NCBI RefSeq assembly: GCF_053078305.1
Contig: NZ_CP166879.1
Direction: 5' to 3' (one strand)
DNA: 64,000 bases
Shown: piece after piece, positions 1-64,000 of the stretch
Layout of the letters: every line of letters begins with the position of its first letter
How positions within the stretch are numbered: the first letter of the stretch is position 1
Program-made: the position numbers and the translations under genes
Notes under the pieces: generated by a model
Seen by the model: the letters and a program-made list of their open reading frames with translations, nothing else
Databases searched by the model: none
Told to the model about the DNA's origin: nothing

Positions 1-867
1 TTCGTGTTCCAGCATTACGCGCTGTTCCGCCATATGACGGTATTCGACAATATCGCTTTTGGCCTGACGGTGCTGCCGCGTCGCGAGCGCCCGAATGCCG
101 CGGCGATCAAAGCGAAAGTGACAAAATTGCTGGAGATGGTGCAGCTTGCTCATCTGGCGGATCGTTATCCGGCGCAGCTTTCCGGCGGCCAGAAACAGCG
201 TGTGGCGCTGGCGCGTGCGCTGGCTGTGGAACCGCAAATTCTGCTGCTTGATGAACCGTTTGGCGCGCTGGATGCGCAGGTGCGTAAAGAGCTGCGTCGC
301 TGGCTGCGTCAACTGCATGAAGAGCTGAAATTCACCAGCGTATTCGTGACCCACGACCAGGAAGAAGCGACCGAAGTAGCTGATCGTGTAGTGGTGATGA
401 GCCAGGGCAATATTGAACAGGCTGACGCGCCGGATCAGGTATGGCGCGAACCGGCGACCCGTTTTGTGCTCGAATTTATGGGCGAAGTGAACCGCCTGCA
501 GGGAACCATTCGCGGCGGGCAGTTCCATGTTGGCGCACATCGCTGGCCGCTGGGCTACACACCTGCGTATCAGGGGCCGGTGGATCTCTTTCTGCGCCCT
601 TGGGAAGTGGATATCAGCCGCCGTACCAGCCTCGATTCGCCGCTGCCGGTACAGGTACTGGAAGCCAGCCCGAAAGGTCACTACACCCAATTAGTGGTGC
701 AGCCGCTGGGGTGGTACAACGAACCGCTGACGGTCGTGATGCATGGCGACGATGCCCCGCAGCGTGGCGAGCGTTTATTCGTTGGTCTGCAACATGCGCG
801 GCTGTATAACGGCGACGAGCGTATCGAAACCCGAGATGAGGAACTTGCTCTCGCACAAAGCGCCTGA
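1..867 (+). CDS. cysA: sulfate/thiosulfate ABC transporter ATP-binding subunit, C-terminal part (gene starts upstream of window)
   Basis: ORF 4..867 runs to the window edge; ABC signature [15 protein letters not shown] and Walker [12 protein letters not shown] visible; position upstream of cysM. Confidence 0.9.
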
Positions 868-887
868 TAGGTTGAGTGAATGTTAAC

Positions 888-920
888 GCCCGGAGGCGCT
901 TCCCGCGATCCGGGCTTTTT
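888..920 (+). terminator. rho-independent terminator after cysA
   Basis: GC stem cccgga(889-894)/tccggg(909-914) followed by T-run 916-920. Confidence 0.5.
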
Positions 921-930
921 AATGGTGTAG

Positions 931-962
931 GCCTGATAAGACGCGCAAGCGTCGCATCAGGC
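931..962. repeat. REP (repetitive extragenic palindrome) element
   Basis: GCCTGATAAGACGCGCAAGCGTCGCATCAGGC imperfect palindrome typical of enterobacterial REP, between cysA and cysM. Confidence 0.7.
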
Positions 963-985
963 AACACCACGTATGGATAGAGATC

Positions 986-1897
986 GTGAGTACATTAGAA
1001 CAAACAATAGGCAATACGCCTCTGGTGAAGTTGCAGCGAATGGGGCCGAATAACGGCAGTGAAGTGTGGTTAAAACTGGAAGGCAATAACCCGGCAGGTT
1101 CGGTAAAAGATCGTGCGGCGCTTTCGATGATCGTCGAGGCGGAAAAGCGCGGGGAAATTAAACCGGGTGATGTGTTAATCGAAGCCACCAGTGGTAACAC
1201 CGGCATTGCGCTGGCAATGATTGCCGCGCTTAAAGGCTATCGCATGAAATTGCTGATGCCCGACAACATGAGCCAGGAACGCCGTGCGGCGATGCGTGCT
1301 TATGGTGCGGAACTGATTCTTGTCACCAAAGAGCAGGGCATGGAAGGTGCGCGCGATTTGGCGCTGGAGATGGCGAATCGTGGTGAAGGAAAGCTGCTCG
1401 ATCAGTTCAACAATCCCGATAACCCTTACGCCCATTACACCACTACCGGGCCGGAAATCTGGCAGCAGACTGGCGGGCGCATTACCCATTTTGTCTCCAG
1501 CATGGGAACAACCGGCACTATCACCGGCGTGTCACGCTTTATGCGCGAACAATCCAAACCGGTGACCATTGTCGGCCTGCAACCGGAAGAGGGCAGCAGC
1601 ATTCCCGGCATTCGCCGCTGGCCTACGGAATATCTGCCGGGGATTTTCAACGCTTCTCTGGTGGATGAGGTGCTGGATATTCATCAGCGCGATGCGGAAA
1701 ACACCATGCGCGAACTGGCGGTGCGGGAAGGAATATTCTGTGGCGTCAGCTCCGGCGGCGCGGTTGCCGGAGCACTGCGGGTGGCAAAAGCTAACCCTGG
1801 TGCGGTGGTGGTAGCGATCATCTGCGATCGTGGCGATCGCTACCTTTCCACCGGGGTGTTTGGGGAAGAGCATTTTAGTCAGGGGGCGGGGATTTAA
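986..1897 (+). CDS. cysM: cysteine synthase B (O-acetylserine sulfhydrylase B)
   Basis: 303 aa ORF; PLP-fold motifs (SVKDR, TSGNTG); synteny with cysA. Confidence 0.93.
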   Translation: MSTLEQTIGNTPLVKLQRMGPNNGSEVWLKLEGNNPAGSVKDRAALSMIVEAEKRGEIKPGDVLIEATSGNTGIALAMIAALKGYRMKLLMPDNMSQERRAAMRAYGAELILVTKEQGMEGARDLALEMANRGEGKLLDQFNNPDNPYAHYTTTGPEIWQQTGGRITHFVSSMGTTGTITGVSRFMREQSKPVTIVGLQPEEGSSIPGIRRWPTEYLPGIFNASLVDEVLDIHQRDAENTMRELAVREGIFCGVSSGGAVAGALRVAKANPGAVVVAIICDRGDRYLSTGVFGEEHFSQGAGI

Positions 1898-1899
1898 GA

Positions 1900-2359
<460 letters not shown>

Positions 2360-2372
2360 GAGAAAAAATTAA

Positions 2373-3224
2373 ATGAGTAGTTTGTTGTTGTTTAACGATA
2401 AGAGCAGGGCACTGCAGGCGGATATCGTCGCCGTGCAGTCGCAGGTAGTGTACGGCAGCGTAGGCAACAGCATTGCCGTGCCTGCTATCAAACAGAACGG
2501 CCTGAATGTCTTTGCCGTGCCGACGGTATTGCTGAGCAATACGCCGCATTATGACACTTTCTACGGTGGTGCGATTCCGGACGAATGGTTTAGCGGCTAT
2601 TTGCGTGCGCTTCAGGAGCGTGATGCGCTGCGCCAACTTCGAGCTGTAACCACGGGCTATATGGGAACGGCATCGCAAATCAAAATCCTTGCCGAGTGGC
2701 TGACTGCGCTACGCAAAGACCATCCTGACCTATTGATCATGGTCGATCCGGTGATTGGCGATATTGATAGCGGAATTTATGTCAAACCTGACCTTCCCGA
2801 GGCGTATCGACAATATTTACTGCCGCTGGCGCAGGGAATTACCCCCAATATCTTTGAGCTGGAAATCCTGACCGGTAAAAATTGCCGCGATCTCGACAGT
2901 GCCATTGCTGCCGCAAAAAGTCTGCTTTCAGACACATTAAAATGGGTGGTGATTACCAGCGCCTCCGGTAATGAAGAAAATCAGGAGATGCAGGTGGCGG
3001 TGGTCAGTGCCGACAGCGTGAATGTCATTTCCCATTCAAGGGTAAAAACCGACCTGAAAGGGACTGGCGACCTGTTTTGTGCTCAGCTTATCAGTGGTTT
3101 GCTGAAAGGGAAGGCATTAAACGATGCGGTGCACCGCGCGGGGTTGCGCGTACTGGAAGTGATGCGCTACACCCAGCAGCATGAGAGCGATGAATTGATT
3201 TTGCCGCCGCTGGCGGAAGCATAA
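2373..3224 (+). CDS. pdxK: pyridoxal/pyridoxine/pyridoxamine kinase
   Basis: 283 aa ORF, ribokinase-like fold, start [32 protein letters not shown]; synteny with crr. Confidence 0.9.
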
Positions 3225-3252
3225 AAAAATGGCGCCGATGGGCGCCATTTTT
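3225..3252. terminator. bidirectional rho-independent terminator between convergent pdxK and crr
   Basis: aaaaaaATGGCGCCgatgGGCGCCATttttt: perfect 8-bp stem flanked by A-run and T-run. Confidence 0.7.
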
Positions 3253-3266
3253 CACTGCGGCAAGAA

Positions 3267-3776
3267 TTATTTCTTGATGCGGATAACCGGGGTTTCACCC
3301 ACAGTCACGCTACCGGACAGTTTGATCAGTTCTTTGATTTCGTCCATGTTGGAGATAACAACCGGAGTCAGGGTAGACTTGGCTTTCTCTTCCAGCAGCG
3401 GCAGATCAAATTCAATGACAGTATCGCCAACTTTCACGCGCTGACCTTCTTCAGCAATACGCTTGAAGCCTTCGCCTTTCAGTTCAACGGTGTCGATACC
3501 GAAGTGGACGAACAGTTCAACGCCGCTATCAGATTCGATAGAGAATGCGTGGTTGGTTTCAAAGATTTTACCAATGGTGCCGTCTACAGGCGCGACCATT
3601 TTGTTACCCGTTGGTTTGATAGCAATACCATCACCAACGATTTTTTCCGCAAAAACGACATCCGGCACGTCTTCGATATTGACGATCTCGCCAGAGAGCG
3701 GAGCAATGATCTCAATAGTTCCGGTATCCTTCTTGTCGTCGGAAACCAGAGATTTCAGTTTATCGAACAAACCCAT
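3267..3776 (-). CDS. crr: PTS glucose-specific EIIA component
   Basis: 169 aa [19 protein letters not shown]...; last gene of ptsHI-crr operon. Confidence 0.95.
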
Positions 3777-3816
3777 GATCTTCTCCTAAGCAGTAAATTG
3801 GGCCGCATCTCGTGGA

Positions 3817-5544
3817 TTAGCAGATTGTTTTTTCTTCAATGAACTTGTTAACCAGCGTCATTAACTCGTCCGTTGTCGGTTGAGCAAGAGCCTGCTCTGC
3901 TAACACCTTCGCATCTTCGAAGTTCGTGTTACGGATAATCTTCTTAATGCGCGGGATAGAAATGGCGCTCATAGAGAATTCGTCCAGACCCATCCCCAGC
4001 AACAGAAGTGTAGCACGTTCATCGCCAGCAAGCTCACCACACATGCCAGTCCATTTGCCTTCAGCATGAGAAGCATCAATAACTTGCTTGATCAAGTTCA
4101 GCACGGACGGTGACATTGGCTGGTAAAGGTGTGAAATCATATCATTACCACGGTCAACTGCCAGAGTGTACTGCGTTAAATCATTGGTGCCGATACTAAA
4201 GAAATCAACTTCTTTGGCTAAATGACGTGCAATTGTTGCGGCAGCCGGTGTTTCCACCATTACGCCGATTTCAATTGACTCGTCAAACGCTTTACCTTCG
4301 TCGCGCAGTTCCTGTTTGTAAATTTCGATCTCTTTGCGCAGTGCACGCACTTCTTCAACAGAGATGATCATCGGGAACATAATGCGCAATTTACCGAAAG
4401 CCGAGGCACGCAGGATAGCGCGGAGCTGATCGCGCAGGATCTCTTTACGATCCATCGCGATACGGATAGCGCGCCAGCCGAGGAACGGGTTCTCTTCTTT
4501 CGGGAAGTTCATGTATGGCAGCTCTTTGTCGCCGCCGATGTCCATGGTACGAACGATAACCGCCTGCGAGCCACACGCTTCAGCCACTGCTTTGTAAGCA
4601 GCAAACTGTTCTTCTTCAGTGGGCAGCGCGTCGCGGTCCATGAACAGGAACTCAGTACGATACAGACCAACGCCTTCAGCGCCGTTACGCTCTGCACCTT
4701 CAACGTCACGAACCGTACCAATGTTAGCGCATACTTCTACCTGGTGACCGTCCAGCGTAATAGCTGGCAGATCTTTCAGTTTAGCAAGCTCTGCTTTTTC
4801 AGAAGCCACTTGCTCCTGAACAGCGCGCATTTTATCAATAACTTCGTTGGTTGGATTGACGTAAACCTGATTATTTACGGCATCCAGAATCAGATAGTCG
4901 TCATTTTTCACCTGAGAGGTGACGCTACCGGTACCCACGATAGCAGGCAGTTCCAGAGAACGCGCCATGATAGAGGTGTGGGAAGTACGGCCACCCGCGT
5001 CGGTGATGAAACCCAGCACCTTCTTCAGGTTCAGCTGTGCGGTTTCGGACGGCGTCAGGTCAGCGGCAACCAGAATGACTTCATCCTGAATGGCGCTCAG
5101 GTCGATAATCTTCAGGCCCAGGATGTTGCGCAGCAGGCGCTTACCGATATCACGTACGTCAGCCGCACGTTCTTTCAGGTATTCATCATCCAGCTCTTCC
5201 AGGGCAGAAGCCTGACCTTCGATAACTTCATGAGCAGCTGCGTCAGCAGTCATGTGTTTATCTTTAATCAGGGCTATGATTTCCTGCTCCAGCTCCTCAT
5301 CTTCGAGCAGCATAATATGCCCTTCAAAGATGGCTTCTTTTTCTTCACCGAACGTTTCACCAGCTTTCGTTTTGATCGTTTCCAGCTGGGCTGATGCCTT
5401 GGCACGACCGCTCAGAAAACGTTCAACTTCCTGATCAACCTGGTCGGCAGAAATTTTTTTCCGGTCAATGACAATTTCGTCTTCTTTCAGAAGCAGAGCT
5501 TTACCGAAAGCGATACCCGGGGATGCTAAAATGCCTGAAATCAT
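3817..5544 (-). CDS. ptsI: PTS enzyme I (phosphoenolpyruvate-protein phosphotransferase)
   Basis: 575 aa [22 protein letters not shown]...; between ptsH and crr. Confidence 0.95.
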
Positions 5545-5588
5545 AACCCTACCTTACTTGTGACTGATTTTTAAAAGAACCCGGGAAA

Positions 5589-5846
5589 TTACTCGAGTTC
5601 CGCCATCAGTTTAACCAGATGTTCAACCGCTTTCTGCTCGTCTTCGCCTTCTGCGGAGATAGTCACAACGGTACCTTGAGTCAGGCCCAGAGTCTGCAGT
5701 TTAAACAGGCTTTTCGCGCTGGCGCTTTTGCCGTTGGAAGTCACAGTAATTTCAGAAGTGAAGCCCTTAGCTTCTTTTACAAACTGGGCAGCAGGGCGGG
5801 TGTGCAGACCGTTCGGAGCGGTAATGGTAACTTCTTGCTGGAACAT
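5589..5846 (-). CDS. ptsH: PTS phosphocarrier protein HPr
   Basis: 85 aa [30 protein letters not shown], active-site His15 context. Confidence 0.95.
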
Positions 5847-6180
5847 TGTATTTCCCCAACTTATAGGTTTAGTGTTGTGGAACTAAAGTCTAGCCTGGCG
5901 GTTCGACTTTAGCCTGTATTGTTAGCGCCAGTTTTTAACAGACGCGACGCACGAAGAGCGCAATACAGTCCATTGCTGGCGGGTGTTGACCGCTGACGTT
6001 TCGTACGTCATTAAACATTATGCCGCTAAAGGAAGAATTGAACCAAATCATAAAATCGATTCAGCTTTGGCTTTTCCTGTAACGATTAATTTCGCGCATC
6101 AAAATAATTAGTCTGGTTAAATACCAGTTCCGACAGGCTGAATCAATGCCAGGAGGGGCGAAAGTTTGAAGCAGGCCACA

Positions 6181-6208
6181 AAAAAGCACCTAAAAAGGTG
6201 CTTTTTTA
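6181..6208. terminator. rho-independent terminator downstream of cysK (bidirectional form)
   Basis: aaaaAGCACCtaaaaaGGTGCTtttttt hairpin with flanking A and T runs. Confidence 0.65.
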
Positions 6209-6229
6209 CGCATTTTTAACAAGCTGGCA

Positions 6230-7201
6230 TTACTGTTGCAATTCTTTCTCCGTGAAGAGATCGGCAAACAATGCGGTGCTTAAATAACGCTCACCCGATG
6301 ACGGTAGAATAACCACAATATTCTTGTTGGTAAAGCTTTCATCTTCTTGTAGTTTCAACGCCGCAGCAACAGCTGCTCCAGAAGAGATACCTGCAAGAAT
6401 ACCTTCTTCTTCCATCAGACGACGCGCGGTAGAAATCGCTTCTTCATTGGTTATGCCAATGACTTTATCGACCAGCTTGAGATCGAGGTTAGCCGGGATA
6501 AAACCAGCGCCAATACCCTGAATTTTATGCGGGCCAGGTTTAATCTCTTCACCTGCCAGCGCCTGGGCGATAACTGGAGAATCGGTTGGCTCAACGGCGA
6601 CAGAGATAAGATCGGTCTTACCTTTGGTGCCTTTAATGTAGCGGCTGACGCCAGTCAGCGTACCGCCAGTCCCAACGCCAGCAATAAATACATCAACCTG
6701 ACCGTCGGTATCTTCCCAGATCTCCGGACCGGTGGTTTTTTCGTGAATTTCAGGGTTTGCCGGATTGCTGAATTGTTGCAGCAGCAGGTATTTCTCTGGA
6801 TTGCTGGCGACAATTTCTTCTGCTTTTTGGATTGCGCCTTTCATGCCTTTAGCACCTTCGGTCAGCACCAGGTTTGCACCTAACGCTTTCAGCAGCTTGC
6901 GGCGTTCAATACTCATGGTTTCTGGCATGGTCAGGGTGAGTTTGTAACCGCGAGCGGCAGCGACATAGGCCAGTGCAATCCCGGTATTACCGCTGGTTGG
7001 TTCAACCAGTTCAACGCCTGGTTTCAGCACGCCGCGCTTTTCGGCATCCCAAATCATGTTGGCACCGATACGGCACTTAACGCTGAAGCTGGGGTTACGA
7101 GATTCCACCTTCGCCAGAATGCGTCCGTTACCGATGCGATTCAGGCGAACCAGCGGCGTGTGACCGATAGTCAGCGAGTTATCTTCAAAAATCTTACTCA
7201 T
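6230..7201 (-). CDS. cysK: cysteine synthase A (O-acetylserine sulfhydrylase A)
   Basis: 323 aa [23 protein letters not shown]...; PLP-dependent fold. Confidence 0.95.
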
Positions 7202-7385
7202 GGCCTGTCCTTAACTGTATGAAATTGGGATACAACAGGTAGCATACCCGCTCAGAGAATATGCGGAAGTAAGGATTTAGCATATCTATATACAGAAGGG
7301 AAATAATGACATGAAAGATGGAATAAGGGGCGGCATAAGCCACCCCTGTTTCACACAAACGGTTTACAAAATAACCGGTAGATTG

Positions 7386-8147
7386 TTACCGCCACATCGC
7401 GTGTTTATCGCGATAGCAATCGACCCACATCGCCGTCGCGCCACAAACGGCAACGGGCATGATGAACAGATTAAGCAGCGGGATCATCGTAAACAGGCTG
7501 GTTAAAGCACCAAACTGCATATTGGTGATTTTGCGTGTGCGCAGGGCGGTGCGCATCTCTTTAAACGGCACTTTGTGGTTATCGAAGGGGTAATCGCAAT
7601 ACTGGATGGCTAACATCCAGGCGCTAAACAGGAACCACAGTACCGGCGCGACGGTTTGCCCAATACCAGGGATGAAGTAAAGAATTAGTAATACAATTGC
7701 GCGCGGCAGATACCAGGCAAATTTTTGCCATTCGCGTTTCATGATTCGCGGCACATCTTTCATGATACCGAAAATCCCGGTATCTGGCGGTGTAGCGCCA
7801 GTCAATCGTGCTTCCAGTTGTTCAGCCAATAAACCGTTAAACGGAGCGGCAATCCAGTTAGCAATCGTGGAGAAGAAATAGCCAAACACTAACAGCACAG
7901 AGATGACAGCCAGAGGCCACAACAGATAGCTCAGCCATTGTAACCAGTCCGGAACATAACTCATGAGAGTCGGGATCCAGACATCGAGTTGCGTAAAGAG
8001 CCACCAGAATGCGCCCCCCATCAACAAAATATTGACCAGCAGCGGTAAAATAACGAAACGCCGAATCCCAGGTTGCGAGACGAGCTTCCAGCCTTGCGCA
8101 AAATAGTAAAAACCGCTGCGTGGGGCAGATGTGAATGATGAAACCAT
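7386..8147 (-). CDS. cysZ: sulfate transporter CysZ
   Basis: 253 aa polytopic membrane ORF; upstream of cysK on same strand, divergent from zipA. Confidence 0.9.
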
Positions 8148-8376
8148 AATCAGGATGAGCTCCTTTTGACCAATCCCAGGAAAATTGTGCGTATTTTACC
8201 GGGTAATTGCGCAATGGACAGTTAGGATATGTTCGAAAAAACAGCAAAAAGCACGATTTCATCTATCTTTGTGCTGTGAAAGTTAATAGTGCACTTGCAC
8301 TTGAGGTAATCGGCAAATACTCTTAGTGAGTAAATGTTTGCCGTGGTGGCAAGGTGTTAGAACAACAGAGAATATA

Positions 8377-9375
8377 ATGATGCAGGATTTGCGTCTGATA
8401 TTAATCATTGTTGGCGCGATCGCCATAATCGCTTTACTGGTACATGGTTTCTGGACCAGCCGTAAAGAACGATCTTCTATGTTCCGCGATCGGCCATTAA
8501 AACGAATGAAGTCAAAACGTGACGACGATTCTTATGACGAGGATGTCGAAGATGATGAGGGCGTTGGTGAGGTTCGTGTTCACCGCGTGAATCATGCCCC
8601 GGCTAACGCCCAGGAGCATGAGGCTGCTCGTCCGTCGCCGCAACACCAGTACCAACCGCCTTATGCGTCTGCGCAGCCGCGTCAACCGGTCCAGCAGCCG
8701 CCTGAAGCGCAGGTACCGCCGCAACATGCTCCGCGTCCAGCGCAGCCGGTGCAGCAACCCGTGCAGCAGCCTGCCTATCAGCCGCAGCCTGAACAGCCGT
8801 TGCAGCAGCCAGTTTCGCCACAGGTCGCGCCAGCGCCGCAGCCAGTGCATTCAGCACCGCAACCGGCACAACAGGCTTTCCAGCCTGCAGAACCCGTAGC
8901 GGCACCACAGCCTGAGCCTGTAGCGGAACCGGCTCCAGTTATGGATAAACCGAAGCGCAAAGAAGCGGTGATTATCATGAACGTCGCGGCGCATCACGGT
9001 AGCGAGCTAAACGGTGAACTGCTTCTTAACAGCATTCAACAAGCGGGCTTCATTTTTGGCGATATGAATATTTACCATCGTCATCTTAGCCCGGATGGCA
9101 GCGGCCCGGCGTTATTCAGCCTGGCGAATATGGTGAAACCGGGAACCTTTGATCCTGAAATGAAGGATTTCACTACTCCGGGCGTCACTATCTTTATGCA
9201 GGTACCGTCTTACGGTGACGAGCTGCAGAACTTCAAGCTGATGCTGCAATCTGCGCAGCATATTGCCGATGAAGTGGGCGGTGTCGTGCTTGACGATCAG
9301 CGCCGTATGATGACTCCGCAGAAATTGCGCGAGTACCAGGACATCATCCGCGAAGTTAAAGACGCCAACGCCTGA
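8377..9375 (+). CDS. zipA: cell division protein ZipA
   Basis: Start placed at [26 protein letters not shown] (N-terminal TM anchor), long P/Q-rich linker, C-terminal FtsZ-binding domain; track ORF 8326 start is an upstream extension. Confidence 0.88.
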
Positions 9376-9436
9376 TACACTTAAGGCAAATTAACTCCTC
9401 TTCGAACCCCCGCTTGTCGGGGGTTTTTAGCATTGA

Positions 9437-11461
<2,025 letters not shown>

Positions 11462-11462
11462 G

Positions 11463-11666
11463 ATGGAAAAAGAGCAGCTGATTGAAATAGCCAATACGAT
11501 AATGCCGTTTGGCAAATACAAAGGGCGTCGCTTAATCGACCTGCCGGAGGAGTATCTGCTGTGGTTTGCCCGCAAAGATGAGTTCCCGGCAGGGAAGCTC
11601 GGTGAGCTAATGCAAATCACGCTGCTGATTAAAACCGAGGGGCTGACGCAACTGGTCCAGCCCTGA
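11463..11666 (+). CDS. ypeB: DUF3820-family small protein YpeB
   Basis: ATG 2 nt after ligA stop, 67 aa MEKEQLIEIANTIMPFGKYKGRRL...; the track ORF from 11370 is an in-frame extension overlapping ligA. Confidence 0.6.
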   Translation: MEKEQLIEIANTIMPFGKYKGRRLIDLPEEYLLWFARKDEFPAGKLGELMQITLLIKTEGLTQLVQP

Positions 11667-11676
11667 AGCGTCCGCT

Positions 11677-12675
11677 TTAAGCTTTATCGGTGCTGCTTTC
11701 CTGCTGCGCCTGTAACTGTTCGGTCTGGCGTTTGTATCGACGCGCCAGCACCGCACAGACCATCAATTGGATCTGATGGAAAATCATCAGGGGCAGCACC
11801 ATCATACCGATCACCGATGTGGGGAACAGAATGTTTGCCATCGGGATGCCATTTGCCAGACTCTTTTTCGAACCACAAAAGACGATAGTAATTTCATCTG
11901 CCTTATTGAAGCCCAGTCGGCGTGCCATAAAGACGTTAACTACAATCACGATAGCCAGAAGAACGCAGCTGACCACCACGATAAACAGCAATGATCCCCA
12001 GCCAACTTTATGCCAGATACCATTAACGACGGCTTCGCTGAACGCTGTATAAACCACCAACAGAATGGACGTCTGGTCAGTTTTCGCAATCCATTTTTTA
12101 TTGCGCGACACCCAGTCACCAATCCACGGCCGGGAAAGATGCCCCAACACAAACGGCAGCAGCAGTTGCAGCATAATTTTACCGACCTGCTCAAGGCTGC
12201 CCCCTGCACCGTGAACATTCATCACCAGACCAACCAGCAATGGTGAAAGGAAAATCCCCAGCAGGCTGGATGCTGACGCAGAACAAACCGCCGCCGCGAC
12301 GTTACCGCCCGCCATTGACGTGAAGGCGATTGCAGACTGCACGGTAGCCGGGAGAATGCACAAGTAGAGAAAACCGGAGTAGAGCATCGGGTCGACATTT
12401 ACCGGTTTCCACCAGGCAAACAGTACACCCAGAATCGGAAACAGCACGAAGGTGCTGCACATTACCCACAAATGCAGTCGCCAGTGACCACCGCCAGCAA
12501 TAATCGCCTCACGCGACAACTTCGCGCCGTGCATAAAGAACAGCAGGGCAATAGCTGCGGTGGTCAGATTTTCAAAGAAGGGGACGAAATCGCCTCTGGC
12601 CGGAAAGAAAGAGGCCAGCAACACCACCGTGATCAGGGTTAAGGTGAAAGGATCGAGGATACGAAAAAGTTTCAT
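11677..12675 (-). CDS. yfeH: bile acid:sodium symporter family transporter YfeH
   Basis: 332 aa polytopic membrane ORF; divergent from LysR regulator. Confidence 0.85.
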   Translation of the reverse strand: MKLFRILDPFTLTLITVVLLASFFPARGDFVPFFENLTTAAIALLFFMHGAKLSREAIIAGGGHWRLHLWVMCSTFVLFPILGVLFAWWKPVNVDPMLYSGFLYLCILPATVQSAIAFTSMAGGNVAAAVCSASASSLLGIFLSPLLVGLVMNVHGAGGSLEQVGKIMLQLLLPFVLGHLSRPWIGDWVSRNKKWIAKTDQTSILLVVYTAFSEAVVNGIWHKVGWGSLLFIVVVSCVLLAIVIVVNVFMARRLGFNKADEITIVFCGSKKSLANGIPMANILFPTSVIGMMVLPLMIFHQIQLMVCAVLARRYKRQTEQLQAQQESSTDKA

Positions 12676-12764
12676 AAAGACTCCAGATGATCGATGGTTC
12701 TATTGTGCTTCTTCCAGTTTGAGAAATAAAATTGATTTATTGCATCCATTCATGAAGAAAACAG

Positions 12765-13691
12765 ATGAATTATTCTTTAAAACAATTAAAGGTTTTCGTC
12801 ACAGTAGCGCAGGAGAAAAGTTTTAGTCGTGCAGGAGAGCGTATCGGCCTGAGCCAGTCGGCAGTGAGTCACAGTGTGAAGGAGCTGGAAAATCATACTG
12901 GTGTTCGCCTGCTGGACAGAACCACGCGTGAAGTGGTGCTTACAGATGCAGGGCAGCAGTTGGCTTTGCGTCTTGAGCGACTGCTGGATGAACTTAACAG
13001 CACGTTGCGCGATACCGGGCGTATGGGGCAACAACTGAGCGGAAAAGTTCGGGTCGCTGCCAGCCAGACCATTTCCGCGCATCTTATTCCGCAATGCATT
13101 GCTGAAAGCCATCGCCGCTATCCAGATATTCAGTTTGTCCTGCACGATCGTCCGCAGCAGTGGGTGATGGAAAGTATTCGCCAGGGAGATGTCGACTTTG
13201 GCATCGTCATCGATCCAGGCCCAGTGGGCGATCTGCAATGTGAAGCGATTCTTTCCGAGCCTTTCTTTCTGCTTTGCCATCGCGATAGCGCTTTGGCCGC
13301 GGAAGATTATGTACCCTGGCAGGCATTACAGGGAGCGAAATTGGTGTTGCAGGATTACGCGTCAGGCAGCCGACCGCTGATTGACGCAGCGCTGGCGCGC
13401 AATGGTATTCAGGCGAATATTGTGCAGGAGATTGGACATCCGGCGACGCTGTTCCCGATGGTAGCCGCAGGCATCGGCATCAGTATTCTTCCCGCACTGG
13501 CGCTACCATTGCCTGAAGGTAGCCCACTGGTGGTAAAGCGCATTACGCCGGTTGTTGAACGCCAGTTGATGCTGGTGCGCAGGAAGAACCGTTCACTTTC
13601 CACCGCCGCTGAAGCGTTATGGGACGTGGTACGAGACCAGGGCAATGCGCTAATGGCTGGGCGGGAAGGGGATCCGTTGTATCAGATATAG
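12765..13691 (+). CDS. yfeR: LysR-family transcriptional regulator YfeR
   Basis: 308 aa; N-terminal HTH ([35 protein letters not shown]) plus substrate-binding domain. Confidence 0.85.
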
Positions 13692-14023
13692 ATATCGATA
13701 TGAGTCGTATTTTCAACAGGATTTAGAAGGGATACATTCAGAGACAAACGCTGCTCTTTCTCCTGCGCCTTTTCTGCCTGCTGTCTCTGCAACTGCGCCA
13801 GTTGTGTTTCCAGTAGGGTGACTTGCTGTTGAATCAATTCGGCCTGTTTTTGCTTGTCTTCAGCACTGCCGCTAGTGTCTACAATCTCTTTAATTTGTTG
13901 AGTGAGTTTGATGATTTGCTGACTTATCCGCGCGATTTGTGAAGCAACATCGCTACCTTGTGATGCCCTGTTACTACTCTGTGTTTGTATGGAAGGAATT
14001 GAAGTTGAAGAGATAGTGGCCAT
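13682..14023 (-). CDS. FlxA-like small protein (Q-rich coiled coil, C-terminal ...HIDIYI)
   Basis: 113 aa ORF with GAGGA RBS 7 nt upstream of ATG; composition and C-terminus resemble FlxA family; overlaps yfeR 3' end by 10 bp on the opposite strand. Confidence 0.5.
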
Positions 14024-14051
14024 TGTTCAGTCCTCGTCACTGTACGAGGTA

Positions 14052-14078
14052 ATATCGGTAGAAGAACAAGGAACTTGA
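14052..14078 (-). promoter_or_regulatory. putative sigma-28 (FliA) promoter upstream of FlxA-like ORF
   Basis: On minus strand TCAAGTTC-N11-ACCGATAT versus consensus TAAAGTTT-N11-GCCGATAA, about 28 nt upstream of the start codon. Confidence 0.35.
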
Positions 14079-14110
14079 GAAGAAAAATCAATCTTACAAA
14101 TCGCAGATAG

Positions 14111-14139
14111 CAAAAAAGCGCCTTTAGGGCGCTTTTTTA
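14111..14139 (-). terminator. rho-independent terminator of the Val-Val-Val-Lys tRNA operon
   Basis: aaaaaaGCGCCtttaGGGCGCtttttt hairpin immediately 3' of tRNA-Lys. Confidence 0.7.
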
Positions 14140-14141
14140 CA

Positions 14142-14217
14142 TTGGTGGGTCGTGCAGGATTCGAACCTGCGACCAATTGATTAAAAGTCAACTGCTCTAC
14201 CAACTGAGCTAACGACC
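14142..14217 (-). tRNA. lysV: tRNA-Lys (anticodon UUU)
   Basis: Reverse complement reads GGGTCGTTAGCTCAGTTGGTAGAGCAGTTGACTTTTAATCAATTGGTCGCAGGTTCGAATCCTGCACGACCCACCA. Confidence 0.95.
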
Positions 14218-14221
14218 CGAA

Positions 14222-14297
14222 GTGGTGGGTGATGACGGGATCGAACCGCCGACCCCCTCCTTGTAAGGGAGGTGCTCTCCCAGCTGAGCTAATCACC
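14222..14297 (-). tRNA. valY: tRNA-Val (anticodon UAC)
   Basis: Reverse complement reads GGGTGATTAGCTCAGCTGGGAGAGCACCTCCCTTACAAGGAGGGGGTCGGCGGTTCGATCCCGTCATCACCCACCA. Confidence 0.95.
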
Positions 14298-14344
14298 CAC
14301 TTCGGTACTTCACATTTTTACAAGAAATTTAGCTGGTGAGAAAG

Positions 14345-14420
14345 TGGTGGGTGATGACGGGATCGAACCGCCGACCCCCTCCTTGTAAGGGAGGTGCTCT
14401 CCCAGCTGAGCTAATCACCC
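14345..14420 (-). tRNA. valX: tRNA-Val (anticodon UAC)
   Basis: Identical 76-nt tRNA-Val sequence, second copy. Confidence 0.95.
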
Positions 14421-14464
14421 ACTTCTCAATTTCTTGCTACACGGCGGAGACTACATAAAGTAGT

Positions 14465-14540
14465 TGGTGGGTGATGACGGGATCGAACCGCCGACCCCCT
14501 CCTTGTAAGGGAGGTGCTCTCCCAGCTGAGCTAATCACCC
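14465..14540 (-). tRNA. valU: tRNA-Val (anticodon UAC)
   Basis: Identical 76-nt tRNA-Val sequence, third copy; first gene of the operon on the minus strand. Confidence 0.95.
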
Positions 14541-14798
14541 CCGCTGTGTGGAGTCGCATTATAGGGAGAGTTCAAAATGAGTCAACGCATTTTCTAAAGA
14601 AATTGTTCGTTCGTCGTAAATTTAAGCAAGATGATCGCAAAACAGACTGTGTTGCGCAATTTGTCAACGAAAACAATAATGCGTAAGGTTGCAACCCGAA
14701 CTACATTGAGGAATCAGGCGGGAGTGATAGAATATCGCCCACTCAATTTTTCCAGGATTTGCCGGTTGTCGGCATCTTTCTAAACGTAAGGCCATTTC

Positions 14799-16214
14799 AT
14801 GAAAATCAAAACTCGCTTCGCGCCAAGCCCAACAGGCTATCTGCACGTTGGCGGCGCGCGTACTGCTCTTTACTCCTGGCTTTTTGCACGTAACCACGGC
14901 GGTGAGTTCGTGCTGCGTATTGAAGACACCGATCTTGAGCGTTCCACGCCGGAAGCTATCGAAGCCATTATGGATGGCATGAACTGGCTGAGCCTGGAGT
15001 GGGATGAAGGTCCGTACTACCAGACCAAACGTTTTGATCGCTACAACGCAGTGATCGATCAGATGCTGGAGGAGGGCACTGCTTATAAATGCTATTGCTC
15101 TAAAGAGCGCCTGGAAGCGCTGCGCGAAGAACAAATGGCGAAAGGTGAGAAGCCGCGTTATGACGGTCGCTGCCGCCACAGTCATGAGCATCACGCTGAT
15201 GATGAGCCGTGTGTCGTACGTTTTGCTAACCCGCAGGAAGGTTCTGTTGTTTTTGACGATCAGATCCGTGGTCCGATCGAGTTCAGCAACCAGGAGCTGG
15301 ATGATCTGATTATCCGCCGTACCGATGGTTCCCCAACCTATAACTTCTGTGTGGTTGTCGATGACTGGGATATGGAAATCACCCACGTTATCCGTGGCGA
15401 AGACCATATCAACAACACGCCACGCCAGATCAACATTCTTAAAGCCCTGAAAGCGCCGGTACCGGTTTACGCGCACGTTTCTATGATCAACGGCGATGAC
15501 GGCAAAAAACTGTCCAAACGTCACGGGGCAGTCAGCGTAATGCAGTATCGTGATGACGGTTATTTGCCAGAAGCACTGCTGAACTATCTGGTGCGTCTGG
15601 GCTGGTCCCACGGCGATCAGGAAATCTTCACTCGTGAAGAGATGATCAAATACTTCACTTTGAATGCCGTCAGCAAATCTGCCAGTGCGTTCAACACCGA
15701 CAAGTTGCTGTGGCTGAACCATCACTACATTAATGCGCTGCCGCCGGAGTATGTTGCTACTCACTTACAGTGGCACATTGAGCAGGAAAATATCGATACC
15801 CGTAACGGCCCGCAGCTGGCTGATCTGGTGAAACTGCTGGGCGAACGCTGCAAGACGCTGAAAGAGATGGCACAGAGCTGCCGTTATTTCTACGAAGATT
15901 TTGCTGAGTTCGATGCCGATGCCGCGAAAAAACATCTGCGTCCGGTAGCGCGTCAGCCGCTGGAAGTAGTTCGTGACAAACTGGCCGCGATTACTGACTG
16001 GACAGCTGAAAACGTTCATCACGCTATTCAGGCGACGGCGGATGAGCTGGAAGTGGGTATGGGTAAAGTTGGTATGCCGCTGCGTGTCGCCGTAACCGGT
16101 GCGGGGCAGTCTCCGGCACTGGATGTTACCGTTCACGCAATCGGTAAGACACGTAGCATTGAGCGTATCAACAAAGCGCTGGCCTTTATTGCTGAACGCG
16201 AAAACCAGCAGTAA
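14799..16214 (+). CDS. gltX: glutamyl-tRNA synthetase
   Basis: 471 aa; class I aaRS HIGH motif ([13 protein letters not shown]) and KMSK (KLSKR); divergent from tRNA operon. Confidence 0.95.
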
Positions 16215-16232
16215 TTAGCGTGTAAAAAGATA

Positions 16233-16265
16233 AACGGCAGGAGATAATATCCTGCCGTTTTTTAT
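16233..16265. terminator. bidirectional rho-independent terminator between convergent gltX and yfeD
   Basis: AACGGCAGGagataatatCCTGCCGTTtttt. Confidence 0.7.
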
Positions 16266-16658
16266 TTATGCTGATTCGTCAATATCGAGACGGGCGAGGA
16301 AATTGCGAATTCCTTCACGTGACAAAAATTGCGCGACTTTTTCCTGCTCAATGTCTGTCATATTATCTATCGCGTTGATGATTTGTCGATACGCCGGGGC
16401 GCGTGCTCCAGGAGCGTATTCAGCAATTCTCTCTTCAGCTTCCATCAACATTGGTGTGTTATGGAACGCAGGCGTGTTCTGAATAAACTCGCAAACTTGC
16501 GTATCGACCAGAATAAGTCTGGCACGACCGCCTTTCACGCCGGGAAATTTTTCCGTTTTCCAGCCTTTTTCTCTGATCCAACGGTTAACAGTTTGTTTAG
16601 CCACACCGAGGCATTCAGCCAGTTCTTCGGTGGTCATTTTATTGCGTAATCTTTTCAT
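16266..16658 (-). CDS. yfeD: DUF1323-family putative DNA-binding protein YfeD
   Basis: 130 aa; paralogous to adjacent ORF (shared QTVNRWIREKGWKT / QTINKWVRKEGWTT HTH-like motif). Confidence 0.75.
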   Translation of the reverse strand: MKRLRNKMTTEELAECLGVAKQTVNRWIREKGWKTEKFPGVKGGRARLILVDTQVCEFIQNTPAFHNTPMLMEAEERIAEYAPGARAPAYRQIINAIDNMTDIEQEKVAQFLSREGIRNFLARLDIDESA

Positions 16659-16659
16659 A

Positions 16660-17019
16660 TTATTTGCTATCGCGAATCCCTAAGCGTTGTAACAATCCGA
16701 TAATCCCTTCCCGCAGAAGCAAGGATGTAAACTGTTTTTGTTCAACTGGCGTCATCTCTTTCGCCAGTGTCACCAGCAATACTTCAAGCGGCGCATCACC
16801 AGAAAGGGCAGGCGCTTCTCCCTGACCTTCTGGACGTTCAGCATTACGAATATATTCACGAACCTGTTCATTGACGTGAACCAGTCGGGCTTTGCCACCC
16901 TGGACGCCTGGTTTTGGTGACGTCGTCCAGCCTTCCTTGCGTACCCATTTATTAATGGTCTGGCGGCTATAGCCGGTCAGTCTGGCAAGTTCATCTGGCG
17001 TCATCCTCTCCTTGAACAT
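16660..17019 (-). CDS. yfeC: DUF1323-family putative DNA-binding protein YfeC
   Basis: 119 aa paralogue immediately upstream of yfeD, 1-nt spacing. Confidence 0.75.
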   Translation of the reverse strand: MFKERMTPDELARLTGYSRQTINKWVRKEGWTTSPKPGVQGGKARLVHVNEQVREYIRNAERPEGQGEAPALSGDAPLEVLLVTLAKEMTPVEQKQFTSLLLREGIIGLLQRLGIRDSK

Positions 17020-17239
17020 AACAATTCCCTGAATGTATGTGGGTCTATTAGTAGTTCATTTTATAGCACCACTTTACAGGAAACCGTGACATGAATAACT
17101 ACTGAATGCGAGCGGTTTTCCAAAATTGTTCATTTGCCTGATTTTTCAGCGATTGAAACTACACGTTGCAATTTGCCGTTGACACATTCGGGCGGAATTC
17201 ATATGATGCCGCCCGTCAACTCGACAAGCTTTACGTGAC

Positions 17240-17315
<76 letters not shown>

Positions 17316-17354
17316 AATTTTGCACCCAGCAAATTTGGTACGTAAACGCATCGT

Positions 17355-17430
<76 letters not shown>

Positions 17431-17469
17431 AATTTTGCACCCAGCAAATTTGGTACGTAAACGCATCGT

Positions 17470-17545
<76 letters not shown>

Positions 17546-17554
17546 AATTTCCAA

Positions 17555-17582
17555 CCCTCGCTGCAAAGCGGGGGTTTTTTGT
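17555..17582 (+). terminator. rho-independent terminator after the tRNA-Ala array
   Basis: CCCTCGCTGcaaAGCGGGGG followed by tttttt. Confidence 0.6.
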
Positions 17583-17752
17583 CTCTGCTTTTTGCCGCTT
17601 TTGTAATACAGTCTACGTCCGGGTTAGCGCCGCCTGGTGAAAGCATCATTGGATGAAAAATCGGCAACAGGCTGGCCCTTGTTTGCTTCGCGATGCGAAT
17701 AAACTTATTATTTGTGTGCCTGAAAACCCCGATCAGTGAGAGTAGTGTACTC

Positions 17753-19942
17753 ATGTTTGTGGAGCATAACCTGATAAAAAATATCAAGATATTCACACTA
17801 GCGTTTACGCTCACCGTGGTACTTATTCAGCTTTCCCGTTTTATTTCGCCACTTGCCATTATCCATTCCAGTTATATCTTTCTGGCGTGGATGCCACTGT
17901 GCGTAATGCTGTCAATCTTGTTTATCTTTGGCTGGCGCGGTGTCGTTCCCGTTTTATGCGGGATGTTTTGCACCAATCTGTGGAACTTTCATCTCTCTTT
18001 TTTACAGACTGCGGTCATGCTCAGCAGCCAGACGTTTGTCGTGTTATGTGCCTGCGCAATATTACGCTGGCAGCTGGGGACGCGTTGGCGTTATGGATTG
18101 ACCAGCCGATATGTCTGGCAACGTCTGTTCTGGCTTGGTTTGGTGACGCCGATCGGCATCAAATGCAGCATGTATCTTGTGGGGAGCTTCTTTGATTTCC
18201 CGCTAAAGATATCCACCTTTTTCGGCGATGCGGATGCCATTTTCACGGTCGTTGATTTGCTAAGCCTTTTCACCGCGGTGCTGATTTACAACATGCTTTT
18301 CTACTATCTCACTCGCATGATTGTAAGTCCCCACTTTGCGCAGATATTGTGGCGCAGGGATATCGCTCCGTCGTTGGGCAAAGAGAAACGCGCATTTACC
18401 TTAAGCTGGCTGGCAGCGTTAAGCGTGCTGCTACTTCTGTTGTGCACACCTTATGAAAACGACTTTATTGCCGGTTACCTGGTACCCGTTTTCTTCATCA
18501 TCTTTACCCTCGGGGTCGGTAAGCTTCGCTATCCGTTTTTAAATCTCACCTGGGCTGTTTCAACGCTTTGCCTGCTGAATTACAACCAGAACTTTTTGCA
18601 AGGGGTGGAAACCGAATATTCGCTGGCATTTATTCTTGCGGTGCTGATTTCCTTTAGCGTTTGCCTGCTCTATATGGTGCGCATTTATCATCGCAGTGAA
18701 TGGCTTAATCGCCGCTGGCATTTGCAGGCGCTGACCGATCCGTTAACGCTCCTGCCCAACTTTCGTGCGTTGGAACAAGCGCCGGAGCAAGAGGCGGGCA
18801 AGAGTTTTTGCTGCCTGCGCATTGATAATCTTGAGTTTATGAGTCGTCATTACGGGTTAATGATGCGCGTTCACTGTATCCGATCAATTTACCGTACGCT
18901 GCTGCCGTTGATGCAGGAAAACGAAAAGTTGTATCAATTGCCGGGTAGTGAACTGCTGTTAGTGCTGAGCGGGCCGGAAACGGAAGGGCGACTCCAGCAT
19001 ATGGTTAACATCCTGAATAGTCGGCAAATTCACTGGAACAATACCGGGCTGGATATGGGCTATGGTGCTGCCTGGGGGCGTTTTGATGGAAATCAGGAAA
19101 CCCTGCAACCCTTGTTGGGGCAGTTAAGCTGGCTGGCGGAGCAATCCTGCGCACATCATCATGTGCTGGCGCTGGATAGCCGAGAGGAGATGGTTTCCGG
19201 GCAGACCACTAAACAGGTGCTATTGCTGAATACCATTCGCACGGCGTTAGATCAGGGTGATTTGCTGCTCTACGCCCAGCCAATTCGCAACAAAGAGGGT
19301 GAAGGTTATGATGAGATCCTCGCGCGACTGAAATATGACGGCGGCATTATGACCCCGGATAAGTTTCTGCCCCTTATTGCTCAGTTTAATCTTAGCGCGC
19401 GTTTTGATTTGCAAGTGCTGGAATCCTTGTTGAAGTGGCTGGCAACACACCCTTGCGACAAAAAAGGCCCGCGCTTTTCAGTTAATTTAATGCCGCTCAC
19501 GCTGCTGCAAAAGAATATTGCCGGGCGGATTATTCGTCTATTTAAGCGTTATCACATCTCCCCGCAGGCGGTCATTCTTGAGATCACCGAGGAGCAGGCG
19601 TTTTCTAACGCAGAAAGCAGCATGTACAACATCGAGCAGCTGCATAAGTTTGGTTTCCGGATTGCGATTGATGACTTTGGCACCGGCTATGCCAACTACG
19701 AACGGTTAAAGCGTTTGCAGGCTGATATCATCAAAATTGATGGCGTCTTTGTGAAAGATATCGTCACGAATACGCTGGATGCGATGATTGTGAGATCAAT
19801 TACCGATCTGGCGAAAGCGAAGTCATTGAGTGTGGTCGCGGAGTTTGTCGAGACGCAACAGCAACAGGCGCTATTGCATAAGCTCGGGGTGCAATATCTG
19901 CAAGGGTATTTGATTGGTCGCCCGCAGCCATTAGCTGATTAA
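17753..19942 (+). CDS. pdeA: cyclic-di-GMP phosphodiesterase (membrane N-terminal sensor domain, degenerate GGDEF, EAL)
   Basis: Start placed at MFVEHNLIKNIKIF (729 aa); multiple TM helices, C-terminal EAL motifs (EITEEQ, DDFGTGYANY); track ORF 17693 is an upstream extension. Confidence 0.85.
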   Translation: MFVEHNLIKNIKIFTLAFTLTVVLIQLSRFISPLAIIHSSYIFLAWMPLCVMLSILFIFGWRGVVPVLCGMFCTNLWNFHLSFLQTAVMLSSQTFVVLCACAILRWQLGTRWRYGLTSRYVWQRLFWLGLVTPIGIKCSMYLVGSFFDFPLKISTFFGDADAIFTVVDLLSLFTAVLIYNMLFYYLTRMIVSPHFAQILWRRDIAPSLGKEKRAFTLSWLAALSVLLLLLCTPYENDFIAGYLVPVFFIIFTLGVGKLRYPFLNLTWAVSTLCLLNYNQNFLQGVETEYSLAFILAVLISFSVCLLYMVRIYHRSEWLNRRWHLQALTDPLTLLPNFRALEQAPEQEAGKSFCCLRIDNLEFMSRHYGLMMRVHCIRSIYRTLLPLMQENEKLYQLPGSELLLVLSGPETEGRLQHMVNILNSRQIHWNNTGLDMGYGAAWGRFDGNQETLQPLLGQLSWLAEQSCAHHHVLALDSREEMVSGQTTKQVLLLNTIRTALDQGDLLLYAQPIRNKEGEGYDEILARLKYDGGIMTPDKFLPLIAQFNLSARFDLQVLESLLKWLATHPCDKKGPRFSVNLMPLTLLQKNIAGRIIRLFKRYHISPQAVILEITEEQAFSNAESSMYNIEQLHKFGFRIAIDDFGTGYANYERLKRLQADIIKIDGVFVKDIVTNTLDAMIVRSITDLAKAKSLSVVAEFVETQQQQALLHKLGVQYLQGYLIGRPQPLAD

Positions 19943-19950
19943 CAGGCGTA

Positions 19951-19982
19951 AAAAAACCGGGGAATTATCCCCGGCTTTTTTA
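19951..19982. terminator. bidirectional rho-independent terminator between convergent pdeA and nupC
   Basis: aaaaaaACCGGGGaattatCCCCGGCttttttt. Confidence 0.7.
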
Positions 19983-19991
19983 TGTATGGTC

Positions 19992-21194
19992 TTACAGCAC
20001 CAGTGCTGCGATTGACGCAGACAGCACACTCACCAGGGTAGAGCCGTAAACCAGCTTCAGACCGAAGCGAGAAACCACGTTACCTTGCTCTTCATTCAGG
20101 CCTTTAACTGCACCTGCGATAATCCCGATTGAAGAGAAGTTAGCGAAGGAAACCAGGAACACAGAGATGATGCCTTCAGCACGTGGAGAGAGTGTAGAGG
20201 CAATTTTCTGCAGATCCATCATCGCAACGAACTCGTTGGAAACCAGTTTGGTCGCCATGATACTGCCCACTTGCAGTGCTTCACTGGAAGGAACACCCAT
20301 CACCCATGCAATCGGATAGAAGATGTAGCCCAGGATGCCCTGGAAGGAGATGCTGTAGCCAAACCAGCCAGTCACGGTAGCAAACAGTGCGTTCAGCGCG
20401 GCGATCAGGGCGATAAAGCCGATCAGCATCGCGGCAACGATAATGGCAACTTTGAAACCTGCCAGAATGTATTCACCCAGCATTTCGAAGAAGCTCTGAC
20501 CTTCGTGCAGGTTGGACATCTGAATGTTTTCTTCACTGGCATCAACACGGTAAGGGTTGATCAGCGACAGCACGATAAAGGTGCTGAACATATTCAGTAC
20601 CAGCGCTGCAACGACATATTTCGGCTCCAGCATGGTCATGTATGCACCAACGATGGACATAGAAACGGTGGACATCGCCGTTGCTGCCATGGTGTACATA
20701 CGATTACGGGAGATTTTGCCGAGGATATCTTTATAGGCAATAAAGTTTTCAGACTGACCCAGAATCAGAGAGCTGACGGCGTTAAAGGATTCCAGTTTGC
20801 CCATACCGTTGACTTTGGAGAGCAGGAAACCAATTGCGCGGATAATCACCGGTAACACGCGAATGTGCTGGAGAATACCGATCAGTGCAGAGATAAAGAC
20901 GATTGGGCACAGCACTTTCAGGAAGAAGAATGCCAGGCCTTGATCATTCATGCTACCAAAGACGAAGTTAGTCCCTTCGTTGGCAAATCCGAGCAGTTTT
21001 TCGAACATTTCGGAGAAGCCTTTCACGAAGCCTAAACCAACGTCGGAGTTCAGGAAGAACCACGCCAGTAACACTTCGATAACAAGCAATTGAATAACAT
21101 AACGGATACGAATTTTTTTGCGGTCGCTGCTTACCAGCAGTGCGAGAATCGCAACAACGGCAAGTGCCAGTACAAAATGAAGGACGCGGTCCAT
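19992..21194 (-). CDS. nupC: nucleoside:H+ symporter NupC
   Basis: Start placed at [20 protein letters not shown] (400 aa); CNT-family membrane protein; track ORF extends 13 codons upstream. Confidence 0.88.
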
Positions 21195-21460
21195 ATTTGC
21201 TCCAAATATGAGGCAGGTTAAATTTCCGTGCACATTCTATGTAACATGGTTAAGGAAAACGAGATCTGACACACACTATAATGACGTCCTGTGACAAGCT
21301 TCAAAAATAGTGAGCTGTCATACATTTCTGCTATGTTGTGTATGGAAGCTGAAAGTTATGTAAATGTGCTAACATTAAACATAACCATAACATTCAAGTC
21401 ATCAATCTTTTCGTAGTCATAATCCTGGTCTATCAGAGAAATCACCACAATCCATTTAAA

Positions 21461-21517
21461 TGAATTTGATAATCATTCTCGTTTGACATAGCATGAAACA
21501 TAGCAAAGGCTATGTTT
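21461..21517 (+). promoter_or_regulatory. mntH promoter region with Fur-box-like sequence and MntR operator palindrome
   Basis: tgaatttGATAATCATTCTCg (Fur-box-like) followed by perfect palindrome AAACATAGCaaagGCTATGTTT at 21496-21517, about 12 nt upstream of mntH ATG. Confidence 0.6.
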
Positions 21518-21520
21518 TAG

Positions 21521-22768
<1,248 letters not shown>

Positions 22769-22774
22769 TTGAAT

Positions 22775-22885
<111 letters not shown>

Positions 22886-22908
22886 TTGTGCTCCATTGGC
22901 GAATGTGT

Positions 22909-23235
22909 TTAATGGCGGTGTCCATGTCCGCGGCCTTTTCCGCGATGATCGTCACGATCGCGCCAGCCTTCACGATAGCCACGCTCATATGCTTTACGCT
23001 TATCCCAGCCACGATGGTAGCCATTATCATGACGCCACCAGCGGTTTTTACGCCATTCATAATTGCGATGCCAGTAGTCACGGTCGCGCCAGTGACCACC
23101 GTCCCAGTAATTACCGTAATGATCGCGATCGCCAATTTGTAATTTGATTGATGGCAGTAGGGTGATTTCGCCTGCGTTTGCTGCAAGCGGGGTAAATGCC
23201 ATCAGGGCGGCCGCCAGAAACAGTGACCTGAACAT
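22909..23235 (-). CDS. ypeC: DUF2502 secreted protein YpeC (His/Arg/Trp/Asp-rich)
   Basis: 108 aa with signal peptide [21 protein letters not shown] and low-complexity R/D/H/W/Y-rich C-terminus. Confidence 0.7.
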
Positions 23236-23349
23236 TGTTATTCTCCTTCACGATCGAAGCCGTCAGCGGCCTGTTAACGCAATATTACGGGGAGGTAAAG
23301 CCCCGTATCATCGCCATAACTCTTAAATCATAAAGGAGAGCATTTTTTG

Positions 23350-24606
23350 CTAAACGTTATCGTGGGGGGGCTGTTGCTTCGGACGATTGACCATCATCAT
23401 CGGCTTACCTGCTAATAACAGCCATGCCGGAAGCATGACGATACAGAGCAGCGGTAGCAATGTGGTATTGGGTACAACGACTGCCGCCATAAAAAGGCTT
23501 AACCAGCCATCGCGTGTTACCACCAGCACGATGCCGAGAATAGCGCAGGAAACGGTTATTGCCGCTGGAACGGCGGGGACGTGCTCATGCAGCATCAACC
23601 CTAATGCCACGCCGACGAACACTGCCGGGAAAATTCGTCCACCGCGAAAGCCACTGGCGGCAGCAACGACCAGGGCGGTCAGTTTAATCACCGCCAGCAA
23701 AAAGTAATCGCTGGTGCTGAAAGCCTGATTTGCCACCATCTGCTGCATCTCATCCAGCCCTTTAAACAGCGAAACTGGTCCACCAATAACCCCCAGAATA
23801 CCGAGAATAAATCCGCCAATACCCAGCACGAGCACCGGATTTTTCATTTGATGCATCATCGCGTGCAACCGTGGTAAGCACCATACGGCGACCATCCCTG
23901 CTGCGATGGCAATCGCCGCGACAATTGCACCGCTGAGAATATCGGTCATTTCCATCTGTCCGTAATGCGCAATGGGCAGTGAAAAATGGGGATGGAAAAA
24001 TAATCCGGTAGTAAGTGCACCAGCTGCTGCCGCCATTAACGGCGCAAAAAGACGATCCCATAGCGGAACTTCACTACTGCCATTTAAGGTTTGCGAAAAT
24101 ATCAACGCCGCCGCAACAGGTGTACCAAACAGCGCGCCGATGGTTCCGGCAGAGGCTAAAATAGTCCACTCCATTCGGTTGACGCGCGGTAACAGACGAG
24201 CGCCAATGGCAACCGCAAGGGCGATATTGACGGTCATGATCGGATGTTCCGGCCCCAGGCTGACGCCGCCAGCAAGACCGAGAATTAATGCTACGATAAG
24301 TCCTGGTAGCGCAGAGGGCGGAACCGGTGCGCCGATCAGCGGTTCACAGGCGGGGTCTGGTCCGGCATGACCCTGGCTGAAACGGATAACCAACCCCACC
24401 GCAATACCCGTTAGCGTTAATACACCGATGATCCAGAGGGGTGAATCCTGGGCTATCCCCAGAGTTCCCGGCAGTCGTTGCCAGAGCAAATTCTGTAATA
24501 CCGAGGCGATTTTCATCACCACAATCAGAATAAGACTGGACGCAATCCCAATTGCCACGGCGGGGAGCGATAATAACAACATGGTTCTGGCTCGCGGATG
24601 GAGCAT
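23350..24606 (-). CDS. yfeO: ClC-type putative ion channel/transporter YfeO
   Basis: 418 aa highly hydrophobic ORF with Gly-rich re-entrant helices; divergent from glk. Confidence 0.85.
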
Positions 24607-24809
24607 GTTCTATTCCTTATGCGGGGTCAGATACTTAGTTTGCCCAGCTTGCAAAAAGGCATCGCTGCAATTGGTGCTGAAACGATAAAGTAATTGTGTG
24701 ACCCAGATCGATATTTACAGGGAGCCTGCCTTTCCGGCGTTGTTGTTATGCCCCCAGGTATTTACAGTGTGAGAAAGAATTATTTTGACTTTAGCGGAGC
24801 AGTTGAAGA

Positions 24810-25775
24810 ATGACAAAGTATGCATTAGTCGGTGATGTGGGCGGCACCAACGCACGTCTTGCTCTGTGTGATATTGCCAGTGGTGAAATCTCGCAGGCTA
24901 AGACCTATTCAGGGCTTGATTACCCCAGCCTCGAAGCGGTCATTCGCGTTTATCTTGAAGAACATAAGGTCGAGGTGAAAGACGGCTGTATTGCCATCGC
25001 TTGCCCAATTACCGGTGACTGGGTGGCAATGACCAACCATACCTGGGCGTTCTCAATTGCCGAAATGAAAAAGAATCTCGGTTTTAGCCATCTGGAAATT
25101 ATTAACGATTTTACCGCTGTATCGATGGCGATCCCGATGCTGAAAAAAGAGCATCTGATTCAGTTTGGTGGCGCAGAGCCGATAGAAGGTAAGCCTATTG
25201 CGGTTTACGGTGCCGGAACGGGGCTTGGGGTTGCGCATCTGGTCCATGTCGATAAGCGTTGGGTAAGCTTGCCGGGCGAAGGCGGTCACGTTGATTTTGC
25301 GCCGAATAGTGAAGAAGAGGCCATTATCCTCGAAATATTGCGTGCGGAAATTGGTCATGTTTCGGCGGAACGCGTGCTTTCTGGCCCAGGGCTGGTGAAT
25401 TTGTATCGCGCAATTGTGAAAGCTGACAACCGCCTGCCAGAAAATCTCAAGCCAAAAGATATTACCGAACGCGCGCTGGCTGACAGCTGCACCGATTGCC
25501 GCCGTGCGTTGTCGCTGTTTTGCGTCATTATGGGCCGTTTTGGCGGCAATCTGGCGCTCAATCTCGGGACATTTGGCGGCGTGTTTATTGCGGGCGGTAT
25601 CGTGCCGCGCTTCCTTGAGTTCTTCAAAGCCTCTGGTTTCCGTGCCGCATTTGAAGATAAAGGGCGCTTTAAAGAATATGTCCATGATATTCCGGTGTAT
25701 CTCATCGTCCATGACAATCCGGGTCTTCTCGGTTCCGGTGCACATTTACGCCAGACCTTAGGTCACATTCTGTAA
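24810..25775 (+). CDS. glk: glucokinase
   Basis: 321 aa; N-terminal ATP-binding motif [16 protein letters not shown]. Confidence 0.95.
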
Positions 25776-25993
25776 ATCCTTCCTGTTATATCGGGAGGTA
25801 ACTCTCCCGATAATCTTTTAAATCATACAGTTAATTCAATTTTTCTTTGTGTCCCCTCACAAGGCCGACCTGCGTCACACTTCCGTACAGCGGGATTAAT
25901 TCTCCAGTAAATGCATTATTTGTCTGGTAACGGCGATTTGTTTTGCACGTTCATAATTTCACTCGTCAACTATCACTGAACGAGGAATTAACG

Positions 25994-26320
25994 ATGAGTA
26001 AGAAACTGATTGCCTTATGTGCCTGCCCGATGGGCCTGGCTCACACCTTTATGGCCGCTCAGGCGCTGGAAGAAGCAGCGGTAGAAGCCGGTTATGAAGT
26101 GAAAATTGAAACCCAGGGCGCGGACGGTATCCAGAATCGCCTGACGGCGCAGGATATCGCCGAAGCGACCATCATCATCCACTCCGTGGCAGTTACCCCG
26201 GAAGATAACGAACGTTTCGAATCACGCGACGTTTATGAAATCACTTTGCAGGACGCAATTAAAAACGCTGCGGGCATCATCAAAGAAATCGAAGAGATGA
26301 TTGCCTCTGAACAACAGTAA
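25994..26320 (+). CDS. fryB: PTS fructose-like EIIB component
   Basis: Start placed at MSKKLIALCACPMGLAHTFMAAQ (108 aa) with active-site Cys in CACPMG; track ORF has 17-codon upstream extension. Confidence 0.85.
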   Translation: MSKKLIALCACPMGLAHTFMAAQALEEAAVEAGYEVKIETQGADGIQNRLTAQDIAEATIIIHSVAVTPEDNERFESRDVYEITLQDAIKNAAGIIKEIEEMIASEQQ

Positions 26321-26341
26321 TATTCGACAGGGATAATTGTT

Positions 26342-27589
26342 ATGGCCATTAAAAAACGCAGTGCAACCGTTGTGCCTGGCGCATCCGGTGCGGCAGCGGC
26401 AGTTAAGAATCCGCAGGCCTCTAAAACCAGCTTCTGGGGTGAACTCCCGCAGCATGTGATGTCAGGGATTTCACGCATGGTGCCGACCTTAATTATGGGC
26501 GGTGTGATCCTCGCTTTCAGCCAGTTGATTGCTTATAGCTGGCTTAAAATTCCTGCTGAGATCGGCATCATGGATGCTCTTAATAGCGGGAAATTCTCCG
26601 GTTTCGACCTCTCCTTACTTAAATTTGCCTGGCTGTCGCAGTCCTTCGGCGGCGTGTTGTTTGGTTTTGCCATTCCGATGTTTGCTGCATTTGTGGCGAA
26701 CTCTATCGGTGGCAAACTGGCGTTCCCGGCTGGTTTTATCGGCGGCTTGATGTCTACCCAGCCGACGCAACTGCTGAACTTCGATCCCAGCACTATGCAA
26801 TGGGCGACCTCTTCGCCGGTGCCGTCCACCTTCATTGGTGCGCTGATTATATCTATCGTTGCTGGTTACCTTGTGAAATGGATGAACCAGAAAATCCAGT
26901 TACCGGATTTCCTGTTAGCGTTCAAAACCACATTTTTGCTACCGATTCTTTCCGCCATTTTTGTCATGCTGGCGATGTACTACGTCATCACCCCCTTTGG
27001 GGGCTGGATCAACGGCGGTATCCGTACTGTGCTGACTGCCGCAGGTGAGAAGGGCGCGCTGATGTACGCAATGGGGATCGCCGCGGCGACAGCAATCGAC
27101 CTTGGTGGCCCGATCAACAAAGCCGCAGGTTTTGTTGCCTTCAGCTTTACCACTGACCACGTATTACCGGTCACCGCACGTTCTATCGCTATCGTTATTC
27201 CGCCGATTGGTCTGGGTCTGGCGACCATTATCGACCGTCGTTTAACCGGCAAACGCCTGTTCAGCGCACAACTTTATCCGCAGGGTAAGACCGCGATGTT
27301 CCTTGCCTTTATGGGGATCAGTGAGGGTGCGATTCCGTTTGCGCTGGAAAGCCCCATCACCGCCATTCCGTCGTATATGGTCGGCGCGATTGTCGGCTCA
27401 ACCGCCGCTGTCTGGCTGGGCGCAGTGCAATGGTTCCCGGAATCCGCTATCTGGGCATGGCCGCTGGTCACTAACCTGGGCGTCTATATGGCGGGGATCG
27501 CGCTGGGGGCAGTCATAACTGCGCTGATGGTGGTGTTCCTGCGTCTGATGATGTTCCGTAAAGGCAAATTGTTAATCGATAGCCTGTAA
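26342..27589 (+). CDS. fryC: PTS fructose-like EIIC permease
   Basis: 415 aa polytopic membrane ORF directly after the IIB gene. Confidence 0.88.
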
Positions 27590-27603
27590 GAAGGAAAATC
27601 CAG

Positions 27604-28689
27604 ATGACATTACTCGCTTCGCTGCGCGACTGGCTTAAGGCGCAACAACTGGATGCGGTGCTTCTCTCCTCACGGCAGAACAAACAGCCGCATCTGGGGA
27701 TCTCCACCGGATCAGGCTATGTGCTGATTAGCCGTGAAAGTGCGCACATTCTGGTGGACTCGCGCTATTACGCGGATGTAGAAGCCCGCACGCAAGGTTA
27801 CCAGCTGCATTTGCTTGACGCGACGCACACGCTTACAACCATCGCCAGGCAAATCATTGCCGATGAGCAGTTGCAAACGCTCGGTTTTGAAGGCCAGCAG
27901 GTGAGTTGGGAAACCGCGCACCGCTGGCAGTCTGAACTCAATGCGAAACTGGTAAGCGCCACGCCGGATGTGCTGCGGCAAATCAAAACGCCAGAGGAGG
28001 TGGAGAAAATCCGCCTTGCCTGTGGGATTGCCGATCGCGGTGCAGAGCATATTCGCCGCTTTATTCAGGCGGGGATGAGCGAGCGCGAGATAGCCGCTGA
28101 ACTGGAGTGGTTTATGCGCCAGCAGGGCGCAGAAAAAACCTCTTTTGACACCATTGTCGCCAGTGGCTGGCGTGGGGCGCTGCCGCACGGCAAAGCCAGC
28201 GACAAGATTGTTGCAGCGGGCGAGTTTGTCACTCTCGATTTCGGTGCGCTGTATCAGGGCTACTGCTCTGATATGACGCGCACCTTGCTGGTGAATGGCG
28301 AAGGGGTGAGCGCCGAATCTCATCCGCTGTTTAACGTCTATCAGATTGTTTTGCAGGCACAGCTCGCAGCAATCTCTGCAATTCGCCCCGGCGTGCGCTG
28401 CCAGCAGGCTGACGACGCCGCGCGCCGGGTGATTACCGAGGCAGGATTTGGCGACTATTTTGGTCACAACACCGATCATGCTATTGGCATTGAAGTACAC
28501 GAAGATCCGCGCTTTTCACCGCGGGATACCACGACGCTACAGCCAGGCATGTTACTGACCGTGGAGCCGGGGATTTATTTGCCAGGGCAAGGGGGCGTGC
28601 GCATCGAGGATGTTGTGCTGGTCACCCCGCAAGGCGCAGAAGTGCTCTACGCCATGCCGAAAACAGTGTTGCTCACGGGAGAGGCATAA
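27604..28689 (+). CDS. ypdF: M24-family Xaa-Pro aminopeptidase
   Basis: 361 aa; pita-bread fold metal-ligand region ([13 protein letters not shown]..., [10 protein letters not shown]). Confidence 0.85.
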
Positions 28690-29726
28690 TGGATTTATCG
28701 CTATTAAAAGCGTTGAGCGAGGCAGATGCGATCGCCTCCTCGGAACAGGAAGTGCGGCAGATCCTGCTGGAAGAAGCGGATCGCCTGCAAAAAGAAGTGC
28801 GATTTGATGGTCTGGGATCGGTGCTGATCCGCCTCAATGAATCGACAGGTCCGAAAGTGATGATCTGTGCGCATATGGACGAAGTTGGATTTATGGTGCG
28901 CAGTATCTCCCGCGAAGGCGCAATTGATGTGCTGCCGGTTGGCAACGTGCGCATGGCTGCCCGCCAGCTGCAGCCGGTGCGCATCACCACCCGTGAAGAG
29001 TGCAAAATTCCAGGCCTGCTTGACGGCGACCGGCAGGGGAATGATGTCAGCGCCATGCGCGTGGATATTGGCGCGCGCTCGTATGACGAAGTGATGCAGG
29101 CGGGAATTCGTCCAGGCGATCGCGTCACGTTCGATACCACTTTTCAGGTTCTCCCCCACCAGCGGGTGATGGGGAAAGCCTTTGATGACCGCCTCGGTTG
29201 CTATCTGCTGGTGACGTTACTACGTGAGCTGCACGACGCCGAACTGCCTGCGGAAGTGTGGCTGGTGGCAAGTTCCAGCGAAGAGGTGGGATTACGCGGC
29301 GGGCAAACTGCCACCCGCGCGGTGTCGCCGGACGTCGCCATTGTCCTTGATACCGCCTGCTGGGCGAAAAACTTTGATTATGGCGCGGCTAACCATCGCC
29401 AGATTGGTAACGGCCCGATGCTGGTGTTAAGCGACAAGTCACTGATTGCGCCGCCAAAACTCACCGCCTGGATCGAAACCGTGGCGGCAGAAATTGGCGT
29501 GCCGTTACAGGCGGATATGTTCAGTAACGGCGGCACGGACGGTGGAGCGGTGCACTTAACCGGTACCGGCGTACCCACAGTGGTGATGGGGCCTGCCACC
29601 CGCCACGGACATTGCGCCGCGTCGATTGCCGATTGCCGCGACATTTTGCAGATGCAGCAGCTTTTATCTGCCCTTATTCAACGTCTTACGCGTGAGACGG
29701 TTGTTCAACTGACGGATTTCAGATGA
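28689..29726 (+). CDS. ypdE: M42-family aminopeptidase
   Basis: 345 aa; start overlaps ypdF stop (ATAATGG); M42 glutamyl aminopeptidase-like motifs ([15 protein letters not shown]). Confidence 0.85.
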
Positions 29727-29750
29727 TCTCCTGATTAACCCGGAGCGGTT

Positions 29751-32246
29751 ATGTTAACGATTCAATTTCTCTGTCCTTTGCCAAATGGTCTACATGCTCG
29801 TCCGGCGTGGGAGCTTAAAGAGCAGTGCAGCCAGTGGCAAAGCGAAATCACTTTTATTAACCATCGCCAGAACGCAAAGGCCGATGCCAAAAGCTCGCTG
29901 GCGCTGATTGGCACCGGCACCTTATTTAATGACAGTTGCAGCCTGAACATTAGCGGCAGCGATGAAGAGCAGGCGCGGCGCGTGCTGGAAGAGTACATCC
30001 AGGTGCGCTTTATCGACAGCGACAGCATCCAGCCAACGCAGGCAGAACTGACGGCGCATCCGCTGCCGCGTTCATTAAGTCGCCTGAACCCTGATTTACT
30101 GTATGGCAATGTGCTGGCAAGCGGCGTCGGTGTGGGGACGCTGACCCTGTTACAGAGCGACAGCCTCGACAGTTACCGGGCGATCCCCGCCAGTGCGCAA
30201 GATTCCACCCGGCTGGAGCACAGCCTGGCAACGCTTGCCGAGCAATTGAACCAGCAATTGCGTGAGCGTGACGGCGAAAGCAAAACTATCCTCAGCGCCC
30301 ATTTGTCGCTGATTCAGGATGATGAATTCGCGGGCAATATCCGTCGCCTGATGACAGAACAACATCAGGGGCTGGGGGCGGCGATTATCAGCAATATGGA
30401 GCAGGTTTGCGCCAAACTTTCTGCTTCTGCCAGTGATTATCTGCGCGAACGTGTTAGCGACATTCGCGATATCAGCGAACAGTTACTGCATATCACCTGG
30501 CCGGAACTGAAGCCGCGCAACAATCTGGTGCTGGAAAAACCGACTATTCTGGTGGCCGAGGATTTAACCCCAAGCCAGTTTTTAAGCCTGGATTTAAAAA
30601 ATCTTGCGGGCATGATTCTGGAGAAAACCGGGCGCACCTCGCATACCCTGATTCTGGCCCGCGCCTCGGCGATCCCGGTACTGAGCGGCCTGCCGCTGGA
30701 TGCGATTGCCCGTTATGCCGGGCAACCTGCAGTGCTTGACGCCCAGTGCGGCGTGCTGGCGATTAACCTGAATGACGCGGTGAGCGGTTATTATCAGGTC
30801 GCGCAGACGCTGGCGGATAAACGCCAAAAACAACAGGCGCAGGCTGCCGCGCAGCTGGCTTATTCCCGTGATAACAAGCGTATTGATATCGCGGCGAATA
30901 TTGGCACCGCTCTGGAAGCGCCTGGCGCGTTTGCCAACGGCGCGGAAGGCGTCGGGCTGTTCCGTACCGAAATGCTCTATATGGATCGCGACAGCGCGCC
31001 GGACGAGCAGGAGCAATTTGAAGCCTACCAGCAGGTGCTACTGGCAGCGGGCGACAAGCCGATTATCTTCCGCACAATGGACATCGGAGGCGATAAAAGC
31101 ATTCCTTATCTGAATATTCCCCAGGAAGAGAACCCGTTCCTCGGCTATCGCGCGGTACGTATTTACCCGGAATTTGCTGGCCTGTTCCGCACTCAACTGC
31201 GGGCCATTTTGCGCGCCGCCAGTTTCGGCAACGCCCAGTTGATGATCCCGATGGTCCACAGCCTCGATCAGATCTTATGGGTGAAGGGCGAGATCCAAAA
31301 AGCGATCGTTGAGCTTAAGCGCGATGGCCTGCGTCATGCAGAGACGATTACGCTGGGTATCATGGTGGAAGTGCCGTCGGTGTGCTACATCATCGATCAC
31401 TTCTGCGATGAGGTCGATTTCTTCAGTATCGGCTCCAACGATATGACCCAGTATCTGTATGCGGTCGATCGTAATAACCCGCGCGTATCGCCGCTATATA
31501 ACCCGATTACGCCATCGTTCCTGCGCATGTTGCAGCAAATAGTTACCACTGCGCATCAGCGGGGCAAATGGGTAGGCATTTGCGGTGAACTGGGCGGTGA
31601 AAGCCGTTATCTGCCGCTACTGCTTGGGCTGGGCCTGGATGAGCTGAGTATGAGTAGCCCGCGCATTCCGGCGGTGAAAAGCCAGCTTCGTCAACTGGAT
31701 AGCGAGGCGTGTCGGGAACTGGCACGTCAGGCGTGTGAATGTCGCAGCGCGCAGGAAATTGAAGCGTTACTCACCGCCTTTACGCCGGAAGAAGACGTTC
31801 GCCCGCTGCTGGCGCTGGAGAATATCTTCGTTGATCAGGCCTTTAGCAATAAAGAGCAGGCGATCCAGTTCCTGTGCGGTAACCTCGGCGTTAACGGGCG
31901 CACTGAACATCCGTTCGAGCTGGAAGAGGATGTCTGGCAGCGGGAAGAGATTGTCACCACTGGCGTTGGTTTTGGCGTGGCGATCCCGCACACCAAATCT
32001 CAGTGGATCCGTCATTCCAGTATCAGCATTGCCCGGCTGGCGAAACCGGTTGACTGGCAGTCAGAAATGGGCGAAGTCGAACTGGTGATCATGCTGACGC
32101 TGGGTGCTAACGAAGGGATGAATCATGTGAAAGTCTTCTCGCAGCTGGCGCGTAAACTGGTGAATAAAAACTTCCGCCAGTCGTTGTTTGCCGCGCAAGA
32201 TGCACAAAGTATCCTGACGCTGCTGGAAACAGAATTAACCTTCTGA
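29751..32246 (+). CDS. fryA: multiphosphoryl transfer protein (HPr-like + enzyme I-like + EIIA-like domains), fructose-like PTS
   Basis: 831 aa; N-terminal HPr-like domain (LPNGLHARPA), central EI domain paralogous to ptsI in this window, C-terminal IIA-like. Confidence 0.88.
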   Translation: MLTIQFLCPLPNGLHARPAWELKEQCSQWQSEITFINHRQNAKADAKSSLALIGTGTLFNDSCSLNISGSDEEQARRVLEEYIQVRFIDSDSIQPTQAELTAHPLPRSLSRLNPDLLYGNVLASGVGVGTLTLLQSDSLDSYRAIPASAQDSTRLEHSLATLAEQLNQQLRERDGESKTILSAHLSLIQDDEFAGNIRRLMTEQHQGLGAAIISNMEQVCAKLSASASDYLRERVSDIRDISEQLLHITWPELKPRNNLVLEKPTILVAEDLTPSQFLSLDLKNLAGMILEKTGRTSHTLILARASAIPVLSGLPLDAIARYAGQPAVLDAQCGVLAINLNDAVSGYYQVAQTLADKRQKQQAQAAAQLAYSRDNKRIDIAANIGTALEAPGAFANGAEGVGLFRTEMLYMDRDSAPDEQEQFEAYQQVLLAAGDKPIIFRTMDIGGDKSIPYLNIPQEENPFLGYRAVRIYPEFAGLFRTQLRAILRAASFGNAQLMIPMVHSLDQILWVKGEIQKAIVELKRDGLRHAETITLGIMVEVPSVCYIIDHFCDEVDFFSIGSNDMTQYLYAVDRNNPRVSPLYNPITPSFLRMLQQIVTTAHQRGKWVGICGELGGESRYLPLLLGLGLDELSMSSPRIPAVKSQLRQLDSEACRELARQACECRSAQEIEALLTAFTPEEDVRPLLALENIFVDQAFSNKEQAIQFLCGNLGVNGRTEHPFELEEDVWQREEIVTTGVGFGVAIPHTKSQWIRHSSISIARLAKPVDWQSEMGEVELVIMLTLGANEGMNHVKVFSQLARKLVNKNFRQSLFAAQDAQSILTLLETELTF

Positions 32247-32248
32247 CG

Positions 32249-33106
32249 TTAGCCCTGAAAACGGGCGCTGTACTCTCCCGGCGTCAGACCAAACTGACGC
32301 CGGAAAACGCGACAAAAATAGTCGCTATCCGGAAAACCGCAACGCTGTGCCACTTCATGAATTGACAGATGATATTTCTGCAAAATCATCCTCGCCTTCG
32401 CCATTCGCACCCAACGCACATATTCGATAAAACGCATTGTTCCATGCTGAGCAAACAGTTTTGACAGATGATTGGGCGTGATATTAAAAAACTGTGCCAC
32501 GCTCTCGCGGGTGAGCTGCTGGGCATAATTATCCTGAACCCAGTTACAAATGCTGTGATAGAGAAAATCGCCGCGCGGCTGCGAATTGCCCGGTGGCATA
32601 TTCACCACGTTGCGGCAAAGATGCAGCAAACTTAACACCAGTGGCTGAATGATATTCTGCTCCAGCGGCGAACGGCTAAGATGGGTGAGGGCGGTAAGTA
32701 TCGCTTCACCTTCACCGCGTTGCAGGCTGGGAAGCTGGATCTGGCGGGCTGGATGCAACAACGACGTGGTGCGGCTATCGTAAAACGATAACCCAAGCCA
32801 GGTCGGTGCGAACACCAGACTTAACAGCATCACCGGTTTGTTGTTGATCGGTAAATTAGCCGCGCGCGCCGGAATAAACAGCATTTCTCCTTCCACCAAA
32901 CGTTGCTGCTTTGCTTCCAGCAGATTGCCGTATTCGCCGCGCAGCACGATATCCAGACGGGGAAAATCAATACATAAACTGCCCACCGGCAACGAGGCAG
33001 GCTGGCTGGCAAACCAGACGCGCCCCAGTAGTTGCGGGTTAAGCACCAGGCCGCTGAACAGATCGGCGAAAAATTGTTGATCGGCGGGCAAGCCTGGTGC
33101 TTTCAT
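32249..33106 (-). CDS. ypdC: AraC-family transcriptional regulator
   Basis: 285 aa; C-terminal AraC HTH (SIHEVAQRCGFPDSDYFCRVFRRQFGLTPGEY). Confidence 0.85.
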   Translation of the reverse strand: MKAPGLPADQQFFADLFSGLVLNPQLLGRVWFASQPASLPVGSLCIDFPRLDIVLRGEYGNLLEAKQQRLVEGEMLFIPARAANLPINNKPVMLLSLVFAPTWLGLSFYDSRTTSLLHPARQIQLPSLQRGEGEAILTALTHLSRSPLEQNIIQPLVLSLLHLCRNVVNMPPGNSQPRGDFLYHSICNWVQDNYAQQLTRESVAQFFNITPNHLSKLFAQHGTMRFIEYVRWVRMAKARMILQKYHLSIHEVAQRCGFPDSDYFCRVFRRQFGLTPGEYSARFQG

Positions 33107-33118
33107 GAAAGTTCCCGA

Positions 33119-33853
33119 TTAAAGATGCATTAACTGGCGAAATTCTTTTACTTTGCTGCGGCTGACTGGCACTTCAAAATCCAGATCTTTCAGCCGCAGA
33201 ATATAGGTGTTATTAAACCACGGTTCGATCTCGCGGATTTTGTTCAGATTGACACAAAATGAGCGATGGCAGCGGAAAAAATGCGACGGCGGCAGTTTGC
33301 TGCAAAATTCGGTAATGTTCATCGGCATTACGTAGGATTCACGCCGCGTATAAACAAAGGTCATTTTCTCGTGCGCTTCGGCGTAATAGATATCGTTAAT
33401 GGGGGTGACGATTATTCGCTCATCTTTCACCAGATTAATGGTGTCATTCTCACGCGTTACCGTCGCGGCAGGCGTGCTGCTGGTCTGCTGTTGTTGCCAG
33501 GCCGCTTCCAGTTTTTGCAGCATCCCGGTAATGCGTGACTCCTGATACGGTTTGAGAATGTAGTCAAACGCCTCCAGTTCGAACGCTTCTACCGCATGTT
33601 CTTTCCACGCGGTGATGAACACAATAAACGGTTTATGGGCGAACTGGCTGATGTTTTGTGCCAGCAACACACCATCCAGCGACGGAATATTGATATCCAG
33701 AAAAATGGCGTCGACGCGGTTATGCTGCAAAAACTTCAACACGTCCAGACCGTCGTCAAAGGTGCCGACAATCTCCATCTGGCTGTGCTCTTTAATTAGC
33801 CAGCTCAGTTCCTGTTGTGCCAGGAATTCGTCTTCAACAATGATGACTTTCAC
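33119..33853 (-). CDS. ypdB: LytTR-family response regulator (two-component partner of ypdA)
   Basis: Receiver domain (VKVIIVEDE..., D in FLDINIP) plus C-terminal LytTR; start chosen as GTG giving 244 aa, track ORF extends to 33871. Confidence 0.8.
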   Translation of the reverse strand: MKVIIVEDEFLAQQELSWLIKEHSQMEIVGTFDDGLDVLKFLQHNRVDAIFLDINIPSLDGVLLAQNISQFAHKPFIVFITAWKEHAVEAFELEAFDYILKPYQESRITGMLQKLEAAWQQQQTSSTPAATVTRENDTINLVKDERIIVTPINDIYYAEAHEKMTFVYTRRESYVMPMNITEFCSKLPPSHFFRCHRSFCVNLNKIREIEPWFNNTYILRLKDLDFEVPVSRSKVKEFRQLMHL

Positions 33854-33867
33854 AATATCACTCCGGC

Positions 33868-35565
33868 TCAAAGCAATAACGTAGCCTGTGAGGCGACTGG
33901 GGTGCGTTGGTTAGGAATGTAAAACGCAATTTCCGTTCCTGGTTCCAGGCGGCGGATATGCAGCCCCTCGCCATACAATAACTTCACGCGATGATGAACA
34001 TTCAGCAGGCCAATTTTATTGCCCGGCATTTCATTCGCTTCGACCCGCTCAATCACCTTTGGATCGATGCCGTGCCCGGTATCCCGCACCGCAATGCGTA
34101 CCCGATTGCCGCACTCTGCAACGCTGATGGTGACAACGCCTTTACCTTTGCAAGGCTGGATACCGTGGACAATGGCATTCTCCACCAACGGCTGGATCAG
34201 CAGGCTGGGAATGCAGCAATTCACCTCTTCATCAATATCATAGATAACCGTGAGCTTGTCGCCAAAGCGGGCCTGCTCAATGGCAATATAGTCTTTAATT
34301 TGATACAGCTCTTTTTTGATATCGATTTGCTCATCGTCTTTTAATTCAATGTTATAGCGCAGATAACGCGACAGATTAAAGATCAGCTGGCGAGCGGTAT
34401 CCGGATTCAGACGGATCGACGATGAAATAGCGTTCAGAGCGTTAAACAGAAAATGGGGATTAATTTTGCTTTGCAGGGCGCGAAGCTCTGCCTTATTTGC
34501 CATTTCACGTAGCTGCTCGGCGCGTGAAACCTCCAGTTGCGTGGAGATGATTTGCGACAGACCAACCGCCATTTCCTGTAATGACGAGGTTATCTGATGC
34601 GCGTGGCAGTAGTAAATTTTCAGCGTTCCGGTCACAACGCCTTTCTCCCACAATGGGATCACCAGCATGGAATGAATCTCTGGTGTGCGGTGGGCTTCAT
34701 CATTGTTTTTAATGATGATTTTTCCGTAATTCATCGCCTGACGGGTAGTCGGGCTAATGAAGTCATCGCCATTCTGATAGTTATGTTCACCCACGCCAAC
34801 ATAGGCCAGCACATGATCGGTATTGGTAATCGCCACCGCATCGGCGTGAATGTCATCGCGAATAATTTCACAAACTTTGCGTAATGACTCGCTATTGACA
34901 TGGCGAAACAGAGGTAGCGTTTTGTTGGCGATATCCAGCGCCAACTTGGCCTGCCGCGCGGCGCTGGCCTCTTTTTCGCCCTCAACGCTTTGCACCAGAA
35001 GCACAATAAAGCCGATACAGACGCTGCCGAGGATCATTGGAATCCCGATTTTAGAGACGATATCGATCCCCAACGCGGTAGTTGGTGCCCAGACAATCAC
35101 CAGAATCATGGTCAACGTTTCACACAACATGCCGCCGAGAATACCGACGCGCCAGCGCTGTGCTTTGGGGATTTTCAGGTTGATCCAGCCCGATATACAA
35201 CCAGCCAGAATGCTGGTGATAAAGCAGGGGATCGCCGTCACGCCACCGATATCAATTAAATAACGATGAATACCCGCAATCACGCCGGTAATGATGCCCA
35301 CCCACGGGCCAAACAGAATCCCGCCGGACATCACCGCGATAATACGTACGTTCACCAGCGAGCCTTCTACGGGAACGCCGGACCAGGTGCTGAAGAGGGC
35401 GAACAGCGAGAAAATGGCGGTAACGGCGAGCAACTCTTTCGGTGAGTGTGCCGACTTGTGCAACAGTTCGCGAAACAGGCGGATACGGATGAGAAAGAAC
35501 AGGCAGATAAGCATTAACGCTGCCCGATCGAAGACCGCCAGCAGCATGTTGAATATTTCGTGCAC
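33868..35565 (-). CDS. ypdA: LytS/5TMR-GAF-type sensor histidine kinase
   Basis: 565 aa; N-terminal TM sensor, GAF-like region, His-kinase H-box ([11 protein letters not shown]) and ATPase domain. Confidence 0.85.
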
Positions 35566-35941
35566 GGGTGACTCTGAATAAGGATTAAACCTCTATGATA
35601 GGTAACCTGAAGGCTGATGACCAGCAGGCCGTTTTTGAGGAAAAACCACAATTTTAAAAGGGGATTGATAGATAAATGGTGTATTAGCAATGCATCTCTT
35701 GATAATGCACTTCTGGTTAGTAAATTTATTGAAATTATTATGTTAATAAAATGAGTGGTAATTTTCTTGTTAGCGCAGATAATTTTCCTGTTTTTAAAGC
35801 AGAGTTCCTCATTTAACGTCATTAATAAAAATGTTCTAAAACGCTGGACAGACAGAAATTAATCAGGCTATTTTCAAAACAGCCACCATCGTGGCAGCGT
35901 CGCTCGGACGGTCCGGGCGCTAACGTTAATCTGAGGAAATT

Positions 35942-37180
35942 ATGGCTGACACTCGCCCTGAACGTCGCTTTACGCGCATTGATCGTCTCCCGCCCTATGT
36001 TTTTAACATTACCGCTGAACTGAAAATGGCTGCGCGTCGGCGCGGCGAAGATATTATCGATTTCAGTATGGGTAACCCGGACGGTGCGACTCCGCCGCAT
36101 ATCGTCGAAAAATTATGTACTGTGGCCCAGCGCCCGGACACGCATGGTTACTCCACTTCACGCGGTATTCCGCGGCTACGTCGCGCCATTTCCCGCTGGT
36201 ATCAGGATCGCTACGACGTTGAAATCGACCCGGAATCAGAAGCCATCGTCACTATTGGTTCGAAAGAGGGCCTGGCGCATCTGATGCTGGCGACACTGGA
36301 TCACGGTGACACAGTGCTGGTGCCGAATCCAAGTTACCCCATTCATATTTACGGCGCGGTGATTGCCGGGGCTCAGGTACGCTCAGTGCCGCTGGTGGAA
36401 GGTGTCGATTTCTTCAACGAACTGGAGCGCGCCATTCGTGAAAGTTATCCGAAACCGAAGATGATGATCCTCGGCTTCCCGTCGAACCCAACCGCGCAAT
36501 GCGTGGAACTGGAGTTCTTCGAAAAGGTTGTGGCGCTGGCGAAACGCTACGATGTGCTGGTGGTCCATGACCTGGCCTATGCCGATATCGTCTACGATGG
36601 CTGGAAAGCGCCGTCAATCATGCAGGTGCCGGGTGCACGCGATGTGGCGGTCGAGTTCTTTACGCTGTCGAAAAGCTACAACATGGCGGGCTGGCGTATC
36701 GGCTTTATGGTTGGCAACAAAACGCTGGTCAGCGCCCTGGCACGTATTAAAAGCTATCACGATTACGGCACCTTTACGCCGTTGCAGGTGGCGGCGATTG
36801 CGGCACTCGAGGGCGATCAACAGTGCGTGCGCGACATTGCCGAACAGTACAAACGCCGCCGTGATGTATTGGTTAAAGGGCTGCATGAAGCGGGCTGGAT
36901 GGTCGAAATGCCGAAGGCTTCGATGTATGTCTGGGCGAAAATACCGGAACCGTATGCTGCCATGGGCTCGCTGGAATTTGCCAAGAAATTGCTTAACGAA
37001 GCGAAGGTCTGTGTCTCTCCGGGGATTGGCTTTGGCGACTATGGTGATACGCATGTGCGCTTTGCACTGATTGAAAACCGCGACCGTATTCGTCAGGCGA
37101 TTCGTGGGATTAAAGCGATGTTCCGTGCCGACGGTTTACTACCCGCCAGCAGCAAACATATTCACGAAAACGCGGAATAA
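35942..37180 (+). CDS. alaC: PLP-dependent aminotransferase (glutamate-pyruvate type)
   Basis: 412 aa class I aminotransferase; PLP lysine context ([12 protein letters not shown]). Confidence 0.9.
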
Positions 37181-37197
37181 ACACCGACCTCAGAAAT

Positions 37198-37228
37198 GCA
37201 AACAGGAGCCTGATGGCTCCTGTTTTTC
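37198..37228. terminator. rho-independent terminator after alaC
   Basis: AAACAGGAGCCtgatGGCTCCTGTTTttc. Confidence 0.7.
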
Positions 37229-37244
37229 ATTGCACAGTTTGCTT

Positions 37245-37316
37245 TTAGATCATCAGGGCAAAAGTACCGGCCCAAACGATGACCATAAAAGAAATGCCCA
37301 TAAAGAAATATTTCAC
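37245..37316 (-). CDS. ypdK: 23-aa small membrane protein (GTG start)
   Basis: Minus-strand reading GTG AAA TAT TTC TTT ATG GGC ... = (M)KYFFMGISFMVIVWAGTFALMI*, matching my recollection of YpdK; too short for the ORF track. Confidence 0.4.
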   Translation of the reverse strand: MKYFFMGISFMVIVWAGTFALMI

Positions 37317-37671
37317 TTTACATCTCTCCGCGTAATTGCTGTTACGCCTGAATGACTTCATTACACCTGATACAGTGAGTTGACACCGGGCAAAACGACC
37401 TTAAAAGTCCTGTATTTTACCGTGGGCATCACCCCAGAATTCTGAGCTAAACTGCTCGAGACGGCGCTAATGTACGCCTAAAACTGAAACGAGACAAGAG
37501 GCATTTTCTTATTTACTTTTAGTAACTTACAGGTGTCTCATATCGGCGACAGTTTAATTTCTGACGGTAATAATTAGATATTCAGCGAAGGAAAAAACCT
37601 TAAGAAAAAAGCCATAAAAACCATGAGGTTATTATGGCTTATGTGAGGAGGTAAAGAGTCAGAGCAGTTTG

Positions 37672-38592
37672 TTAAATGTATAACGACGATTCTCCCACCG
37701 GGCGCGTTTTAAAGCGACGGTGGATCCAGAGGTACTGCTCCGGTGCGCGCATGATTTCTTTCTCGATAATCTTGTTCATATAGGCAGCGGCTTGATTTTC
37801 ATCTGTCGGGTAGCCTTCCATCTCTGGGGTGATGAACAAACGATATCCGCTGTAATCCGCTTTTCTTACCATCGTTACGGTCAACATGGCTGCGCCAGAG
37901 AGACGGGAGAGAACATAGGTGCCATTGGTTGTGGCGACATTTTCTACCGCAAAGAACGGCGCGAAGGAGCTGCCTTTACGACCATAATCCTGATCGGGAG
38001 CAAACCATACCGCTTCACCTTTCTTCAGTGCACTGACAATGCCGCGCAGATTATTTCTGCCGATCATCGCTTTGTTAGAGCGCATGCGACCACGGGTCTG
38101 CACCCATTCCATCAGCTGATTATTATGTGGACGATAGGTAGCCATCATTGGCTGACAAAGTCCCATCACGCGGCCGCCCAGTTCCAGCGACATAAAATGG
38201 ACGCCGACAACCATTACGCCGCGATTTTGCATTTGTGCGCGTTTAAGGTTATCCAGCCCTTCAACATCAAACCATTTACGTACGCGACTGTCGGGCCAGA
38301 ACCACGCCATGCCGGTTTCTACCAGCGCCATGCCGAGTGAACGAAAGTTTTCGGCAATCATCTTCTCGCGTTCTTCCGCAGAATGCTGCGGGAAGCAAAG
38401 TTCCAGGTTTTTACGGGCGATAGATTCACGCCGTTTCAGGAATGGTCGCGCCATTGCGCCAATACGCGTGCCGAGAAAGCAGAGAACAGGATAAGGAAGC
38501 TGTACCCAAAGCCAGAGTACACCAAGCCCAAACCATGTGAGCCAGTAGCGAGGATGCAGAAACTCGCGGGAAAATTTGCATTGTGGAAACAT
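37672..38592 (-). CDS. lpxP: lipid A palmitoleoyl (cold-induced lauroyl-type) acyltransferase
   Basis: Start placed at MFPQCKFSREFLHPRYWLTW (306 aa); LpxL/LpxM family HX4D-type acyltransferase; track ORF extends 22 codons upstream. Confidence 0.85.
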   Translation of the reverse strand: MFPQCKFSREFLHPRYWLTWFGLGVLWLWVQLPYPVLCFLGTRIGAMARPFLKRRESIARKNLELCFPQHSAEEREKMIAENFRSLGMALVETGMAWFWPDSRVRKWFDVEGLDNLKRAQMQNRGVMVVGVHFMSLELGGRVMGLCQPMMATYRPHNNQLMEWVQTRGRMRSNKAMIGRNNLRGIVSALKKGEAVWFAPDQDYGRKGSSFAPFFAVENVATTNGTYVLSRLSGAAMLTVTMVRKADYSGYRLFITPEMEGYPTDENQAAAYMNKIIEKEIMRAPEQYLWIHRRFKTRPVGESSLYI

Positions 38593-38944
38593 AGTTACCT
38601 TCTGTAGATACGAATTGTTGTATCGCAGAAGATTCCATGTCGACAGCGGTACACTCAATTGATTAGGCCATCATGTACGACAATGGTTCCTGTAAAGAGT
38701 GTAAAGACTAGTCAGGACATAACCACGAGGAGCATGAATGCGGTGGCTCTACTTTATCACTGGCTGACTGCTTTCAGCTACTGATTATTAATCGTGCAAA
38801 GTAAAAAATTTTCCGTATGCAATAGTGTTGCATTTAACATGCTGTTTTCATTGATGCTTAGCAAAAATTGCCAGAGGTTAAGGATTGTCTTACTATTAAA
38901 GTGACTGAAGTTACAGGTTTTTTAGCGCGGCAGGAGGTTGAGCT

Positions 38945-39187
38945 ATGATTTATTTATGGATGTTTCTCGCCCTGTGTATTGTCTGCGTAAGCGGCTACAT
39001 CGGTCAGGTACTGAACGTGGTATCGGCGGTCTCTTCTTTCTTCGGCATGGTGATCCTCGCTGCACTCATTTATTACTTCACCATGTGGTTAACAGGCGGT
39101 AATGAACTGGTGACGGGGATATTTATGTTTCTTGCCCCGGCTTGTGGCTTGATGATTCGCTTTATGGTGGGGTATGGCAGGCGGTAG
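38945..39187 (+). CDS. yfdY: DUF2545 small membrane protein
   Basis: 80 aa hydrophobic ORF MIYLWMFLALCIVCVSGYIG. Confidence 0.65.
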   Translation: MIYLWMFLALCIVCVSGYIGQVLNVVSAVSSFFGMVILAALIYYFTMWLTGGNELVTGIFMFLAPACGLMIRFMVGYGRR

Positions 39188-39263
39188 TGGGTCAGGATGG
39201 CTCATTTGGGCAGGTGTTCACATCAGCATCAGACATGATTGCTCACCTGCCATGTGACAGACG

Positions 39264-39539
39264 CTATCGCACAGGATGAATAAGATAACTCGCCTTTGTC
39301 GGATAAGTGGGCGTGGTTTCTTCTGTGAGGTTTAATGGTGGCGCATCTTCTCTCATCTTAAACAAAATCGCCTGTGATGGCTGAAATTTTGTAGAGTGAG
39401 TTGTCGTCATCGCTGACGTTTTTTCCGTCTCTTTATAGCTCGCCTCACTACCACCACCAGAAATAGAAAATGCAAAAACATTGCATGCCATAATAGAGAC
39501 CAATAAAAATAAGCTAAAAAGCATTAAGTTTACTTTCAT
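39264..39539 (-). CDS. ypdI: putative lipoprotein YpdI
   Basis: 91 aa with signal peptide and lipobox-like MAC at residues 17-19. Confidence 0.65.
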   Translation of the reverse strand: MKVNLMLFSLFLLVSIMACNVFAFSISGGGSEASYKETEKTSAMTTTHSTKFQPSQAILFKMREDAPPLNLTEETTPTYPTKASYLIHPVR

Positions 39540-39681
39540 AGAAAGTTATCCTGAAAATGGTTCACTGAAAACCTACGACGTTATGGCTGTATTTACATAT
39601 AATTAATCAGTATTTACATCGATATAATAAATGACATCTCTTTGTGGTATATAAGAATAGTTCTCTGTGACAGGAAGCAGA

Positions 39682-39699
39682 TTCCTACAACTGTAAGAT
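39682..39699. promoter_or_regulatory. EvgA-box-like 18-bp inverted repeat upstream of yfdX
   Basis: TTCCTACAacTGTAAGAT versus reported EvgA box TTCYTACA-N2-TGTARGAA; about 135 bp upstream of yfdX. Confidence 0.5.
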
Positions 39700-39834
39700 T
39701 AAAATACTTCTTGCGATAATAACTACAAGTGTAAGATAACCCTTTCAAAATGACCGTTGCTCTCTGATTTCTCATTTCATGCTCACCCAATATGATGGCG
39801 GCGTTTTCTAAAACTGTTAAAGAATGAGGTAAGT

Positions 39835-40467
39835 ATGAAACGTTTAATTATGGCTACGATGGTCACAGCTATTCTGGCATCTTCAACTGTATGGGCTGCT
39901 GATAATGCACCGGTAGCGGCACAACAGCAAACTCAGCAAGTTCAGCAAACCCAGAAAACGGCAGCAGCAGAGCGTATCTCTGAACAAGGTTTATATGCGA
40001 TGCGTGACGTGCAGGTAGCGCGCCTGGCTCTGTTTCATGGCGATCCGGAAAAGGCAAAAGAACTGACCAATGAAGCTTCCGCTTTGTTGTCAGATGACAG
40101 TACCGAATGGGCAAAGTTCGCTAAGCCAGGTAAAAAGACCAATCTCAATGATGACCAATATATTGTCATTAATGCATCTGTCGGAATTTCTGAGAGTTAT
40201 GTAGCGACACCCGAAAAAGAAGCCGCGATAAAAATTGCCAATGAAAAAATGGCGAAAGGGGATAAAAAGGGCGCAATGGAAGAGCTTCGCCTGGCCGGTG
40301 TTGGTGTAATGGAAAACCAATATCTGATGCCGCTTAAACAGACTCGTAATGCACTTGCTGATGCGCAGAAACTGCTTGATAAAAAGCAATACTACGAGGC
40401 AAACCTGGCGCTTAAAGGTGCGGAAGATGGAATCATCGTCGATAGCGAAGCACTGTTTGTGAACTAA
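39835..40467 (+). CDS. yfdX: periplasmic YfdX-family protein
   Basis: 210 aa with signal peptide [21 protein letters not shown]; first gene of the EvgA-regulated acid-resistance cluster. Confidence 0.85.
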
Positions 40468-40710
40468 TGCTGACAGGCAGTATATTGAGGTAAAGGATTT
40501 AACTCCCTCCAGCCGACAATTTTTTATGACCACAATACGACAGGTTGTGGTCATAAAATTATTTGGCGCTCGCTGTTCTATAAACTCGCATTTTATATTC
40601 CTCAAAGTAAACCGCAATAATCCCGTGTCATCACAAATTATTTAATATGTTATATTTTATGGTACGCTTTAAAAAGCGTAATCATACCCTTACTTGTAAA
40701 TCACCGGCGC

Positions 40711-40728
40711 TTCTTACAGTTGTAAGAA
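40711..40728. promoter_or_regulatory. EvgA box (perfect 18-bp inverted repeat) upstream of frc
   Basis: TTCTTACAgtTGTAAGAA, perfect palindrome matching EvgA consensus, about 250 bp upstream of frc. Confidence 0.55.
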
Positions 40729-40978
40729 TAACATCACAAATGTCGCGACTCTCTCTGATTACCACGAACCAATATTTATCATATTCTTCTTTTCGTCCTC
40801 ACTACTTACCATGCAGAAAGGAATTGGAAGTAGCGATGAAATGATTTTCAGTACTTGATACAGGAATGTAAAAATATCGAGTGCCGCTACGACGATATTT
40901 TGCGGATTATTTATAGAGGCGTTACGCCTTAAATAAACGCTAAATTAACACATATTTAATTAACTAATAGGTATTGCT

Positions 40979-42229
40979 ATGTCAACTCCACTTCAAGGAA
41001 TTAAAGTTCTCGATTTCACCGGTGTGCAATCTGGCCCATCTTGTACTCAAATGCTGGCCTGGTTTGGCGCTGACGTCATTAAAATTGAACGCCCCGGCGT
41101 TGGTGACGTAACGCGTCACCAGCTGCGAGATATTCCTGATATCGATGCGCTTTACTTCACCATGCTTAACAGTAACAAACGTTCTATTGAGTTAAATACC
41201 AAAACAGCGGAAGGCAAAGAGGTAATGGAAAAGCTGATCCGCGAAGCTGATATCTTAGTCGAGAACTTTCATCCAGGGGCCATTGATCACATGGGTTTCA
41301 CCTGGGAGCATATTCAAGAAATCAATCCACGTCTGATTTTTGGTTCGATCAAAGGGTTTGATGAGTGTTCGCCTTATGTGAATGTAAAAGCCTATGAAAA
41401 CGTTGCTCAGGCAGCGGGTGGCGCGGCATCCACTACGGGTTTTTGGGACGGTCCGCCGCTGGTAAGCGCTGCAGCGTTGGGTGACAGCAACACCGGAATG
41501 CATTTACTGATCGGTTTACTTGCTGCTTTGCTGCATCGCGAAAAAACGGGGCGTGGGCAACGAGTCACCATGTCAATGCAGGATGCCGTATTGAACCTTT
41601 GCCGCGTGAAATTACGCGACCAGCAGCGTCTCGATAAATTGGGTTATCTGGAAGAATACCCGCAGTATCCGAATGGCACATTTGGTGATGCAGTTCCCCG
41701 CGGAGGTAATGCGGGTGGTGGCGGTCAGCCTGGCTGGATCCTGAAATGTAAAGGTTGGGAAACCGATCCTAACGCCTATATTTATTTCACTATTCAGGAG
41801 CAAAACTGGGAAAACACCTGTAAAGCCATCGGCAAACCAGATTGGATTACCGATCCGGCATACAGTACAGCCCATGCCCGACAGCCACATATTTTCGATA
41901 TTTTTGCTGAAATCGAAAAATACACTGTCACTATTGATAAACATGAAGCGGTGGCCTATTTGACTCAATTTGATATTCCTTGTGCACCGGTTTTAAGTAT
42001 GAAAGAAATTTCACTTGATCCCTCTTTACGCCAAAGTGGCAGTGTTGTCGAAGTGGAACAACCGTTGCGTGGAAAATATCTGACAGTTGGTTGTCCAATG
42101 AAATTCTCTGCCTTTACGCCAGATATTAAAGCTGCGCCGCTATTAGGTGAACATACCGCTGCTGTATTGCAGGAGCTGGGTTATAGCGACGATGAAATTG
42201 CTGCAATGAAGCAAAACCACGCCATCTGA
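40979..42229 (+). CDS. frc: formyl-CoA:oxalate CoA-transferase
   Basis: 416 aa CoA-transferase family III (CaiB/BaiF) [43 protein letters not shown]. Confidence 0.9.
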
Positions 42230-42282
42230 TATTAACGGGGGCTTCTGGCTCCCAATTTATAAAAATTTCGAGGTTATTAATC

Positions 42283-43977
42283 ATGTCAGATCAACTTCAA
42301 ATGACAGATGGTATGCATATCATCGTTGAAGCATTAAAACAGAATAATATTGACACTATTTATGGTGTTGTAGGTATTCCTGTGACGGATATGGCGCGCC
42401 ATGCCCAGGCGGAAGGCATTCGTTATATTGGTTTTCGTCATGAGCAGTCGGCAGGCTATGCCGCTGCGGCAAGCGGTTTTCTTACCCAAAAACCGGGGAT
42501 CTGCCTGACAGTGTCTGCGCCAGGATTCCTCAATGGTTTGACCGCATTGGCCAACGCAACGGTAAATGGTTTTCCGATGATCATGATTAGCGGCTCCAGC
42601 GACCGCGCGATCGTTGACCTACAGCAAGGTGATTATGAAGAGCTGGACCAAATGAATGCGGCAAAACCGTATGCCAAAGCAGCATTTCGCGTTAATCAGC
42701 CGCAGGATCTTGGCATTGCATTGGCACGCGCTATCCGGGTCTCCGTATCGGGTCGCCCTGGCGGAGTTTATCTTGATTTGCCAGCAAATGTCCTGGCCGC
42801 GACGATGGAAAAAGACGAAGCGTTAACCACGATTGTAAAAGTTGAAAATCCGTCGCCAGCATTATTGCCATGCCCGAAGTCAGTCACTAGCGCAATTTCG
42901 CTTTTAGCAAAAGCTGAACGGCCATTAATTATCCTTGGCAAAGGCGCGGCGTATTCACAAGCTGACGAACAGCTTCGTGAATTTATTGAAAGTGCCCAGA
43001 TTCCATTCCTGCCAATGTCTATGGCGAAAGGGATCCTCGAAGATACGCATCCACTTTCTGCGGCAGCTGCGCGTTCGTTTGCCCTGGCAAATGCTGACGT
43101 TGTCATGCTTGTTGGTGCACGACTGAATTGGTTACTGGCACACGGTAAAAAAGGATGGGCGGCAGATACACAGTTTATTCAACTGGATATTGAACCGCAG
43201 GAAATTGACAGCAACCGCCCCATTGCTGTGCCAGTCGTTGGCGATATTGCATCCAGTATGCAAGGTATGCTGGCAGAACTGAAACAAAACACATTTACGA
43301 CTCCACTGGTATGGCGCGATATTTTAAATATCCACAAGCAGCAAAATGCACAAAAAATGCATGAAAAATTAAGTACAGATACCCAACCATTAAATTACTT
43401 TAATGCATTAAGTGCTGTGCGCGATGTATTGCGTGAGAACCAGGATATTTATTTAGTTAATGAAGGTGCAAATACCCTGGATAATGCACGAAATATTATT
43501 GATATGTATAAACCACGTCGTCGTCTGGATTGTGGTACCTGGGGTGTCATGGGCATCGGTATGGGCTATGCCATCGGTGCTAGCGTGACCTCTGGTTCTC
43601 CGGTTGTCGCCATTGAAGGTGATAGTGCTTTTGGTTTCAGTGGGATGGAGATTGAAACGATTTGTCGATATAACCTGCCGGTGACGATCGTTATTTTTAA
43701 TAATGGCGGCATCTACAGAGGAGACGGTGTTGATCTCAGTGGCGCTGGTGCACCATCACCAACAGATCTGTTGCACCATGCAAGGTATGACAAATTAATG
43801 GATGCGTTTCGTGGCGTTGGCTATAACGTCACCACGACAGATGAACTTCGTCATGCTTTAACCACCGGTATTCAGTCGCGCAAACCGACCATTATTAATG
43901 TGGTCATCGACCCTGCAGCAGGAACTGAAAGTGGCCATATTACCAAACTTAACCCAAAACAAGTCGCTGGTAATTAA
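42283..43977 (+). CDS. oxc: oxalyl-CoA decarboxylase (ThDP-dependent)
   Basis: 564 aa; TPP-binding motif GDSAFGFSGMEIETICRYNLPVTIVIFNNGG. Confidence 0.9.
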   Translation: MSDQLQMTDGMHIIVEALKQNNIDTIYGVVGIPVTDMARHAQAEGIRYIGFRHEQSAGYAAAASGFLTQKPGICLTVSAPGFLNGLTALANATVNGFPMIMISGSSDRAIVDLQQGDYEELDQMNAAKPYAKAAFRVNQPQDLGIALARAIRVSVSGRPGGVYLDLPANVLAATMEKDEALTTIVKVENPSPALLPCPKSVTSAISLLAKAERPLIILGKGAAYSQADEQLREFIESAQIPFLPMSMAKGILEDTHPLSAAAARSFALANADVVMLVGARLNWLLAHGKKGWAADTQFIQLDIEPQEIDSNRPIAVPVVGDIASSMQGMLAELKQNTFTTPLVWRDILNIHKQQNAQKMHEKLSTDTQPLNYFNALSAVRDVLRENQDIYLVNEGANTLDNARNIIDMYKPRRRLDCGTWGVMGIGMGYAIGASVTSGSPVVAIEGDSAFGFSGMEIETICRYNLPVTIVIFNNGGIYRGDGVDLSGAGAPSPTDLLHHARYDKLMDAFRGVGYNVTTTDELRHALTTGIQSRKPTIINVVIDPAAGTESGHITKLNPKQVAGN

Positions 43978-44046
43978 ATACTGACATCGTCTCCTCTTGC
44001 CAACTCATTATGCGATGGTGAGGGGACCCTTATCGGAAATACTATT

Positions 44047-44991
44047 ATGCTAACATTTTTTATTGGCGATTTATTGCCTATTATCGTAATCATGCTGTTG
44101 GGTTATTTTAGCGGCAGACGAGAAACTTTTTCAGAAGATCAAGCTCGGGCATTTAATAAACTGGTATTAAACTACGCTCTTCCTGCGGCTCTATTTGTAT
44201 CTATTACCCGGGCAAACAGGGAAATGATTTTTGCGGACACTCGTCTGACCCTTGTATCACTTGTGGTTATTGTCGGATGTTTCTTTTTCTCCTGGTTTGG
44301 TTGCTACAAATTTTTTAAACGTACCCATGCAGAAGCAGCTGTATGTGCATTAATTGCAGGTTCACCTACCATTGGATTCCTGGGGTTTGCAGTTCTCGAT
44401 CCTATTTATGGTGATTCCGTATCAACAGGTTTAGTGGTAGCAATTATTTCTATTATTGTTAACGCAATTACTATTCCTATTGGTCTGTATTTGCTGAATC
44501 CTTCCTCAGGAGCGGATGGTAAGAAGAATAGTAATCTGAGCGCATTAATTTCTGCGGCAAAGGAGCCAGTTGTATGGGCACCTGTTCTGGCAACGATCCT
44601 GGTGTTGGTTGGGGTAAAAATTCCGGCAGCATGGGACCCAACCTTTAATCTGATTGCGAAGGCTAACTCAGGGGTAGCGGTATTCGCTGCGGGGTTGACT
44701 CTGGCTGCACATAAATTCGAGTTCAGTGCCGAAATTGCTTATAACACCTTCCTGAAGCTGATTCTGATGCCACTGGCGCTGCTTCTCGTTGGTATGGCAT
44801 GTCATTTGAACAGCGAACATTTGCAGATGATGGTACTGGCAGGCGCATTACCGCCGGCATTCTCCGGAATCATTATTGCCAGCCGGTTTAATGTCTACAC
44901 CCGCACTGGTACAGCGTCATTGGCTGTGAGCGTACTGGGCTTTGTCGTCACGGCTCCCTTGTGGATTTATGTCAGTCGACTGGTTTCATAA
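44047..44991 (+). CDS. yfdV: AEC (auxin efflux carrier) family transporter
   Basis: 314 aa polytopic membrane ORF in the frc-oxc cluster. Confidence 0.85.
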
Positions 44992-45064
44992 TTAATCATG
45001 TTATTGATTTTACATAAATGCCGAAGTGTCTTTTCACCTTCGGCTTTTTTCAAGGCATAAGCAA

Positions 45065-46210
45065 ATGACAAATAATGAAAGCAAAGGGCCGTTTGAAGGC
45101 TTATTAGTTATCGATATGACACATGTCCTTAATGGACCTTTCGGAACTCAACTTCTTTGTAATATGGGCGCAAGGGTAATTAAAGTTGAGCCACCAGGTC
45201 ATGGTGATGATACCCGCACATTTGGTCCCTATGTGGATGGACAGTCACTCTATTACAGTTTTATTAATCATGGTAAAGAGAGTGTGGTTCTTGATTTAAA
45301 GAATGATCACGATAAAAGTATATTTATAAATATGCTTAAACAAGCTGATGTATTAGCTGAGAATTTTCGCCCAGGTACAATGGAAAAACTGGGGTTTTCA
45401 TGGGAAAGGTTACAAGAAATCAACCCGCGCCTCATATATGCTTCATCGTCAGGTTTCGGACATACCGGTCCGCTAAAAGATGCTCCTGCCTACGATACCA
45501 TCATTCAGGCAATGAGCGGGATAATGATGGAAACGGGATACCCTGATGCTCCGCCAGTGCGCGTTGGCACTTCTCTTGCGGATCTATGTGGCGGTGTCTA
45601 TTTATTCAGTGGAATAGTGAGTGCACTTTATGGCCGCGAAAAGAGCCAGAGAGGGGCGCATGTCGATATAGCGATGTTTGATGCCACGCTGAGTTTTCTG
45701 GAGCACGGGCTGATGGCATATATCGCGACTGGGAAGTCACCACAACGTTTGGGAAATCGCCACCCCTACATGGCACCTTTTGATGTTTTCGATACTCAGG
45801 ATAAGCCGATTACGATTTGTTGTGGTAATGACAAGCTTTTCTCTGCGTTATGCCAGGCACTGGAGCTTACGGAACTGGTTAATGATCCCAGATTTAGCAG
45901 CAATATTTTACGCGTACAAAACCAGGCTATTCTTAAACAATATATTGAGCGGACGTTAAAAACACAGGCAGCTGAAGTTTGGTTAGCCAGAATACATGAA
46001 GTTGGTGTGCCCGTCGCGCCGTTATTAAGTGTGGCTGAGGCCATTAATTTGCCACAAACTCAGGCGAGAAATATGTTGATTGAAGCCGGGGGAATAATGA
46101 TGCCGGGTAATCCGATAAAAATCAGTGGCTGCGCGGACCCGCATGTTATGCCGGGAGCGGCAACGCTCGACCAGCATGGGGAACAAATTCGCCAGGAGTT
46201 CTCATCATAA
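45065..46210 (+). CDS. yfdE: acetyl-CoA:oxalate CoA-transferase (family III CoA-transferase)
   Basis: Start placed at MTNNESKGPFEGLLVIDMTHVLNGPFGTQ (381 aa), paralogous to frc; track ORF has 13-codon extension. Confidence 0.85.
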   Translation: MTNNESKGPFEGLLVIDMTHVLNGPFGTQLLCNMGARVIKVEPPGHGDDTRTFGPYVDGQSLYYSFINHGKESVVLDLKNDHDKSIFINMLKQADVLAENFRPGTMEKLGFSWERLQEINPRLIYASSSGFGHTGPLKDAPAYDTIIQAMSGIMMETGYPDAPPVRVGTSLADLCGGVYLFSGIVSALYGREKSQRGAHVDIAMFDATLSFLEHGLMAYIATGKSPQRLGNRHPYMAPFDVFDTQDKPITICCGNDKLFSALCQALELTELVNDPRFSSNILRVQNQAILKQYIERTLKTQAAEVWLARIHEVGVPVAPLLSVAEAINLPQTQARNMLIEAGGIMMPGNPIKISGCADPHVMPGAATLDQHGEQIRQEFSS

Positions 46211-46232
46211 ATGTAAGATGTGCTGGTAAATA

Positions 46233-46259
46233 GCTCCCACATTTGAACATTGTGGGAGC
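46233..46259. terminator. hairpin between convergent yfdE and evgS
   Basis: GCTCCCACAtttgaacatTGTGGGAGC, 9-bp perfect stem. Confidence 0.5.
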
Positions 46260-46265
46260 CGCTAT

Positions 46266-49200
46266 TTAGTCATTTTGTTGACAGAAAACAGCAATCTCCT
46301 GGTCCAGCTCTGCAATGTGTTCTTTTACAGAGTTCAGCAACTGAAGAATTTCAGGTTTACTGTCATCTGAAACAGGTGTTATTTCTAACTGATGGCTAAT
46401 ATTAATCAACTTTTGCAAATTCAGGATGTTAGCCGCACCGTGGATGCGATGAATACATTGATGGAAAGTTCTGTTATCGCCAGCTTCTAGTGCATGAAAC
46501 GCAGCGGGTAGATCTTTATGGGTTTCATGCTGGAAAGTCATGAGAATCTCCTGCATCAGTTGTAGATCGTTCGCCGTATTATTTTTCAGGGCTTCGATAT
46601 CAAGGTGGCGATACTGAGGTGCAATATGCACAACCTGGTGTAACTGACTTAAATGTGTTTTCAGTACATCCAGGGTCAACGGTTTGAACAAACATAAGTT
46701 CATGCCGCAATTTAACCCTTTTTCACGTTCGTTAGCCTGTGCGTTGGCTGTAAGCCCCCAGATGGGTAAGGACGAATTTTGCTCACGGAGTTTGCGAGTC
46801 AACTCAAAACCATCCATATTCGGCATATTAACGTCAGTAATAAGCAGATCATAATGTTGCATACTGACTTTGTGTAACGCTTGCACACCATCAGTGGCTT
46901 CGTCAACATCATATCCTAATAGATTTAGCTGGCGTTTGAGTAATAGCCTGTTGGTCGGATGATCATCCGCGATTAATATGCTCAACTTTTCAGGTAGTGT
47001 GATAGGTTGTTCTGCTTTTGCCTCGACAGCCGCCACTTGTTGGGTAATTTCTACCGGGATTGTGATCGTAAATGTTGTTCCTATGCCTGGATGACTTTCT
47101 AATGACAAATCACCCTGCATGTTTTTAATTAATTCTTTGCAGATCATTAAGCCTAAACCAGAACCTGTTTGCTGACGACCTGCACTTGTTTGGCTATAAC
47201 GTTTAAACAGTTGTTGTTGTTCTTCCTGTGATAATCCACTTCCAGAATCCATAATCGTCATTTTGATTACAGCGTGGTTGTCATCAATGTGAACCAGGGA
47301 GGTCGTAATTTTTACTGCCCCCTCGGTGGTAAATTTGAGAGCATTGCTCAGTAAATTAGATAAGACCTGCTTAAACGCCTGAGGGTCGATCTTAACCAGG
47401 TAATGTTCAGGAAACGTACTGCTGCAACTTAATGCGATCGATTTGCTTGCAGCAATCGCACCGAAAGAGTGACAAGTGTTCTGGACTAAAGTAGGGATAT
47501 CGACCCATTGTGGTTGAAGTTGATAGTTACCCGATTCAATTTTGTCGACATCAAGGATTTCACCAATTAAGCCGAGGAGTGATTGTCCGGTGGCGTAGGC
47601 AAGTGAAATCGCCTCCACACGTTGCTCCTTGCTAAGACCAGAACCCGACAGAAGTTCCAGGAAGCCCATAATGGAGCTAATTGGTGTTCTTATTTCGTGA
47701 CTCATTGTTGCCAGAAACTGGCTTTTTGCGACAGTTGCATTGATCGCTTTATTTCTCTCTACTTCGAGTGCATGAATTAAATCACGCGTCTCGGTAATAT
47801 CTTGCCAACCACAAATATAAACAGCATGATCGCTGGCTGGCAGATTGCATAATGTATGCCAGTGATTAATGCATCTTTTCTCGATGCCATTATCAATTTC
47901 AAATACCTGTGTGTATATTGTTCGATTTTCTTTCGTTTCTGCTGTGACTTCATGCGCATTAGAAAAAACATCTTTAAAGGGGGAGTCACTGTTTTCTAAT
48001 GGTAACATTGCATTTTTGTAGTAATCCGCAGTGAAATAATGTTCAAAAGCACTATTATGACTAATGACATTACCTTGCCAGTTTACAACATAAGTTGGAT
48101 TCGGTAAGGAATCCGAGAGTGCTTTCCGGAATGATATTTGGTTTTCTAAATCACCCTGAATGACTTTACGACGACGAACTGAGCGTAACAGGTAGAATCC
48201 CCATAAAAGGCTACTGCCAACTAATAAAACGGATAATGTCGTAACAATATAAAATTGCTCGCTATAGAGGTCCCATGTGTCAATGGTCACATTGGGCATT
48301 TTAATCCATTTTTCGGTCAGGCGCAGAACTTCGCTTGGGGGGATTGCATTCAGTGCTTTATTAATAATATCCTTAAGTTCCGGTTCTCCGCGAGGAAAAG
48401 CGAACGAAAGCGATGCATTCGGAACGCCGGGAATAAGAAAATGATAAAGTTCATTAGGATAGTAATGGTCGATCATGTAACGTGAATTTAACTGTGTCGC
48501 GACCAGAGCATCAAGTTCGCCTTCCTTGACCTTGTGAAATGCAGCGCTGGCGTTATCGACTTTTATCCACTCTACCTCCGGATACATCTCTTTTAATTGC
48601 GAATGAAGCTCATAATAATATGGAATGGCAACTTTCATTCCTTTTTTTAATGTTTGTTCACTGTCAGGCGCTTTTTGCATGACAAAAACGTAAGGCGTTG
48701 TTATGAAGGCTTCAGCAAATAAAACATTATTTTCTCTATCTTCACTATAAATAGCACCGGGTAATATATCCCATCCGCCGGGATTCAGCTGTGTTCCAGC
48801 ATGGATATTGTGTGAAACGGTGATCGGAGAAAAATTTAAACCTGTTTGCAAGGTAATAATATTAAGAATGTCCCCCATAACGCCCCGAACCGAGCCATTT
48901 TCATCCGTCATAGAATAGGGGGGCGAGTAAGGATTTTCCAGCACCTTTAAATCGGGATGCTGCTTAATCCACTGTTTTTCATGTTCAGTGAGTTCTAATG
49001 GTTTGTTCAGAAAGGCCAGGTTTCCTGTATCAAGCCAATTTTGTGATACTTCATAGCGAACTTCATTTGTCAAAGCATCAACAAATCGATTGAGTACTTC
49101 ATTAAGAACGACAGATTCTTTTCTGGTCAAGAAAAAATTATATTGACGCGGTGAGTTATAATATTTCACTACATTTAAGGAGTGAGTGAAATAGCGGGAA

Positions 49201-49859
49201 ATCATACTGCTGGTAATGATGTTACTACCAATAAAGTAATCATTCTGTCCGGCTGAGACGGATGCTAATGCCTGATATAAATTTGTAAAAGAGATAATTG
49301 TTGCTTTTGGAAATGATTGATGAATTACCTCGTCAGGGGGATAATTTGCTACTCGAGCAATATTTACTGGTTTTGATGAGGTAAGCGGTCGCATTGAATC
49401 GTGAAGGGTGGTGACCAGCGCCGGAAAGGTAATTATCAGTGGTTTGGTTGCAGCAATGTCATCATTAAGAGGCGGCGAAGCAACTAAATGTGATAACACT
49501 ATATCGACTTCACCTTCTTCCAGCGCGTCCATTGCTTTTTGATGATCGGCGTATTCCCGGAGTGTTAATTTGATATTTAACGCTCTTTTTAAAAGATTTA
49601 AATAATCAGCATTAATACCACGAACCCGTTGCTGCGAATCGGTATGCAACAACGTAGCCGTTTGGGACTTATGTACTGCAATCACAAGATTTTTTTTGCT
49701 CGCTAACCAACGTAATTCCTTGTTGCTCAGACGTAGTGGATCAAGTGTGACACGGTTGTTACTACTGATGCCACGATATTCGATGTAATCTTCGTCTGCG
49801 AAACTTATGGTCGACCAAAGACCACAACAGAGAAGAAAAATATAGGGTAAAAACTTCAT
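46266..49859 (-). CDS. evgS: hybrid sensor histidine kinase EvgS (periplasmic Venus-flytrap domains, HisKA, receiver, HPt)
   Basis: 1197 aa; signal peptide, two PBP-like domains, TM, H-box (MSHEIRTPISSIMG), receiver (LIADDHPTNR), C-terminal HPt. Confidence 0.93.
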   Translation of the reverse strand: MKFLPYIFLLCCGLWSTISFADEDYIEYRGISSNNRVTLDPLRLSNKELRWLASKKNLVIAVHKSQTATLLHTDSQQRVRGINADYLNLLKRALNIKLTLREYADHQKAMDALEEGEVDIVLSHLVASPPLNDDIAATKPLIITFPALVTTLHDSMRPLTSSKPVNIARVANYPPDEVIHQSFPKATIISFTNLYQALASVSAGQNDYFIGSNIITSSMISRYFTHSLNVVKYYNSPRQYNFFLTRKESVVLNEVLNRFVDALTNEVRYEVSQNWLDTGNLAFLNKPLELTEHEKQWIKQHPDLKVLENPYSPPYSMTDENGSVRGVMGDILNIITLQTGLNFSPITVSHNIHAGTQLNPGGWDILPGAIYSEDRENNVLFAEAFITTPYVFVMQKAPDSEQTLKKGMKVAIPYYYELHSQLKEMYPEVEWIKVDNASAAFHKVKEGELDALVATQLNSRYMIDHYYPNELYHFLIPGVPNASLSFAFPRGEPELKDIINKALNAIPPSEVLRLTEKWIKMPNVTIDTWDLYSEQFYIVTTLSVLLVGSSLLWGFYLLRSVRRRKVIQGDLENQISFRKALSDSLPNPTYVVNWQGNVISHNSAFEHYFTADYYKNAMLPLENSDSPFKDVFSNAHEVTAETKENRTIYTQVFEIDNGIEKRCINHWHTLCNLPASDHAVYICGWQDITETRDLIHALEVERNKAINATVAKSQFLATMSHEIRTPISSIMGFLELLSGSGLSKEQRVEAISLAYATGQSLLGLIGEILDVDKIESGNYQLQPQWVDIPTLVQNTCHSFGAIAASKSIALSCSSTFPEHYLVKIDPQAFKQVLSNLLSNALKFTTEGAVKITTSLVHIDDNHAVIKMTIMDSGSGLSQEEQQQLFKRYSQTSAGRQQTGSGLGLMICKELIKNMQGDLSLESHPGIGTTFTITIPVEITQQVAAVEAKAEQPITLPEKLSILIADDHPTNRLLLKRQLNLLGYDVDEATDGVQALHKVSMQHYDLLITDVNMPNMDGFELTRKLREQNSSLPIWGLTANAQANEREKGLNCGMNLCLFKPLTLDVLKTHLSQLHQVVHIAPQYRHLDIEALKNNTANDLQLMQEILMTFQHETHKDLPAAFHALEAGDNRTFHQCIHRIHGAANILNLQKLINISHQLEITPVSDDSKPEILQLLNSVKEHIAELDQEIAVFCQQND

Positions 49860-49863
49860 GTGG

Positions 49864-50478
49864 TTAGCCGATTTTGTTACGTTGTGCGAATGTGTAAAGA
49901 TCCATCAGTGATTTACATTCTAATTTTTCCATCAGGCGACTTTTATAAGTGCTGACAGTTTTGTTGCTGATGAACATTTTTTCAGCAATGTCATTATTAT
50001 CCTTGCCATCAAGAATATAGCGCATGACACTAATTTCTTGTTTCGATAAGGAGTCGAGTTTTTGCTGGTCGGACGTTAAACTTCCAACAAACCGGTTGAG
50101 AGAGAAGGGGAAATAGCAGTAGCCATTTTTTGCAGCTTCAATAGCCGCAATGATATTGTTCATGCCTTCTTTTTTACTCACGAAACCATTAGCGCCAGCA
50201 TCAGCACAATGTTTCCCGTAAAAATGGTCATTTTTAGCGGAGACGATAATAATAATTCCGCTATATTGGCGCTTCCTCAGCGTTTCTAACACCTGGATAC
50301 CGTTAACTCCGGGGATATCGACATCAATGATGACGATATCAGGCTTAAGTGTTTCCACCCGCTGAACGGCACTTCCGCCTTCAGTCAACTCTGCTAAGAT
50401 TTCAATATCGTTTTTGATCAATAAATTACGAATTGCTGCGATAGCAAGAGGATGGTCATCAATAATTATTGCGTTCAT
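49864..50478 (-). CDS. evgA: NarL/FixJ-family response regulator EvgA
   Basis: 204 aa; receiver (MNAIIIDDHPLAIAAIRNLL) plus LuxR-type HTH. Confidence 0.93.
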   Translation of the reverse strand: MNAIIIDDHPLAIAAIRNLLIKNDIEILAELTEGGSAVQRVETLKPDIVIIDVDIPGVNGIQVLETLRKRQYSGIIIIVSAKNDHFYGKHCADAGANGFVSKKEGMNNIIAAIEAAKNGYCYFPFSLNRFVGSLTSDQQKLDSLSKQEISVMRYILDGKDNNDIAEKMFISNKTVSTYKSRLMEKLECKSLMDLYTFAQRNKIG

Positions 50479-50702
50479 AGATTATTCCCTTTGCAATGAA
50501 GCATCTCCCTTCTCCCTGTAGTAATACAGACATAAGGCATCATCTCATTTTCTCAATAAAAATAAGAAAATTTGAGCTTCCTTTAAGATAATTCGACAAG
50601 TATACCATATAAATAGTCGGCATATATGAAATGTCAACAATAAAATCAGGGATTATACCGATGATTTATAGTTTCAAGTTAGCACTATAAGTCTTCTCAC
50701 TA

Positions 50703-50720
50703 ATCCTACAGGCGTAAGAA
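50703..50720. promoter_or_regulatory. EvgA-box-like inverted repeat in evgA-emrK divergent intergenic region
   Basis: ATCCTACAggCGTAAGAA, close match to TTCYTACA-N2-TGTARGAA. Confidence 0.45.
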
Positions 50721-50893
50721 TTGTATTGCAAAAGCCACGGTTTAGTCCTCTGTTGTTTTTTTTGCACCTCATTTAAATTAGGCCTCCAACGTTCCTGGGA
50801 TAATGTGCAACACATGCACTGTGTTTGATATGAAGAATGAATACTCTTTTCATTCAATTCATAAATTTCATCTATGCGAAATGAGAGATAATA

Positions 50894-52057
50894 GTGGAAC
50901 AGATTAATTCAAATAAAAAACATTCTAACAGAAGAAAATACTTTTCTTTATTGGCGATAGTTTTATTTATTGCGTTTTCAGGTGCTTATGCCTATTGGTC
51001 AATGGAATTAGAAGACATGATTAGTACAGATGACGCCTATGTCACGGGGAATGCAGATCCAATTTCTGCACAAGTCTCAGGTAGTGTCACTGTAGTTAAT
51101 CATAAAGATACGAACTACGTTCGACAGGGTGACATTTTAGTTTCACTGGATAAAACTGATGCCACTATCGCACTCAATAAAGCTAAAAATAATCTGGCAA
51201 ATATTGTTCGGCAAACGAATAAACTGTACTTACAGGATAAACAATACAGTGCCGAAGTCGCTTCAGCACGTATTCAGTATCAACAATCTTTAGAAGATTA
51301 TAACCGTCGTGTGCCTTTAGCGAAGCAGGGGGTTATTTCAAAAGAAACGCTGGAGCATACCAAAGATACGTTAATAAGTAGCAAAGCGGCATTGAATGCC
51401 GCTATCCAGGCTTATAAAGCGAATAAAGCTTTAGTAATGAACACACCATTAAACCGTCAGCCACAAGTCGTTGAAGCTGCGGATGCAACCAAAGAAGCCT
51501 GGTTGGCGCTTAAACGTACGGATATTAAGAGTCCGGTTACCGGCTATATTGCCCAGAGAAGTGTTCAGGTCGGCGAAACAGTGAGCCCCGGACAATCGTT
51601 AATGGCTGTCGTACCGGCACGTCAAATGTGGGTTAATGCCAACTTTAAAGAAACACAACTCACGGATGTACGGATTGGTCAATCGGTCAATATTATCAGC
51701 GATCTTTATGGTGAAAATGTTGTGTTTCATGGCCGGGTGACAGGGATCAATATGGGAACCGGCAATGCGTTCTCCTTATTACCTGCACAAAATGCGACAG
51801 GGAACTGGATCAAAATCGTTCAGCGTGTACCGGTTGAAGTTTCTCTTGATCCAAAAGAACTCATGGAACACCCCTTGCGCATTGGTTTATCGATGACTGC
51901 AACTATTGATACGAAGGACGAAGACATTGCTGAGATGCCTGATCTGGCTTCAACCGTGACCTCCATGCCTGCTTATACCAGTAAGGCTTTAGTTATCGAT
52001 ACCAGTCCGATAGAAAAAGAAATTAGCAACATTATTTCGCATAATGGACAACTTTAA
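50894..52057 (+). CDS. emrK: multidrug efflux membrane fusion protein (EmrA-like)
   Basis: 387 aa; N-terminal TM anchor, HlyD-family coiled-coil/lipoyl regions; divergent from evgA. Confidence 0.9.
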   Translation: MEQINSNKKHSNRRKYFSLLAIVLFIAFSGAYAYWSMELEDMISTDDAYVTGNADPISAQVSGSVTVVNHKDTNYVRQGDILVSLDKTDATIALNKAKNNLANIVRQTNKLYLQDKQYSAEVASARIQYQQSLEDYNRRVPLAKQGVISKETLEHTKDTLISSKAALNAAIQAYKANKALVMNTPLNRQPQVVEAADATKEAWLALKRTDIKSPVTGYIAQRSVQVGETVSPGQSLMAVVPARQMWVNANFKETQLTDVRIGQSVNIISDLYGENVVFHGRVTGINMGTGNAFSLLPAQNATGNWIKIVQRVPVEVSLDPKELMEHPLRIGLSMTATIDTKDEDIAEMPDLASTVTSMPAYTSKALVIDTSPIEKEISNIISHNGQL

Positions 52058-53595
52058 TGGCAATCACTAAATCAACTCCAGCACCATTAACCGGTGGGAC
52101 GTTATGGTGCGTCACTATTGCATTGTCATTAGCGACGTTTATGCAAATGTTGGATTCCACTATTTCTAACGTCGCAATACCGACAATATCTGGCTTTCTG
52201 GGAGCATCAACAGACGAAGGCACCTGGGTTATCACCTCGTTTGGCGTAGCAAATGCCATTGCGATCCCTGTTACCGGCAGGCTGGCACAAAGAATAGGCG
52301 AATTAAGGTTATTTTTACTTTCAGTCACTTTTTTTTCGCTGTCTTCCTTAATGTGTAGTTTATCGACCAATCTTGATGTGTTGATATTTTTTAGAGTCGT
52401 TCAGGGGTTAATGGCAGGGCCGTTAATTCCACTGTCACAGAGTTTATTATTAAGGAATTATCCACCAGAAAAAAGAACATTTGCTCTGGCATTATGGTCA
52501 ATGACCGTGATTATAGCTCCGATATGTGGGCCGATATTAGGCGGATATATTTGCGATAACTTTAGCTGGGGTTGGATATTTTTAATCAATGTCCCTATGG
52601 GTATTATCGTCCTGACATTATGCTTAACCTTACTTAAAGGAAGAGAAACTGAGACTTCACCGGTCAAAATGAATCTACCAGGACTGACCCTGTTAGTGCT
52701 CGGTGTTGGTGGCTTGCAAATTATGCTTGATAAAGGGCGCGATCTGGATTGGTTCAACTCGAGTACAATAATAATATTAACAGTAGTATCAGTTATTTCT
52801 CTGATCTCTTTAGTCATTTGGGAGTCGACCTCAGAGAACCCGATTCTTGATCTCAGTTTGTTTAAGTCCCGTAATTTCACCATTGGTATAGTGAGTATCA
52901 CATGCGCGTATTTATTTTACTCTGGAGCGATCGTCCTTATGCCGCAGTTACTCCAGGAAACGATGGGGTATAATGCGATATGGGCCGGACTTGCTTATGC
53001 GCCCATCGGCATCATGCCACTATTAATTTCACCTTTGATAGGACGTTATGGCAACAAAATAGACATGCGGTTGTTAGTGACATTTAGTTTTTTGATGTAT
53101 GCGGTTTGCTATTACTGGCGTTCTGTGACATTTATGCCAACGATTGATTTTACAGGCATCATTTTGCCACAGTTTTTCCAGGGGTTCGCCGTTGCCTGTT
53201 TCTTTTTACCCTTAACAACGATTTCGTTTTCAGGGTTGCCAGATAATAAATTTGCCAATGCCTCGAGTATGAGTAATTTTTTTCGTACCTTGTCAGGATC
53301 AGTTGGTACGTCGTTGACAATGACGCTGTGGGGGCGACGCGAATCGTTACACCATAGTCAGTTGACAGCAACCATCGATCAATTTAACCCTGTGTTTAAT
53401 TCATCGTCACAAATTATGGATAAATACTATGGTTCGCTTTCAGGAGTTCTTAATGAAATTAATAATGAAATAACCCAGCAGTCACTTTCTATTTCTGCAA
53501 ATGAGATTTTCCGTATGGCGGCTATTGCTTTTATCTTACTTACGGTTTTGGTTTGGTTTGCGAAACCGCCGTTTACAGCGAAAGGCGTTGGGTGA
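52057..53595 (+). CDS. emrY: MFS multidrug efflux transporter (EmrB-like, 14-TM)
   Basis: 512 aa MFS ORF; start overlaps emrK stop (TAATGG). Confidence 0.9.
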   Translation: MAITKSTPAPLTGGTLWCVTIALSLATFMQMLDSTISNVAIPTISGFLGASTDEGTWVITSFGVANAIAIPVTGRLAQRIGELRLFLLSVTFFSLSSLMCSLSTNLDVLIFFRVVQGLMAGPLIPLSQSLLLRNYPPEKRTFALALWSMTVIIAPICGPILGGYICDNFSWGWIFLINVPMGIIVLTLCLTLLKGRETETSPVKMNLPGLTLLVLGVGGLQIMLDKGRDLDWFNSSTIIILTVVSVISLISLVIWESTSENPILDLSLFKSRNFTIGIVSITCAYLFYSGAIVLMPQLLQETMGYNAIWAGLAYAPIGIMPLLISPLIGRYGNKIDMRLLVTFSFLMYAVCYYWRSVTFMPTIDFTGIILPQFFQGFAVACFFLPLTTISFSGLPDNKFANASSMSNFFRTLSGSVGTSLTMTLWGRRESLHHSQLTATIDQFNPVFNSSSQIMDKYYGSLSGVLNEINNEITQQSLSISANEIFRMAAIAFILLTVLVWFAKPPFTAKGVG

Positions 53596-53702
53596 TGGTA
53601 AAAGCAGGGGGTTATAGCGGGTAAGACCGGGGATCTTAAGTCTGCGCCATCGGCAGCATCGCTCACCCAGGGAAAGGATGGCGATGCTGCGTTGAAATGT
53701 TA

Positions 53703-55031
53703 TTAACGGCCTTTTGCCAGATATTGCTCCATCTCTTCTTCCGGCACCATTCCACCTCCCGTCGCCCACACCAGATGAGTGGTATTACGCAGTTGTTCTG
53801 CGCTGAAACCGTGCATCTGTTGGTAACTTACTGATGCACACACGCGCTGAGGTCCGGCCATACCCGCCAGTGCCGAAGGTTCAAGACGAATACCTTCTTC
53901 CTGCGCCAGCCAGCCAAGCATGTCATACATGGTTTGATCGCTAAGGGTATAGAAGCCATCCAGCAGACGCTCCATTGCCCGCCCGACAAAGCCTGATGCG
54001 CGACCAACTGCAAGGCCATCCGCTGCGGTAAGGTTGTCGATACCAATATCCTGAACAGAAATCTGATCGTGTAATCCTGTATGGACGCCTAACAACATAC
54101 AAGGGGAGTGCGTTGGTTCGGCAAAAAAGCAGTGAACATGATCGCCAAACGCCAGTTTAAGCCCGAATGCGACGCCACCAGGACCACCGCCAACACCACA
54201 CGGCAGATAGACAAACAGAGGGTTATCAGCATCGACGATACGGCCTTGCTGGGCAAATTGCGCTTTAAGACGCTGGCCAGCGACGGAATACCCAAGGAAC
54301 AACGTGCGGGAATTTTCGTCATCAATAAAGAAACAGTTCGGGTCAGACTGCGCTGCTTTACGTCCTTCCTCGACGGCAACACCATAATCTTGCTCATATT
54401 CCACGACCGTAACGCCATGGCTGCGCAGTTTCGCTTTTTTCCATGCCCGGGCATCAGCAGACATATGCACTGTCACCTTAAAGCCAATGCGGGCGCTCAT
54501 AATGCCGATTGATAACCCCAGATTTCCGGTTGAGCCCACAGCAATGCTGTATTGGCTAAAGAACTGTTTAAACTCCGGAGAAAGCAGTTTGCTGTAGTCA
54601 TCATCAAGCGTCAGCAACCCCGCTTCCAGAGCCAGTTTTTCTGCGTGTGCCAGGACTTCATAAATCCCGCCGCGTGCTTTTATGGAGCCGGAAATGGGCA
54701 AATGGCTATCTTTTTTCAGTAACAGTTGCCCGCTGATCGGTTGTTGATATTCCTTTTCCAGCCGTTTTTGCATAGCCGGAATGGCAACCAGTTCTGATTC
54801 AATAATCCCCCCAGTGGCAGCAGTTTCAGGAAATGCTTTTGCCAGATAGGGTGCAAAACGGGATAAGCGCGCATGGGCGTCCTGAACATCCTGTTCGGTC
54901 AGGCCAACATAAGGTAAACCTTCAGCCAATGAGGTCGTGCCAGGATTAAACCAGGTGGTTTCTTTAAGAGCAACCAGATCCTTTACCAACGGATACTGGG
55001 CGATGAGCGAGTTCATTTTAGCGTTTTCCAT
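53703..55031 (-). CDS. dsdA: D-serine ammonia-lyase (D-serine dehydratase)
   Basis: 442 aa PLP enzyme [31 protein letters not shown]..., PLP lysine in SGSIKARGG. Confidence 0.93.
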
Positions 55032-55048
55032 AGTACGTCTCTTTGCGC

Positions 55049-55279
55049 TTAGATGATAAATGACAGCAGGAATGTGCCCGCCAGAGCGACGACTGAAGCG
55101 ATAAATGTCGCTGTCGTATAGTATTTAAATGTTTCATTGAGCGTAGCGCCGCAATATTGCTTCACCAGCCAGAAAAGCGAGTCCGTAACGATCGTGCAGC
55201 CAATCGCGCCTGAACCGATAGCAATCGCAATAATTTCCGGGCTGATGTCGGGATACAGCGGCAGCACAATGATCCATAT
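55049..55279 (-). pseudogene. dsdX: 3'-terminal remnant of D-serine permease gene dsdX (GntP family)
   Basis: Only the last ~72 codons of a GntP-type permease are present immediately upstream of dsdA; reading frame is closed by a stop at 55280-55282. Confidence 0.7.
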
Positions 55280-55373
55280 TTATATTTTCTTCTCCAGGTT
55301 GGCGATGCCAGTTGGCATGTTTTACTTACTTGCCTATATGGTTACTCGTTGGCGAGAACAGAGGCGGAATTGG

Positions 55374-55385
55374 GGACAATTGTCC
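55374..55385. promoter_or_regulatory. perfect 12-bp palindrome upstream of cscR
   Basis: GGACAATTGTCC about 110 bp upstream of cscR start; candidate operator. Confidence 0.25.
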
Positions 55386-55497
55386 GGGAATTATTGTTAT
55401 TTTTTATTGTATTGCCGTGTCAGGTGATAGGGCGTTGGATCTCGCCAGTGACGTCTGTTTCTGCTACAGTGCCCGTTTTACGGCAAACGGCTTGGGT

Positions 55498-56493
55498 ATG
55501 GCTTCATTAAAGGATGTCGCACGCCTGGCGGGAGTGTCGATGATGACAGTCTCCCGGGTGATGCATAATGCAGAATCTGTGCGTCCTGCAACGCGTGACC
55601 GCGTATTGCAGGCAATCCAGACCCTGAATTATGTTCCTGATCTTTCCGCCCGTAAGATGCGCGCTCAAGGACGTAAGCCGTCGACTCTCGCCGTGCTGGC
55701 GCAGGACACTGCTACCACTCCTTTCTCTGTTGATATTCTGCTTGCCATTGAGCAAACCGCCAGCGAGTTCGGCTGGAATAGTTTTTTAATCAATATTTTT
55801 TCTGAAGATGACGCTGCCCGCGCGGCACGTCAGCTGCTTGCCCACCGTCCGGATGGCATTATCTATACTACAATGGGGCTGCGACATATCACGCTACCTG
55901 AGTCTCTGTATGGTGAAAATATTGTATTGGCGAACTGTGTGGCGGATGACCCAGCGTTACCCAGTTATATCCCTGATGATTACACTGCACAATATGAATC
56001 AACACAGCATTTGCTCGCGGCGGGCTATCGTCAACCGTTATGCTTCTGGCTACCGGAAAGTGCGTTGGCAACAGGGTATCGTCGGCAGGGATTTGAGCAG
56101 GCCTGGCGTGATGCTGGACGAGATCTGGCTGAGGTGAAACAATTTCACATGGCAACAGGTGATGATCACTACACCGATCTCGCAAGTTTACTCAATGACC
56201 ACTTCAAATCGGGCAAACCAGATTTTGATGTTCTGATATGTGGTAACGATCGCGCAGCCTTTGTGGCTTATCAGGTTCTCCTGGCTAAGGGGGTACGTAT
56301 CCCGCAGGATGTCGCCGTAATGGGCTTTGATAATCTGGTTGGCGTCGGGCATCTGTTTTTACCGCCGCTGACCACAATTCAGCTTCCACATGACATTATC
56401 GGGCGGGAAGCTGCATTGCATATTATTGAAGGTCGTGAAGGGGGAAGTGTGACGCGGATCCCTTGCCCGCTGTTGATCCGTTGTTCCACCTGA
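55498..56493 (+). CDS. cscR: LacI-family sucrose operon repressor
   Basis: 331 aa from MASLKDVARLAGVSMMTVSRVMHN (LacI HTH); the track ORF from 55312 is an upstream extension. Confidence 0.85.
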   Translation: MASLKDVARLAGVSMMTVSRVMHNAESVRPATRDRVLQAIQTLNYVPDLSARKMRAQGRKPSTLAVLAQDTATTPFSVDILLAIEQTASEFGWNSFLINIFSEDDAARAARQLLAHRPDGIIYTTMGLRHITLPESLYGENIVLANCVADDPALPSYIPDDYTAQYESTQHLLAAGYRQPLCFWLPESALATGYRRQGFEQAWRDAGRDLAEVKQFHMATGDDHYTDLASLLNDHFKSGKPDFDVLICGNDRAAFVAYQVLLAKGVRIPQDVAVMGFDNLVGVGHLFLPPLTTIQLPHDIIGREAALHIIEGREGGSVTRIPCPLLIRCST

Positions 56494-56500
56494 TATTATG

Positions 56501-57934
56501 TTAACCCAGTTGCCAGAGTGCTCCATGTTGCACCACAGCCACTCCGTGGGAGGCATAAAGCGACAGTTCCCGTTCTTCTGGCTGCGGATAGATTCGACTA
56601 CTCATCACCGCTTCCCCGTCGTTAATAAATACTTCCACGGATGATGTATCGATAAATATCCTTAGGGCGAGCGTGTCACGCTGCGGGAGGGGAATACTAC
56701 GGTAGCCGTCTAAATTCTCGTGTGGGTAATACCGCCACAAAACAAGTCGCTCAGATTGGTTATCAATATACAGCCGCATTCCAATGCCGAGCTGTAATCC
56801 GTAATGTTCGGCATCACTGTTCTTCAGCGCCCACTGCAACTGAATCTCAACTGCTTGCGCGTTTTCCTGCAAAACATATTTATTGCTGATTGTGCGGGGA
56901 GAGATAGATTGATGCTGCTGGCGTAACGACTCAGCTTCGTGTACCGGGCGTTGTAGGAGTTTGCCATTGCTCTCTGATAGCTCGCGCGCCAGCGTCATGC
57001 AGCCTGCCCAGCCTTCACGTTTTGAGGGCATTGGCGATTCCCACATATCCATCCAGCCGATAACAATACGCCGACCATCCTTCGCTACAAAGCTTTGTGG
57101 TGCATAAAAGTCATGCCCGTTATCAAGTTCAGTAAAATGCCCGGATTGTGCAAAAAGTCGTCCTGGCGACCACATTCCGGGTATTACGCCACTTTGAAAG
57201 CGATTTCGGTAACTGTATCCCTCGGCATTCATTCCCTGCGGGGAAAACATCAGATAATGCTGATCGCCAAGGCTGAAAAAGTCCGGACATTCCCACATAT
57301 AGCTTTCACCCGCATCAGCGTGGGCCAGTACGCGATCGAAAGTCCATTCACGTAATGAACTGCCGCGATAAAGCAGGATCTGCCCCGTGTTGCCTGGGTC
57401 TTTCGCCCCGACTACCATCCACCATGTGTCGGCTTCACGCCACACTTTAGGATCGCGGAAGTGCATGATTCCTTCTGGTGGAGTGAGGATCACACCCTGT
57501 TTCTCGAAATGAATACCATCCCGACTGGTAGCCAGACATTGTACTTCGCGAATTGCATCGTCATTACCTGCACCATCGAGCCAGACGTGTCCGGTGTAGA
57601 TAAGTGAGAGGACACCATTGTCATCGACAGCACTACCTGAAAAACACCCGTCTTTGTCATTATCGTCTCCTGGCGCTAGCGCAATAGGCTCATGCTGCCA
57701 GTGGATCATATCGTCGCTGGTGGCATGTCCCCAGTGCATTGGCCCCCAGTGTTCGCTCATTGGGTGATGTTGATAAAACGCGTGATAACGATCGTTAAAC
57801 CAGATCAGGCCGTTTGGATCGTTCATCCACCCGGCAGGAGGCGCGAGGTGAAAATGGGGATAGAAAGTGTTACCCCGGTGCTCATGAAGTTTTGCTAGTG
57901 CGTTTTGCGCCGCATGCAATCGAGATTGCGTCAT
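56501..57934 (-). CDS. cscA: sucrose-6-phosphate hydrolase / invertase (GH32)
   Basis: 477 aa from MTQSRLH...; GH32 motifs WMNDPNG, FRDPKV, WECPD. Confidence 0.88.
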   Translation of the reverse strand: MTQSRLHAAQNALAKLHEHRGNTFYPHFHLAPPAGWMNDPNGLIWFNDRYHAFYQHHPMSEHWGPMHWGHATSDDMIHWQHEPIALAPGDDNDKDGCFSGSAVDDNGVLSLIYTGHVWLDGAGNDDAIREVQCLATSRDGIHFEKQGVILTPPEGIMHFRDPKVWREADTWWMVVGAKDPGNTGQILLYRGSSLREWTFDRVLAHADAGESYMWECPDFFSLGDQHYLMFSPQGMNAEGYSYRNRFQSGVIPGMWSPGRLFAQSGHFTELDNGHDFYAPQSFVAKDGRRIVIGWMDMWESPMPSKREGWAGCMTLARELSESNGKLLQRPVHEAESLRQQHQSISPRTISNKYVLQENAQAVEIQLQWALKNSDAEHYGLQLGIGMRLYIDNQSERLVLWRYYPHENLDGYRSIPLPQRDTLALRIFIDTSSVEVFINDGEAVMSSRIYPQPEERELSLYASHGVAVVQHGALWQLG

Positions 57935-57966
57935 TTTAATCATCCTGGTTAAGCAAATTTGGTGAA

Positions 57967-58044
57967 TTGTTAACGTTAACTTTTATAAAAATAAAGTCCC
58001 TTACTTTCATAAATGCGATGAATATCACAAATGTTAACGTTAAC
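57967..58044. promoter_or_regulatory. cscA / cscKB divergent control region with two copies of a LacI-type operator palindrome
   Basis: TGTTAACGTTAAC occurs at 57967-57980 and 58032-58044 (core GTTAACGTTAAC is palindromic). Confidence 0.55.
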
Positions 58045-58149
58045 TATGACATTTTGTGATCGAATATGCATGTTTTAGTAAATCCATGACGATTTTGCGA
58101 AAAAGAGGTTTATCACTATGCGTAAGTCAGATGAATTTAAGGGAAAAAA

Positions 58150-59064
58150 ATGTCAGCCAAAGTATGGGTTTTAGGGGATGCGGTAGTAGATCTCTTGCCA
58201 GAATCAGACGGGCGCCTACTGCCTTGTCCTGGCGGCGCGCCAGCTAACGTTGCGGTGGGAATCGCCAGATTAGGCGGAATAAGTGGGTTTATAGGTCGGG
58301 TCGGTGATGATCCTTTTGGTGCGTTAATGCAAAGAACGCTGCTAACTGAGGGAGTCGATATCACGTATCTGAAGCAAGATGAATGGCACCGGACATCCAC
58401 GGTGCTTGTCGATCTGAACGATCAAGGGGAACGTTCATTTACGTTTATGGTCCGCCCCAGTGCCGATCTTTTTTTAGAGACGACAGACTTGCCCTGCTGG
58501 CGACATGGCGAATGGTTACATCTCTGTTCAATTGCGTTGTCTGCCGAGCCTTCGCGTACCAGCGCATTTACTGCGATGACTGCGATCCGGCATGCCGGAG
58601 GTTTTGTCAGCTTCGATCCCAATATTCGTGAAGATCTATGGCAAGACGAGCATTTGCTCCGCTTGTGTTTGCGGCAGGCGCTACAACTGGCGGATGTCGT
58701 CAAGCTCTCGGAAGAAGAATGGCGACTTATCAGTGGAAAAACACAGAACGATCGGAATATATGCGCCCTGGCAAAAGAGTATGAGATCGCCATGCTGTTG
58801 GTGACTAAAGGTGCAGAAGGGGTGGTGGTCTGTTATCGAGGACAAGTTCACCATTTTGCTGGAATGTCTGTGAATTGTGTCGATAGCACGGGGGCGGGAG
58901 ATGCGTTCGTTGCCGGGTTACTCACAGGTCTGTCCTCTACGGGATTATCTACAGATGAGAGAGGAATGCGACGAATTATCGATCTCGCTCAACGTTGCGG
59001 AGCGCTTGCAGTAACGGCGAAAGGGGCAATGACAGCGCTGCCATGTCGACAAGAACTGGAATAG
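58150..59064 (+). CDS. cscK: fructokinase (ribokinase/pfkB family)
   Basis: 304 aa; pfkB motifs (VVDLLPE..., DSTGAGDAFVAGLL). Confidence 0.88.
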   Translation: MSAKVWVLGDAVVDLLPESDGRLLPCPGGAPANVAVGIARLGGISGFIGRVGDDPFGALMQRTLLTEGVDITYLKQDEWHRTSTVLVDLNDQGERSFTFMVRPSADLFLETTDLPCWRHGEWLHLCSIALSAEPSRTSAFTAMTAIRHAGGFVSFDPNIREDLWQDEHLLRLCLRQALQLADVVKLSEEEWRLISGKTQNDRNICALAKEYEIAMLLVTKGAEGVVVCYRGQVHHFAGMSVNCVDSTGAGDAFVAGLLTGLSSTGLSTDERGMRRIIDLAQRCGALAVTAKGAMTALPCRQELE

Positions 59065-59135
59065 TGAGAAGTAAACGGCGAAGTCGCTCTTATCTCTAAA
59101 TAGGACGTGAATTTTTTAACGACAGGCAGGTAATT

Positions 59136-60383
59136 ATGGCACTGAATATCCCATTCAGAAATGCGTACTATCGTTTTGCATCCAGTTACTCATTTCTCTT
59201 TTTTATTTCCTGGTCGCTGTGGTGGTCGTTATACGCTATTTGGCTGAAAGGACATCTAGGGTTGACAGGGACGGAATTAGGTACACTTTATTCGGTCAAC
59301 CAGTTTACCAGCATTCTATTTATGATGTTCTACGGCATCGTTCAGGATAAACTCGGTCTGAAGAAACCGCTCATCTGGTGTATGAGTTTTATCCTGATCT
59401 TGACCGGACCGTTTATGATTTACGTTTATGAACCGTTACTGCAAAGCAATTTTTCTGTAGGTTTAATTCTGGGGGCGCTCTTTTTTGGCCTGGGGTATCT
59501 GGCGGGATGCGGTTTGCTTGACAGCTTCACCGAAAAAATGGCGCGAAATTTTCATTTCGAATATGGAACAGCGCGCGCCTGGGGATCTTTTGGCTATGCT
59601 ATTGGCGCGTTCTTTGCCGGCATATTTTTTAGTATCAGTCCCCATATTAACTTCTGGTTGGTCTCGCTATTTGGCGCTGTATTTATGATGATCAACATGT
59701 GTTTTAAAGATAAGGATCACCAGTGCGTAGCGGCGGATGCGGGAGGGGTAAAAAAAGAGGATTTTATCGCAGTTTTCAAGGATCGAAACTTCTGGGTTTT
59801 CGTCATATTTATTGTTGGGACGTGGTCTTTCTATAACATTTTTGATCAACAACTTTTTCCTGTCTTTTATGCAGGTTTATTCGAATCACACGATGTAGGA
59901 ACGCGCCTGTATGGTTATCTCAACTCATTCCAGGTGGTACTCGAAGCGCTGTGCATGGCGATTATTCCGTTCTTTGTGAATCGGGTAGGGCCAAAAAATG
60001 CATTACTTATCGGTGTTGTGATTATGGCGTTGCGTATCCTTTCCTGCGCGCTGTTCGTTAACCCCTGGATTATTTCATTAGTGAAGCTGTTACATGCCAT
60101 TGAGGTTCCACTTTATGTCATATCCGTCTTCAAATACAGCGTGGCAAACTTTGATAAGCGCCTGTCGTCGACGATCTTTCTGATTGGTTTTCAAATTGCC
60201 AGTTCGCTTGGGATTGTGCTGCTTTCAACGCCGACTGGGATACTCTTTGACCACGCAGGCTACCAGACAGTTTTCTTCGCAATTTCGGGTATTGTCTGCC
60301 TGATGTTGCTATTTGGCATTTTCTTCCTGAGTAAAAAACGCGAGCAAATAGTTATGGAAACGCCTGTACCTTCAGCAATATAG
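59136..60383 (+). CDS. cscB: sucrose:H+ symporter (oligosaccharide:H+ symporter family, LacY-like)
   Basis: 415 aa 12-TM MFS ORF. Confidence 0.88.
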   Translation: MALNIPFRNAYYRFASSYSFLFFISWSLWWSLYAIWLKGHLGLTGTELGTLYSVNQFTSILFMMFYGIVQDKLGLKKPLIWCMSFILILTGPFMIYVYEPLLQSNFSVGLILGALFFGLGYLAGCGLLDSFTEKMARNFHFEYGTARAWGSFGYAIGAFFAGIFFSISPHINFWLVSLFGAVFMMINMCFKDKDHQCVAADAGGVKKEDFIAVFKDRNFWVFVIFIVGTWSFYNIFDQQLFPVFYAGLFESHDVGTRLYGYLNSFQVVLEALCMAIIPFFVNRVGPKNALLIGVVIMALRILSCALFVNPWIISLVKLLHAIEVPLYVISVFKYSVANFDKRLSSTIFLIGFQIASSLGIVLLSTPTGILFDHAGYQTVFFAISGIVCLMLLFGIFFLSKKREQIVMETPVPSAI

Positions 60384-60824
60384 ACGTAAACTTTTTCCGG
60401 TTGTTGTCGATATCTCCATATCCTTCAACCGGAAAATAATAATACTAAAATGCTTAGCCCTGCTAATAATCGCCTAATCCAAACACCTCATTCATGTTCT
60501 GGTACAGTCGCTCAAATGTACTCCGGATACACGGTTCGCTGATTTCCAGGACATTGTCGTCATTCAGCGACCTGTCGCGTGTATCACGGGCCTGCGAATT
60601 CATCAAGGAATGCATTGCGGAGTGAAGTATCGAGTCACGCCATATTTCGCTATCAGGATTCTGTGTGATGGTTACATCGCCCGGCCCAAGGCTGTTTAGT
60701 CATCAGCGCTTTCTGACAGTGCTGAGATTTCAACCTGTTGCAGTAAAAATGAGTAGATATAGGGCAAGTGTGCTGCCAAACCCATCGTTTACGGGATGAA
60801 GGTAGATTTGGTTTGAAGGGTATC

Positions 60825-60839
60825 TGGTGTCCCCTGCAG
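60825..60839 (-). other. prophage att core: copy of the 3' end of tRNA-Arg (argW-type)
   Basis: TGGTGTCCCCTGCAG is the reverse complement of ...CTGCAGGGGACACCA (3' acceptor end of tRNA-Arg-CCU as recalled); similarity stops after 15 nt, so this is a partial copy and not a tRNA gene. Confidence 0.5.
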
Positions 60840-60912
60840 ACATCTACTTGAAGCGGCAGGGGATTGATTGGAATGGTGTTTTTTAGATGTGAAAAATATT
60901 TTACCCGCTATT

Positions 60913-61113
60913 TTACCCATTGGCGCGGCTTAAGAGCTTATTTTTGAATTCACAATGGTCACGATATAACCATCTTGCTCGCCCGTGGATAACTTTGGCT
61001 TTAGGTAGGTCTCCGGACTTAATCCGGTCATAGATGAAGGTCTTACCGAAGCCAGTATCAGCCATGATGAATTTCAAATCAACCAGTGAATCAGGTTGTA
61101 GTTCGTGTTGCAT
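60913..61113 (-). CDS. torI: AlpA/TorI-type excisionase (recombination directionality factor)
   Basis: 66 aa MQHELQPDSLVDLKFIMADTGFGKTFIYDRIKSGDLPKAKVIHGRARW...; winged-helix Xis family; matches my recollection of TorI of the argW prophage. Confidence 0.6.
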   Translation of the reverse strand: MQHELQPDSLVDLKFIMADTGFGKTFIYDRIKSGDLPKAKVIHGRARWLYRDHCEFKNKLLSRANG

Positions 61114-61217
61114 GAGTGCTATCTCCGAATAGGGAATCGAACCTGCAAATCAGGCAATAAAAAAACCGCATTGATGCGGCGATGGTAGGTCTGGATATCT
61201 TGATAAATGAAAATGCC

Positions 61218-61496
61218 TCATCGAGTGTGAGGCGGTGTGATTCCATGGTTACCTCTGCTTTTTGAACGCATGTCACGTAACTTCTTAATGTGTTCTGCCG
61301 TTTCGATCTCTTCTGCTATCCGATCTGCATCAGCTTTATTCACAGGTTCAAAGTCATGATTAAAGCGGAACATGCTGGCGATACATGTTCTGCCTTTTCG
61401 GATGTAGTGAACTTTGTTGTGGTTAGAACGCAGGATTTTGCAGGGAGTGCCGTGGTGGTCGACGTACCAGGTGTTAGGCAAAATGATTCTGAACAT
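61218..61496 (-). CDS. hypothetical prophage protein
   Basis: 92 aa ORF co-oriented with the prophage early-left operon. Confidence 0.45.
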   Translation of the reverse strand: MFRIILPNTWYVDHHGTPCKILRSNHNKVHYIRKGRTCIASMFRFNHDFEPVNKADADRIAEEIETAEHIKKLRDMRSKSRGNHGITPPHTR

Positions 61497-61543
61497 TTTT
61501 ACACCTCAGTTGGACGATGTTGAAATTTGCTCCTTTGAGGTCA

Positions 61544-61762
61544 TCACAATCCCCATTGTTTGTTCTTAAGTTCGATCTCCTCCTGGCAACTTGCACAAGT
61601 CCGACAACCCTGAACGGCTAGGCGTCTTCGCTTATCTATGGGATCGCCACACTCACAACAATGAGTGGCAGATATAGCCTGGTGGTTCAGGCGGCGCATT
61701 TTTATTGCTGTGTTGCGCTGTAATTCTTCAATTTCTGATGCTGAATCAATGATGTCTGCCAT
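61544..61762 (-). CDS. DksA/TraR-family C4 zinc-finger protein (phage-encoded)
   Basis: 72 aa with CxxC-N17-CxxC (CCECGDPID...CRTCASC). Confidence 0.6.
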   Translation of the reverse strand: MADIIDSASEIEELQRNTAIKMRRLNHQAISATHCCECGDPIDKRRRLAVQGCRTCASCQEEIELKNKQWGL

Positions 61763-61860
61763 CTTTCATTAATCCCTGAATTGTTGGTTAATACGCTTGA
61801 GGGTGAATGCGAATAATAAAAAAGGAGCCTGTAGCTCCATGAAGATTTTGCTTTTCATGT

Positions 61861-62142
61861 TCACCGTTCCTTAAAGACGCCGTTTAACATACCGATTGCC
61901 AGACTTAAGTGAGTCGGTGTGAATCCCATCAGCGTTACCGTTTCGCGGTGCTTCTTCAGTACGCTACGGCAAATGTCATCGACGTTTTTATCCGGAAACT
62001 GCTGTCTGGCTTTTTTGATTTCAGAATTAGCCTGACGGGCAATACTGCGAAGGGCGTTTTCTTGCTGAGGTGTCATTGAACAAGTCCCATGTCGGCAAGC
62101 ATAAGCACACAGAATATGAAGCCCGCTGCCAGAAAAATGCAT
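61861..62142 (-). CDS. hypothetical prophage protein (start uncertain; internal Met would give about 71 aa)
   Basis: 93 aa ORF in the early-left region. Confidence 0.4.
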   Translation of the reverse strand: MHFSGSGLHILCAYACRHGTCSMTPQQENALRSIARQANSEIKKARQQFPDKNVDDICRSVLKKHRETVTLMGFTPTHLSLAIGMLNGVFKER

Positions 62143-62152
62143 TCAGTGGTTG

Positions 62153-62344
62153 TCATACCTGGTCTCTCTCATCTGCTTCTGCTTTCGCCACCATCATTTC
62201 CAGCTTTTGTGAAAGGGATGTGGCTAACGTATGAAATTCTTCGTCTGTTTCTGCTGGTATTGGCACAAACCTGACTCCAATTTGAGCAAGGCTATGTGCC
62301 ATCTCAATGCTCGTTCTTAACTCAACAGGAGATGCTTTGTGCAT
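62153..62344 (-). CDS. hypothetical small prophage protein
   Basis: 63 aa ORF immediately downstream of exo in the same operon orientation. Confidence 0.4.
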   Translation of the reverse strand: MHKASPVELRTSIEMAHSLAQIGVRFVPIPAETDEEFHTLATSLSQKLEMMVAKAEADERDQV

Positions 62345-62495
62345 ACAGCCCCTCGTTTATTATTTATCTCCTCAGCCAGCCGCTGGGCTTTCAGTGGATT
62401 TTGGATAACAGAAAGGCCGGGAAATACCCAGCCTCGCTTTGTAACGGAGTAGACGAAAGTGATCGCACCTACCCGGATATTATCGTGAGGATGCT

Positions 62496-63176
62496 TCATC
62501 GCCATTGCTCCCCAAATACAAAACCAATTTCAGCCAGTGCCTCGTCCATTTTTTCGATGAACTCCGGCACCATCTCGTCAAAACTCGCCATGTAATTTTC
62601 ATCCCGCTCAACCACGACATAATGCAGGCCTTCACGCTTCATGCGTGGGTCATAGTTGGCAAAGTACCAGGCATCTTTTCGCGTCACCCACATGCTGTAC
62701 TGCACCTGGGCCATGTAAGCCGACTTTATGGCCTCGAAACCACCGAGCCGGAACTTCATGAAATCCCGGGAGGTAAACGGGCATTTCAGCTCAAGACCAT
62801 TGCCGTCACTGCATAAACCATCGGGAGAGCAGGCGGTGCGCATACTTTCGTCGCGATAGATGATCGGGGATTCAGTAACATTCACGCCGGAAGTGAATTC
62901 AAACAGGGTTCTGGCGTCGTTCTCGTACTGTTTTCCCCAGGCCAGCGCCTTAGCATTAACTTCCGGAGCCACACCGGTGCAAACCTCAGCCAGCAGGGTG
63001 TGGAAGTAGGACATTTTCATGTCAGGCCATTTCTTTCCGGAGCGGGGTTTTGCTATCACGTTGTGAACTTCTGAAGCTGTGATGACGCCGAGCCGTAATT
63101 TGTGCCACGCATCATCCCCCTGCTCGACAGCTCTCACGTCGATCCCGGTACGCTGCAGGATAATGTCTGGTGTCAT
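62496..63176 (-). CDS. exo: lambda-type 5'-3' exonuclease (Red alpha)
   Basis: 226 aa [37 protein letters not shown]...; matches phage lambda Exo as recalled. Confidence 0.9.
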
Positions 63177-63958
63177 GCTGCCACCTTCTGCTCAGTGGCT
63201 TTTTGTTTCAGGAATCCAAGAGCTTTCACTGCTTCGGCCTGTGTCAGTTCTGACGATGCACGAATGTCGCGGCGAAATATCTGGGAACAGAGCGGCAATA
63301 AGTCGTCATCCCATGTTTTATCCAGGGCGATCAGCAGAGTGTTAATCTCCTGCATGGTTTCATCGTTAACCGGAGTGATGTCGCGTTCCGGCTGGCGTTC
63401 TGCAGTGTATGCGGTATTTTCGACAATGCGCTCGGCTTCATCCTTGTCATAGATACCAGCAAATCCGAAGGCCAGGCGGGCACACTGAATCATGGCTTTA
63501 TGCCGTAACATCCGTTTGGGATGCGACTGCCACGGGCCGGTGATTTCTCTGCCTTCGCGGGTTTTGAATGGTTCGCGTCGGCATTCATCCATCCACTCGG
63601 TAACGCAGATCGGATGATTACGGTCTTTGCGGTAAATCCGGCATGTACAGGATTCATTGTCCTGCTCAAAGTCCATGCCATCAAACTGCTGGTTTTCATT
63701 GATGATGCGGGACCAGCCATCAACGCCCACCACCGGAACGATGCCGTTCTGCTTATCAGGGAAGGCGTAAATTTCTTTCGTCCACGGATTAAGGCCGTAC
63801 TGGTTGGCGACGATCAACAATGCGATGAACTGCGCATCGCTGGCATCGCCTTTAAATGCTGTCTGGCGAAGAGTGGTGATCAGTTCCTGTGGGTCGACAG
63901 AATCCATGCCGACACGTTCAGCCAGCTTCCCTGCCAGCGTTGCGAGTGCTGTACTCAT
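63173..63958 (-). CDS. bet: lambda-type single-strand annealing protein (Red beta)
   Basis: 261 aa [35 protein letters not shown]...; start overlaps exo by 4 nt. Confidence 0.9.
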
Positions 63959-63963
63959 CCGTT

Positions 63964-64000
63964 TTATACCTCTGAATCAATATCAACCTGGTGGTGAGCA
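63964..64000 (-). CDS. gam: Gam-like RecBCD inhibitor, C-terminal end only (gene continues beyond window)
   Basis: Minus-strand frame ends ...AHHQVDIDSEV* 5 nt upstream of bet start, consistent with the lambda Gam C-terminus. Confidence 0.6.
   Translation of the reverse strand, partial: AHHQVDIDSEV

Follow-up and report, generated by a model that had tools for sequence, protein, structure and literature searches.

Chromosomal insertion hotspots, at which differing accessory genes are found between conserved core genes, are a familiar concept in pan-genome research. The gene yfeS of Escherichia coli K-12 lies between two such neighbors, cysM, the final gene of the cysPUWAM cluster, and yfeK, an order that presumably corresponds to b2421-b2420-b2419. 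In K-12, yfeK is a member of the sigmaE regulon and forms a single operon with yfeS (PMC2685091, PMC11502571), and it has been listed among sigmaE promoters (PMC3326320).

The 64,000-nucleotide stretch of E. coli DNA analyzed here (the window) departs from this description, as yfeK stands alone and abuts the convergent gene cysM. Our comparative analysis indicates that the window very probably retains the ancestral, uninterrupted cysM/yfeK junction, and that the yfeS insert of K-12 is foreign DNA that entered once and later spread in a minority of strains.

The uninterrupted junction in the window

The coordinates of the features discussed are collected in Table 1. The CysM protein of the window is identical (100%) to the annotated CysM of strain A16, the nearest complete genome (99.9% identity over 1 kb), in which RefSeq annotates the same two coding sequences, cysM and yfeK, separated by the same gap; the 2 bp between the stop codons described in the initial annotation are therefore correct. 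The product of yfeK belongs to the Pfam family PF17263 (DUF5329/YfeK; E = 2.3e-31, 108.3 bits against a gathering cut-off of 27 bits), and its N-terminus looks like a signal peptide. The C-terminus reads ...KTVPAQ* in the window, compared with ...KTVPAEGN* in the 124-aa protein of K-12.

Table 1. Coordinates of features in the window (position 1 is the first nucleotide of the 64-kb stretch).
Feature	Coordinates	Strand	Basis and remarks
cysM (cysteine synthase B)	986..1897	+	ORF, 303 aa; stop TAA at 1895-1897
Spacer between convergent stop codons (GA, 2 bp)	1898..1899	.	Sequence; alignment with K-12-type L001; junction comparison
yfeK	1900..2268	-	ORF, 122 aa, GTG start; stop is the complement of 1900-1902
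Inverted repeat, 11-bp stem, 12-nt loop	1902..1935	.	Fold; inside the last yfeK codons, starts 5 nt past the cysM stop
SigmaE-type promoter motif of yfeK	2302..2329	-	-35 GAAACTT 2329..2323, 16-nt spacer, -10 TCAAA 2306..2302
LacI-family regulator	55312-56493		csc-type cluster
Sucrose-6-phosphate hydrolase family gene	56501-57943	-	csc-type cluster
Fructokinase	58150-59064		csc-type cluster
Oligosaccharide/galactoside MFS permease	59136-60383		csc-type cluster
Lambda-exonuclease family gene (exo)	62496-63176	-	Lambdoid prophage
bet	63173-63958	-	Lambdoid prophage

The gene order given for K-12 in the initial annotation, with yfeS between cysM and yfeK, is that of the K-12-type genome JME66 (cysA, cysM, yfeS, yfeK, pdxK, crr), in which yfeS encodes 244 aa on the minus strand in window orientation and yfeK encodes 124 aa; the yfeS segment is also present in MG1655 with 100% identity. 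On both sides of the junction, K-12 and the window share cysA, cysM, yfeK, pdxK, crr, and ptsI in the same order and orientation, with DNA 97-99% identical, whereas K-12 alone carries an extra 952 bp with a BIME and yfeS, together with a YfeK of 124 aa ending in AEGN. Pairwise alignment with the K-12 interval, the comparison proposed in the initial annotation, shows that the additional K-12 DNA lies entirely between positions 1897 and 1903, so that the 2-bp spacer represents the empty site at which K-12-type genomes hold the yfeS cassette.

The absence of yfeS was likewise borne out, since a tblastn search across the 64-kb window recovered no remnant of the gene (best match to K-12 YfeS, E = 2.3). 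When the cassette DNA was searched against the same 64 kb, the sole match was a 35-bp REP copy at 22796-22830. The REP nearest to the junction sits upstream, in the cysA-cysM interval, where a REP-like palindrome, GCCTGATAAGACGCGCAAGCGTCGCATCAGGC, occupies positions ~925-965; the junction itself carries no REP. The K-12 stretch aligned to window positions 1-1902 is 16 bp longer than its counterpart.

Other segments of the window also differ from K-12. About 0.4 kb at 13692-14100 stands in place of the ~4.5 kb that in K-12 hold yfeN, xapA, xapB, xapR, and the RtT sRNA repeat; this replacement segment includes a 113-aa Gln/Ser-rich ORF (13682..14023, minus strand) that looks like a coiled coil. 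Tandem tRNA arrays lie at 14143-14540 and 17240-17545, the former comprising Lys(UUU) and three Val(UAC) genes and the latter three Ala(GGC) genes; the annotation of JME66 lists two Val and two Ala copies, and copy number varies between strains. At ~19960-19971 the window lacks the IS4-like element (annotated as IS421 family) that separates nupC from pdeA in the K-12-type genome. A csc-type sucrose cluster at 55266-60825 replaces dsdC and most of dsdX of K-12, beside dsdA, and from 61233 to 64000, where K-12 has the CPS-53 prophage remnant, the window contains recombination genes of a lambdoid prophage that continues beyond position 64000.

The yfeS cassette and its distribution

The K-12 insert measures 952 bp from repeat to repeat and starts directly after the cysM stop codon. 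Moving away from cysM, it consists of two inverted REP units forming a BIME, whose fold (-50.7 kcal/mol, z = -4.5) is stable, then yfeS, a further 32 bp, and an altered 3' end of yfeK. The 8-bp sequence GGATTAAT is directly repeated at both ends of the cassette (positions 1999-2006 and 2951-2958 of the K-12-type locus L001), and the same is true of the cassettes of BL21 and of a Pseudocitrobacter metagenome-assembled genome (MAG), as would be expected of a target-site duplication. Conversely, no terminal inverted repeats were found in the cassette, the end-to-end alignment score being 7 compared with a shuffle mean of 6.8, and it encodes no transposase or integrase, its only ORF product being a WGR-domain protein. 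In E. coli HYM1, a frameshifted IS1397-family element (6654-8003) has inserted into the cassette on the cysM side of yfeS, within the part that bears the BIME; IS1397 is an insertion sequence specific for BIMEs.

The composition of this segment and the relatives of its product mark yfeS as foreign. The GC content is 40.6% for the cassette and 39.2% for yfeS, while cysM, pdxK, and yfeK reach 56.5%, 52.2%, and 46.4%, respectively. YfeS, the sole protein of the cassette, contains a WGR domain only. Among 5.8 billion proteins, those at least 80% identical to it were E. coli clusters and one partial protein labelled Shigella; beyond E. coli/Shigella, the best full-length match in this collection was one unnamed protein with 65% identity, and the named relatives, from Paenibacillus, Dysgonomonas, Lysinibacillus, and Clostridium, were at most 58% identical. 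Among solved structures, the sole match for YfeS was the WGR domain of 2ra8, an uncharacterized Bacteroides protein.

Carriage of yfeS by mobile elements was also considered and rejected. In the plasmid collection, the only listed plasmid with a near full-length YfeS match was NZ_CP098226.1 (70% identity), and this match is a frameshift-ridden chromosomal crr-pdxK-yfeK-yfeS-cysM fragment; the entry is described as a 50-kb E. coli plasmid and resembles a chromosomal contig that was mis-binned or left unpolished. The phage collection gave partial matches only, with 31% identity and from Listeria.

The survey of 5426 complete E. coli genomes shows that K-12 represents the less frequent state. The junction is uninterrupted, with the same length as in the window, in 4038 of them, and the yfeS segment is present (at least 80% of it) in 1381 (25%). 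Carriers include K-12, BL21, and several pig enterotoxigenic (ETEC) strains, and non-carriers include O157:H7 (EDL933), Nissle, O145:H28, and O111:NM. A16 and O157:H7 genomes share an architecture identical to that of the window, with an annotated 2-bp gap and 98.7-99.9% identity over a 1-kb query; for Nissle, O111:NM, and O145:H28, the likeness to the window consists of the lack of the yfeS segment only. Thus, the window belongs to the majority class and shows no substantive difference from other yfeS-less E. coli. The cassette occurs in E. coli as two alleles, at least 99% and about 95% identical to that of K-12; the BL21 allele is 95.3% identical and differs by a 16-bp indel. These alleles show that the yfeS insert is not very recent, and in principle an empty allele could consequently have replaced it by recombination in some of the yfeS-less lineages.

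Outgroups share the junction of the window. Scanning species-representative genomes with YfeK returned 22 loci. Among them, those of Pseudocitrobacter faecalis (TAA-GT-TTATTGCGCAGG) and of a second species representative labelled E. coli (TAA-GA-TTATTGCGCGGG) likewise have 2 bp between the stop codons; in both, the spacer is followed by TTATTGCGC(A/G)GG. In Escherichia sp. E1V33, the 3' ends of cysM and yfeK share 12 nt (1417-1428) and the C-terminus of YfeK reads ...TTVPSNP, a tighter convergence than in the window. In Enterobacteriaceae UBA5654, Citrobacter amalonaticus, Superficieibacter sp., and Entomohabitans, yfeS is absent and the two genes lie about 10-90 bp apart. The same junction length and sequence type thus recur in outgroup species and genera, and the window holds no remnant of yfeS, of the BIME, or of the AEGN tail, as an ancestral allele should.

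Origin of the polymorphism

The initial annotation had proposed two origins for the missing gene, namely a clean deletion in the lineage of the window or a lineage-specific insertion in K-12. Under the former, the ancestor would have had the order cysM-yfeS-yfeK, as in K-12, and yfeS would have been lost precisely. The 8-bp direct repeat flanking the cassette could mediate such a loss, and the window retains no residue between cysM and yfeK. However, loss from repeat to repeat predicts the sequence TAAGGATTAATTTCCTTCCGCAGG and the AEGN terminus of YfeK, whereas the window reads TAAGATTATTGCGCAGG and its YfeK terminates in PAQ; relative to the predicted product (TAAGGATTAATTTCC..., that is, the TAA-GGATTAAT-TTCC form, with YfeK ending in AEGN), the window junction is shorter by 6-7 nt and differs in sequence. 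Nor does this product occur in the material searched. A 120-nt construct of the excision product, equivalent to the progenitor, found at best a match of 94.2% that was 6 nt shorter among the 5426 E. coli genomes, and a 30-nt IUPAC version of the excision junction gave 0 matches in metagenome contigs. The filled junction, used as a positive control in those contigs, gave 30 matches, each of them in E. coli surroundings, and yfeS was present in every contig that extended far enough; a K-12-type yfeK tail without yfeS was never seen. The window-type junction is, moreover, common to P. faecalis and other outgroups, and independent precise deletions are implausible given that a junction of the same length and type occurs in two genera. 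Together with the low GC content and distant homologues that mark yfeS as foreign, these observations make a deletion highly improbable. The probability that a mis-join or collapse in the source assembly removed yfeS is negligible, as junctions of identical length occur in 4038 independent complete genomes and RefSeq annotates the same arrangement.

Insertion is favored over deletion by the population survey, the outgroups, the foreign character of yfeS, and the missing deletion product. The second proposal of the initial annotation was therefore supported as regards insertion and had to be corrected as regards its range, because the insert is not confined to K-12 but extends to about 25% of E. 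coli and one Pseudocitrobacter MAG. With an overall divergence of ~5%, the cassettes of K-12, BL21, and this MAG agree exactly at both junctions, in the two copies of GGATTAAT, and in the altered yfeK tail; these shared features point to one insertion event, after which homologous recombination in the conserved flanks spread the cassette. The YfeS of the MAG is 94% identical to that of K-12, and the identity values of its YfeK (84%) and PdxK (66%) agree with those of P. faecalis (85% and 65%), so the yfeK and pdxK of the MAG are Pseudocitrobacter-like. This implies that the spread of the cassette probably crosses genera, the example being a metagenome-assembled genome for which a chimeric bin is conceivable.

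In the mechanism that we propose, a low-GC cassette of ~0.95 kb, comprising the BIME, yfeS, and a new 3' end of yfeK with its own stop codon, would have been acquired horizontally. It would have entered once, exactly at the stop-to-stop junction, bounded by GGATTAAT, and then have spread in ~25% of E. coli, including K-12 and BL21. It would also have arrived in at least one Pseudocitrobacter, with homologous recombination in the conserved cysM/yfeK flanks as the most likely route.

How the cassette first entered is a separate question. Other genera and species carry unrelated cargo at the same point, which identifies the cysM/yfeK junction as a local insertion hotspot: in E. albertii the insert measures 1.8 kb (34.5% GC) and contains two ORFs of no known function, in Citrobacter sedlakii it is 3.8 kb long and has two large ORFs, one or both with TPR repeats, and in Superficieibacter electus 0.5 kb encode a SnoaL/DUF4440 protein. 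PADLOC models gave no match for YfeS, YfeK, or the cargo proteins of E. albertii and C. sedlakii. Every insert alters the last yfeK codons, and since the breakpoint lies within these codons, each insert supplies a new YfeK tail. The locus resembles described chromosomal hotspots in its conserved core flanks and in the differing low-GC accessory cargos at one inter-gene point; unlike them, its inserts are very small (1-2 genes) and are accompanied by neither an integrase nor a tRNA.

These features bear on whether the K-12 form arose by a targeted, transposition-like insertion that duplicated its target site, with the stop junction of cysM and yfeK as a preferred target. The exact repetition of GGATTAAT at both ends in K-12, BL21, and the Pseudocitrobacter MAG accords with this mechanism, as does the presence of four unrelated cargos at one junction in different lineages. 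Nevertheless, the cassette has no terminal inverted repeats, transposase, or integrase, and without these the repeat could be either a target-site duplication or plain microhomology. The inserts of E. albertii, C. sedlakii, and S. electus, in turn, are not flanked by direct repeats of at least 8 bp, and no empty progenitor with a single GGATTAAT was found in E. coli genomes or metagenome contigs. Illegitimate recombination mediated by microhomology, with later spread through homologous flanks, fits equally well, and we consider a targeted insertion unlikely. A broader version, in which the stop-to-stop point is a recurrently targeted micro-hotspot in Enterobacteriaceae that has received at least four unrelated, mostly low-GC cassettes through an unrecognized targeted process rather than random recombination, is in our view more doubtful still.

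Transcript ends at the junction and significance for E. coli

The motifs upstream of yfeK match the sigmaE consensus and may represent its promoter; they are unchanged in K-12-type DNA, the 104 nt upstream of the gene containing two differences elsewhere. The two gene organizations diverge downstream, where K-12 has yfeK and yfeS in one operon. Cassette-bearing strains would co-transcribe yfeS with yfeK, and the yfeK unit of the window would be monocistronic.

The initial annotation had also stated that the junction leaves no room for a terminator. This holds for the intergenic space, as a consensus scan for intrinsic terminators over positions 1890-1940 on both strands detected no terminator-like site. 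It needs qualification inside the gene, because a stem-loop without a U-tract lies just within the 3' end of yfeK; it is followed by UAACGCAUG on the plus strand and by AAUCUUAAAU on the minus strand. This inverted repeat arises from repeated Ala-Gln codons of yfeK and folds no better than shuffled sequences (z -0.47 for an 81-nt segment and -1.07 for a 91-nt segment). K-12-type genomes have a shorter version of its stem, more distant genera lack the stem altogether, and the repeat is not conserved outside Escherichia and Pseudocitrobacter. Counts of canonical terminators and promoters were not above those of shuffles, and an Rfam scan of the window returned only tRNAs, with no RNA family at the junction.

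From the nucleotide sequence, it is possible that the inverted repeat acts as a shared 3'-end hairpin of cysM and yfeK. Since there is no intergenic intrinsic terminator, the convergent transcripts would have to stop at this weak hairpin or run antisense until Rho acts. In the first case, the cysPUWAM and yfeK transcripts may pause or be trimmed at the hairpin; alternatively, each may extend as antisense RNA into the opposing gene until Rho ends it. Read-through RNA from yfeK across the 3' end of cysM would be C-rich (34% C, 25% G).

At the cysM/yfeK junction, the window carries the more common allele of a gene-content polymorphism, one already documented by the annotation of thousands of RefSeq genomes. 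The finding is ordinary insofar as the window strain, on the reading preferred here, never had the yfeS insert. Absence relative to K-12 should not be read as deletion at this locus, as it is K-12 that holds the minority, derived state. The gene order of K-12 is thus not the species default for cysM and yfeK, and most E. coli have a sigmaE-regulated yfeK unit without yfeS. The 2-bp convergent junction could serve as a convenient natural case of convergent transcript ends without an intergenic terminator. Furthermore, when phenotypes are attributed to yfeS in K-12, boric-acid sensitivity (PMC11502571) being one example, the gene in question is an accessory one that about 75% of strains lack.

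Follow-up and report, generated by a model that had tools for sequence, protein, structure and literature searches.

The window, that is, the whole 64,000-nt stretch of DNA analysed here (contig NZ_CP166879.1 of RefSeq assembly GCF_053078305.1), carries the cell division gene zipA between cysZ and ligA. The genes of the locus and the segments of the zipA product are arranged as follows, with the segment limits taken from PMC6904479 where indicated.

7386–8147, minus strand: cysZ, a 253-aa ORF, the divergent upstream neighbour of zipA, used as a synteny marker
8377–9375, plus strand: zipA, coding sequence of the cell division protein ZipA (999 nt, 332 aa plus stop)
8395–8460, plus strand: N-terminal transmembrane anchor, residues 7–28 (limits from PMC6904479; the hydrophobic run is visible in the translation)
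8461–8631, plus strand: charged region, residues 29–85 (limits from PMC6904479; identical to K-12)
8632–8943, plus strand: P/Q-rich linker, residues 86–189, 104 residues (PMC6904479 limits shifted by a 4-aa indel)
8944–9372, plus strand: C-terminal FtsZ-binding globular domain, residues 190–332 (PF04354; PDB 1f47/1f7w)
9446–11461, plus strand: ligA, a 671-aa ORF, the downstream neighbour of zipA, used as a synteny marker

As judged from sequence, the identification of this gene as zipA, which an earlier note had made from the letters alone, is secure. The translated product scored 417.6 bits against the NCBIfam equivalog model TIGR02205 (septum_zipA; cut-off 119.65), covering model positions 1–284 of 284, and its residues 198–321 scored 156.8 bits against Pfam PF04354 (ZipA_C; cut-off 23). 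The full-length ZipA chain 9iue in the PDB was matched at E = 4e-214, and the FtsZ-binding-domain chains 1f47/1f7w aligned to residues 189–332 at E values of about 1e-91 or better. When nucleotides 8377–9375 were compared by megablast with 5,426 complete Escherichia coli genomes, zipA was matched in 5,425 of them and was 100% identical in several; in one such strain, YZMc3-1, RefSeq calls the same 999-nt CDS zipA, with the product WP_001299866.1, and isolate 23S01245-7, the closest match over 25 kb, is annotated with this accession too. The gene order, with cysZ divergent from zipA–ligA, agrees between the window ORFs and the annotated regions of K-12, YZMc3-1, and 23S01245-7; zipA lay between cysZ and ligA in every E. 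coli checked, and the zipA loci of E. albertii and E. marmotae are flanked by the same Pfam families. All defining features of the ZipA family that a sequence can reveal are present.

The mechanical ORF list reports 8326–9375 (plus strand) as a 349-aa frame opening with GTG and containing zipA; this frame runs 17 codons upstream of the annotated start, over 8326–8376. The ATG at 8377 opens a product beginning MMQDL and gives 332 aa. The RefSeq annotation, the TIGR02205 alignment, in which model position 1 falls on ZipA residue 4, and the PDB chain 9iue support the ATG at 8377, and not the GTG at 8326, as the start of zipA.

In the zipA–ligA intergenic region, a G+C-rich hairpin lies at 9404–9428 on the plus strand, with the arms AACCCCCGC and GCGGGGGUU, a 5-nt loop, and a run of T residues after it. 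Its predicted folding energy is −15.5 kcal/mol (z = −3.4 versus shuffled sequences), and it resembles an intrinsic terminator or an attenuator; the consensus promoter/terminator scan of 8100–9500 did not report it. A scan of the whole window with Rfam gathering thresholds returned only tRNAs, none of them in zipA.

Elsewhere in the window, tRNA-Ala(GGC) genes with equal scores and 115-nt spacing form a tandem of three at 17240–17545 (plus strand), versus two in K-12 and two in isolate 23S01245-7, in each case between yfeC and pdeA, so that the copy number of this tandem tRNA varies. Between yfeR and tRNA-Lys, at approximately 13680–14140, K-12 holds about 5 kb comprising yfeN, xapA, xapB, a DUF1427 gene, xapR, and the RtT sRNA, and the tRNA-Lys/Val cluster of the window (14143–14540, minus strand) begins just about 2.7 kb past ligA. 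A small FlxA-like family gene replaces the xap region in the closest 25-kb match; here the genomes are polymorphic for the presence of the xanthosine utilisation cluster. For nucleotides 1–25000 of the window, the best match among the 5,426 complete E. coli genomes was 99.2% identical over the 25 kb, and 216 of these genomes covered at least 80% of the segment in one place; the exact strain or haplotype combination thus lies outside that collection.

The product would have the layout of ZipA from N- to C-terminus, that is, a membrane anchor, a charged segment, a P/Q-rich disordered tether, and a globular domain that binds the FtsZ peptide, with the bitopic, N-out single-anchor topology adopted here from PMC6904479. 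In K-12, ZipA has 328 aa, with residues 86–185 forming the PQ domain, which PMC6904479 presents as an unstructured, flexible tether; the disorder is given there with reference to Ohashi et al. 2002, and its authors also argue for a domain that can be compact rather than free-ranging. Residues 1–119 of the window protein equal those of K-12 ZipA in the protein alignment, and the FtsZ-binding domain (residues 190–332) shows 100% protein identity with K-12. Given this identity to the crystallised K-12 domain, the window protein would be expected to bind the FtsZ C-terminal peptide and to be essential for division.

The observation that called attention to this gene was one of length: the earlier note had put ZipA of the window at 332 aa against 328 aa for K-12 and had placed the gain in the P/Q linker. 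Both lengths proved exact, with K-12 zipA having 987 nt and 328 aa, and alignments with K-12 located a 12-nt gap inside the linker at 8749–8760. The two units concerned are listed below.

8749–8760, plus strand: 12-nt unit GTGCAGCAACCC, encoding V-Q-Q-P, absent in K-12 according to DNA and protein alignments and pairwise gap analysis
8761–8772, plus strand: neighbouring paralogous unit GTGCAGCAGCCT, kept in K-12

This single in-frame gap of 12 nt (4 aa) makes up the whole length difference between the window and K-12, and it leaves the linker with 104 residues (86–189) in the window versus 100 (86–185) in K-12. The order in the window reads CAGCCG, GTGCAGCAACCC, GTGCAGCAGCCT, and K-12 has the same order without GTGCAGCAACCC. 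The two units have the 8-nt direct repeat GTGCAGCA in common and share 10 of 12 bases, differing at two synonymous sites. Beyond the gap, six SNPs separate the two genes, of which five are synonymous and one is non-synonymous (R120 in the window, H120 in K-12).

Over residues 86–188 (nt 8632–8940), P makes up 31% of the linker, Q 25%, and A 16%, and the GC content is 67% versus 49% across the window. Motifs of the QPVQQP type recur, as had been noticed beforehand, and one repeat family (D1) comprises five copies of a 17-nt unit with 76–100% identity; the linker repeat copies are dispersed, with spacings of 12–66 nt. Tandem Repeats Finder, run on 8300–9400 with a min_score of 30, returned 0 arrays, since the linker motifs are too short and degenerate. 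A simple-sequence contingency (phase-variable) locus was also considered for this region and was rejected, there being no tandem array and the copies being 76–100% identical and dispersed.

The frequency of the two allele lengths was determined with a 100-nt probe centred on the indel (8705–8804), which matched 5,425 records. The long allele was counted in 2,379 records that matched ungapped at ≥95% identity, a band that includes a few partial-coverage matches, and thus is put at approximately 2,310–2,380 records, or about 43% of the complete genomes, O157:H7 and E2348/69 among them. The short, K-12-type allele accounted for 3,042 records in the 80–90% identity band, which is where the 12-nt gap places short alleles and in which all sampled rows span 88 nt; this corresponds to about 56% of the complete genomes, K-12 derivatives among them. 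About 68 records, with <80% of the probe covered, have other linker structures. In agreement with this, the evenly spaced sample from the full-gene search had a length of 999 nt in 13 records, of 987 nt in 16, and of 888 nt in one. The strain classes of the alleles were read from the named strains in the match lists.

Aligning zipA across strains, the check that had been proposed for the linker, revealed a length polymorphism reaching well beyond these two alleles. The O103 strain ML775 has a ZipA of 300 aa with a 96-nt deletion and strain EM10-18-28 one of 295 aa with a 111-nt deletion, and E. coli ZipA entries in the protein database have 298, 301, 303–305, 308–310, 314, 323, 328, 330, and 332 aa, with longer ones of 333, 335, 348, 349, 351, 354, 355, and 375 aa. 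Overall, natural E. coli ZipA ranges from 295 to 375 aa, corresponding to a tether of roughly 67 to 147 residues. In an aligned selection of these variants, all length differences but two fell inside the linker, the exceptions being insertions of one and three residues in the charged region; the linker changes were deletions or tandem duplications of 13–47 residues, with the larger tandem duplications seen in the 349-, 354-, 355-, and 375-aa alleles, and the anchor and the FtsZ-binding domain were essentially invariant. Several database entries have 348–349 aa, and the one that was aligned (P0003, 349 aa) carries a genuine linker duplication and not a start-codon artefact. In the literature searched, natural polymorphism of ZipA linker length was not described, and the matches to "zipA" together with "indel" were reference-list mentions only. 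The 332-aa allele itself is already known, being catalogued as WP_001299866.1 and plain in public annotation.

Three of the linker deletions are bounded by short exact direct repeats, whose positions in the window are given below.

8692–8699, with its partner at 8803–8810, plus strand: CAGCAGCC (8 nt), exact direct repeat bounding the 111-nt deletion of EM10-18-28
8741–8747, with its partner at 8837–8843, plus strand: CGCAGCC (7 nt), exact direct repeat bounding the 96-nt deletion of ML775
8749–8756 and 8761–8768: GTGCAGCA (8 nt, exact), bounding the 12-nt deletion relative to the window allele

The presence of 7–8-nt repeats at the deletion ends suggests that the deletions arose by replication slippage or short-homology recombination. 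The DNA encoding the tether would provide the substrate, as it is GC-rich and full of short imperfect direct repeats such as CAGCAGCC, GTGCAGCA, and CGCAGCC, and slippage or short-homology recombination between them could gain or lose whole codons. In K-12 and about 56% of the genomes, the first unit would have been lost by a 12-nt deletion between the two GTGCAGCA repeats, with the window keeping both. In-frame variants of this kind would survive and segregate because the length and sequence of the tether are weakly constrained and zipA is essential.

The polarity of the 12-nt change was assessed by comparing protein and DNA motifs with those of two outgroup species. At the indel site, E. albertii ZipA (331 aa) has two units, QPVQQP-QPVPQP, and E. 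marmotae ZipA (330 aa) also has two, HPVQQP-QPVQQP. CAA-CCN ends the first unit in the window and in the two outgroups, and CAG-CAG-CCN ends the second in the window and E. marmotae, the second unit of E. albertii having diverged (QPVPQP); K-12 retains the CAG-CAG-CCT unit alone. The presence of two units in both outgroups and the two synonymous sites at which the window units differ point to the K-12 form as derived, so that the 332-aa form is probably ancestral-like and K-12 probably carries the deletion. In the outgroups, the site exceeds that of the window by 2 aa, and more than one event therefore separates them from the window.

The reverse polarity, in which the extra 12 nt would be a recent tandem duplication in the window lineage and the K-12 length ancestral, is unlikely. 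The adjacency of the two window units, which share 10 of 12 bases, would suit such an origin, as would the larger tandem duplications known in other E. coli zipA alleles. The two synonymous differences, however, argue that the units are not fresh copies, E. albertii and E. marmotae carry two units of which the first ends with CAA and, in E. marmotae, the second with CAG as in the window, and about 43% of the genomes, O157:H7 and E2348/69 included, have the long form.

To which extent the linker is constrained was estimated from codon comparisons with E. albertii. In the linker, 15 of 101 codons were non-synonymous, with five gap columns and 26 synonymous codons, and in the FtsZ-binding domain, 1 of 143 codons was non-synonymous, with 0 gap columns and 35 synonymous codons; synonymous divergence was therefore similar in the two segments (26 versus 35 codons). 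The comparison with E. marmotae gave the same pattern. By this measure, the linker is a fast-evolving, indel-tolerant spacer, which fits its description as a flexible tether in PMC6904479, and we assume the 4-aa difference to be functionally neutral. The possible compactness of the PQ domain (PMC6904479) means that length could matter more than the flexible-tether view implies.

It could be asked whether linker length is adaptively tuned, or rapidly switched in the manner of a contingency locus, so as to fix how far the Z-ring lies from the membrane, with the 328/332 split being under selection. The wide natural range of 295–375 aa, the high frequency of both main alleles, and the debate in the literature over a compact versus an extended PQ domain (PMC6904479) speak for this reading, but the repeats are short and imperfect and form no Tandem Repeats Finder array, unlike true contingency loci, a 4-aa change amounts to <4% of the tether length, and the literature search found no reported phenotype, which together make tuning or switching improbable. 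We give a similarly small chance to lineage-specific selection on tether length, acting through Z-ring–membrane spacing or through the second contact of ZipA with FtsZ; if it were true, the 12-nt indel would be a functional and not a neutral polymorphism. The literature search turned up no study in which the length of the ZipA tether had been tested functionally.

The linker is also covered by open reading frames in alternative frames on both strands. The five listed over it are as follows, all of them taken from the ORF list and regarded as spurious.

8512–8850, minus strand: alternative-frame ORF of 112 aa, R/L-rich
8594–8899, plus strand: alternative-frame ORF of 101 aa, in the +1 frame of zipA
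8603–8908, minus strand: alternative-frame ORF of 101 aa, A-rich
8778–8978, minus strand: alternative-frame ORF of 66 aa
8851–8997, minus strand: alternative-frame ORF of 48 aa

In number, these ORFs are ordinary and uninformative: six ORFs of ≥40 aa, zipA included, lie over 8512–8997, versus a mean of 4.6 ± 1.6 in the window, and a count of six or more is reached in 28% of segments of the same size. What sets the linker apart is the length of the open frames and the density of stops in the alternative frames. Over 8606–8850, four of the six frames are open for ≥100 codons, which holds for 1.5% of window positions, in seven segments, and stops in the alternative frames number 10 over the 309 nt of the linker versus a mean of 24 ± 6.7 in 127 other coding blocks, with 10 tying for the lowest value. 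Among the segments with four of six frames open for ≥100 codons, 25420–25745 alone exceeds the zipA linker in length, and it presumably marks another compositionally biased coding stretch.

The earlier note had ascribed five spurious two-strand ORFs to the repetitiveness of the codons; the ORFs exist and are spurious as it held, and the cause that it gave has to be replaced by composition. Synonymous re-encoding of the linker with the codon usage of the window gave means of 5.7 runs of ≥40 codons and 2.4 of ≥100 codons, versus 6 and 3 observed (P about 0.5), and shuffling the codon order of the linker, which destroys the repeats and keeps the composition, gave 5.8 and 2.5. As both nulls reproduce the open frames, composition and not repetitiveness is their cause: several frames stay open because the P, Q, and A codons (CCN, CAG/CAA, and GCN) and their complements rarely form TAA, TAG, or TGA.

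That at least one of these ORFs, for example the 112-aa antisense frame at 8512–8850, is a real overlapping gene is very improbable. The three alternative frames open for ≥100 codons at 8606–8850 and the rarity of alternative-frame stops in the linker are what could be cited for it, but this openness is fully reproduced by synonymous re-encoding or codon shuffling. In addition, a Pfam scan of the five alternative-frame translations gave no match, a promoter scan of 8100–9500 on both strands found no promoter-like site, 33 of 47 linker substitutions relative to E. albertii fall at zipA codon position 3, and RefSeq annotates zipA alone here in K-12, YZMc3-1, and 23S01245-7. By these sequence-based tests, the five overlapping ORFs are spurious and show no sign of coding.

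As for the length difference being a sequencing or assembly artefact, GC-rich repetitive coding DNA is error-prone on some platforms, but the same allele is present in >2,300 independent complete genomes, several of them 100% identical and annotated with an intact zipA, and this explanation can be practically dismissed.

Taken together, we consider it about 90% probable that the region is an ordinary E. coli zipA in its common 332-aa allele, a linker-length variant whose overlapping ORFs are non-genic. The observation is confirmed and explained, is ordinary, and matters little. For annotation, the call of 332 aa can stand, its departure from the K-12 length being no error, and none of the five overlapping ORFs should be annotated as a gene. 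The K-12 reference is probably the shortened form at this linker site, and the natural series of tethers in ZipA proteins of 295–375 aa could be used by cell-division laboratories to probe how far tether length matters.

Compared with known systems, the window protein is closest to WP_001299866.1 (332 aa; strains YZMc3-1 and 23S01245-7, of the O157:H7 / E2348/69 class), which is the same protein. K-12 ZipA (WP_001300494.1; PDB 9iue and 1F47/1F46) is the product of the same gene with the same neighbours, cysZ and ligA, and the same domain architecture; at the protein level, the two do not differ in the anchor, the charged region, or the FtsZ-binding domain, and the window protein departs from K-12 ZipA in four extra linker residues and in R120 for H120. 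The C-terminal linker of FtsZ and other divisome tethers are disordered spacers. By analogy with them, the ZipA linker may be viewed as a low-complexity, fast-evolving spacer that joins a conserved globular domain to an anchoring element and in which, as in tethers of the FtsZ-linker type, indels would be tolerated while the flanking domains stay nearly invariant, although the FtsZ linker belongs to a different protein and has a different composition.

Follow-up and report, generated by a model that had tools for sequence, protein, structure and literature searches.

The question raised by this locus is what stands between yfeR and the Val/Lys tRNA genes in genomes that do not follow the K-12 gene order, and whether it displaced the K-12 genes or was there before them. 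In the window, as the whole 64,000-nt stretch of DNA analyzed here is called, the site holds a single small ORF. A sequence-only reading had described this ORF as FlxA-like, with a sigma-28-type promoter, and had given yfeN and xapABR as the occupants of the same site in K-12. That order matches a K-12-type genome, in which yfeR is followed by yfeN, xapA, xapB, a DUF1427 gene, xapR, an RtT repeat, and lysV.

The basic features of the ORF were all read in the sequence as that reading had put them forward: a Q-rich, 113-aa product ending in HIDIYI, an orientation convergent with yfeR, an overlap of 10 bp with it (13682-13691), and a GAGGA ribosome-binding site (Table 1). The ORF starts with ATG and encodes a protein of 12.5 kDa with a pI of 5.3, which contains 18% Gln and 12% Ser and closes with THIDIYI. 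Composition analysis of the sequence found no hydrophobic segment, signal peptide, or membrane segment in it. The terminal 10 bp of yfeR double as the codons for the final YI and the stop of the FlxA-like gene. On the other side, tRNA-Lys and three tRNA-Val genes (valU-valX-valY-lysV) occupy 14143-14540 of the minus strand, and gltX lies beyond them on the other strand. The terminator of this tRNA operon stands ~30 nt upstream of the candidate sigma-28 -35 element, and its sequence is common to K-12-type genomes. This terminator is predicted to insulate the FlxA-like gene from tRNA read-through. An Rfam search over 13400-14800 found nothing besides the tRNAs.

Table 1. Features of the yfeR-lysV region, in window coordinates.
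Feature	Position	Strand	Basis or remark
yfeR (LysR-type regulator)	12765..13691	plus	convergent with the FlxA-like gene
FlxA-like CDS	13682..14023	minus	ORF list, Pfam FlxA, PGAP, AlphaFold2 model, dN/dS, composition
Segment differing between the E. coli arrangements	13693..14096		404 bp; junction comparison, genome counts
Shine-Dalgarno GAGGA	14031..14035	minus	7 nt before the FlxA-like ATG; read from sequence
Hairpin CCUCGU-ACAGUG-ACGAGG	14032..14049	minus	pairs with the Shine-Dalgarno; fold -8.6 kcal/mol, z -2.8
Candidate sigma-28 -10 element ACCGATAT	14052..14059	minus	pattern search, FliA matrix, orthologue conservation
Candidate sigma-28 -35 element TCAAGTTC	14071..14078	minus	separated from the -10 element by 11 nt; pattern search, FliA matrix
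Intrinsic terminator of valU-valX-valY-lysV	14110..14140	minus	13-bp stem, U tract; -19.1 kcal/mol, z -4.9

The FlxA assignment was examined by profile and pairwise searches, and the match to the family was significant. Pfam PF14282 (FlxA) was matched with an E-value of 3.2e-13 and 50.1 bits, with residues 15-92 aligned to positions 4-82 of the 101 in the model. The remaining Pfam-A matches were coiled-coil noise, and the NCBIfam profiles returned weak coiled-coil noise and no curated family. By BLASTP, the protein was 42% identical to K-12 FlxA (b1566) over 74 aa of the coiled-coil core (E 4e-12), and it was 41% identical over 110 aa to a FlxA-type cluster representative. HMMER over 1.84 billion cluster representatives found 78 relatives at E<=1e-3, and a word-indexed protein search found eight matches. 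The relatives are ~100-120 aa long, with an M-T-T-I-type start, an N-terminal Ser/Thr/Gly-rich stretch after it, a core that approximates ASQIxRItxQIxKLTqQLKe..., and a C-terminal motif, [IV][DN][IV]Y[IV]. This motif, IDIYI in the window protein, is present in nearly all members of a 27-sequence alignment, where Y112 is conserved at 90% or more.

When the locus was compared across 5426 complete E. coli genomes, two alternative arrangements were seen. Identity between the window and K-12-type DNA extends until 13692, one base past the yfeR stop, and resumes at CAAATCGCAGATAGC (14097), adjoining the lysV terminator. The 404-bp segment of the window stands in for ~4.4 kb of the K-12-type locus (L002 2603-7000). 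Megablast found the whole FlxA-like segment in 1307 of the genomes, always between yfeR and tRNA-Lys, and O157:H7 is a carrier. The yfeN-xapA-xapB-DUF1427-xapR block was present at 80% coverage or more in 4066. Since the two counts add up to 99% of the genomes, the arrangements represent alternative states of a single locus. Alleles of the FlxA-like segment diverge by up to 3.3% within E. coli; the O157:H7 allele has Gly in place of the conserved C-terminal Asp, and some assemblies contain a frameshifted 159-aa variant (P0001).

Orthologues were sought in one genome per species using a peptide pattern from a 10-sequence alignment. At least 53 loci were found, 52 of which were analyzed, and ~20 enterobacterial genera are represented among the matches listed. 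These include Pseudocitrobacter, Kluyvera, Pluralibacter, Buttiauxella, Enterobacter, Leclercia, Lelliottia, Cedecea, Yokenella, Kosakonia, Siccibacter, Superficieibacter, Atlantibacter, Phytobacter, Citrobacter amalonaticus, Winslowiella, and others. Salmonella, Klebsiella, and other Escherichia are not among the matches listed, an absence that is uninformative. The neighboring genes were placed in each locus by tblastn and ARAGORN. In nearly all 52 loci (among the matches listed), gltX, the Val/Lys tRNAs, the FlxA-like gene, and convergent yfeR-yfeH-ligA followed one another in this order, as in the window, with the FlxA-like gene adjoining or overlapping yfeR. Because this order is near-uniform across the 52 loci, the gene is native to the site and is its ancestral occupant across Enterobacteriaceae, with the K-12 arrangement derived. 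The sequence-only reading was right about the position of the ORF, where K-12 has yfeN-xapABR; the ORF is no newcomer that pushed out the xap genes.

The junction with yfeR is consistent with this direction of change. The last two codons (Y I) of the family-conserved C-terminal motif, together with the stop, fall inside the yfeR reading frame, and their bases are retained in K-12-type genomes, as removal of the gene up to the yfeR stop would have left them. In K-12, the yfeN-xapABR block replaced the FlxA-like gene precisely as far as that stop codon. As for coding capacity, ~50 genomes from ~20 genera (among the matches listed) carry an uninterrupted ORF of 102-127 aa, and an AGG or GAGG block occurs in the orthologues at the position equivalent to GAGGA in the window. 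The dN/dS was ~0.17 in comparisons with Pseudocitrobacter faecalis, Kluyvera genomosp. 1, and C. amalonaticus, for which synonymous sites are unsaturated. Synonymous sites are saturated in comparisons with most other genera, and protein identity is still 40-60%. These values indicate a protein-coding gene under purifying selection. The window gene is thus most likely a chromosomal, vertically inherited FlxA-family (PF14282) orthologue in Enterobacteriaceae, with predicted expression from FliA.

The FliA-consensus match claimed upstream of the ORF exists as an exact site and is conserved at the orthologous loci. In the window, TCAAGTTC-N11-ACCGATAT spans 14052-14078, 27 nt before the FlxA-like ATG. 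The pattern T.AAGTT-N13-CCGATA has one exact match in the 64-kb window and two matches with at most one mismatch, compared to 0.22 expected from shuffles. A FliA weight matrix of 28 columns was made from the 52 ChIP-seq FliA sites in Table 2 of Fitzgerald 2014 (PMC4183435). The candidate promoter scored 15.5 bits with this matrix (window background mean -20, sd 8), which ranks it second among 127,946 window positions and 21st against the leave-one-out scores of the 52 genuine FliA sites. Bound and regulated K-12 promoters that closely resemble it include those of flgKL (TCAAGTCC...GCCGATAAT), modABC (TCAACTTC...GCCGATATT), and ycgR (...ACCGATAAA) (PMC4183435).

At the orthologous loci, 250 nt upstream of each gene were searched, and the best FliA-matrix site lay 24-32 nt before the ATG in 49 of the 52 (among the matches listed). 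Scores of at least 14 bits were reached in 44 of those 49 loci, with a mean of 17.3, and in 0.1% of 1,918 random 250-nt segments from the orthologous loci. Column conservation among 47 distinct sites was 98-100% in GCCGATA, 66-98% in the TCAAG block, and 34-68% in the spacer. Since the position is conserved in 49 of 52 loci while the spacer drifts, the match is not due to chance, and the pattern is a typical phylogenetic footprint of a sigma-28 promoter. The first position of the -10 element is A in the window allele and its closest RefSeq match, and G in 98% of orthologues; O157:H7, with GCCGATAT, has G. The A could make the promoter of the window allele weaker. The ycgR and fliDST promoters of K-12 also read ACCGATA, with A at the first -10 position, and are FliA-bound (PMC4183435). 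From promoter sequence and conservation, the FlxA-like gene is very probably sigma-28 dependent and would belong to class 3.

The name flxA comes from the FliA-dependent expression of the K-12 gene. K-12 FlxA (b1566) is encoded in the Qin cryptic prophage, has 110 aa compared to 113 aa here, belongs to the same PF14282 family, and ends in GTIDIYV where the FlxA-like protein ends in IDIYI. The upstream layout of the two genes is alike, as K-12 flxA has a FliA ChIP-seq site, TAAAGATT-N11-GCCGATAG, 22 nt before its ATG (PMC4183435). Both thus combine a sigma-28 promoter, predicted in the case of the FlxA-like gene, with a leader of ~22-27 nt and a strong Shine-Dalgarno. K-12 flxA lies in a prophage and ends at its own terminator, whereas the FlxA-like gene is chromosomal, syntenic across genera, overlaps yfeR, and lacks a terminator of its own. 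The FliA dependence of K-12 flxA is experimental (PMC4183435, PMC1935009) and that of the FlxA-like gene is predicted. Deletion of fliA reduced K-12 flxA expression from 280 to 2 (PMC4183435), and an independent study found it down 28-fold (PMC1935009). In 2024, flxA was listed as uncharacterised (PMC11551758). Sigma-28 promoters of comparable score precede the non-structural class-3 genes ycgR, yhjH/pdeH, ynjH, and yjdA-yjcZ. YcgR and PdeH have c-di-GMP-related roles, whereas the FlxA-like protein has no recognisable functional domain.

An AlphaFold2 model built from the 27-sequence alignment had a mean pLDDT of 68, with 80-88 in the helices. In the model, residues 1-23 are disordered, a helix at 24-49 is joined by a four-residue turn to a second helix at 54-99, and the tail that bears the motif is disordered. 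The two helices are predicted to pack as an antiparallel hairpin flanked by disordered tails. When PDB sequences were searched by profile, and structures by Foldseek with the model, the matches were designed coiled coils and generic hairpins, none of them significant (best E 0.29). Among the top Foldseek matches, that to CdsO, a FliJ homologue, was considered as a functional lead and rejected, given its E-value of 0.33 and the equal scores of designed coiled coils. Like FliJ/CdsO hairpins, FlgN, FliT, and the secreted anti-sigma factor FlgM, the FlxA-like protein is small, helical-hairpin or disordered in form, and linked to the flagellar regulon, in its case by predicted expression. Its sequence resembles none of them, and the likeness is one of shape only. 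The structure gives no functional lead because the pLDDT is moderate and no structural neighbor is significant. The most defensible statement is that the FlxA-like protein is probably a small, partner-binding member of the late flagellar regulon.

These features suggest how the gene would be expressed and act. FliA (sigma-28) RNA polymerase would start at TCAAGTTC-N11-ACCGATAT, downstream of the tRNA-operon terminator, and would produce a monocistronic mRNA with a short leader. Translation from the GAGGA site would then yield the 12.5-kDa soluble protein. As a class-3 gene, it would be turned on late in flagellar assembly, after FlgM export. The protein most likely would work by binding a partner protein and not as an enzyme; the predicted hairpin would follow a disordered, Ser/Thr-rich N-terminus and lead into the hydrophobic, conserved I-D-I-Y-I sequence at the C-terminus. 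After the FlxA-like stop, no intrinsic terminator was found on the minus strand within yfeR, and the other genera also leave no space for one between the two genes. Since the gene lacks its own terminator, a FliA-driven transcript would extend antisense into the 3' part of yfeR.

Other accounts of the origin and nature of the gene were weighed against vertical inheritance of a functional gene. The segment could be a recent foreign or prophage cassette that displaced yfeN-xapABR, which would make the K-12 order ancestral. This would agree with the residence of flxA in the Qin prophage, with a match of the FlxA-like protein to the phage family PHROG 11044 (E 1e-7), and with the majority status of the xap-type genomes, which have two deep haplotypes. 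Also, the identity of the cassette to one Pseudocitrobacter genome bin is 93.6%, compared to 80-89% for the flanking genes, which hints at some horizontal exchange. However, the gene holds its position between lysV and yfeR in ~20 genera and diverges in step with its neighbors, with 40-60% protein identity and saturated synonymous sites. The alleles within E. coli are as much as 3.3% apart, a tblastn search against 50,697 phage records gave no match, and the last codons of the motif kept inside yfeR in K-12-type genomes fit excision up to the stop. A recent cassette is therefore considered improbable. To read the ORF as a chance frame, or as a remnant without function, is almost certainly wrong. 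The protein is short and of low complexity (18% Gln), and both the frameshifted P0001 variant and the Asp to Gly change in O157:H7 could be taken as decay, but the dN/dS of ~0.17, the significant Pfam match, and the length, start codon, ribosome-binding site, and C-terminus kept across genera all argue for a working gene.

Expression and the fate of the product allow further alternatives to the proposed FliA-driven, partner-binding protein. If the sigma-28 match were not a working promoter, transcripts could instead begin at a sigma-70 promoter that went unrecognised, or arrive by read-through from the highly transcribed tRNA operon. The gene does follow valU-valX-valY-lysV immediately and shares its strand, the hairpin that pairs with its Shine-Dalgarno would be complete only in a longer RNA, and many good FliA sites in K-12 are occupied by FliA with no measurable change in transcription (Fitzgerald 2014, PMC4183435). 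A strong intrinsic terminator (-19 kcal/mol, z -4.9) separates lysV from the candidate promoter, however, and no sigma-70-like site was found between this terminator and the ATG. Upstream conservation across ~20 genera is also limited to the sigma-28 elements, which leaves this account distinctly improbable. An unlikely reading is that the FlxA-like protein is a late substrate of flagellar type III export, like FlgM, passing through the finished hook-basal body. Its N-terminal 23 residues are predicted to be disordered, are Ser/Thr-rich, and begin with the conserved M-T-T-I, and the protein has no Sec signal or membrane segment. In addition, K-12 FlxA rose in the culture exoproteome alongside FlgK, FliD, FliC, FlgL, and FlgM (PMC6391000). 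Cytoplasmic CheY is in the same exoproteome table, as are metabolic enzymes (PMC6391000), and cell lysis together with class-3 induction would account for the FlxA signal equally well. At 42 °C, where the export apparatus fails, one report describes "opposite regulation" of K-12 FlxA protein and mRNA, with no direction given in its text (PMC6551532). Both data sets concern the prophage paralogue and not the FlxA-like gene, and the sequence holds no recognisable export signal. Export would extend the FliA-driven explanation without contradicting it; the protein would then act extracellularly or as an export-coupled regulator. A broader proposal, which we consider quite doubtful, is that the FlxA family consists of overlooked small flagellar type III substrates in Enterobacteriaceae, made only once the hook is complete and secreted through the flagellum as FlgM is, with the conserved IDIYI tail as a functional handle, possibly with antisense coupling of motility to yfeR.

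The gene is routinely annotated, but no function is attached to its name. PGAP/RefSeq calls the identical ORF "FlxA-like family protein" (WP_000201414.1 and variants), and in O157:H7 Sakai it is ECs_3279, with the gene name "flxA" and the product "hypothetical protein". No relevant paper on "FlxA-like" proteins, ECs3279, or its likely EDL933 tags turned up in the literature searched, and neither did expression data for ECs_3279 or its orthologues. The existence of the gene and its family assignment are not new. The predicted conserved sigma-28 promoter, the ancestral position, and the replacement by xap in K-12 are new as far as found, and they are unsurprising extensions of existing flxA knowledge. 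Few E. coli genes depend on FliA as strongly as K-12 flxA, yet it has been regarded as a mere prophage oddity. The presence of a chromosomal orthologue and its conserved predicted sigma-28 promoter in ~20 genera (among the matches listed) and in roughly one in four E. coli genomes, O157:H7 included, argues that selection maintains the FlxA family as a true component of the flagellar regulon. Because its native copy was lost to the xap genes, K-12 is a poor background in which to find the function of the FlxA-like gene, and this loss is a concrete reason to study the gene in carrier strains. Current models are unaffected by the finding.

A minor observation concerns the hairpin that pairs with the Shine-Dalgarno in the window (Table 1). 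The sigma-28 start site probably falls within the 5' arm of this hairpin, which may therefore be confined to read-through RNA. Masking of the Shine-Dalgarno was rejected as a feature of the family, since the mean z was -0.4 and only 6 of 45 loci fell below -1.5. The hairpin is stable in E. coli (z -2.8) and in Pseudocitrobacter (z -2.1).

The FlxA-like gene in the uncultured Pseudocitrobacter genome bin (L004 756-1097) shares 93.6% DNA identity with that of the window, and the promoter region shares 91.6%. In contrast, ligA, yfeH, and yfeR on the same L004 contig are only 80-89% identical to their window counterparts. Since the gene and its promoter are more similar than these neighbors and the dS of the gene between the window and L004 is only 0.10, the comparison suggests either that a Pseudocitrobacter lineage and Escherichia recently exchanged the small cassette alone or that the L004 contig was mis-binned. 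Within E. coli, the K-12-type yfeN-xapR block (L002 2603-7000) exists as two deep haplotypes. The block was at least 99% identical to K-12 in 2,435 genomes and only 90-95% identical in 1,642, with almost no genomes between the two groups, and its divergence far exceeds that of the flanking genes.

Allelic differences were also seen at the FlxA-like locus and in yfeR. The O157:H7 allele has the substitutions Q43H and D110G, with D110G falling within the conserved C-terminal IDIYI motif, and its promoter has the consensus GCCGATAT where the window has ACCGATAT. In these O157:H7 loci (L003 and L058), yfeR is annotated as a pseudogene due to an internal stop. Two 159-aa variants of the E. coli gene, P0001 and P0002 from Logan assemblies, are one A short in the GAAAAT run close to its 3′ end. 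The resulting frameshift removes the IDIYI tail and prolongs the ORF antisense into yfeR. These variants may be genuine frameshift alleles or assembly errors.

The close tail-to-tail arrangement of the FlxA-like gene and yfeR is kept in other genera. No intrinsic terminator was found past the FlxA-like stop codon on the minus strand of the yfeR region (12765-13691) and, therefore, the transcript should, as judged from the sequence, continue antisense through yfeR. At the other end of the gene, a CCUCGU/ACGAGG hairpin that pairs with the Shine-Dalgarno sequence is common to the window and Pseudocitrobacter and absent from other genera. The 5′ arm of the hairpin is probably located at the predicted sigma-28 start site or upstream of it and, thus, the hairpin may be confined to read-through RNA from the tRNA operon.

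The whole window was scored with the FliA matrix, which was trained on 52 K-12 FliA ChIP-seq sites (PMC4183435). The score of the top site is on a par with those of the top genuine class-3 promoters. This site lies 4 nt past the stop of a gene for a cscB-like oligosaccharide MFS transporter and is oriented toward the torI end of a prophage; downstream on the plus strand, there is no ORF of at least 60 aa until about 61290. The matrix score of the window site that is identical to the K-12 evgS site is not independent because this sequence is in the training set.

Features of the window, with coordinates and strand
Feature	Position	Strand	Details
Top-scoring FliA-matrix site	60387-60414	+	TAAACTTTTTCCGGTTGTTGTCGATATC, 22.8 bits
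Match to the K-12 evgS FliA site	47496-47523	-	TCAACTTCAACCACAATGGGTCGATATC, identical to the K-12 intragenic evgS FliA ChIP-seq site
Tandem tRNA-Ala(GGC) genes	17240-17545	+	three genes
Hairpin pairing with the FlxA-like Shine-Dalgarno sequence	14032-14049	-	-8.6 kcal/mol, z -2.8

In K-12-type genomes (L002 7000-7200), and likewise in some genomes with the FlxA-like gene, the variable segment is separated from lysV by an additional RtT-like repeat together with a duplicated terminator. Compared with this arrangement, the window has one copy only (14097-14142). The window differs in its tRNA-Ala(GGC) genes as well, with three copies compared to two (alaX and alaW) in the K-12-type genome, the closest RefSeq match, and O157:H7 Sakai.

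Follow-up and report, generated by a model that had tools for sequence, protein, structure and literature searches.

Introduction

The control of the manganese transporter gene mntH by both iron and manganese is already known and was described in 2001-2002. Patzer and Hantke reportedly published in 2001, under the title 'Dual repression by Fe2+-Fur and Mn2+-MntR of the mntH gene', a Mn2+-dependent binding of MntR to the Escherichia coli promoter and a DNase I footprint over 'a nearly perfect palindrome'. For Salmonella mntH, Kehres et al. are said to have placed in 2002 a Fur motif on the -35 hexamer and to have located an inverted repeat in the interval from the likely -10 hexamer to the ribosome binding site. 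Further MntR sites of E. coli, in the mntS/rybA promoter and in the region upstream of mntP, were reportedly described in 2011 by Waters, Sandoval and Storz. At the RNA level, Shi, Zhao and Kong are said to have proposed in 2014 that in Salmonella mntH the sequence GCUAUG pairs alternately with a duplicated CAUAGC.

More recent sources agree on the regulators of this gene. According to a 2021 review, Fur and MntR are both repressors of mntH and act independently of one another, and in the E. coli promoter MntR, Fur and OxyR have separate sites (PMC8632737); a RegulonDB-derived curation names the same three proteins as its regulators. Repression by Fur has been measured with an mntH-lacZ fusion (Beauchene et al. 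2015), and an information-theory model predicted a cluster of Fur sites for position -56 relative to the start of mntH (Chen et al. 2007, PMC2189734). A paper from 2026, citing Patzer & Hantke 2001, describes MntR boxes as short inverted palindromes, and the mntP sites serve activation, not repression (PMC8632737). Reviews also mention a terminator-like Mn2+ 'riboswitch' in the 5' UTR of Salmonella mntH, which is said to exist in E. coli too (among them PMC8632737).

Here we compare one E. coli mntH locus with these systems. The analysed DNA, called the window in the following, is a stretch of 64,000 nt from contig NZ_CP166879.1, and all positions refer to it. Our results indicate that the part of the E. 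coli mntH promoter bound by repressors is very probably the region 21462-21517, through which the gene is under dual control by Fur and MntR.

Results

Genomic context of mntH

The window is a part of the E. coli chromosome with the local gene order pdeA (+), nupC (-), mntH (+), ypeC (-), yfeO (-) and glk (+). The mntH coding sequence extends from 21530 to 22768 on the plus strand and encodes an Nramp Mn2+/H+ symporter of 412 amino acids. The assignment was made with the NCBIfam model NF001923 (622 bits), and the ATG at 21530 is the start annotated in RefSeq. Between nupC and mntH lies an intergenic stretch of 366 nt, which is 100% identical to that of strain Combat11I9 and was found in 5424 of 5426 complete E. 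coli genomes; one genome of this collection additionally has the mntH promoter region on a plasmid, as a second copy.

Some further features of the neighborhood concern nupC. A long and highly conserved block at 21205-21345 adjoins its start and is presumably the nupC regulatory region; a minus-strand promoter (TTGAAG/TATAGT, 21304-21275) was predicted on this side, together with TGTGA-like motifs and imperfect inverted repeats at 21313-21350 and 21350-21396. The gap between pdeA and nupC amounts to just 49 nt in the window (19943-19991). In K-12 MG1655 the element IS186C is located directly beyond the nupC stop codon on the side facing pdeA, an insertion which the window strain does not carry at this place.

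Anatomy of the mntH promoter

By applying a sigma-70 scan we found one forward promoter, composed of the -35 hexamer TTGATA (21466-21471), a spacer of 17 nt and the -10 hexamer TAGCAT (21489-21494), with a score of 9/12. The -10 hexamer overlaps an additional, third copy of the half-site described below, which is located upstream (ACATAGCA, 21486-21493, direct repeat D1). From this promoter we infer a transcription start of mntH at about 21501. An inverted repeat begins 1 nt past the -10 hexamer and covers this predicted start, which would thus lie within the left arm, and the Shine-Dalgarno sequence GAGG (21520-21523, plus strand) follows directly after the repeat. We also considered GATAAT (21468-21473) as an alternative -10 element, for which neither a usable -35 hexamer nor a TG extension was found; it would put the start at about 21480 and would yield a leader containing both CAUAGC copies. 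The binding of a second MntR dimer to the upstream ACATAGCA copy was rejected, as the invariant positions of this copy are those of the -10 hexamer.

The palindrome at the mntH start and its recurrence at other MntR targets

The initial annotation, which was made from the sequence alone, had described an inverted repeat with perfect 9+9 pairing, located 12 nt upstream of the ATG of mntH, and this description proved to be exact. Both the sequence itself and a repeat finder place the arms AAACATAGC at 21496-21504 and GCTATGTTT at 21509-21517; they are 100% complementary over 9+9 nt and separated by the 4-nt spacer AAAG. The remaining 12 nt up to the start codon (21518-21529) include the Shine-Dalgarno sequence. 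We take this palindrome at 21496-21517 to be the one covered by the MntR footprint of Patzer and Hantke from 2001.

A perfect 9+9 inverted repeat is unremarkable by itself. For spacers of 0-8 nt we counted nine such loci in the window versus 2.3 expected in Markov-1 random sequence, and most of the other loci are terminator-like in appearance. Perfect inverted repeats of this kind, flanked by runs of A and T and bidirectional in look, were noted at 3226-3251, 6181-6206, 14113-14137 and 37200-37225. The specific pattern of the mntH repeat is much rarer: AAACATAGC-N4-GCTATGTTT with at most three mismatches occurs once in the window compared to 0.04 expected occurrences, and the core ATAGC-N4-GCTAT occurs once compared to 0.07. 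With this core, its A/T-rich outer flanks and its position in the promoter of a manganese-homeostasis gene, compatible with repression relative to the predicted +1, the inverted repeat has the properties of an MntR box. A full-text literature search with the half-site AAACATAGC returned unrelated primer matches only.

The motif is also present at further members of the MntR regulon. In K-12 we found AGATATAGCACAGGCTATATTA with the core ATAGC-N4-GCTAT at rybA/mntS, beside mntR, where it spans the annotated 5' end. Upstream of mntP the same core is present in two sites, GAATTTAGCCAAAGCTATGTTT and AGACATAGCTTAGGCTATATTA, at approximately 360-420 nt from the ATG. The numbers of core matches expected by chance in the mntS and mntP loci are 0.00 and 0.13, respectively.

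Conservation in Enterobacteriaceae

For the evaluation of conservation we compared the window with 80 mntH loci from distinct species of Enterobacteriaceae (81 sequences in total), which include Escherichia, Salmonella, Citrobacter, Enterobacter, Klebsiella, Raoultella, Buttiauxella, Kluyvera and Kosakonia. The -35 hexamer TTGATA is present in all 81 sequences. The -10 hexamer occurs in the variants TAGCAT (54 sequences), TAGCTT (11), TAATAT (6), TAACAT (5), TAGTTT (3) and TAGCCT (2), so that its inner positions vary and T1, A2 and T6 are invariant in 81 of 81 sequences (TAnnnT). These three are the signature positions of the sigma-70 -10 element, and their invariance supports the assignment. 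The spacer between both hexamers measures 16-17 nt in each of the 42 sequences for which it was determined, and the gap from the -10 hexamer to the inverted repeat is 1 nt in every one of the 81 sequences.

Within the repeat the two arms behave differently. The left arm AAACATAGC was found in 81 of 81 sequences and the loop AAAG in 80, while the right arm reads GCTATGTTT in only 21 sequences, all of them from Escherichia, Salmonella, Citrobacter and Kluyvera. In the other 60 it is replaced by GCTATATTT (44 sequences), GCTATATCT (12), GCTATATTA (3) or GCTATATCA (1); outside the four genera it reads GCTATAT, with no compensating change in the left arm. The word 'perfect' in the initial annotation therefore holds for the window, whereas perfect symmetry as such is limited to a few genera. 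The right-arm position that varies across genera (G/A, with the partner C/T) is the same one that varies among the MntR sites of E. coli itself, and the lost perfect symmetry is therefore within the evident tolerance of MntR. Taken together with the recurrence of the core, the pattern supports a protein operator with individually constrained halves and not a selection for self-complementarity.

Calculated by segment, the identity to the window is 0.98 for the Fur/-35 segment, 0.93 for the -10 hexamer, 1.00 for the left arm, 1.00 for the loop, 0.89 for the right arm and 0.98 for the Shine-Dalgarno sequence, compared to 0.39-0.52 for the neighboring spacers. When E. coli genomes are compared with each other, 5237 of 5426 reach an identity of 99% or more over the 42 nt that extend from 21491 up to the ATG. 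A particular arrangement was observed in Trabulsiella odontotermitis TbOT1.10, where 16 nt located between the MntR box and the ATG of mntH are duplicated in tandem (ATATTTCAGAGGCAGA), which doubles the Shine-Dalgarno region and extends the distance from the repeat to the ATG to 28 nt, compared to 9-13 nt elsewhere.

The Fur box and the candidate OxyR region

The Fur-box-like sequence that the initial annotation had noted in front of the palindrome, GATAATCATTCTC, was confirmed at 21468-21480. The 19-mer at 21462-21480 agrees with the consensus GATAATGATAATCATTATC at 15 of 19 positions, which makes it the joint best match in the window, where two sites with a score of at least 15 were found versus 0.2 expected. 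As the mntH site has four mismatches, a search for the 19-mer that allowed at most three gave no match in the window. Read in the 7-1-7 form, TGATAATcATTCTCg (21467-21481) agrees with TGATAATnATTATCA at 12 of 14 positions, with TGATAATCATTCTCG as the 7-1-7 core at 21467-21481. Counted by hand, the agreement is 13/14 in most relatives and reaches 14/14 in two loci of Salmonella enterica subspecies, which carry the perfect 7-1-7 sequence TGATAATCATTATCA. We thus place the Fur box at 21462-21481. It overlaps the -35 hexamer TTGATA of the iron- and manganese-responsive mntH gene, and its mean identity over 21466-21480 is 0.98 in the 81 sequences. Together with the inverted repeat behind the -10 hexamer, this gives the layout that Kehres et al. 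reportedly described in 2002.

The other site with 15/19 matches (9494-9512) is located inside an open reading frame of 671 aa (9446-11461), which we take from its N-terminus to be DNA ligase LigA. Because this site lies within coding sequence, a score of 15/19 alone is weak evidence. A further 7-1-7-like sequence, TGATAAAAAATATCA, is found at 17772-17786 near the 5' end of the pdeA reading frame, and both look-alikes are probably chance matches. The case for control by Fur and MntR is decided by position and conservation and not by score. The position -56 predicted by the information-theory model (Chen et al. 2007) corresponds to 21474 in the window, which is the center of the Fur box.

Just upstream of the -35 hexamer we find a candidate OxyR region at 21419-21455. 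Locally, the sequence agrees with the OxyR consensus (ATAGnTnnnAnCTAT-N7-ATAGnTnnnAnCTAT) at no more than 13 of 20 positions, a score that is not significant by itself and is equally high at 13 positions of the window. The block CTATCAGAGAAATCA (21430-21444), which lies inside this best match, is 91% conserved over the 81 sequences, compared to 39-52% in its flanks, and the OxyR site published for mntH is probably located here.

A possible RNA-level role of the palindrome

The strongest alternative, which is compatible with the operator reading, concerns transcripts starting upstream of 21487. In such transcripts the palindrome would form the terminator-like stem of a Mn2+-responsive 'riboswitch', where the hairpin is followed by UUUU and the upstream CAUAGC (21487-21492) would compete for GCUAUG (21509-21514). 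We regard this as possible, albeit rather unlikely. GCUAUG and both copies of CAUAGC are all present in the window (repeat pairs D1, I3 and I6), as is the duplicated ACATAGCA (D1, I6), and the hairpin folds at -9.4 kcal/mol with a z-score of -4.95. The translation of the small open reading frame ypeD in K-12 suggests that some RNA covers this region. Beginning at the ATG at 21460, this translation suggests, like the published 5'-UTR 'riboswitch', that some transcripts start farther upstream.

However, the conserved -35 and -10 hexamers put the predicted start at about 21501, inside the left arm, and an RNA starting there has no significant structure (-3.7 kcal/mol, z = +0.9). A terminator scan of the leader was negative, with a stem that contains only three G-C pairs and is followed by four U. 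Rfam holds no family for the leader; a scan at E-values up to 10 returned noise only, namely eukaryotic miRNA and snoRNA models. Covariation among relatives was not observed: in 62 distinct sequences we counted zero compensatory changes for the hairpin and zero for the alternative helix, while the fourth pair of the hairpin is broken (C.A) in 46 of the 62 sequences and the equivalent pair of the alternative helix in 47. In addition, the invariant T1, A2 and T6 of the upstream copy are those of the -10 hexamer, and T6 lies outside the proposed pairing. The conservation of the upstream copy is that of a -10 hexamer and not that of a pairing partner. The hairpin may provide a secondary layer of control, a role which we propose tentatively and which would depend on an upstream start site.

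The small open reading frame ypeD

In the K-12 annotation the operator region is overlapped by ypeD (b4819, 29 aa, plus strand), which corresponds to 21460-21549 of the window and extends over both the Fur and the MntR box as well as the start of mntH. This reading frame was identified through ribosome profiling and has apparent homologues in Salmonella and Citrobacter (bioRxiv 10.1101/2021.07.02.450978). By alignment to a strain with intact ypeD we observed that codon 9 is TGA in the window (A at 21486, where K-12 has G). What remains are 8 codons, or an 18-aa reading frame from the ATG at 21493, and in an identical strain PGAP annotates 21493-21549 only. The 40-nt haplotype with the TGA allele is present in 289 of 5426 E. 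coli genomes and the K-12 haplotype in 3711.

Combining ypeD with the hairpin, one could imagine a third, post-transcriptional layer within the same 60 nt, in which rare transcripts from an upstream start would carry ypeD as an upstream open reading frame together with the palindrome hairpin. Ribosomes on ypeD, whose end falls within mntH in K-12 and coincides with the start codon of mntH (ATGA) in many Enterobacter and Citrobacter, would unfold the hairpin, and translation and termination upstream of mntH would then be coupled to the translation of ypeD and to Mn2+. We consider such a coupling improbable; if it existed, the natural TGA allele, carried by about 5% of the E. coli genomes, would already offer a natural case for comparison.

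It is less probable still, and in our view very unlikely, that the conservation of the region reflects coding constraint on a small protein YpeD, with the regulatory motifs being incidental. The annotation of b4819 over the equivalents of 21460-21549, its origin from ribosome profiling, the apparent homologues in Salmonella and Citrobacter and an ATG located 6 nt before TTGATAA in most species are in line with this idea. On the other hand, the identity at codon positions 1, 2 and 3 (0.81, 0.86 and 0.87) shows no codon periodicity, roughly half of the species have a reading frame of just 8-11 aa, and in Enterobacter the C-terminal half is read in another frame. An intact reading frame under protein-level constraint was thus found neither in the window, with its TGA at codon 9, nor across genera. 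Because length and frame are not conserved and codon periodicity is missing, the 'conservation' of ypeD looks like a by-product of the operators, and the apparent cross-species conservation of YpeD is best explained by the underlying regulatory DNA.

That a functionless chance palindrome happens to lie next to an equally fortuitous AT-rich Fur look-alike, for which one may point to the roughly 2.3 perfect 9+9 repeats expected in 64 kb and to the second 15/19 Fur match inside a coding region, is the least probable explanation and is effectively refuted by the near-invariance over 80 species while flanking spacers drift and by the identity of at least 99% in 5237 of 5426 E. coli genomes, with the presence of the core at further MntR targets and the literature on Fur and MntR control of mntH (PMC2189734, PMC8632737) pointing the same way.

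Discussion

Our findings agree with the initial annotation, which had proposed an MntR-type operator and a Fur box for dual Mn/Fe repression. MntH is encoded downstream, the core of the palindrome recurs at mntS and mntP, and the predicted Fur cluster at -56 coincides with the Fur box; the near-invariance in 80 species, the conserved sigma-70 promoter and the literature on Fur and MntR support the same interpretation. What the present analysis observed are the sequence elements with their geometry and conservation, and the MntR core recurring at other targets; for the binding of Fur and MntR and the resulting repression we rely on the published work.

On this basis, the following mechanism can be proposed, of which the exact start site and the steric mode of repression are deduced from the geometry. 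The sigma-70 promoter (-35 at 21466-21471, -10 at 21489-21494) would drive an mntH mRNA with a short leader from about 21501. Under iron-replete conditions Fe2+-Fur would occupy 21462-21481 and, overlapping the -35 hexamer, keep RNA polymerase off the promoter. When manganese is replete, Mn2+-MntR, a dimer of the DtxR family, would bind 21496-21517 and block either open-complex formation or promoter escape. Fur and MntR would act independently of each other, and OxyR probably activates from just upstream, at about 21419-21455.

As a discovery this is small, as the mntH site was footprinted and genetically dissected more than 20 years ago. It provides a useful positive control, since a reader working without any tools placed a real dual metal operator at its exact coordinates. 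The comparative data add a small refinement, namely that the perfect symmetry of the operator is clade-specific.

Several known systems can be compared with the mntH region of the window. The Salmonella UTR1 'riboswitch' (Shi, Zhao & Kong 2014) reportedly involves the same nucleotides CAUAGC, CAUAGC and GCUAUG, and the hairpin and the U-run are found in the window as well; however, it needs an upstream start that the conserved mntH promoter does not provide, and it has neither covariation support nor an Rfam model. UTR1 is also unrelated to the yybP-ykoY Mn2+ riboswitch of mntP (PMC8632737). Compared with the canonical Fur box (GATAATGATAATCATTATC; TGATAATnATTATCA), which the mntH site resembles at 15/19 and 12/14 positions, respectively, the overlap with the -35 hexamer is that of classical Fur-repressed promoters, but E. 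coli has a degenerate 5' hexamer (GAATTT). The mntS/rybA and mntP sites share with mntH the core ATAGC-N4-GCTAT and its A/T-rich flanks, and the mntS site spans its own start site as the mntH site does, for which the start is predicted. Of the 18 positions specified in the mntH pattern, 3-4 are different in these sites, which all lack the perfect 9+9 symmetry. The motif of Salmonella mntH (Kehres et al. 2002) is identical to that of the window. Finally, the site in the window is the MntR operator of E. coli mntH (Patzer & Hantke 2001), with the same gene, species and sequence, and to this published operator our comparison adds that its perfect 9+9 symmetry occurs only in Escherichia, Salmonella, Citrobacter and Kluyvera.

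Follow-up and report, generated by a model that had tools for sequence, protein, structure and literature searches.

What does a PTS encoded together with two aminopeptidases import, and what do the peptidases contribute? The locus at positions 25994-32246 of the window (the whole 64,000-nucleotide stretch of DNA that we analysed) is the already-named E. coli fry operon, fryBC-ypdFE-fryA. Its identity was known beforehand. Our literature search found no paper defining the fry substrate, and one report states explicitly that it is undefined (PMC5364489), in line with the first-pass annotation, a reading of the sequence alone that had called the substrate undefined.

Gene layout and upstream region

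The operon and the genes beyond it are arranged as follows.

25994-26320, + strand: fryB, 108 aa, PTS EIIB of the fructose family (Pfam PTS_IIB, PF02302)
26342-27589, + strand: fryC, 415 aa, PTS EIIC, a divergent fructose-family member (Pfam PTS_EIIC, PF02378)
27604-28689, + strand: ypdF, 361 aa, M24B aminopeptidase or prolidase-like protein (Pfam Creatinase_N and Peptidase_M24)
28689-29726, + strand: ypdE, 345 aa, M42 aminopeptidase (Pfam Peptidase_M42, PF05343)
29751-32246, + strand: fryA, 831 aa, fused HPr-Enzyme I-EIIA(Fru) (Pfam PTS-HPr, PEP-utilizers N/mobile/C and PTS_EIIA_2)
32249-33106, - strand: ypdC, 285 aa, AraC-family regulator, convergent with fryA (Pfam HTH_18/HTH_AraC)
33119-33853, - strand: ypdB, LytTR response regulator (Pfam)
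33868-35565, - strand: ypdA, LytS-type kinase (Pfam 5TMR-LYT/His_kinase)

The five genes from fryB to fryA are all intact, with zero internal stops by the ORF list and by direct translation, and are spaced at 21, 14, -1 and 24 nt. ORFs, gaps and Pfam matches all bear out the earlier description of five PTS and peptidase genes tightly packed on one strand. The ypdF/ypdE overlap, previously noted at ATAATGG, is likewise real by direct translation: GGCATAATGGAT holds the ypdF stop and the ypdE start, which have a single base in common (a 1-nt overlap). The ypdC stop lies 2 nt from that of fryA. In RefSeq, the best E. coli match is annotated with identical gene names in this order, and the packing is no chance ORF pattern, since the five-gene order recurs in other genera at 60-95% amino acid identity.

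Co-transcription of the five genes is strongly implied by this layout, because no gap exceeds 24 nt, Shine-Dalgarno-like sequences precede each of the five genes, and a sequence scan found no promoter or terminator signals above chance within the operon. It is also favoured by the conservation of gene order across phyla and by the listing of fryBC-ypdF-ypdE-fryA as a single transcription unit (PMC2731931).

Upstream of fryB we identified the following predicted elements, all on the + strand.

25789-25812: terminator-like hairpin after glk, 10-bp stem with a T-rich tail (TATCGGGAGGTAACTCTCCCGATA, then ATCTTTTAAA)
25864-25879: CRP-like site GCCGACCTGCGTCACA, centred about -92.5 from the predicted start (10-region alignment)
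25881-25895: inverted repeat TTCCG-N5-CGGGA, arms partly kept across genera, centre variable
25903-25911: distal direct repeat TCCAGTAAA, -61 to -53
25923-25931: proximal direct repeat TCTGGTAAC, -41 to -33, overlapping the -35 region
25952-25957: predicted -10 hexamer CATAAT, nearly invariant in 10 enteric genera (CATACT in Hafnia)
near 25964: predicted transcription start
25982-25987: fryB Shine-Dalgarno sequence GAGGAA

The hairpin is predicted to mark the upstream edge of the fry unit; hairpins of this kind do not exceed the chance count in the scanned region, and it is the position after the glk stop that supports this one. Upstream of fryB there is no usable -35 hexamer, and no match to a sigma-70 consensus promoter came out of the promoter scan. 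Among 10 enteric fryB upstream regions, Hafnia included, the TCACA half of the CRP-like site is invariant and its left half is weak, and we regard this as a putative site of CRP binding. The direct repeats, 20 bp apart from start to start, form a block conserved in 10 genera and are a candidate binding site for YpdC. Taken together, the conserved footprint resembles an AraC/CRP-type promoter.

YpdC is itself the candidate activator of this promoter. RhaR/RhaS/AraC-like matches cover its residues 47-281, and its N-terminal half aligns with these sugar-responsive regulators. The first-pass annotation had placed an AraC regulator and a LytS/LytTR pair next door, and by Pfam both do adjoin the operon here. 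However, the LytS/LytTR pair adjoins it only in some enteric genera, whereas the AraC gene travels with the operon: ypdC is adjacent and convergent in every enteric fry locus with enough contig, in at least three chromosomal contexts and on plasmids, while Salmonella diarizonae, K. oxytoca, Hafnia and Superficieibacter have no ypdAB next to the cassette. YpdAB, described as a pyruvate-responsive system (PMC5552118), is thus a neighbour outside the conserved cassette.

Protein features, distribution and selection

All PTS phosphorylation motifs of the fry proteins are intact. FryB carries the phosphorylatable Cys motif CACPMGLAHTFMAA and scores above the cut-off for TIGR00829 (92.2 bits; cut-off 76.85). 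FryA has the motifs GLHARP (His15), GRTSHT (His298), FFSIGSNDMTQY, GICGE and AIPHT (His747), and exceeds the cut-offs for TIGR01417 (503 bits; cut-off 341.7) and TIGR00848 (140.9 bits; cut-off 103.5); by Pfam and motifs it is a complete private EI-HPr-IIA chain, the IIA domain of which also resembles PtsN. FryC falls just below the cut-off for TIGR01427 (157.2; cut-off 157.55) and far below that of the FruA equivalog model (98.9 bits; cut-off 793). FryB, FryC and the IIA domain of FryA therefore belong to the fructose family or to its margin, and the FryC score lends no support to a plain fructose system whose peptidases are transcribed separately, the finding that the first-pass annotation had named as its refutation.

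Both peptidases have close relatives of solved structure. YpdF shares about 97% identity with PDB 5CNX and scores above the cut-off for NF007310 (810 bits; cut-off 393), and its metal ligands D212, D223, H292, E321 and E335 are invariant in our alignment. YpdE is nearly identical to PDB 1YLO and scores above the cut-off for NF007421 (681.8 bits; cut-off 412), and its catalytic His, Asp and Glu columns are invariant in the M42 alignment. The YpdF of the window has Asp at the otherwise invariant Gly291 (G291D, codon 28474-28476), adjoining the metal ligand His292, a rare substitution present on only two contigs in the protein collection.

The fry locus was found in 5415 of 5426 complete E. coli genomes, and that of the window is a different allele, its best match among the 5426 being 99.1% identical. 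Together with ypdC, the five genes form a self-contained, horizontally mobile six-gene cassette, which in K. oxytoca, Hafnia and Superficieibacter lies elsewhere on the chromosome and which is also carried on large plasmids, one of 198 kb in E. coli and one of 517 kb in Enterobacter. In comparisons with five species, dN/dS was 0.02-0.16 for all six genes (0.04-0.16 for ypdC), indicating purifying selection. FryC is the most constrained member of the operon (about 0.02-0.05), with 92-95% amino acid identity between enteric genera. The fry genes are very probably one functional, selected unit.

The operon does decay in some lineages. Strain GDSC2227PM has frameshifts in fryC and ypdF, S. dysenteriae and E. 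albertii have a truncated YpdF, and the window carries G291D. A cassette that was inherited or horizontally acquired, is useless in E. coli and is kept by inertia would account for these frameshifts and truncations and for a substitution at an invariant active-site position. It would also fit the absence of a known inducing condition, the lack of ChIP-exo peaks for YpdC under the conditions tested (PMC8464067), and the better fitness of an in-frame fryA deletion after prolonged growth in LB, an effect not seen on glucose (PMC5364489). We nevertheless consider a cryptic or decaying operon improbable: the low dN/dS of every gene holds also within Escherichia, almost every one of the 5426 genomes has the locus intact, the catalytic and phosphorylation residues are all kept, and the promoter footprint is conserved. 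In addition, deletion of ypdE lowered the fitness of UTI89 in the mouse bladder (competitive index 0.30; PMC8767336).

A PTS-peptidase module in three phyla and its proposed substrate

Our scan of GTDB genomes sampled 26 loci with a YpdE-clade M42 gene (L009-L033 and the Vibrio locus L041) in three phyla, namely Pseudomonadota, Bacillota and Actinomycetota. Gene contexts were called with custom iterative HMMs over six-frame ORFs, with Pfam/NCBIfam spot-checks on representative loci only. Same-strand, adjacent PTS IIA/IIB/IIC genes were present in 25 of the 26 loci, the exception being E. albertii (L022), which is cut by the contig start, and a YpdF-type M24 gene was present wherever the contig was long enough, except in S. 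cuniculi. In a neighbour-joining tree of 100 M42 proteins, these YpdE-clade sequences formed one clade with those of the window, K. oxytoca, Salmonella and a metagenome locus (L007), and about 40 M42 proteins from outside PTS contexts fell elsewhere. The M42 genes known from E. coli all lie in PTS operons. A report that cites the YpdE work confirms that there are three M42 genes in E. coli (PMC3511314).

The fry cassette belongs to a wider cross-phylum module of PTS EIIB/EIIC, a YpdE-type M42 and a YpdF-type M24 peptidase, joined in Gram-positives by PatB. Its combination of PTS and peptidases had been called unusual, and it does depart from canonical PTS operons, but it is no one-off, being conserved in three phyla, with M42 genes having entered PTS operons at least three separate times. 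Clostridia carry true fry orthologs in the order IIB-IIC-M24-M42 (FryB 74-77% and FryC 57-64% identical). Elsewhere the PTS family is swapped between Fru and Lac and the M24/M42 pair remains orthologous. A PatB C-S lyase gene was found in every non-proteobacterial locus with enough flank (16 of 16 confirmed), and seven module loci also encode an RDD-family membrane protein. Since PatB is missing from the enteric cassette, the substrate may not be the same in Gram-positive and enteric modules.

The occurrence of the same transporter-plus-peptidase package in three phyla suggests a sugar-peptide compound as the nutrient, and we put the chance that the module serves catabolism of a sugar-amino-acid or sugar-peptide conjugate at about even. 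The fitness effects of the fryA deletion in LB and of the ypdE deletion in the bladder are further points in favour of this reading, whereas the silence of YpdC in ChIP-exo and the decay in some lineages speak against it. In such a pathway, an inducer would activate YpdC, which would bind the two direct repeats (-61 to -33) in a promoter that has no -35 element, probably with the help of CRP near -92.5. FryA would pass phosphate from PEP through His298, His15 and His747, whose motifs are present, to the FryB Cys. FryC would then import a sugar compound bearing an amino acid or short peptide, the sugar presumably being phosphorylated on entry, and the cytoplasmic metallo-aminopeptidases YpdE and YpdF would strip its amino-acid residues. 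The products would be amino acids together with either a common sugar phosphate or a smaller conjugate to be finished by enzymes encoded elsewhere. In the Gram-positive versions, the PatB-type PLP lyase/racemase may handle the last amino acid. The biochemistry does not require a conjugate, since YpdE and YpdF reportedly cleave ordinary unmodified peptides in vitro. Moreover, an aminopeptidase acts only where the N-terminus is free and is unable to take off C-terminal residues, so this pair would not fully resolve many glycopeptides.

These reported general activities would also suit an ordinary PTS that takes up a free sugar similar to fructose or mannose. Its co-transcribed peptidases would then share no substrate with the transporter and might, for instance, tune overall peptide turnover or the supply of nitrogen while that carbon source is in use. 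The full or borderline membership of FryB, FryC and FryA-IIA in the fructose family agrees with this, and the mannose-6-phosphate isomerase gene that follows the Caproiciproducens module fits a plain hexose-phosphate product. We find this reading rather unlikely, because linkage of the peptidase pair to a PTS in three phyla, despite swaps of PTS family and regulator type, would be difficult to account for unless transporter and peptidases share a substrate. Neighbour clustering found no recurrent glycoside hydrolase, deglycase or other sugar-processing gene, including any for sugar phosphates, near the module, FryC scores far under the FruA equivalog cut-off, and a study profiling 43 carbon sources mentions no fry signal (PMC13343008).

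The completeness of the private FryA chain and the PtsN-like character of its IIA domain raise a further reading, in which FryA and FryB form a phosphorelay like PtsP-Npr-PtsN that controls YpdE/YpdF or YpdC, with FryC as sensor. The PTS-controlled, PRD/EIIA-containing regulators of the Gram-positive versions could be taken in the same sense. However, those versions rely on general EI/HPr together with the plain IIA/IIB/IIC sets usual in transporters, no member of the operon is more constrained than FryC, a full-length EIIC permease, and Pfam found no phosphorylatable regulatory domain on either peptidase. A signalling role is, in our view, very improbable.

Comparison with known systems

The window's locus is the ortholog of E. 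coli K-12 fryBC-ypdFE-fryA (b2387-b2383, formerly ypdH-ypdD) and ypdC, with matching order, names, lengths and neighbours, and differs from it as another allele whose YpdF has G291D. In PBAD, AraC direct-repeat half-sites overlap the -35 region and CRP binds upstream near -93. The predicted fry promoter is like araBAD-type promoters in its two direct repeats, missing -35 hexamer, TCACA-containing CRP-like site and candidate regulator with an AraC/RhaR-like N-terminal half, and unlike them in its poor left CRP half-site and 20-bp repeat spacing.

The E. coli frvABXR and sgcXBCQAER loci each also pair an orphan PTS of undefined substrate with an M42 homolog (FrvX and SgcX), and sgc was still described as uncharacterised in 2026 (PMC13343008). 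In our scan, frv-type loci had the arrangement IIA, IIBC(Fru), M42 and PRD/EIIA regulator. Unlike fry, frv and sgc lack an M24 partner and have other regulators, and their M42 proteins form clades separate from YpdE, at 36% identity or less.

The Latilactobacillus sakei LT-13 cluster LACBS_00568-00576 encodes two PRD proteins, an aminopeptidase, Lac-type IIA/IIB/IIC, an RDD protein, a second aminopeptidase and MalY. It is the same module as our Lac-type loci (M42, Lac-family PTS, M24, PatB/MalY and PRD regulator), and experiments showed that its MalY acts both as a cystathionine beta-lyase and as an amino-acid racemase of broad range (PMC5845896). It differs from fry in its Lac-family PTS, in PRD rather than AraC regulation, in using general EI/HPr instead of a private FryA, and in having a PLP lyase, which the enteric cassette lacks. 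The alf-2 cluster of Lacticaseibacillus casei, for catabolism of fucosyl-alpha-1,6-GlcNAc-Asn, combines a transporter with pepV and the PLP enzyme AsdA (PMC6960285). Its non-PTS permease, fucosidase and glycosylasparaginase are not among the genes that recur beside the fry module, and PepV is not required there. The likeness is one of analogy and not of shared family membership. As an operon for a sugar-amino-acid conjugate with a peptidase and a PLP enzyme, however, alf-2 offers a precedent for the role proposed for fry.

The fry operon of the window

The window carries the E. coli fry locus, a known and annotated core-genome operon that is ordinary for the window alone. Megablast matched the fry region in 5424 of 5426 complete E. 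coli genomes, with at least 80% covered in 5415, and the FryC, YpdF, YpdE, FryA, and YpdC proteins of the window all had verbatim copies in public E. coli records (five of five looked up). RefSeq names the genes fryB, fryC, ypdF, ypdE, and ptsP/fryA, flanked by glk and by ypdC-ypdB-ypdA-alaC. Given these genome matches and names, the solved YpdF and YpdE structures, and the published operon, the locus is an already-known feature, and its novelty is therefore low. The genes are as follows.

Genes of the fry locus and its neighbors (window coordinates)
25994-26320, + strand: fryB, intact ORF, Pfam PTS_IIB
26342-27589, + strand: fryC, intact ORF, Pfam PTS_EIIC
27604-28689, + strand: ypdF, intact ORF, Pfam Creatinase_N and Peptidase_M24
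28689-29726, + strand: ypdE, intact ORF, Pfam Peptidase_M42
29751-32246, + strand: fryA, intact ORF, Pfam PTS-HPr, three Enzyme I domains, and PTS_EIIA_2
33106-32249, - strand: ypdC, AraC-family gene, convergent with fryA
33119-35565, - strand: ypdB and ypdA, LytTR response regulator and LytS-type kinase

Open reading frames, translation, and Pfam fully confirmed the first-pass annotation of five tightly packed genes on the + strand, a 1-nt ypdF/ypdE overlap, and AraC and LytS/LytTR neighbors. The successive intergenic gaps from fryB to fryA are 21, 14, -1, and 24 nt; one base, within GGCATAATGGAT, belongs to both the ypdF stop and the ypdE start. Candidate internal promoters and terminators that might divide the operon were rejected, their counts being at or below shuffled expectation, and we infer that the genes are co-transcribed. 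The 464-495-aa M24+M42 proteins recorded for E. coli were also discarded as genuine fusions; they probably arise when frameshifts let translation read through the 1-nt overlap. At the distal end, the convergent stops of fryA and ypdC lie 2 nt apart (window 32246-32249) with no terminator hairpin between them, and read-through from either gene would yield RNA antisense to the other; the corresponding stops are separated by 16 nt in K. oxytoca and by 101 nt in Salmonella. An Rfam search (E <= 1, 25000-36500) matched no riboswitch or leader RNA upstream of fryB. Its sole match, to the Rhizobiales sRNA Atu_L6, lies within fryA on the - strand (29833-29930) and is regarded as chance (21.5 bits against a gathering threshold of 100, E = 0.3).

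The PTS proteins carry the expected domains and phosphorylation motifs. FryB matched PF02302 (1.1e-19) and TIGR00829 (92.2, cut-off 76.85), with a phosphorylatable cysteine motif, CACPMGLAHTFMAA; the EIIB cysteine sits in CACPMG. FryC passed PF02378 and scored 157.2 for the fructose-subfamily EIIC model TIGR01427, just under its cut-off of 157.55; it is not equivalent to FruA, scoring 98.9 bits against a cut-off of 793 for the FruA IIBC model NF007984. FryA contains five Pfam domains and exceeded the cut-offs of TIGR01417 (503 against 341.7) and TIGR00848 (140.9 against 103.5); its HPr domain passed the Pfam model and fell slightly under the NCBIfam one (40.1 against 47.9). Its motifs comprise HPr His15 in GLHARP, Enzyme I His298 in GRTSHT together with FFSIGSNDMTQY and GICGE, and EIIA His747 in AIPHT. 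With these motifs all present, the phosphoryl chain of Enzyme I, HPr, and EIIA is complete, catalytic histidines included. A chain of this kind might also act as a signalling phosphorelay, a role that we consider very improbable. One study left fryA without an assigned function and described the FryABC substrate as unknown, and reported that a 48-bp in-frame fryA deletion gave better fitness after prolonged culture in LB and not on glucose minimal medium (PMC5364489). A mild CpxR response has been described for ypdF and fryA (PMC2731931).

Both peptidases belong to well-defined families. YpdF contains PF01321 and PF00557, exceeded the NF007310 equivalog cut-off (810 against 393), and matched its own structure, PDB 5CNX, at E = 4.6e-233. 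The metal ligands Asp212, Asp223, His292, Glu321, and Glu335 are invariant in 25 M24 proteins from operons of this kind, window included. Xaa-Pro cleavage specificity was reportedly assigned to YpdF by Zheng and co-workers in 2005. YpdE matched PF05343 (1.9e-85), the NF007421 equivalog (681.8, cut-off 412), and PDB 1YLO, the Shigella SF2450 protein (E = 1.2e-225). The M42 metal-site columns (His, Asp, Glu-Glu, Asp, His) were invariant across 15 diverse homologs (alignment A2); from general family knowledge, we take the corresponding YpdE residues to be H62-M-D-E, D166-D167, E197-E198, D221, and H306/H308. E. coli has three M42 enzymes with unknown in vivo roles, and a YpdE dodecamer has been mentioned as unpublished data (PMC3511314). 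Deletion of ypdE reduced the fitness of UTI89 in the mouse bladder, with a competitive index of 0.30 (PMC8767336).

Comparison with five other species (Nei-Gojobori) gave dN/dS values of 0.02-0.05 for fryB and fryC, 0.03-0.12 for fryA, 0.04-0.10 for ypdE, 0.10-0.15 for ypdF, and 0.04-0.16 for ypdC. Ratios this low show purifying selection on the operon. There are sporadic cases of decay: the closest complete genome (NZ_CP135595.1, 8349-10694) has both fryC and ypdF annotated with frameshifts, and a shortened YpdF is typical of S. dysenteriae (304 aa) and E. albertii (320 aa). That the operon is cryptic, as such lesions might suggest, seems improbable beside the selection seen across species. 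Within E. coli, the fry alleles seemed at first to be deeply split (dS of 0.2-0.3 against locus L018), but this was dismissed; the entire L018 region is only 92% identical, marking a divergent Escherichia lineage and not a locus-specific anomaly.

Two further features of composition and divergence were observed. Against Citrobacter, Pseudocitrobacter, and Salmonella (L005, L020, and L027; window 24810-37180), the flanking housekeeping proteins (glk, mntH, and alaC) are 91-97% identical, FryC 92-95%, YpdC 76-82%, and YpdF only 64-73%, so that the cytoplasmic peptidase is evolving much faster than the permease, a reversal of the usual pattern. The GC content of ypdF and ypdE is 57-58%, against 49% for the window.

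The window strain itself has an exceptional YpdF allele. Codon 291 (window 28474-28476) encodes Asp in place of an invariant Gly adjoining the metal ligand His292. All 107 enteric homologs and 24 of the 25 M24 proteins from three phyla have glycine at this position, and its equivalent is also Gly in five non-YpdF PDB structures with readable alignments. The exact protein, WP_044190278.1, is carried identically by only two contigs. The activity of this YpdF is uncertain because of the substitution next to the ligand, and G291D probably impairs the enzyme in this strain.

The six-gene cassette and its predicted promoter

The boundaries of the functional unit emerged from its occurrence at other genomic sites. 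In K. oxytoca, a porin gene and asnS flank the five fry genes and their convergent AraC gene, and no two-component genes are nearby. Salmonella enterica subsp. diarizonae has the cassette in the position that it has in E. coli (glk ... alaC), ypdAB being absent, and in Hafnia and Superficieibacter the match to the window is confined to the six cassette genes, with different flanks. Two plasmids also carry the whole 7.1-kb cassette, one of 198 kb from E. coli and one of 517 kb from Enterobacter hormaechei, the latter copy at 71% identity. Wider plasmid carriage was considered and rejected, most "plasmid" matches being mislabelled chromosomes and only these two convincing.

The ypdAB genes adjoin the cassette, between ypdC and alaC, only in Escherichia, Citrobacter, and Pseudocitrobacter. 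We rejected them as a component of the system on their absence next to the cassette in four genera; their presence varies by insertion or deletion, independently of fry (window 33119-35565 compared with L002, L005, L017, and L025). The pair has been described as a pyruvate-responsive system (PMC5552118). Thus, of the regulators next door pointed out by the first-pass annotation, the AraC gene belongs to the unit and the two-component pair is merely an unrelated neighbor: the functional unit is the six-gene cassette, fryBC-ypdFE-fryA with ypdC.

YpdC has a C-terminal double helix-turn-helix (PF12833, HTH_18, 9.6e-21, and PF00165), and its N-terminal half aligns with RhaR, RhaS, and AraC, a relationship that fits a small-molecule, sugar-type inducer. 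No YpdC binding sites were obtained by ChIP-exo under the conditions used (PMC8464067).

A strong hairpin 3' of glk (25789-25812) divides the glk and fry units, and a consensus scan detected no sigma-70 promoter upstream of fryB. An alignment of the 230 nt preceding fryB in ten enteric genera, including Hafnia and loci at differing chromosomal sites, revealed a conserved block of about 130 nt. Within this block, CATAAT at 25952-25957 is nearly invariant, which predicts a transcription start near 25964, and no -35 hexamer was found. Direct repeats, TCCAGTAAA at -61 to -53 and TCTGGTAAC at -41 to -33, overlap the -35 position. The block also contains an inverted repeat, TTCCG-N5-CGGGA, and an invariant TCACA within a CRP-like 16-mer centered at -92.5 from the predicted start. 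The araBAD layout is that of an activator-dependent AraC/CRP promoter, and the arrangement upstream of fryB resembles it. We infer from this layout that the fryB promoter may be under YpdC and CRP control; binding and activation by YpdC receive indirect support from its conserved adjacency and from the conserved direct repeats overlapping -35.

PTS-peptidase operons in three phyla

In a library search with YpdE, identity was at least 75% for the enteric orthologs and then dropped to about 44% for the next relatives. The first two of the latter to be looked up both lay inside PTS operons. In one of these, the order is PRD regulator, M42, Lac-type IIA, IIB, IIC, M24, PLP enzyme, and alanine dehydrogenase; the M24 protein is 35% identical to YpdF, and the EIIC is unrelated to FryC beyond the superfamily. 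We then used an M42 alignment to search one genome per GTDB species, retaining the best 80 loci, and annotated these with six-frame ORFs and iterative HMMs seeded from Pfam-verified genes, representatives being spot-checked with Pfam and NCBIfam.

A neighbor-joining tree of 100 M42 proteins grouped 26 of the sampled loci (L009-L033 and the Vibrio locus L041) with the window, K. oxytoca, Salmonella, and a metagenomic locus (L007) in a single YpdE clade. A PTS is adjacent on the same strand in 25 of the 26, the only exception being an E. albertii locus (L022) cut off at the contig start. Of these 26, every locus on a long enough contig also carries a Creatinase_N-type M24 gene, except that of Streptococcus cuniculi. 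The window falls within the module so defined here, which is not a curated category: a YpdE-clade M42 gene on the same strand as adjoining PTS IIB/IIC and M24 genes. The module occurs in three main architectures.

Architectures of the PTS-peptidase module
A1, Lac-type: PRD regulator - M42 - IIA(Lac) - IIB - IIC(Lac) - M24
A2, Fru-type: PRD regulator - IIA - IIB - IIC(Fru) - M24 - M42; Caproiciproducens, Enterocloster, Hungatella, and a Lachnospiraceae MAG
A3, enteric fry: the six-gene cassette, with a private FryA and an AraC regulator

The Lac-type architecture was found in Streptococcus, Clostridium, Terrisporobacter, Companilactobacillus, Faecalibacillus, and Erysipelotrichales and in the Actinomycetota Collinsella and Olsenella. 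A related Lac-type locus in Vibrio marinisediminis has another order, IIB - IIC(Lac) - M24 - M42, with no PRD regulator detected. The Fru-type loci of Clostridia (L014, L019, and L033) have the same gene order as E. coli, with FryB 74-77%, FryC 57-64%, and the peptidases 42-49% identical, and are true fry orthologs. The unusually high FryB and FryC identities across phyla point to a horizontal transfer of the fry transporter. It is the peptidase pair, not the transporter family, that is the conserved core of the module.

Outside this clade, about 40 M42 proteins at 32-37% identity are solitary or form M42 triplets, and none of them has a neighboring PTS. Two more PTS-linked groups, the frv-type loci and Lac-PTS loci with two M42 genes, fell in separate clades, so M42 peptidases have been recruited into PTS operons at least three times. 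The combination that the first-pass annotation called unusual is thus a recurrent one, present in three phyla.

Several side observations concern other M42 loci. Many Bacillota and Chloroflexota carry three tandem M42 paralogs (L054-L056, L075, L078, and L080), and some genomes encode proteins of about 700 aa with two M42 domains (P0213, P0221, P0228, and others), which suggests hetero-oligomeric TET-type complexes unrelated to any PTS. Matches of this length in the representative search had been candidates for "Rosetta-stone" M24-M42 fusions and were rejected as tandem M42-M42 proteins by Pfam. In an uncultured Mycoplasmataceae (L085, 7688-11056), a Fru-type PTS and an M42 gene appear split into several ORFs, almost certainly because translation with table 11 was applied to a host in which UGA encodes Trp; this is probably another PTS-linked M42.

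Clustering of neighboring genes yielded one widespread addition to the module, a PLP enzyme of 390-400 aa that directly follows the operon in the Lac- and Fru-type architectures, is divergent in most Coriobacteriia, and lies downstream in Olsenella sp. (L032). Each of the 16 copies matches the family of PatB C-S lyases at E <= 1e-60, and the curated cut-off is exceeded by all three that were tested singly. PatB was adjacent in 16 of 16 checked Gram-positive and actinobacterial loci and absent from every proteobacterial version of the module, window included. AlaC was rejected as an enteric counterpart: it is 19% identical to the module enzyme, is not a PatB protein, and is absent from the cassette at other sites. 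Genes downstream of PatB offered no further recurrent candidate beyond an RDD-family membrane protein, near the module in seven loci, and sporadic mannose-6-phosphate isomerase or alanine dehydrogenase genes.

A model for the substrate and its relation to known systems

Neighbor clustering, with Pfam on selected neighbors, found no recurrent glycoside hydrolase, deglycase, kinase, or other sugar-processing gene in the module, and each enteric cassette gene fell, by Pfam, into a PTS, peptidase, or AraC family. The peptidase pair stays constant as transporter family and regulator are exchanged, most of the hosts are fermentative or come from the gut, and the E. coli phenotypes arise in peptide-rich LB and in the bladder. 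Together, these observations led us to a model of conjugate catabolism, in which the module serves to degrade a sugar carrying an amino acid or short peptide. We regard this as the simplest reading and give it about an even chance. Gene content, intact motifs, selection, synteny, and the shared clade are observed, and transport and the nature of the substrate are proposed. A plain-sugar PTS with hitch-hiking peptidases would accord with the near-threshold fructose-subfamily score of FryC; we judge it unlikely for a module in which the peptidases are the constant part.

Under the conjugate model, the PTS would import and phosphorylate the conjugate, the YpdE and YpdF aminopeptidases would strip the amino-acid part, with the PatB lyase/racemase contributing in Gram-positives, and a common sugar phosphate would be left. 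The enzymes present in the enteric cassette are all amide-cleaving. The most economical substrate there would bear its aminoacyl or peptidyl group, for example on an amino sugar, in such a way that an aminopeptidase could free the sugar. Versions containing PatB might instead process peptides from Pro-rich glycoproteins that bear glycosyl-Ser, -Thr, or -Cys, with beta-elimination as the last step.

More tentatively, fry and its Gram-positive relatives may represent an unrecognized class of PTS substrates, aminoacyl or peptidyl sugars, for which peptidases (with the PatB beta-lyase/racemase) replace the phospho-glycosidase. Candidate substrates would then be N-aminoacyl-aminosugars and, from Pro-rich glycoproteins, O- or S-glycosyl amino acids. 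If true, this would add a new release chemistry along with the new substrate class, could explain the bladder-fitness phenotype of ypdE, and could extend the same logic to the orphan PTS-M42 operons frv and sgc and to malX-malY, long known to pair a PTS with a C-S lyase.

Ever since the E. coli genome was first read, fry, frv, frw, and sgc have gone by the name of orphan PTSs, in what is the best-studied of bacteria. No paper defining the fry substrate, inducer, or YpdC regulon was found in the full-text literature searched, in line with the first-pass annotation of an undefined substrate; its overall interpretation was essentially right once corrected for the recurrence of the combination and for the inclusion of ypdC and exclusion of ypdAB. 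The comparative pattern, for which we found no description in that literature, makes the substrate question more testable. A module common to gut-associated Pseudomonadota, Bacillota, and Actinomycetota renders the puzzle experimentally concrete, with a candidate regulator and promoter for fry, a substrate class restricted to sugar–amino-acid or sugar–peptide conjugates, and natural presence/absence strain pairs such as L. sakei LT-13 and LK-145.

Comparison with known systems sets the module apart from some and beside others. Amadori and Heyns systems (frl, gfr) and glycosylasparaginase pathways were considered and rejected, as Pfam placed no deglycase, glycosylasparaginase, or phospho-glycosidase among the cassette genes and clustering of module neighbors yielded no recurrent gene of sugar processing. 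An atlas from July 2026 covering 43 carbon sources (PMC13343008) still treats the paralogous PTS+M42 operon sgcABCEQX as uncharacterized and makes no mention of fry. The cluster drawn without explanation in a study of L. sakei LT-13 is the same module as our Gram-positive loci, and the MalY protein of that strain is a broad-specificity amino-acid racemase and cystathionine beta-lyase (PMC5845896). In L. casei, a glyco-amino-acid operon (PMC6960285) in which a transporter is combined with a peptidase and a PLP enzyme offers a working precedent for the module, although it is not a relative.

Follow-up and report, generated by a model that had tools for sequence, protein, structure and literature searches.

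Inverted repeats at yfdX, frc and evgA-emrK in an Escherichia coli isolate as probable operators of the response regulator EvgA

Response regulators of the NarL/FixJ family recognize inverted heptamers separated by a 2-bp spacer, as exemplified by the 7-2-7 arrangement of NarL. A more elaborate layout is found for BvgA at the Bordetella fha and ptx promoters, where weaker promoter-proximal sites accompany an inverted repeat of high affinity placed far upstream, the secondary sites being spaced by roughly 22 bp as far as the -35 element. For the EvgAS regulon of E. coli K-12, an 18-bp inverted repeat was reportedly described by Masuda and Church in 2002/2003; their 2002 abstract is said to name six upstream regions serving seven operons, and direct EvgA targets were reportedly confirmed by Kato et al. 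in 2000 and by Itou, Eguchi and Utsumi in 2009.

The 64-kb stretch of DNA analyzed here (the window) displays the E. coli gene order ypdI-yfdX-frc-oxc-yfdV-yfdE-evgS-evgA-emrK-emrY and derives from a non-K-12 strain, with best identities of 99.5–100% to other isolates. Motif, genes and positions are the same as in the K-12 EvgAS regulon (counterparts at 2494538-55, 2493506-23 and 2483513-30 in K-12), differences being confined to the N2 spacer and the last base of the yfdX boxes. Together with the boxes at safA, ydeP and yegR, the count in the window fits the six upstream regions and seven operons reported for K-12 EvgA. It seems very likely (probability about 0.9) that the boxes are operators of EvgA, a NarL-family response regulator encoded in the same window, and that frc-oxc-yfdV-yfdE has a promoter of its own. 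In common with NarL 7-2-7, the arrangement points to a LuxR-type helix-turn-helix dimer that reads an inverted repeat and leaves its 2-bp spacer uncontacted, and the spacer of the EvgA box is indeed its sole freely varying part. Unlike the NarL sites, the EvgA box has 8-bp arms of another sequence (TTCYTACA), from which EvgA would act as an activator at about -74.5. EvgAS was named after BvgAS, and both systems employ phosphorelay-controlled NarL-family activators. The strong distal and weak proximal boxes at yfdX resemble the BvgA arrangement at fha and ptx; in contrast to the BvgA sites, they lie 38 bp apart, and cooperativity is hypothetical here.

The gene names used in the original prediction (yfdX, frc, evgA and emrK) are those given by the RefSeq annotation beneath the matches, and the assignment is further backed by an order and sizes of open reading frames equal to those of K-12 b2367–b2375. 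The spacer between yfdX and frc measures 511 bp, as had been claimed, with yfdX ending at 40467. The intergenic parts are AT-rich (32–38% GC), and an Rfam scan of positions 39000–51500 (E <= 1) yielded nothing in the spacers and two sub-threshold chance matches within genes. The features discussed below are collected in Table 1.

Table 1. Positions of boxes, genes and predicted promoter and terminator elements in the window
Feature	Position	Strand	Description
yfdX box 1 (distal, strong)	39682..39699		TTCCTACAACTGTAAGAT; 1 mismatch (last base); 21.2 bits
yfdX box 2 (proximal, weak)	39720..39737		TAACTACAAGTGTAAGAT; 3 mismatches; absent from the original prediction
Predicted yfdX -10 hexamer	39791..39796	+	TATGAT, in TTCTCA-16-TATGAT; offset 54 from box 2
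yfdX CDS	39835..40467	+	210 aa; RefSeq annotation beneath match
Intrinsic-terminator-like hairpin after yfdX	40522..40558	+	15-bp stem, then UUAUUU
frc box	40711..40728		TTCTTACAGTTGTAAGAA; 0 mismatches to TTCYTACA-N2-TGTARGAA; 22.2 bits, best in window
CTCTCTGATT element	40751..40760	+	23-32 nt after frc box; invariant in all strains
Predicted frc -10 hexamer	40782..40787	+	TATTCT; offset 54 from box end; alternative TATCAT at 40777-40782
frc, oxc, yfdV, yfdE	frc 40979-42229, oxc 42283-43977, yfdV 44047-44991, yfdE to 46210	+	Unit probably served by the frc box
evgA	49864..50478	-	Probable regulator reading the boxes; ORF and RefSeq annotation
evgL	~50475-50504	-	9-codon leader ORF overlapping evgA start; annotated in K-12; ATGCTTCATTGCAAAGGGAATAATCTATGA
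evgA-emrK box	50703..50720		Divergent intergenic region; ATCCTACAGGCGTAAGAA; 2 mismatches; 19.2 bits
Predicted emrK -10 hexamer	50774..50779	+	TAAATT; offset 54 from box end
emrK CDS	50894..52057	+	387 aa; GTG start

The three inverted repeats predicted upstream of yfdX, upstream of frc and between evgA and emrK were all recovered with the positions and sequences proposed. The description of the frc box as a perfect palindrome holds for its 8-bp arms, which are fully complementary, but not for the central GT, which is not self-complementary.

Since the intergenic DNA is AT-rich, the matches might represent chance similarity devoid of any regulatory role, and the fourth site as well as all matches with four mismatches do lie at the noise level of the weight matrix. 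However, not a single exact consensus match arose in 100 dinucleotide-preserving shuffles of the window, and with up to 3 mismatches allowed the window holds 4 matches against 0.58 expected, a number that no shuffle reached. A scan of the 64 kb with an EvgA weight matrix, which had been suggested along with the original prediction, was run with a symmetric matrix trained solely on three K-12 boxes outside the window (safA, ydeP and yegR). The three sites occupy ranks 1–3 and score above all null maxima of 200 simulations (mean 12.2, highest 18.2). Moreover, every main site lies upstream of a gene reported to be EvgA-regulated, and substitutions among strains track the 8-2-8 structure of the motif. 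For the three main sites, a chance origin is thus practically refuted, and overall its probability is negligible. The 4-mismatch matches at 12709, 12937, 16310 and 40169, together with the lower matrix matches, were set aside as noise. Beyond the window, safA, ydeP and yegR, the remaining EvgA targets of K-12, are preceded by the same motif. The gadE upstream region contains no box at up to 3 mismatches; the sole match in the gadE locus is situated within mdtE and is apparently fortuitous.

A comparison of diverse E. coli strains shows half-sites that hardly change, next to a variable 2-bp spacer and variable flanks. In the strain alignments, 1 of 64 half-site positions is polymorphic, compared with 4 of 8 N2 positions (p = 3e-4) and 95 of 1129 other noncoding columns; the difference between half-sites and other noncoding columns is borderline (p = 0.055). 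The strains are, moreover, not independent of one another. Neither the frc box nor the 20 bp that follow it show any variation among 11 diverse E. coli, in contrast to the polymorphic upstream flank. Among 10 strains, the half-sites of yfdX box 1 differ at the last base only and its N2 also varies, and among 6 strains the first N2 position alone varies in the evgA-emrK box. K-12 was left out of the alignment upstream of yfdX, its box sequences being taken from a separate scan. Frc homologue loci were drawn from 100,044 species; the closest non-E. coli Frc proteins among the matches listed belong to Moellerella and Providencia (86% amino acid identity), followed by Burkholderiales. When the preceding 3 kb were scanned for boxes at 2 or fewer mismatches, none appeared at any non-E. 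coli Frc locus among these matches, which makes a cross-genus footprint impossible.

The existence of an EvgA-dependent promoter for frc-oxc-yfdV-yfdE within the 511-bp spacer, as put forward in the original prediction, is supported by a terminator, by conservation, by the offset of a promoter hexamer and by the literature. By its sequence, the hairpin following yfdX has the features of an intrinsic (Rho-independent) terminator with an imperfect U-tract as its tail (UUAUUUGG). It is stable (dG of -25.4 kcal/mol including flanks; z = -4.8; none of 200 shuffles equally stable) and evolutionarily maintained, one A-U pair of the stem being replaced by G-C through compensatory substitution in strain KFu014. 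Because the U-tract is imperfect, some read-through from yfdX is likely. A CTCTCTGATT element follows the frc box, and an identical 10-mer is found 23–32 nt after yfdX box 2 (39760-39769); this element probably represents the -35-proximal promoter segment. The TATTCT at the canonical offset from the frc box is weak, whereas the alternative TATCAT, 5 nt upstream, is better. Judged from this geometry, the frc transcript would start near 40794 and carry a leader of ~185 nt. The gaps within frc-oxc-yfdV-yfdE are short (53–73 bp), and a terminator scan found no site in them, its 7 matches lying near the chance expectation of 4.6.

Alternatively, yfdX, frc, oxc, yfdV and yfdE could form a single operon transcribed from the yfdX promoter only, the frc box serving as an auxiliary element through looping to the yfdX boxes ~1 kb away or through anti-silencing. 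Several papers do speak of a 'yfdXWUVE operon', and an induction of yfdX orders of magnitude above that of yfdWUVE (PMC4759549) would fit attenuated read-through, as would the imperfect U-tract; the AT-richness of the region is likewise compatible with this arrangement. In contrast, a single unit would have neither terminator nor promoter between yfdX and frc, and the spacer holds, in silico, a stable, maintained hairpin as well as an EvgA box of canonical geometry. The distance from the frc box to its hexamer equals that at independent EvgA promoters, and the invariance of the box and its downstream 20 bp likewise speaks against a single operon. In evgS-constitutive strains, in which frc, oxc and emrKY are induced, the largest fold increase is that of frc (PMC4283999), and a passage in Mullins et al. 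(2013; PMC3720670), citing Masuda and Church 2003, has EvgA binding inverted repeats that induce yfdX and yfdWUVE separately. Taken together, transcription from the yfdX promoter only appears highly improbable. As Mullins et al. state the separate induction of yfdX and yfdWUVE, the reading in which frc has its own promoter was already known; the EvgA sites, including the separate EvgA-driven frc promoter, are correct and not new.

The symmetry of the frc box raises a further question, namely whether it gives rise, in addition to or in place of the frc transcript, to a divergent RNA from the minus strand that would be antisense to the yfdX 3′ end. The box between evgA and emrK serves two divergent promoters, and a minus-strand TAAAAT is located 52 nt from the frc box (40659-40654), within 1–2 nt of the canonical offset. 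However, no open reading frame or known RNA family resides there, the flank on that side is more polymorphic than any other part of the spacer and contains a 6-bp indel, a consensus promoter scan made no call there, and a TAnnnT at such an offset is, by our estimate, expected by chance in about 1 of 10 cases in AT-rich DNA. An antisense transcript from this box is therefore highly improbable.

The promoter assigned to frc shares its geometry with other EvgA promoters. In 6 of 7 (frc, yfdX with box 2, emrK, safA, ydeP and yegR), a -10-like hexamer is found 53–54 nt after the box, the summed score of 24.6 comparing with a null of 12.2 +/- 3.4 (p ~0.001); the evgA promoter departs from this rule, with a TATAAT at offset 46. 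Such an offset would place the centre of the EvgA box near -74.5, and the predicted starts of yfdX and emrK would lie near 39803 and 50786, respectively.

At yfdX it is the second, proximal box that conforms to this geometry, its offsets to CTCTCTGATT and to the -10-like hexamer being those of the frc box. Its matrix score (11.0 bits) is inside the null range; its half-sites are invariant among strains and both of its N2 positions vary. Of 5426 complete E. coli genomes, 414 (7.6%) contain a 38-bp duplication that adds a further box, as counted by means of a junction-specific 45-mer; these genomes have three boxes at yfdX, and at least one genome has more junctions. The yfdX upstream regions of IAI1 and GDAR2-2 are of the three-box type, those of MG1655 and of the window of the two-box type. 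Tentatively, and with considerable doubt, the yfdX control region may be regarded as naturally polymorphic in the copy number of its EvgA boxes, an arrangement in which the weak proximal box (~-74.5) would activate, the strong distal box or boxes at 38-bp distance would load EvgA cooperatively, and the duplication would tune either the strength of the yfdX response or its EvgA~P threshold.

The EvgA dependence and EvgA binding of the boxes are taken from the literature. Phosphorylated EvgA has been described as a direct activator of a PyfdX reporter (PMC5706723), and binding of EvgA at the emrKY promoter region is attributed to Kato 2000 in passages of two later papers (PMC8174306, PMC9496106). 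Deletion of evgA abolishes emrK induction (PMC6393483), yfdX, frc, oxc and yfdV are among the top induced genes in acid-stress data (PMC10746267), and all genes known as directly EvgA-regulated are stated to carry an EvgA binding site (PMC4283999). No genome-wide data on EvgA binding (ChIP, SELEX) turned up in a literature search, and querying texts for the consensus string or the term 'EvgA box' brought up nothing of use.

A mechanism consistent with these observations would begin with the activation of EvgS by mild acid (about pH 5.5–5.7), upon which EvgA would be phosphorylated. The phosphorylated EvgA dimer would then bind the 8-2-8 inverted repeat and, centred ~74 bp upstream of the start, activate sigma-70 promoters with poor -35 elements, presumably by a class-I-type contact with RNA polymerase. 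At yfdX, the canonical position would be taken by the weak proximal box; its strong distal counterpart, 38 bp off, would probably recruit or stabilize EvgA. The frc-oxc-yfdV-yfdE unit would be transcribed from its own promoter behind the perfect box, a separate promoter being needed because an intrinsic terminator comes after yfdX. The divergent evgA and emrKY pair would be served by a single common box.

In this locus, the direct EvgA targets are recovered with a motif noticed in the bare sequence, and yfdX and frc-oxc-yfdV-yfdE call for annotation as two separate transcription units under EvgA control instead of one operon. The significance beyond correct annotation is small. Possible additions are the conserved second yfdX box, the common spacing of ~-74.5 and the polymorphism in box number among natural isolates, all of which could bear on the strain-to-strain variation in EvgAS output that was reported on the basis of a PyfdX reporter with the MG1655 promoter (PMC5706723).

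Three EvgA boxes, 18-bp inverted repeats with two 8-bp half-sites around a 2-bp spacer (N2), lie where the original prediction had placed them, with the sequences it described. The frc box is the single exact match to TTCYTACANNTGTARGAA in 64 kb (0 in 100 shuffles), and four sites carry three mismatches or fewer, compared with 0.58 expected and a maximum below four in the shuffles. The weakest of them, yfdX box 2, was absent from the original list. The description of the frc site as a perfect palindrome holds for its 8-bp arms but not for its centre, where GT is not self-complementary. An independent test of the sites was made with a symmetric weight matrix trained on only three K-12 boxes, all outside the window and located with the pattern TTCYTACANNTGTARGAA upstream of the EvgA targets safA, ydeP, and yegR. 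In a scan of the whole window, as had been suggested, the three claimed sites took ranks 1-3 at 22.2, 21.2, and 19.2 bits, while the per-window maximum over 200 simulations had a mean of 12.2 and was at most 18.2. At 11.0 bits, yfdX box 2 falls inside the noise range of the same test. The three-box observation is confirmed, at a level far beyond chance. The abstract of Masuda and Church 2002 reportedly places an inverted repeat of 18 bp in six regions upstream of seven operons, a count that agrees with evgAS+emrKY, ydeP, safA-ydeO, yegRZ, yfdX, and yfdWUVE.

Coordinates of boxes, genes, and other features, with predicted -10 hexamers (window positions except for the K-12 loci L002 and L003, whose examined upstream regions are listed)
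Feature	Coordinates	Strand	Mismatches to TTCYTACANNTGTARGAA	-10 hexamer
yfdX box 1	39682-39699		1	
yfdX box 2, TAACTACAAGTGTAAGAT	39720-39737		3	TATGAT
CTCTCTGATT at yfdX	39760-39769			
yfdX	39835-40467			
Terminator-like stem-loop	40522-40558			
TAAAAT	40654-40659	minus		
frc box	40711-40728		0	TATTCT
CTCTCTGATT at frc	40751-40760			
15-codon ORF MQKGIGSSDEMIFST	40811-40858	plus		
frc	40979-42229			
oxc	42283-43977			
yfdV	44047-44991			
yfdE	end at 46210			
evgS	46266-49859	minus		
evgA	49864-50478	minus		
evgL	about 50475-50504	minus		
evgA/emrK box	50703-50720		2	TAAATT (emrK)
emrK	50894-52057			
emrY	52057-53595			
safA upstream region	L002 3990-4089			TATATT
ydeP upstream region	L002 6660-6748			TAATTT
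yegR upstream region	L003 6330-6431			TATTAT

Seven EvgA-regulated upstream regions (frc, yfdX box 2, emrK, evgA, safA, ydeP, and yegR) were anchored at the box end, and a sigma-70 -10 matrix was applied at every offset from it. Summed over the regions, the score has a sharp peak at offsets 53-54, reaching 24.6 versus a null maximum of 12.2 +/- 3.4, a value attained in 0.1% of 2000 shuffles. Six of the seven regions contribute; in the exception, evgA, a perfect TATAAT lies at offset 46 instead. By this shared offset, the frc box has the geometry of the undisputed EvgA promoters, and the canonical place at yfdX falls to the weak box 2, which would place the centre of the strong box 1 near -112.5. 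If transcription starts about 7 nt past the hexamer, box centres would lie near -74.5 and starts at about 40794 (frc), 39803 (yfdX), and 50786 (emrK); since a better hexamer, TATCAT, occurs 5 nt upstream of the frc TATTCT, the frc start could instead be near 40789. An identical CTCTCTGATT, with CCAATAT following it, is found 23-32 nt after both yfdX box 2 and the frc box. The two promoters resemble copies of a single module that have diverged; alternatively, a constrained -35-proximal element is common to both. EvgA promoters seem to show pairwise relatedness beyond the box itself. About 30 nt directly after the box are similar in safA and ydeP (A[C/A]TCCGC.CA...TGAAGC...AGTC.TATTT), and ydeP and yegR both have TTTAAACACTA(T)GAGAG close to where transcription is predicted to start.

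The yfdX-frc spacer, 511 bp long as originally given, consists in order from yfdX of a stem-loop, about 150 bp of AT-rich polymorphic DNA, the EvgA box, and an invariant block containing CTCTCTGATT. The terminator-like stem-loop begins about 55 nt past the yfdX stop codon and has a 15-bp stem followed by UUAUUU; with its flanks it folds at -25.4 kcal/mol (z = -4.8; equal stability in 0 of 200 shuffles), and in strain KFu014 an A-U pair of the stem is replaced by G-C, a compensatory change. This terminator-like hairpin separates yfdX from frc, against the label "yfdXWUVE operon" of some papers. The downstream scan placed no terminator-like site between frc, oxc, yfdV, and yfdE, where the gaps measure 53-73 bp; what it matched were short stems, about as many as chance would give. 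No Rfam family matched within the spacer or in the frc leader of roughly 185 nt. The leader contains a 15-codon ORF, not annotated in K-12 and without an obvious Shine-Dalgarno sequence, which hardly differs between strains (a synonymous change and a Ser/Gly change). The minus-strand TAAAAT, 52 nt off the symmetric frc box and near the canonical offset, could mark a divergent antisense promoter toward the yfdX 3′ end, but in AT-rich DNA it probably arose by chance.

For conservation, E. coli genomes were picked evenly along the similarity ranking, and nine yfdX-frc and four evgA-emrK loci were aligned together with those of the window and K-12. No variation occurs in the frc box or the next 20 bp, while the 20 bp upstream of the box are polymorphic. 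In the yfdX and evgA/emrK boxes, variation is confined to N2 and to the last base of box 1, which is non-consensus to begin with; the 20 bp separating the two yfdX boxes vary freely. Polymorphic positions amount to 1/64 in half-sites, 4/8 in N2, and 95/1129 in other noncoding columns (N2 versus half-sites, p = 3e-4; half-sites versus other noncoding, p = 0.055), p-values that are indicative only because the strains share ancestry. Even so, the variation tracks the 8-2-8 anatomy of the motif, weak yfdX box 2 included. Polymorphism in the region 39560-40978 is unusually high for E. coli: of about 5400 genomes, only 42-43 share at least 99% identity with the window, 11 strains differ at about 8% of noncoding columns, and the Gln/Ala-rich N-terminal part of yfdX has in-frame indels of 9 bp and 3 bp. 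Transcription of frc solely by read-through from yfdX may hold for part of the signal, since the U-tract of the hairpin is imperfect, but it leaves unexplained both the invariant box-plus-promoter block and the shared box-to-hexamer spacing. These two features, together with the hairpin and the literature, uphold the original proposal of an EvgA-dependent frc promoter inside the spacer.

In the proposed mechanism, EvgA phosphorylated by EvgS would bind the 8-2-8 repeat as a dimer and, from a class-I-like position at about -74.5, activate a weak sigma-70 promoter. yfdX would be transcribed as one unit that ends at the hairpin and frc-oxc-yfdV-yfdE as a second with its own box, while the evgA/emrK box would serve both emrKY and evgA, the former at the canonical spacing and the latter at another. 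A passage in Mullins et al. 2013 (PMC3720670), citing Masuda and Church 2003, has EvgA binding inverted repeats and inducing yfdX and yfdWUVE separately. In evgS-constitutive strains frc is the most strongly induced gene, and every gene known as directly EvgA-regulated has an EvgA binding site (Johnson et al. 2014, PMC4283999). Roggiani et al. 2017 (PMC5706723) worked with a PyfdX-yfp reporter described as "directly activated by phosphorylated EvgA", and passages of PMC8174306 and PMC9496106 cite Kato 2000 for binding of EvgA to the promoter region of emrKY. In acid-stress ribosome profiling (PMC10746267), yfdX, frc, yfdV, and oxc all rank among the genes with the strongest induction. Both the observation and the interpretation have been described before in E. 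coli K-12.

The window ORFs have the order and sizes of K-12 b2375-b2367 in opposite orientation; the strain is not K-12, its best matches being 99.5-100% and most genomes 95-99% identical. The 9-codon leader ORF evgL (MLHCKGNNL; b4781 in the K-12 annotation), which overlaps the evgA start codon (ATGA), is intact. Of 5426 complete E. coli genomes, 5420 match a 1.7-kb stretch around the boxes, annotated there in RefSeq as ypdI, yfdX, and frc, and the evgA-emrK spacer is likewise matched in complete E. coli genomes. In E. coli GDAR2-2, a 38-bp tandem duplication, equal in length to the distance between the yfdX boxes, yields three boxes upstream of yfdX (locus L089, 183-276, corresponding to window 39682-39737). 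A 45-nt junction-specific probe matches 414 (7.6%) of the 5426 complete genomes, IAI1 among them, and 417 places overall, up to three in one genome. The duplication represents a copy-number polymorphism of the yfdX operator array. Among the Frc matches listed (L006-L084 of the homologue survey), the nearest from other species belong to Moellerella and Providencia (86% amino acid identity), then to Burkholderiales, and none of those listed has an EvgA box with up to two mismatches within 3 kb upstream. The low GC content of the yfdX-emrY cluster (39500-53000; 32-54%, mostly 38-45% and near 42%), together with these closest listed homologues, suggests that the oxalate-degradation cluster is patchy, possibly horizontally acquired, and was placed under EvgA control in Escherichia.
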